Source of the DNA: Naegleria gruberi
Lineage: Eukaryota
Length of the DNA stretch: 1,475 nucleotides
Strand: one strand, 5' to 3'
Assembly (NCBI GenBank): GCA_000004985.1
Contig: GG739412.1
In this document: positions 1 to 1,475 of the stretch, piece after piece
Position numbering within the stretch: the stretch's first letter is position 1
Layout of the letters: the number at the start of each line of letters is the position of its first letter
Notes under the pieces: model-generated
What the model was told of the DNA's origin: nothing
The model's database searches: none
What the model saw: only the letters and a program-made list of their open reading frames with translations
Made by a program: the position numbers and the translations under genes

Positions 1-26
1 CACTACCACACAGAGAATCAGACGAT

Positions 27-162
27 ATGAATCACGTTACTGCTCATTACAAGCCTTTGTTGGATCAAATTAATGAATTGGAAAATTCGAGAAGGCTTCA
101 GGAATGCAAGCTGGTGGAAGAGAGGACCAGACATGCTAAGACTCTTAAGGAATTGGAGGAAT
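27..162 (+). CDS. Exon 1 (ATG at 27; ends phase 1 at 162). Frame 3 stays open back to nt 3, so the true start could lie upstream of the window
   Basis: Frame-3 translation of 27-161 is MNHVTAHYKPLLDQINELENSRRLQECKLVEERTRHAKTLKELEE with no stops. ATG at 27 has a purine at -3. Frame 1 (ORF-track frame, MNWKIREGFRNASWW...) is W/R-rich and unlike the rest of the protein. GTAAGT donor sits at 163. Confidence 0.6.
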
Positions 163-1014
163 GTAAGTATAGATGATTGTCAACAGATTTCTCAAAGGCT
201 AACTTTTTCAGTCAACTTGAAGCATCAAAAGCTGCTCGCTAATGAAACATTATTGAAGGAAAAGATTACTCATTTGGAGGCTGATTTGATGCATGAAATC
301 AAGACTGGTGAACAACTCAAGCAATCTGCCAAATACTGCAAGCAAGAGGAGGAGGTTTTTCAAACTCATTTGGCAAGATTTGAGGTGGAAAGTAATCAAG
401 TAATGTAAGTAGAGAATACTAATTGTATATCCTAATTGTGATGAAAAGTTGTGATTTGAAAAAGGAACTTGAGGATGCAGAGAAGAATTTTGAGAAGGCT
501 TGTGAAATGTGGAACAACCGACAAAATGTTAGAGAAATGCAAATGTTAAAATCTCAAGTTGAAGAATATGAAGGAAGTAAGTAATCAATGTTCAATAGTG
601 ATAATTGTTTCAGGACTAAGGGCTGATGAGAGTGTGTATGAGGAAAAATTGAAGAGAATTAAAAGTTTGGAGGCTCAAATCAAGATGAAGAAGGAGCAAT
701 CGAATGAGATGGACTCTTTCATCAAGTCTTTAGATGAAAAAATTGCACAGATGCATAATGATATTGAGAAGGCGAAGGGAAATTGTTCAATGGTAAATGA
801 TGTTATTTCTACTGAACAGGCAGAGTTGGCCATTCAACACTTTATAACTGAGAGCACTCAACTTCAAAAGAACCTTGAAGATATCCAAAACTACAATCAA
901 ATTACAAGAGAGGATATCGAGCACCACGAAAGAATGCAAGAAACCATCCTTCAGCTCATAGAATCAAAAATTTGTGAAGCATGTTATCAACTTGAAAACT
1001 CAATGGTAGATTAA
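27..1014 (+). CDS. Spliced protein-coding gene (4 exons: 27-162, 212-404, 449-576, 614-1014; stop TAA 1012-1014) encoding a ~285-aa predicted coiled-coil protein; function unknown
   Basis: Three open reading segments lie in different frames: frame 3 at 3-162, frame 1 at 214-404, frame 3 at 450-575 and frame 1 at 616-1014. They are joined exactly by GTAAGT...YAG introns with exon lengths summing to 858 nt (286 codons incl. stop). Conceptual splice gives MNHVTAHYKPLLDQINELENSRRLQECKLVEERTRHAKTLKELEE-F-NLKHQKLLANETLLKEKITHLEADLMHEIKTGEQLKQSAKYCKQEEEVFQTHLARFEVESNQV-I-CDLKKELEDAEKNFEKACEMWNNRQNVREMQMLKSQVEEYEG-R-LRADESVYEEKLKRIKSLEAQIKMKKEQSNEMDSFIKSLDEKIAQMHNDIEKAKGNCSMVNDVISTEQAELAIQHFITESTQLQKNLEDIQNYNQITREDIEHHERMQETILQLIESKICEACYQLENSMVD*. 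Composition (E/K/L/Q-rich, heptad spacing of hydrophobics) is uniform across all exons. That uniformity argues the junctions are real and the supplied ORF track (73..408, 559..1014) is an intron/wrong-frame artefact. Confidence 0.8.
163..211 (+). other. Intron 1 (49 nt): GTAAGT donor, CTAAC branch motif at 199-203, TTTTTCAG acceptor
   Basis: gtaagt at 163-168; ggCTAACtttttCAG ends at 211. Removal joins t(162)+tc(212-213)=TTC (Phe) and moves the reading frame from 3 to 1, exactly where the downstream open frame resumes (214...). If retained, frame 3 hits TGA at 174-176. Confidence 0.8.
212..404 (+). CDS. Exon 2 (phase 1 in, phase 2 out)
   Basis: Frame-1 codons 214-402 read NLKHQKLLANETLLKEKITHLEADLMHEIKTGEQLKQSAKYCKQEEEVFQTHLARFEVESNQV. 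This matches the downstream part of track ORF 73..408. GTAAGT donor at 405. Confidence 0.8.
405..448 (+). other. Intron 2 (44 nt): GTAAGT donor, TACTAAT (417-423) / CTAAT (432-436) branch candidates, AAAAG acceptor ending 448
   Basis: The in-frame TAA at 406-408 that ends track ORF 1 lies inside this intron. Splicing joins at(403-404)+t(449)=ATT (Ile) and shifts to frame 3, which is then open for 42 codons (450-575) up to the next GTAAGT. The alternative acceptor at 463-464 leads to an early stop. Confidence 0.8.
449..576 (+). CDS. Exon 3 (phase 2 in, phase 1 out)
   Basis: Frame-3 codons 450-575 read CDLKKELEDAEKNFEKACEMWNNRQNVREMQMLKSQVEEYEG with no stops. This segment is invisible in the ORF track because it has no ATG and is bounded by intronic stops. 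Confidence 0.78.
577..613 (+). other. Intron 3 (37 nt): GTAAGT donor, no canonical CTAAY branch (best candidate tgATAAT 598-604), TTGTTTCAG acceptor
   Basis: gtaagt at 577-582; ttgtttCAG ends at 613. Joins a(576)+ga(614-615)=AGA (Arg) and returns to frame 1, which is open for 133 codons to TAA at 1012-1014. The TTG 'start' at 559 in the track ORF is a bacterial-table artefact. Confidence 0.72.
614..1014 (+). CDS. Exon 4 (terminal exon, stop TAA 1012-1014)
   Basis: Codons 616-1011 read LRADESVYEEKLKRIKSLEAQIKMKKEQSNEMDSFIKSLDEKIAQMHNDIEKAKGNCSMVNDVISTEQAELAIQHFITESTQLQKNLEDIQNYNQITREDIEHHERMQETILQLIESKICEACYQLENSMVD, identical to the C-terminal 132 aa of track ORF 559..1014. Confidence 0.85.
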
Positions 1015-1026
1015 TTTATTGAGCTT

Positions 1027-1032
1027 AATAAA
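1027..1032 (+). promoter_or_regulatory. Putative polyadenylation signal AATAAA in the 3' UTR
   Basis: aataaa at 1027-1032, 13 nt downstream of the TAA stop, followed by a U-rich stretch (tctttgtactatgtttg). Confidence 0.45.
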
Positions 1033-1041
1033 TCTTTGTAC

Positions 1042-1080
1042 TATGTTTGAGATGAATATCAAATTCATATATGTTTGAGA
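1042..1080 (+). repeat. 11-nt direct repeat TATGTTTGAGA (1042-1052 and 1070-1080) flanking a small AT-rich inverted repeat (ATGAAT 1052-1057 / ATTCAT 1063-1068)
   Basis: Exact 11/11 match with 28-nt spacing. The central 6-bp stem with 5-nt loop is read directly from the sequence. Lies in the presumed 3' UTR just after the poly(A) signal. Confidence 0.5.
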
Positions 1081-1269
1081 ACTTTTCAATTAATAACAGA
1101 GTGGGATAGCTCCAAATCTGACGGAAAGTGCAATGTCTTATTGAAGCCAGCCAAAGTGTGCAATTAAGCACAACTCTGAACCCAACAAAAAATTGAGATA
1201 ATAGTATTGCACCCCGTAGGATGCTTTCAGCTATTACACTGAAAAGAACAGATACTACACTCGATCAAA

Positions 1270-1279
1270 GCCAATTGGC
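1270..1279. promoter_or_regulatory. Perfect 10-bp palindrome GCCAATTGGC containing a CCAAT box on both strands
   Basis: gccaattggc at 1270-1279 is its own reverse complement. CCAAT pentamer at 1271-1275 (+) and 1278-1274 (-). Sits 38 nt upstream of the TATA-like element at 1317. Confidence 0.35.
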
Positions 1280-1316
1280 GAGAAAGATACTATGAAGAAT
1301 TGAAAAAAGCACAGAG

Positions 1317-1324
1317 TATAAATA
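1317..1324. promoter_or_regulatory. TATA-like box TATAAATA (reads TATTTATA on the opposite strand)
   Basis: tataaata at 1317-1324 in an ORF-free intergenic stretch. Orientation and target transcript undetermined. Confidence 0.3.
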
Positions 1325-1428
1325 GTACTGTTGTTATAAAGATAGGAATGTAGGTTCTTGTGGTATTGTTTTATTTTGATGAGTTTACCAATTGCTTGAA
1401 CATGCAGCAAGAGGACAAAAATTCTGTT

Positions 1429-1443
1429 AAAAAAGCTAAAAAA
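1429..1443 (-). terminator. RNA polymerase III terminator: two T6 runs in the tRNA 3' trailer
   Basis: Minus strand after the discriminator reads TCTAATTTTTTAGCTTTTTTAAC. T6 runs fall at + coordinates 1438-1443 and 1429-1434, 5 and 14 nt past the tRNA 3' end. Confidence 0.55.
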
Positions 1444-1448
1444 TTAGA

Positions 1449-1475
1449 TACCGACAATGGGGCTCGAACCCACGA
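1449..1475 (-). tRNA. Partial tRNA gene (3' portion only: T-arm, acceptor 3' strand, discriminator), truncated by the window edge; isotype not determinable
   Basis: Minus strand reads 5'-tcGTGGG-TTCGAGC-CCCAT-TGTCGGT-A-3'. That is a T-stem GTGGG/CCCAT (one G.U pair), a 7-nt T-loop TTCGAGC (T54 T55 C56 R57 A58), a 7-nt acceptor 3' strand and discriminator A at 1449, with the canonical G53-C61 pair. It is followed immediately by T-runs. D-arm and anticodon lie beyond nt 1475. Confidence 0.6.

What the first reader, a model, noticed from the sequence alone, without database searches (positions are those of the whole stretch)
27..1014. The two ORFs in the track are one spliced eukaryotic gene with three micro-introns
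Three GTAAGT donors (163, 405, 577) each sit exactly where an open frame ends and another frame opens. Pairing them with the nearest downstream polypyrimidine-AG gives introns of 49, 44 and 37 nt and a 285-codon ORF whose exon lengths sum to a multiple of three. The track ORF 73..408 reads through intron 1 and stops in intron 2. Track ORF 559..1014 starts at a TTG in exon 3's wrong frame. GTAAGT donors, CTAAC/CTAAT branch motifs, ~35-50-nt introns and ~36% GC are the signature of Schizosaccharomyces-type fungi. That taxon call is an inference. Prokaryotic gene-finding would mis-annotate this locus.
Basis: partly seen in the sequence, partly recalled or inferred. Interest (0 to 1): 0.55.

Follow-up and report, generated by a model that had tools for sequence, protein, structure and literature searches.

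The report
Three-intron Naegleria coiled-coil gene
The two "ORFs" are pieces of one ordinary spliced nuclear gene with three short introns, but it comes from a Naegleria gruberi-like amoeba rather than a fission-yeast-type fungus, and it encodes a coiled-coil protein of unknown function whose N. gruberi reference model appears to lack two exons.

Summary
Joining exons 27-162, 212-404, 449-576 and 614-1014 removes introns of 49, 44 and 37 nt and gives an open 858-nt CDS (285 aa plus stop). The product aligns without gaps across all three junctions to annotated proteins of Naegleria lovaniensis and N. fowleri (51% identity, E about 1e-66). I rebuilt their gene models from DNA: they carry three introns at exactly the same codon positions and phases, with identical exon 2 (193 nt) and exon 3 (128 nt) lengths. 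Willaertia magna shares introns 2 and 3. A 98.6%-identical metagenome contig differs from the window at five exon sites, all synonymous third positions in the spliced frame, and at five sites in the 130 nt of introns. A full-length U2 snRNA gene lies 87 nt downstream, so the DNA is eukaryotic nuclear. No relative was found in 185,579 bacterial and archaeal genomes. The taxon inference is wrong: this is an N. gruberi-complex heterolobosean, not a Schizosaccharomyces-type fungus. The protein is an all-helical coiled coil with no known family. This is an ordinary gene and the only new result is a small annotation correction.

The parts
27..162 (+). Exon 1: ATG plus 45 codons plus 1 nt. Encodes MNHVTAHYKPLLDQINELENSRRLQECKLVEERTRHAKTLKELEE, the hyper-conserved N-terminal motif.
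   Evidence: All 45 residues match N. gruberi XP_002674686.1. Against N. lovaniensis, codons 7-45 show 20 synonymous and 1 nonsynonymous codon change.
163..211 (+). Intron 1, 49 nt, phase 1. GTAAGT donor, GGCTAAC branch-like motif at 197-203, TTTTTCAG acceptor.
   Evidence: N. lovaniensis and N. fowleri have an intron at the same position and phase, 53 and 61 nt. W. magna has none here.
212..404 (+). Exon 2, 193 nt.
   Evidence: Exon 2 is 193 nt in N. lovaniensis and N. fowleri too. The protein alignment is gapless.
405..448 (+). Intron 2, 44 nt, phase 2. GTAAGT donor, TACTAAT at 417-423, and an acceptor AAAAG that is the first AG after the branch motif. No polypyrimidine tract.
   Evidence: Same position and phase in N. 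lovaniensis (59 nt), N. fowleri (52 nt) and W. magna (93 nt). The junction codon encodes I110, which is invariant among the three Naegleria proteins.
449..576 (+). Exon 3, 128 nt.
   Evidence: Exon 3 is 128 nt in N. lovaniensis, N. fowleri and W. magna. The three differences from contig L003 are all synonymous third-position changes.
577..613 (+). Intron 3, 37 nt, phase 1. GTAAGT donor, TTGTTTCAG acceptor, weak branch candidate TGATAAT.
   Evidence: Same position and phase in N. lovaniensis (68 nt), N. fowleri (50 nt) and W. magna (82 nt). The alternative acceptor at 598 would add 5 residues that no orthologue has.
614..1014 (+). Exon 4, including the TAA stop at 1012-1014. Encodes the C-terminal coiled coil and the C-x-x-C motif (KICEAC).
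   Evidence: 127 of 132 residues match N. gruberi XP_002674686.1.
1027..1032 (+). AATAAA, 13 nt after the stop codon. Candidate polyadenylation signal (inferred only).
   Evidence: It is the only AATAAA in the window, and the U2 gene begins 70 nt further on.

Best explanation
Window 27-1014 is a single nuclear protein-coding gene of a Naegleria gruberi-complex amoeboflagellate (Heterolobosea). Its pre-mRNA carries three short U2-type GT-AG introns (163-211, 405-448, 577-613). Each starts with GTAAGT, which fits the U1 5' end. Introns 1 and 2 have a CTAAC/CTAAT-like branch site that fits the GUAGUA box of U2 snRNA. Splicing gives an 858-nt CDS for a 285-aa all-helical coiled-coil protein. This protein is the orthologue of N. 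fowleri FDP41_003821, N. lovaniensis C9374_001646 and W. magna ABK040_007302. It is the full-length version of N. gruberi NAEGRDRAFT_50709, whose 183-aa reference model omits exons 2 and 3. Shown here: the exon-intron structure, orthology, purifying selection on the spliced frame and eukaryotic origin. Inferred: actual splicing in vivo, since no transcript data were available, and the protein's role. My best guess for the role, at about 0.3 confidence, is a dimeric coiled-coil scaffold or adaptor. Its invariant N-terminal 39 residues would bind a conserved partner, and its terminal C-x-x-C would form a metal or disulphide clasp.
For: The spliced ORF is open. The best hits are Naegleria proteins, E 7.6e-67 and 8.6e-66, 96% coverage, and the alignment has no gap at any junction. 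Exact reconstruction of the orthologue models gives introns after CDS nt 130, 323 and 451 in phases 1, 2 and 1. The window has 136, 329 and 457, the same once its two extra N-terminal codons are subtracted, and exons 2 and 3 are 193 and 128 nt in all three. W. magna has introns at the homologous sites of introns 2 and 3, also with a 128-nt exon between them. Environmental ORFs P0016 and P0017 end in ...KM* at the same intron-2 donor. Window versus contig L003: 5 of 5 exon differences are synonymous third positions in the spliced frame, and 5 differences fall in 130 intron nt against 5 in 575 exon nt. A U2 snRNA gene scores 107.6 bits against a cut-off of 46 at 1102-1290 on the minus strand. 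The upstream DUF3501 neighbour is shared by L003, L001 and L002. No relative exists in 185,579 prokaryotic genomes. N. gruberi protein P0014 equals the window product if donor 163 is joined to acceptor 598. The structure model is three long helices with mean pLDDT 85.
Against: No RNA-seq or cDNA was available, so the junctions rest on comparative evidence only. Intron 2 lacks a polypyrimidine tract and intron 3 lacks a clear branch motif. The related contig L003 carries an extra AG inside intron 2 and a mutated TACTAAT. The N. fowleri, N. lovaniensis and W. magna models are themselves automated annotations. The exact 285-aa product is not in the protein collection. The protein's function is unsupported by any family, solved-structure or fold match.
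Confidence: 0.93

Rival explanations
1. The N. gruberi reference model is the true or dominant product: a single 436-nt intron from donor 163 to acceptor 598, giving a 183-aa protein in which the stretches called exons 2 and 3 here are intronic.
For: XP_002674686.1 / EFC41942.1 (P0014) has exactly this structure, and the same join keeps the frame open in the window.
Against: Exons 2 and 3 are conserved as protein in N. lovaniensis, N. fowleri and W. magna, with identical exon lengths. All polymorphisms inside them are synonymous in the spliced frame. The 598 acceptor lies 22 nt downstream of a perfect GTAAGT donor and adds LIIVSG, which no orthologue has. A minor exon-skipping isoform cannot be excluded.
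Confidence: 0.04
2. Same gene, but intron 3 uses the nearer acceptor at 598. That gives a 22-nt intron and a 290-aa product with an extra MIIVS-type insertion.
For: This model also keeps the frame open and preserves the exon 2 and exon 3 lengths.
Against: It inserts 5 residues where all orthologues align without a gap. At 22 nt it is far below the 50-93 nt of the homologous introns and leaves no room for a branch site.
Confidence: 0.02
3. One reading: the locus comes from a Schizosaccharomyces-type fungus.
For: GTAAGT donors, CTAAC/CTAAT motifs, 37-49-nt introns and about 36% GC resemble fission-yeast genes.
Against: No fungal homologue appeared in a search of 5.8 billion proteins or in an exhaustive HMM scan of 1.84 billion representatives. 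All hits with a source name are Naegleria, Willaertia or Balamuthia. Identity to N. gruberi over the shared exons is about 97%.
Confidence: 0.005
4. A prokaryotic or phage locus with two independent ORFs (73-408 and 559-1014), as in the original track.
For: Both ORFs exist mechanically, and metagenome pipelines called them as genes.
Against: There is a U2 spliceosomal RNA gene in the window and no relative in 185,579 bacterial and archaeal genomes. The homology runs across the ORF boundaries only after splicing. The one difference from L003 inside ORF 73-408 that lies in exon 1 is nonsynonymous (P to Q) in the ORF's frame and synonymous in the spliced frame.
Confidence: 0.005

Closest known systems
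Naegleria gruberi NAEGRDRAFT_50709 (XP_002674686.1 / EFC41942.1, 'predicted protein', 183 aa)
   Same: Same gene in a very close relative. Exon 1 matches in 45/45 residues and exon 4 in 127/132.
   Different: The reference model joins exon 1 to an acceptor at window position 598 and lacks exons 2 and 3 (107 codons). The window also differs by 5 residues, so it is not strain NEG-M itself.
Naegleria fowleri FDP41_003821 (289 aa) and N. lovaniensis C9374_001646 (288 aa), hypothetical proteins
   Same: Full-length orthologues at 51% identity. They have three introns at identical positions and phases, identical exon 2 and 3 lengths, and an upstream DUF3501 neighbour.
   Different: Their introns are longer (50-68 nt against 37-49 nt) and unrelated in sequence. 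Their downstream neighbour is an abhydrolase gene, not a U2 snRNA gene.
Willaertia magna ABK040_007302 (KAL9642304.1, 310 aa)
   Same: Orthologue at 33% identity. Introns 2 and 3 sit at the homologous sites with a 128-nt exon between them. The N-terminal motif and the C-terminal LCMNC are present.
   Different: It has no intron 1, its introns are longer (93 and 82 nt), and it has an Asn-rich C-terminal tail.
Balamuthia mandrillaris QOT17_020538 (342 aa, hypothetical protein)
   Same: Distant homologue at 32% identity over 136 aa, pairwise E 2e-10. It has the same N-terminal LLxQIxELE...K..EE..H motif and a C-terminal CPQC.
   Different: It comes from an amoebozoan, is longer, and has a middle region that does not align. 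Its gene structure was not examined.
Short spliceosomal introns of Schizosaccharomyces pombe (recalled from general knowledge, not tested)
   Same: GTAAGT-type donors, CTAAC-like branch sites close to the 3' AG, and intron lengths of about 40-50 nt.
   Different: The organism here is a heterolobosean. The resemblance is convergent use of near-consensus U1 and U2 pairing signals and is not a taxonomic marker.

Membership tests
U2-type (GT-AG) spliceosomal introns | GT at the 5' end and AG at the 3' end, with an extended donor complementary to U1 | tested here: met
   All three introns run GTAAGT...AG. GTAAGT is enriched: 3 observed against 0.39 expected.
U2-type (GT-AG) spliceosomal introns | Removal restores one continuous reading frame that is homologous to known proteins across the junctions | tested here: met
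   The CDS is an open 858 nt, and the alignment to the Naegleria orthologues has no gap at any junction.
U2-type (GT-AG) spliceosomal introns | Intron position and phase conserved in orthologous genes while intron sequence and length are not | tested here: met
   Positions and phases are identical in N. lovaniensis and N. fowleri for all 3 introns, and in W. magna for introns 2 and 3. Lengths range from 37 to 93 nt.
U2-type (GT-AG) spliceosomal introns | Branch-site motif (YNYTRAY-like) upstream of the 3' AG | tested here: inconclusive
   Intron 1 has GGCTAAC and intron 2 has TACTAAT. Intron 3 has only TGATAAT. Intron 2 has no polypyrimidine tract.
U2-type (GT-AG) spliceosomal introns | Spliced junctions observed in transcripts | not testable with these tools
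   No RNA-seq or cDNA resource was available. No protein matching the spliced product exactly was found in the collection.
Naegleria/Willaertia coiled-coil protein family (FDP41_003821, C9374_001646, ABK040_007302, NAEGRDRAFT_50709) | Significant full-length sequence homology | tested here: met
   E 7.6e-67 and 8.6e-66 at 96% coverage. The profile hit to W. magna has E 1e-47.
Naegleria/Willaertia coiled-coil protein family (FDP41_003821, C9374_001646, ABK040_007302, NAEGRDRAFT_50709) | Invariant N-terminal motif YKPLLDQINELEN.RRLQECKL.EE and C-terminal C-x-x-C after a long coiled coil | tested here: met
   Both are present in the window product. The orthologue model is three long helices.
Naegleria/Willaertia coiled-coil protein family (FDP41_003821, C9374_001646, ABK040_007302, NAEGRDRAFT_50709) | Conserved gene neighbourhood | tested here: inconclusive
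   The upstream DUF3501 gene is shared, seen through the near-identical contig L003. The downstream neighbours differ: U2 snRNA plus tRNA here, an abhydrolase gene in N. fowleri and N. lovaniensis.
Schizosaccharomyces-type fungal gene | Closest homologues or genome hit in Taphrinomycotina or other fungi | tested here: not met
   No fungal hit appeared in any protein search. The nearest relative is N. gruberi.
Prokaryotic operon of two ORFs | Homologues in bacteria, archaea or phages, with the ORFs intact as independent genes | tested here: not met
   No relative in 185,579 prokaryotic genomes. The window holds a U2 snRNA gene. Homology spans the ORF boundaries only after splicing.

The most novel reading that the evidence does not exclude
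The gene encodes a previously unrecognised coiled-coil family shared by free-living amoebae of two supergroups: Heterolobosea (Naegleria, Willaertia) and Amoebozoa (Balamuthia). Its N-terminal 39 residues are almost frozen (20 synonymous against 1 nonsynonymous codon change between Naegleria species), which would suit a docking site for a conserved and still unknown partner in amoeboid cell biology. In the model species N. gruberi the family has gone unnoticed partly because the reference model lacks 107 codons.
Probability: 0.3. Interest if true: 0.3.

Novelty: new member of a known kind. Interest (0 to 1): 0.15.

Why it matters
The locus is an ordinary intron-containing protist gene, and orthologues with the same exon structure are already annotated in N. 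fowleri, N. lovaniensis and W. magna. It has three practical uses. It is a clean example of eukaryotic DNA in metagenomes being cut into false "bacterial" ORFs by prokaryotic gene callers. It suggests the N. gruberi reference model NAEGRDRAFT_50709 should be corrected from 183 to about 285 aa. It also shows that GTAAGT, CTAAC and short introns cannot be used to call a fission-yeast origin. The protein family itself is uncharacterised and might deserve a look from Naegleria cell biologists.

Tried and rejected
1. I looked up the window's prokaryote-style ORFs (559-1014, 73-408, 1255-1410 minus strand, 1025-1171 minus strand) to find the source contig. None is on record. Only the 47-aa ORF 441-584 led to a contig, L003.

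2. The locus of N. gruberi P0014 is not on record, so the NEG-M DNA could not be compared. The contig holding P0016 had no DNA available.

3. The spliced protein could not be handed to the exhaustive HMM search or to structure prediction because it is not a literal window translation. I used the orthologues instead.

4. Function assignment failed. Pfam gave only sub-threshold coiled-coil noise such as Fez1, Sec3_CC and GIT_CC. PDB sequence search gave only weak leucine-zipper and needle-protein similarity, E at least 0.017. Foldseek against PDB gave nothing with E below 8. I reject these as generic coiled-coil matches.

5. A literature search for the four locus tags and accessions returned no papers. 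No paper on Naegleria U2 genes turned up.

6. ARAGORN found no complete tRNA. The tRNA fragment at the window end is seen only as a truncated, sub-threshold Rfam match.

7. The first bacterial-genome scan, using the wide alignment, failed for lack of conserved columns. I repeated it with the Naegleria alignment.

8. I did not run the metagenome-contig scan, because the evidence was already sufficient.

Full report
**Observation**

The window is 1475 nt and 35.5% GC. GTAAGT occurs exactly three times, at 163, 405 and 577, all on the + strand. Dinucleotide-preserving shuffles expect 0.39 copies, and only 1 of 200 shuffles reached three. Each copy lies where one reading frame closes and another opens:

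- The frame-3 ORF 27-176 ends 11 nt into the first candidate intron.
- The frame-1 ORF 73-408 ends at the TAA inside the second GTAAGT.
- The frame-3 ORF 423-584 ends at the TAA just after the third GTAAGT.
- Frame 1 is then open to 1014.

Joining 27-162, 212-404, 449-576 and 614-1014 removes 49, 44 and 37 nt. The result is an uninterrupted 858-nt CDS of 285 aa plus stop. Two descriptive details are loose. Intron 2 has no polypyrimidine tract (4 of 12 pyrimidines before its AG), and intron 3 has no CTAAC/CTAAT motif.

**Is it eukaryotic?**

An Rfam scan found a full-length U2 spliceosomal RNA gene on the minus strand at 1102-1290. It scores 107.6 bits against a gathering score of 46, with E 2e-22. 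It has the GUAGUA branch-site box and an Sm site AAUUUUUUG. A U2 gene is direct proof of eukaryotic nuclear DNA. A scan of one genome from each of 185,579 bacterial and archaeal species found no relative of the protein.

**Whose gene is it?**

The spliced product hits only two proteins at E below 1e-3 among 5.8 billion. They are hypothetical proteins of Naegleria lovaniensis (C9374_001646, 288 aa, E 7.6e-67) and N. fowleri (FDP41_003821, 289 aa, E 8.6e-66), each at 51% identity and 96% coverage.

An exhaustive profile search of 1.84 billion representatives added Willaertia magna ABK040_007302 (310 aa) and several short environmental fragments. Two of those fragments are prokaryote-style ORF calls on this very locus.

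A cluster look-up then revealed the N. gruberi reference protein XP_002674686.1 / NAEGRDRAFT_50709 (183 aa). It is identical to the window product in all 45 residues of exon 1 and in 127 of 132 residues of exon 4. The window therefore comes from a member of the N. gruberi species complex. It is not strain NEG-M itself, and it is not a fungus.

A 2038-nt metagenome contig, L003 (ENA ERZ929261), overlaps window 1-731 at 98.6% identity. It extends upstream to a DUF3501 gene, which is also the upstream neighbour in N. fowleri and N. lovaniensis.

**Test of the splice model**

1. The three-way protein alignment has no gap at any junction. The junction-spanning residue I110 and the residues L154 and R155 right after junction 3 are invariant.

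2. I rebuilt the annotated N. lovaniensis and N. fowleri models from their DNA by exhaustive GT-AG search against the deposited proteins. Each has a unique solution with three introns after CDS nt 130, 323 and 451, in phases 1, 2 and 1. The window's introns follow nt 136, 329 and 457. These are the same sites once the window's two extra N-terminal codons are subtracted. Exon 2 is 193 nt and exon 3 is 128 nt in all three species. The introns themselves differ in length (37-68 nt) and sequence.

3. W. magna, a different genus, has introns at the homologous positions of introns 2 and 3, also with a 128-nt exon between them, but lacks intron 1.

4. Environmental ORFs from other Naegleria-like contigs (P0016, P0017) terminate in ...KM* at the same ATGTAAGT donor of intron 2.

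5. Between the window and L003 there are ten differences. Five lie in the 130 nt of introns. Five lie in 575 nt of exons, and all five are synonymous third-position changes in the spliced frame. One of them is nonsynonymous (P to Q) in the frame of the prokaryote-style ORF 73-408.

6. Of 13,821 GT-AG models with up to three introns that link ATG27 to the stop at 1014, only two reproduce the conserved exon 2 and 3 lengths. The other one puts the intron 3 acceptor at 598, giving a 22-nt intron. It would insert five residues that no orthologue has.

Together this is about as strong as comparative evidence can be without transcripts. No RNA-seq was available, so splicing in vivo remains inferred.

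**A by-product: the N. gruberi reference model looks wrong**

XP_002674686.1 reads ...TLKELEE-LIIVSG-LRADES.... This is what the window yields if donor 163 is joined to the AG at 598, a 436-nt "intron". That model discards exons 2 and 3, which total 107 codons. Those codons are conserved as protein in three other annotated species and are under purifying selection in the N. gruberi lineage. A minor exon-skipping isoform cannot be excluded, but as the main product this model is very unlikely.

**The protein**

AlphaFold on the orthologue alignment gives three long helices (7-130, 136-209, 221-273) with mean pLDDT 85 and pTM 0.31, the low pTM being typical of an elongated model. Pfam, PDB sequence search and Foldseek against PDB return only sub-threshold coiled-coil noise.

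Three features stand out:

- The N-terminal segment (window residues 7-45) is almost invariant among Naegleria species that are only 51% identical overall. Against N. lovaniensis it shows 20 synonymous and 1 nonsynonymous codon change, so the constraint acts on the protein and not on the DNA.
- A C-terminal C-x-x-C is conserved in Naegleria, Willaertia, an unnamed environmental homologue and Balamuthia.
- There is a distant homologue in the amoebozoan Balamuthia mandrillaris (QOT17_020538), with pairwise E 2e-10 and the same N-terminal motif.

Function is unknown. My best guess, at low confidence, is a dimeric coiled-coil scaffold with an N-terminal partner-binding motif and a terminal Cys clasp.

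**How the features compare with published Naegleria genome statistics**

A published comparison gives N. gruberi NEG-M 33% GC, 1.7 exons per gene and a mean intron length of 203 bp. For N. fowleri it gives 35-36% GC and a mean intron length of 126-144 bp (PMC8296547). This gene, with four exons and 37-49-nt introns, is richer in introns and has shorter introns than those averages. Nothing about it is anomalous.

W. magna intron 2 contains CTAACTAACTAAC, and the Naegleria orthologues use GTAAGT or GTATGT donors.

**Verdict**

It is wrong about the taxon. The feature is an ordinary spliced protist gene and a new member of an already annotated, though uncharacterised, family. Its modest value is a correction to the N. 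gruberi reference annotation and a caution about calling a taxon from splice signals. Interest is low.

Noticed in passing
window 1102-1290 (- strand): A complete U2 spliceosomal RNA gene (Rfam RF00004, 107.6 bits, model positions 1-192) with the GUAGUA box and Sm site. A TATTTATA element lies about 25 nt upstream of its 5' end, near 1312-1319. The gene is convergent with the protein gene and ends only 87 nt from its stop codon. The orthologous loci of N. fowleri and N. lovaniensis have no U2 gene.
   Followed up: partly
window 1449-1475 (- strand): The 3' part (T-arm and acceptor strand) of a tRNA gene, cut off by the window end. On its strand it is followed by a T6 run, as expected for a Pol III terminator. 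The Rfam match is only sub-threshold (13.9 bits, model 45-71), ARAGORN finds nothing, and the anticodon lies outside the window.
   Followed up: partly
window 163-598, compared with N. gruberi XP_002674686.1: The N. gruberi reference protein (183 aa) corresponds to a single 436-nt intron from donor 163 to acceptor 598, so it omits the conserved exons 2 and 3. This is probably a mis-annotation in the reference genome.
   Followed up: yes
L003 1308-2038 (= window 1-731), intron 2: The 98.6%-identical environmental variant carries TATTAAT in place of TACTAAT and a new TAG (AG at window 434-435) inside intron 2. Splicing at that AG would shift the frame. This suggests either tolerance of a weakened branch site or use of the downstream AG by distance rules.
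   Followed up: no
L004 2501-3608 (Willaertia magna): The orthologue has introns 2 and 3 at the same positions and phases but no intron 1, so intron 1 was either gained in Naegleria or lost in Willaertia. Intron 2 there contains a triple CTAAC repeat. The downstream convergent neighbour is a BBS5-like gene (PF07289).
   Followed up: partly
window 45-161 (residues 7-45 of the product): This 39-residue N-terminal motif is almost invariant across Naegleria species (20 synonymous against 1 nonsynonymous codon change) and is recognisable in Balamuthia mandrillaris QOT17_020538. The rest of the protein is only about 40-50% conserved.
   Followed up: partly
P0015 (Logan contig, 53 aa): A Logan-assembly ORF for exon 3 ends in ...GSKIGRAHV. 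By my recollection of the adapter sequence, that tail is a translation of the Illumina adapter AGATCGGAAGAGCACACGTC, so the contig would end in untrimmed adapter.
   Followed up: no

What the first reader, a model, noticed from the sequence alone, without database searches (positions are those of the whole stretch)
27..1014. Encoded 285-aa protein is an almost pure coiled coil with no recognisable catalytic motif
The whole conceptual translation is E/K/Q/L-rich with hydrophobic residues at 3-4 spacing, for example LEAQIKMKKEQSNEMDSFIKSLDEKIAQMHNDIEKA. There are no Walker, zinc-finger or transmembrane-like segments. The only non-helical hints are G/N/P residues at the exon 3/4 and mid-exon-4 positions. 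There is a C-terminal CEAC (CxxC) pair within KICEACYQLENSMVD. In fission yeast, proteins of this size and type are typically structural, such as spindle-pole-body, kinetochore, meiotic-recombination or septation adaptors. Many remain uncharacterised or lineage-restricted. I cannot assign a name from sequence alone.
Basis: inference. Interest (0 to 1): 0.5.

Follow-up and report, generated by a model that had tools for sequence, protein, structure and literature searches.

The report
Uncharacterised Naegleria coiled-coil rod protein
The window holds a real four-exon gene of the amoeboflagellate Naegleria (not fission yeast) for a 285-residue, almost entirely helical coiled-coil protein found only in Naegleria and close relatives; its function is unstudied, so it is an ordinary orphan structural protein and not a surprise.

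Summary
Splicing exons 27-162, 212-404, 449-576 and 614-1014 gives a 285-aa protein. It is rich in E/K/L/Q (45%) and has long unbroken heptad runs. It has no Walker motif and no membrane segment, and it has a single C-terminal CxxC.

AlphaFold models of the N. lovaniensis orthologue and of the window's own exon-4 product are about 90% helix in three long helices. No Pfam, NCBIfam, PDB-sequence or fold match rises above generic coiled-coil noise.

The organism guess is wrong. The gene is Naegleria gruberi NAEGRDRAFT_50709 or a near-identical strain. Full-length colinear orthologues exist in N. fowleri, N. lovaniensis (51% identity) and Willaertia magna, with identical intron positions.

A search of 1.84 billion proteins found only these proteins, ORF fragments of them, four distant unnamed environmental proteins and one 4,900-aa repetitive protein I take to be a generic coiled-coil match.

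Two features stand out: a near-invariant N-terminal segment (aa 7-45), conserved on all helix faces, and the conserved CxxC.

My best reading is a parallel dimeric rod acting as a structural adaptor. In this reading the N-terminus docks a partner and the Cys pair clamps the tail. That is inference, not shown. Interest is low.

The parts
27..162 (+). Exon 1 (start codon 27-29; aa 1-45 plus the first base of codon 46)
   Evidence: Donor GTAAGT at 163. Same intron position and phase in N. fowleri. Exact match to the N. gruberi model P0015.
163..211 (+). Intron 1, 49 nt, GTAAGT...CTAAC...CAG
   Evidence: The junction is colinear with orthologues, without indels.
212..404 (+). Exon 2 (aa 46-110), skipped in the deposited N. 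gruberi 183-aa model
   Evidence: pN 0.31 against saturated pS versus N. fowleri.
405..448 (+). Intron 2, 44 nt, GTAAGT...AAAAG
   Evidence: same position and phase in N. fowleri.
449..576 (+). Exon 3 (aa 110-153), also skipped in the deposited N. gruberi model
577..613 (+). Intron 3, 37 nt, GTAAGT...TTTCAG. The deposited model uses an internal AG at 597-598 instead.
614..1014 (+). Exon 4 (aa 153-285; stop codon 1012-1014)
   Evidence: AlphaFold of this product: two helices.
45..161 (+). Near-invariant N-terminal segment, aa 7-45 (HYKPLLDQINELENSRRLQECKLVEERTRHAKTLKELEE)
   Evidence: Invariant but for E42 in three Naegleria species. Conservation over four genomes is 0.94 at core and 0.88 at surface heptad positions, against 0.3-0.5 elsewhere. 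pN 0.077 with pS 0.71. The motif is recognisable in the distant proteins P0011-P0014.
310..360 (+). Second conserved patch, aa 79-95 (EQLKQSAKYCKQEEEVF)
516..521 (+). Position equal to the helix 1 / helix 2 break of the orthologue model (aa 133-134)
   Evidence: AlphaFold of P0001 breaks at its residues 131-132. Mapped through alignment A1. Inferred for the window protein, which has no Pro here.
787..810 (+). Non-helical, low-confidence linker, aa 211-218 (SMVNDVIS), just after KGNC
   Evidence: AlphaFold of the window exon-4 product: pLDDT below 50 at fragment residues 58-61 and a break at 59-65. The orthologue's break at 209-220 is variable in length.
973..984 (+). CxxC (C273-E-A-C276) near the C-terminus
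   Evidence: Both Cys are invariant in Naegleria, Willaertia and P0005 and in P0014.
1027..1032 (+). AATAAA 13 nt after the stop codon; a possible polyadenylation signal
   Evidence: Read directly from the sequence. Not tested.

Best explanation
This is a genuine, expressed-type protein-coding gene of Naegleria gruberi or a near-identical strain. It encodes a 33.8-kDa acidic (pI 5.2) protein that is one long alpha-helical rod, broken at two points into helices of roughly 125, 75 and 65 residues.

I propose that two chains pair in parallel and in register into a two-stranded coiled coil up to about 40 nm long. This rod would serve as a structural adaptor or tether and not as an enzyme.

The near-invariant N-terminal 39 residues, conserved on every face of the helix, would be the docking site for a conserved partner or a higher-order bundle. 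The variable middle would act as a spacer. The conserved C-terminal CxxC pair would lock or join the tails, by zinc shared between chains or by disulfides.

Shown: the gene model, purifying selection, helicity, heptad periodicity, absence of any known domain, the conservation pattern and the restricted distribution.

Inferred: the oligomeric state, the partner binding, the role of the cysteines and the cellular structure it belongs to.
For: Gene model and coding status:
- The model is colinear with three full-length orthologues.
- Intron positions and phases are identical in N. fowleri.
- Synonymous sites are saturated (pS 0.7-1.0) while pN is 0.08-0.44.

Rod-like helical structure:
- AlphaFold gives about 90% helix at pLDDT 88-89 with low pTM (0.32-0.36), as expected for an extended rod.
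- The heptad score is z = 4.9 above shuffles, with two unbroken runs of 13-15 heptads.

Parallel dimer:
- Position a is mainly Ile/Leu and position d mainly Leu. By the GCN4 core rules (established knowledge) this favours parallel dimers.

Docking site and Cys pair:
- Surface positions of aa 7-45 are as conserved as core positions, 0.88 against 0.94. That implies contacts beyond a simple dimer core.
- The CxxC is conserved across Naegleria, Willaertia and two environmental relatives.

No enzymatic or globular domain:
- No family reaches a curated threshold.
- PDB sequence hits are keratin, Jun and phage needle coiled coils at E >= 0.006.
- Foldseek against PDB finds nothing.
Against: No multimer prediction, expression, localisation or biochemical data exist, so the dimer, the partner and the Cys function are untested.

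In my heptad register the two Cys fall at b and e positions, on the outside of a parallel dimer. That is not an obvious geometry for a shared four-Cys site.

The most conserved stretch (aa 22-39) has polar residues at nominal a/d positions. The N-terminus may therefore not be a canonical dimer at all.

The two helix breaks would allow a folded-back bundle instead of an extended rod.

No formal COILS or Marcoil prediction was run.
Confidence: 0.5

Rival explanations
1. It is a highly diverged subunit of a conserved eukaryotic coiled-coil complex, for example a kinetochore, augmin, axonemal docking/N-DRC, BLOC/BORC or Mediator-type subunit. It would pair with different chains and not with itself, and its ancestry would be invisible to sequence searches.
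Confidence: 0.25
2. The chain folds back on itself at the two breaks into an antiparallel three-helix bundle or hairpin (spectrin-, BAR- or ESCRT-like), so it is a compact module and not a 40-nm rod.
For: There are two conserved break points. Helices 2 and 3 are similar in length (76 and 63 residues).
Against: Helix 1 (124 residues) is far longer than the other two. pTM of 0.32-0.36 indicates no confident inter-helix packing in the monomer models. Foldseek found no bundle-type match. The only BAR-type hit, amphiphysin, is at E = 2.
Confidence: 0.15
3. It is a single stable alpha-helix (SAH/ER-K type) spacer and not a coiled coil.
For: E+K+R content is high at 30%. AlphaFold predicts isolated long helices.
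Against: 29% of residues are large hydrophobics (LIVMFYW), from the counts. They sit at 3-4 spacing, with Ile/Leu at a and Leu at d, far above shuffles. SAH domains lack such a seam (established knowledge).
Confidence: 0.04
4. The deposited 183-aa N. gruberi model (exon 1 joined to an AG inside intron 3) is the true or a major product, and exons 2-3 are not coding.
For: The alternative junction is in frame and is in the reference annotation.
Against: Exons 2-3 are colinear with, and 50-62% identical to, the N. lovaniensis orthologue. They align without junction indels to N. fowleri and Willaertia and have pN of 0.30 against saturated pS. They contain the second conserved patch. N. fowleri has the same three introns.
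Confidence: 0.04

Closest known systems
Naegleria gruberi predicted protein NAEGRDRAFT_50709 (XP_002674686.1 / D2VM80), 183 aa
   Same: It is the same gene. Exon 1 is identical in protein sequence and exon 4 differs at only a few residues.
   Different: The deposited model skips exons 2 and 3 and reads 7 codons of intron 3. The window's 285-aa product is the orthologue-supported form. The small differences show the window is another strain or haplotype. A metagenome contig is 98.6% identical over window 1-731.
Hypothetical proteins FDP41_003821 (N. fowleri, 289 aa), C9374_001646 (N. lovaniensis, 288 aa) and ABK040_007302 (Willaertia magna, 310 aa)
   Same: They are full-length colinear orthologues, 51% identical for the two Naegleria proteins and 33% for Willaertia. 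They share the N-terminal segment, the KYCKQEEEVF patch and the C-terminal CxxC. N. fowleri has the same intron positions and an upstream DUF3501 gene, which is also present in the Naegleria-like contigs L004 and L007.
   Different: None of them is characterised or named. The linker before helix 3 varies in length and sequence.
Rad50 zinc hook (CxxC at a coiled-coil apex; two chains share one zinc)
   Same: A conserved CxxC embedded in coiled coil with no other metal ligands in the chain. Two chains would be needed to make a four-Cys site.
   Different: There are no ATPase head domains and no Walker motifs. The CxxC is at the C-terminal end and not at the apex of an antiparallel arm. NCBIfam Rad50 scores are 8-21 bits against cut-offs of 700-1087. 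This is an analogy only.
Tropomyosin-type two-stranded parallel coiled-coil rods (about 284 aa)
   Same: Similar size, near-complete helicity, continuous heptads and about 40 nm predicted length.
   Different: There is no sequence relationship: the Pfam tropomyosin model does not appear even at E <= 10. This protein also has two helix breaks and a Cys pair.

Membership tests
Any Pfam-A family | Score at or above the family's gathering threshold | tested here: not met
   The best hit for the window protein is 11.4 bits (cut-off 25.6). For orthologues the best is 19.4 bits, Sec3_CC (cut-off 27.1). All hits are coiled-coil or DUF noise.
SMC / Rad50 (NCBIfam TIGR02168, TIGR02169, Rad50 models) | Whole-protein score above the curated cut-off; N- and C-terminal ATPase halves with Walker A/B | tested here: not met
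   Scores are 7.9-27.1 bits against cut-offs of 567-1087, and align only to the coiled-coil arms. There is no Walker A motif.
Rad50-type zinc hook | CxxC at the apex of an intramolecular antiparallel coiled coil, binding zinc between two chains | tested here: inconclusive
   A conserved CxxC is present, but it lies 10 residues from the C-terminus and not at an apex. Metal binding cannot be tested with these tools.
Heterolobosean NAEGRDRAFT_50709-like family (unnamed) | N-terminal LLDQINELENSRRLQECKL-type segment, EQLK..KY.K.EEE patch, about 285-310 aa all-helical, C-terminal K(L/I)CxxC, three conserved introns | tested here: met
   All identifiable hits are Naegleria or Willaertia. There is no fungal hit in 1.84 billion representatives.
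Canonical left-handed coiled coil | Heptad periodicity of hydrophobic residues over most of the length, with high helicity | tested here: met
   Heptad score z = 4.9 with runs over residues 1-104 and 134-226. a = I/L and d = L. About 90% helix. COILS and Marcoil themselves were not run.
bZIP (Jun/AP-1 hits in the PDB search) | Basic DNA-binding region immediately N-terminal to a leucine zipper; significant match | tested here: not met
   E = 0.02-0.4 to the zipper part only. Pfam bZIP appears only for the distant P0013, at 14.4 bits below its cut-off of 22.3.

The most novel reading that the evidence does not exclude
The protein founds an undescribed protist family: a dimeric rod with an invariant N-terminal docking helix, whose C-terminal CxxC pairs act like a Rad50 zinc hook placed at the tail. 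Two rods would be joined tail to tail into a metal-dependent tether of about 80 nm, used in an amoeboflagellate-specific structure such as the de novo basal-body/rootlet apparatus or the acentriolar closed spindle.
Probability: 0.08. Interest if true: 0.45.

Novelty: new member of a known kind. Interest (0 to 1): 0.2.

Why it matters
The practical value is modest.

First, it corrects a gene model. The N. gruberi reference protein (183 aa) lacks 102 residues that are conserved in all relatives.

Second, it defines a small family with two sharply conserved features: an N-terminal 39-residue segment and a C-terminal CxxC. These are obvious handles for pull-down and mutagenesis. The family consists of Naegleria and Willaertia plus a few unnamed environmental relatives.

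Because the family is present in the pathogen N. fowleri and has no detectable relative in animals, it could serve as a lineage marker.

It does not bear on any long-standing open question as far as the evidence goes.

Tried and rejected
Searches that gave nothing above noise:
- Pfam and NCBIfam scans of the window protein and eight relatives gave only sub-threshold coiled-coil noise.
- PDB sequence searches with 3- and 8-sequence profiles gave keratin, Jun and phage-needle hits at E >= 0.006.
- A second and a third word-indexed protein search, with family profiles including an N-terminal-only one, found nothing beyond Naegleria and the four environmental proteins.
- Metagenome scans: the automatic patterns gave no relative. 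My degenerate pattern for NE[LV]EN[ST]RRL[QE]E hit one bacterial contig by chance.

Literature:
- Searches for the gene and protein accessions returned nothing.
- The supplement of the Naegleria microtubule-network transcriptome preprint does not contain the id in the part held.
- The 2010 Naegleria differentiation microarray paper is not held.

- The spliced 285-aa sequence could not be submitted to the restricted tools, so orthologues and exon pieces were used instead.
- MAFFT misplaced exon-4 fragments in three attempts.

Ideas considered and dropped:
- A transmembrane or tail-anchor segment (hydropathy too low).
- A bZIP, a single alpha-helix domain and a BAR-like bundle (see the rival explanations).
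- CtIP/Sae2 (only about 10 residues follow the CxxC, and the Pfam SAE2 model is not hit).
- LZTFL1, SF-assemblin, HAUS1 and tropomyosin (their Pfam models are not hit).
- The other strand has no ORF longer than 52 aa within 27-1014.

Full report
**What is in the window.**
The + strand from 27 to 1014 carries a four-exon gene: exons 27-162, 212-404, 449-576 and 614-1014. The three short introns (49, 44 and 37 nt) all begin GTAAGT and end AG. Splicing gives 858 nt, or 285 codons plus a stop.

**Composition and periodicity.**
- Composition is E 16%, K 10%, L 10% and Q 8%, with 3 Gly and 1 Pro.
- A simple heptad score (hydrophobic residues at a/d minus elsewhere, best register in 28-residue windows) is 0.566, against 0.404 +/- 0.033 for 200 shuffles. 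That is z = 4.9, and no shuffle reached it.
- One register runs unbroken over residues 1-104 and another over 134-226.
- There is no Walker A motif. The highest 19-residue hydropathy is 0.44, so there is no membrane segment. A single CxxC lies at residues 273-276. The predicted mass is 33.8 kDa and the pI 5.2.

**The gene is real and the 285-aa model is right.**
- The protein matches hypothetical proteins of Naegleria lovaniensis (288 aa) and N. fowleri (289 aa) at 51% identity over 96% of its length. There are no indels at any exon junction.
- An exhaustive HMMER search added a 310-aa Willaertia magna protein.
- I reconstructed the N. fowleri gene from its contig. It has three introns at exactly the same codon positions and phases.
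- Between the window and N. fowleri, synonymous sites are saturated (pS 0.7-1.0). The non-synonymous proportion is 0.077 in exon 1, 0.30-0.31 in exons 2 and 3, and 0.44 in exon 4. All four exons are therefore under purifying selection as protein.

**The organism is Naegleria, not fission yeast.**
- The N. gruberi reference protein NAEGRDRAFT_50709 (XP_002674686.1, 183 aa) is identical to the window's exon 1. It differs at only a few residues in exon 4.
- That model joins exon 1 to an AG inside intron 3 and omits exons 2 and 3.
- A metagenome contig is 98.6% identical to window 1-731.
- That contig, another Naegleria-like contig and the N. fowleri locus all have a DUF3501 gene just upstream.

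**What the protein looks like.**
- AlphaFold2 of the N. lovaniensis orthologue, with a 10-row alignment, gives helices 7-130, 133-208 and 221-283. Mean pLDDT is 88.7 and pTM 0.32.
- AlphaFold2 of the window's own exon-4 product gives helices at window residues 155-211 and 219-283, with a low-confidence break at 211-218.
- The high local and low global confidence is what an extended rod gives.
The Gly at the exon 3/4 junction is not a break in the orthologue model, which lacks that Gly. That model instead breaks at the position equal to window residues 133-134.

**Comparison with known families.**
- No Pfam or NCBIfam family reaches its cut-off for the window protein or eight relatives. The hits are to the coiled-coil arms of SMC and Rad50 (8-27 bits against cut-offs of 567-1087) and to assorted coiled-coil or DUF models.
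- Profile searches of all PDB sequences give keratin, Jun zippers and a phage tail needle at E >= 0.006.
- Foldseek against PDB gives nothing.

**Distribution.**
- HMMER against 1.84 billion representative proteins gave 13 hits.
- Eight are the Naegleria and Willaertia proteins or ORF fragments of them called on metagenome and SRA assemblies. These include two ORFs from a near-identical strain: P0008, identical to a window ORF, and P0004, one residue different.
- One is a 4,900-aa repetitive protein that I take to be a generic coiled-coil match.
- Four are distant unnamed environmental proteins (P0011-P0014). They share the N-terminal motif, and P0014 also shares the C-terminal CxxC.
- P0014's ORF reads through at least one intron, so it comes from a eukaryotic genomic contig.
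- Two further profile searches and two metagenome scans added nothing.
- No paper in the library mentions any of the accessions.

**Two features that carry information.**
- Residues 7-45 are invariant in three Naegleria species except E42 (D in the other two) and almost unchanged in Willaertia. Conservation there is 0.94 at core (a/d) and 0.88 at surface positions, against 0.3-0.5 in the rest of the protein. Nominal core positions in residues 22-39 are polar. A plain dimer core does not need conserved outer faces, so this segment most likely contacts something else.
- The C-terminal CxxC is invariant in every full-length or C-terminal member found, although the surrounding helix is only about 30% conserved. 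Elsewhere the core is Ile/Leu at a and Leu at d, the pattern that favours parallel two-stranded coils by the GCN4 rules (established knowledge).

**Most likely mechanism.**
I commit to a parallel homodimeric rod that works as a structural adaptor or tether. At 1.5 A per residue it would be up to about 40 nm long if the two breaks stay straight. The N-terminal segment would dock a conserved partner and the Cys pairs would clamp or join the tails through shared zinc or disulfides. Confidence is about 0.5 for the general picture and much less for the cysteine role.

Against it, my register puts the Cys at b and e positions, which face outward in a dimer. Nothing here tests oligomeric state.

The rivals are:
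- a diverged subunit of a known heteromeric coiled-coil complex (0.25);
- a folded-back bundle (0.15);
- a single alpha-helix spacer (0.04, contradicted by the hydrophobic seam);
- the 183-aa product being the real one (0.04, contradicted by conservation).

**Verdict.**
This is a real, correctly modelled, lineage-restricted and uncharacterised coiled-coil protein of Naegleria. It is ordinary in kind. Its main value is the corrected gene model and the definition of a small family with two sharp motifs. Interest is 0.2.

**Also in the window.**
- A full-length U2 snRNA gene lies on the minus strand at 1102-1290 (107.6 bits, E 2e-22), convergent with the protein gene.
- The last 27 bases look like the 3' end of a minus-strand tRNA cut by the window edge.

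Noticed in passing
window 1102-1290, minus strand: A full-length U2 spliceosomal snRNA gene (Rfam RF00004, 107.6 bits against a gathering score of 46, E 2e-22, model positions 1-192). The branch-point-binding GUAGUA box is intact. Its 3' end lies 88 nt from the stop codon of the coiled-coil gene, in convergent orientation. No U2 is found in the 21-kb N. fowleri locus or in the two Naegleria-like contigs, which do not extend downstream of the gene, so the adjacency is not seen in N. fowleri.
   Followed up: partly
window 1449-1475, minus strand: Probable 3' third of a tRNA gene (T-arm GTGGG-TTCGAGC-CCCAT plus acceptor strand), cut off by the window end. The truncated Rfam tRNA match is 13.9 bits at E = 1, and ARAGORN finds nothing. 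A run of six T on the minus strand (1438-1443) follows 5 nt downstream, like a Pol III terminator. The tRNA sits about 160 nt upstream of U2 on the same strand.
   Followed up: partly
window 1317-1324: TATAAATA on the + strand (TATTTATA on the minus strand) lies 27-34 nt upstream of the U2 5' end. It could be a TATA-like promoter element for the snRNA gene.
   Followed up: no
window 27-162 joined to 599-1014, compared with P0015: The deposited N. gruberi protein NAEGRDRAFT_50709 (183 aa) skips exons 2 and 3 by using an AG inside intron 3, adding LIIVSGL. Orthologues show this is an annotation error, not an isoform supported by conservation.
   Followed up: yes
L001 8859-9293; L004 277-744; L007 2125-2559: A DUF3501 (PF12007) gene sits immediately upstream of the coiled-coil gene in N. 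fowleri and in two Naegleria-like metagenome contigs. This is conserved local synteny.
   Followed up: partly
L002 627-694: The 275-aa distant relative P0014 (SRA assembly SRR25885115) contains a hydrophobic stretch (YAVLILQILRFSMCMRVIYYMF) that is a GTATGC...TTTAG intron read through by the ORF caller. The true protein is shorter and the source is an unidentified AT-rich eukaryote.
   Followed up: partly
window 73-408 and 423-584, + strand: Public protein collections contain ORFs called with prokaryotic rules on Naegleria DNA in metagenome and SRA assemblies. Examples are P0004, which differs from the window ORF 73-408 by one residue, and P0008, identical to the window ORF from its second Met. 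They mix exon and intron or out-of-frame sequence.
   Followed up: yes
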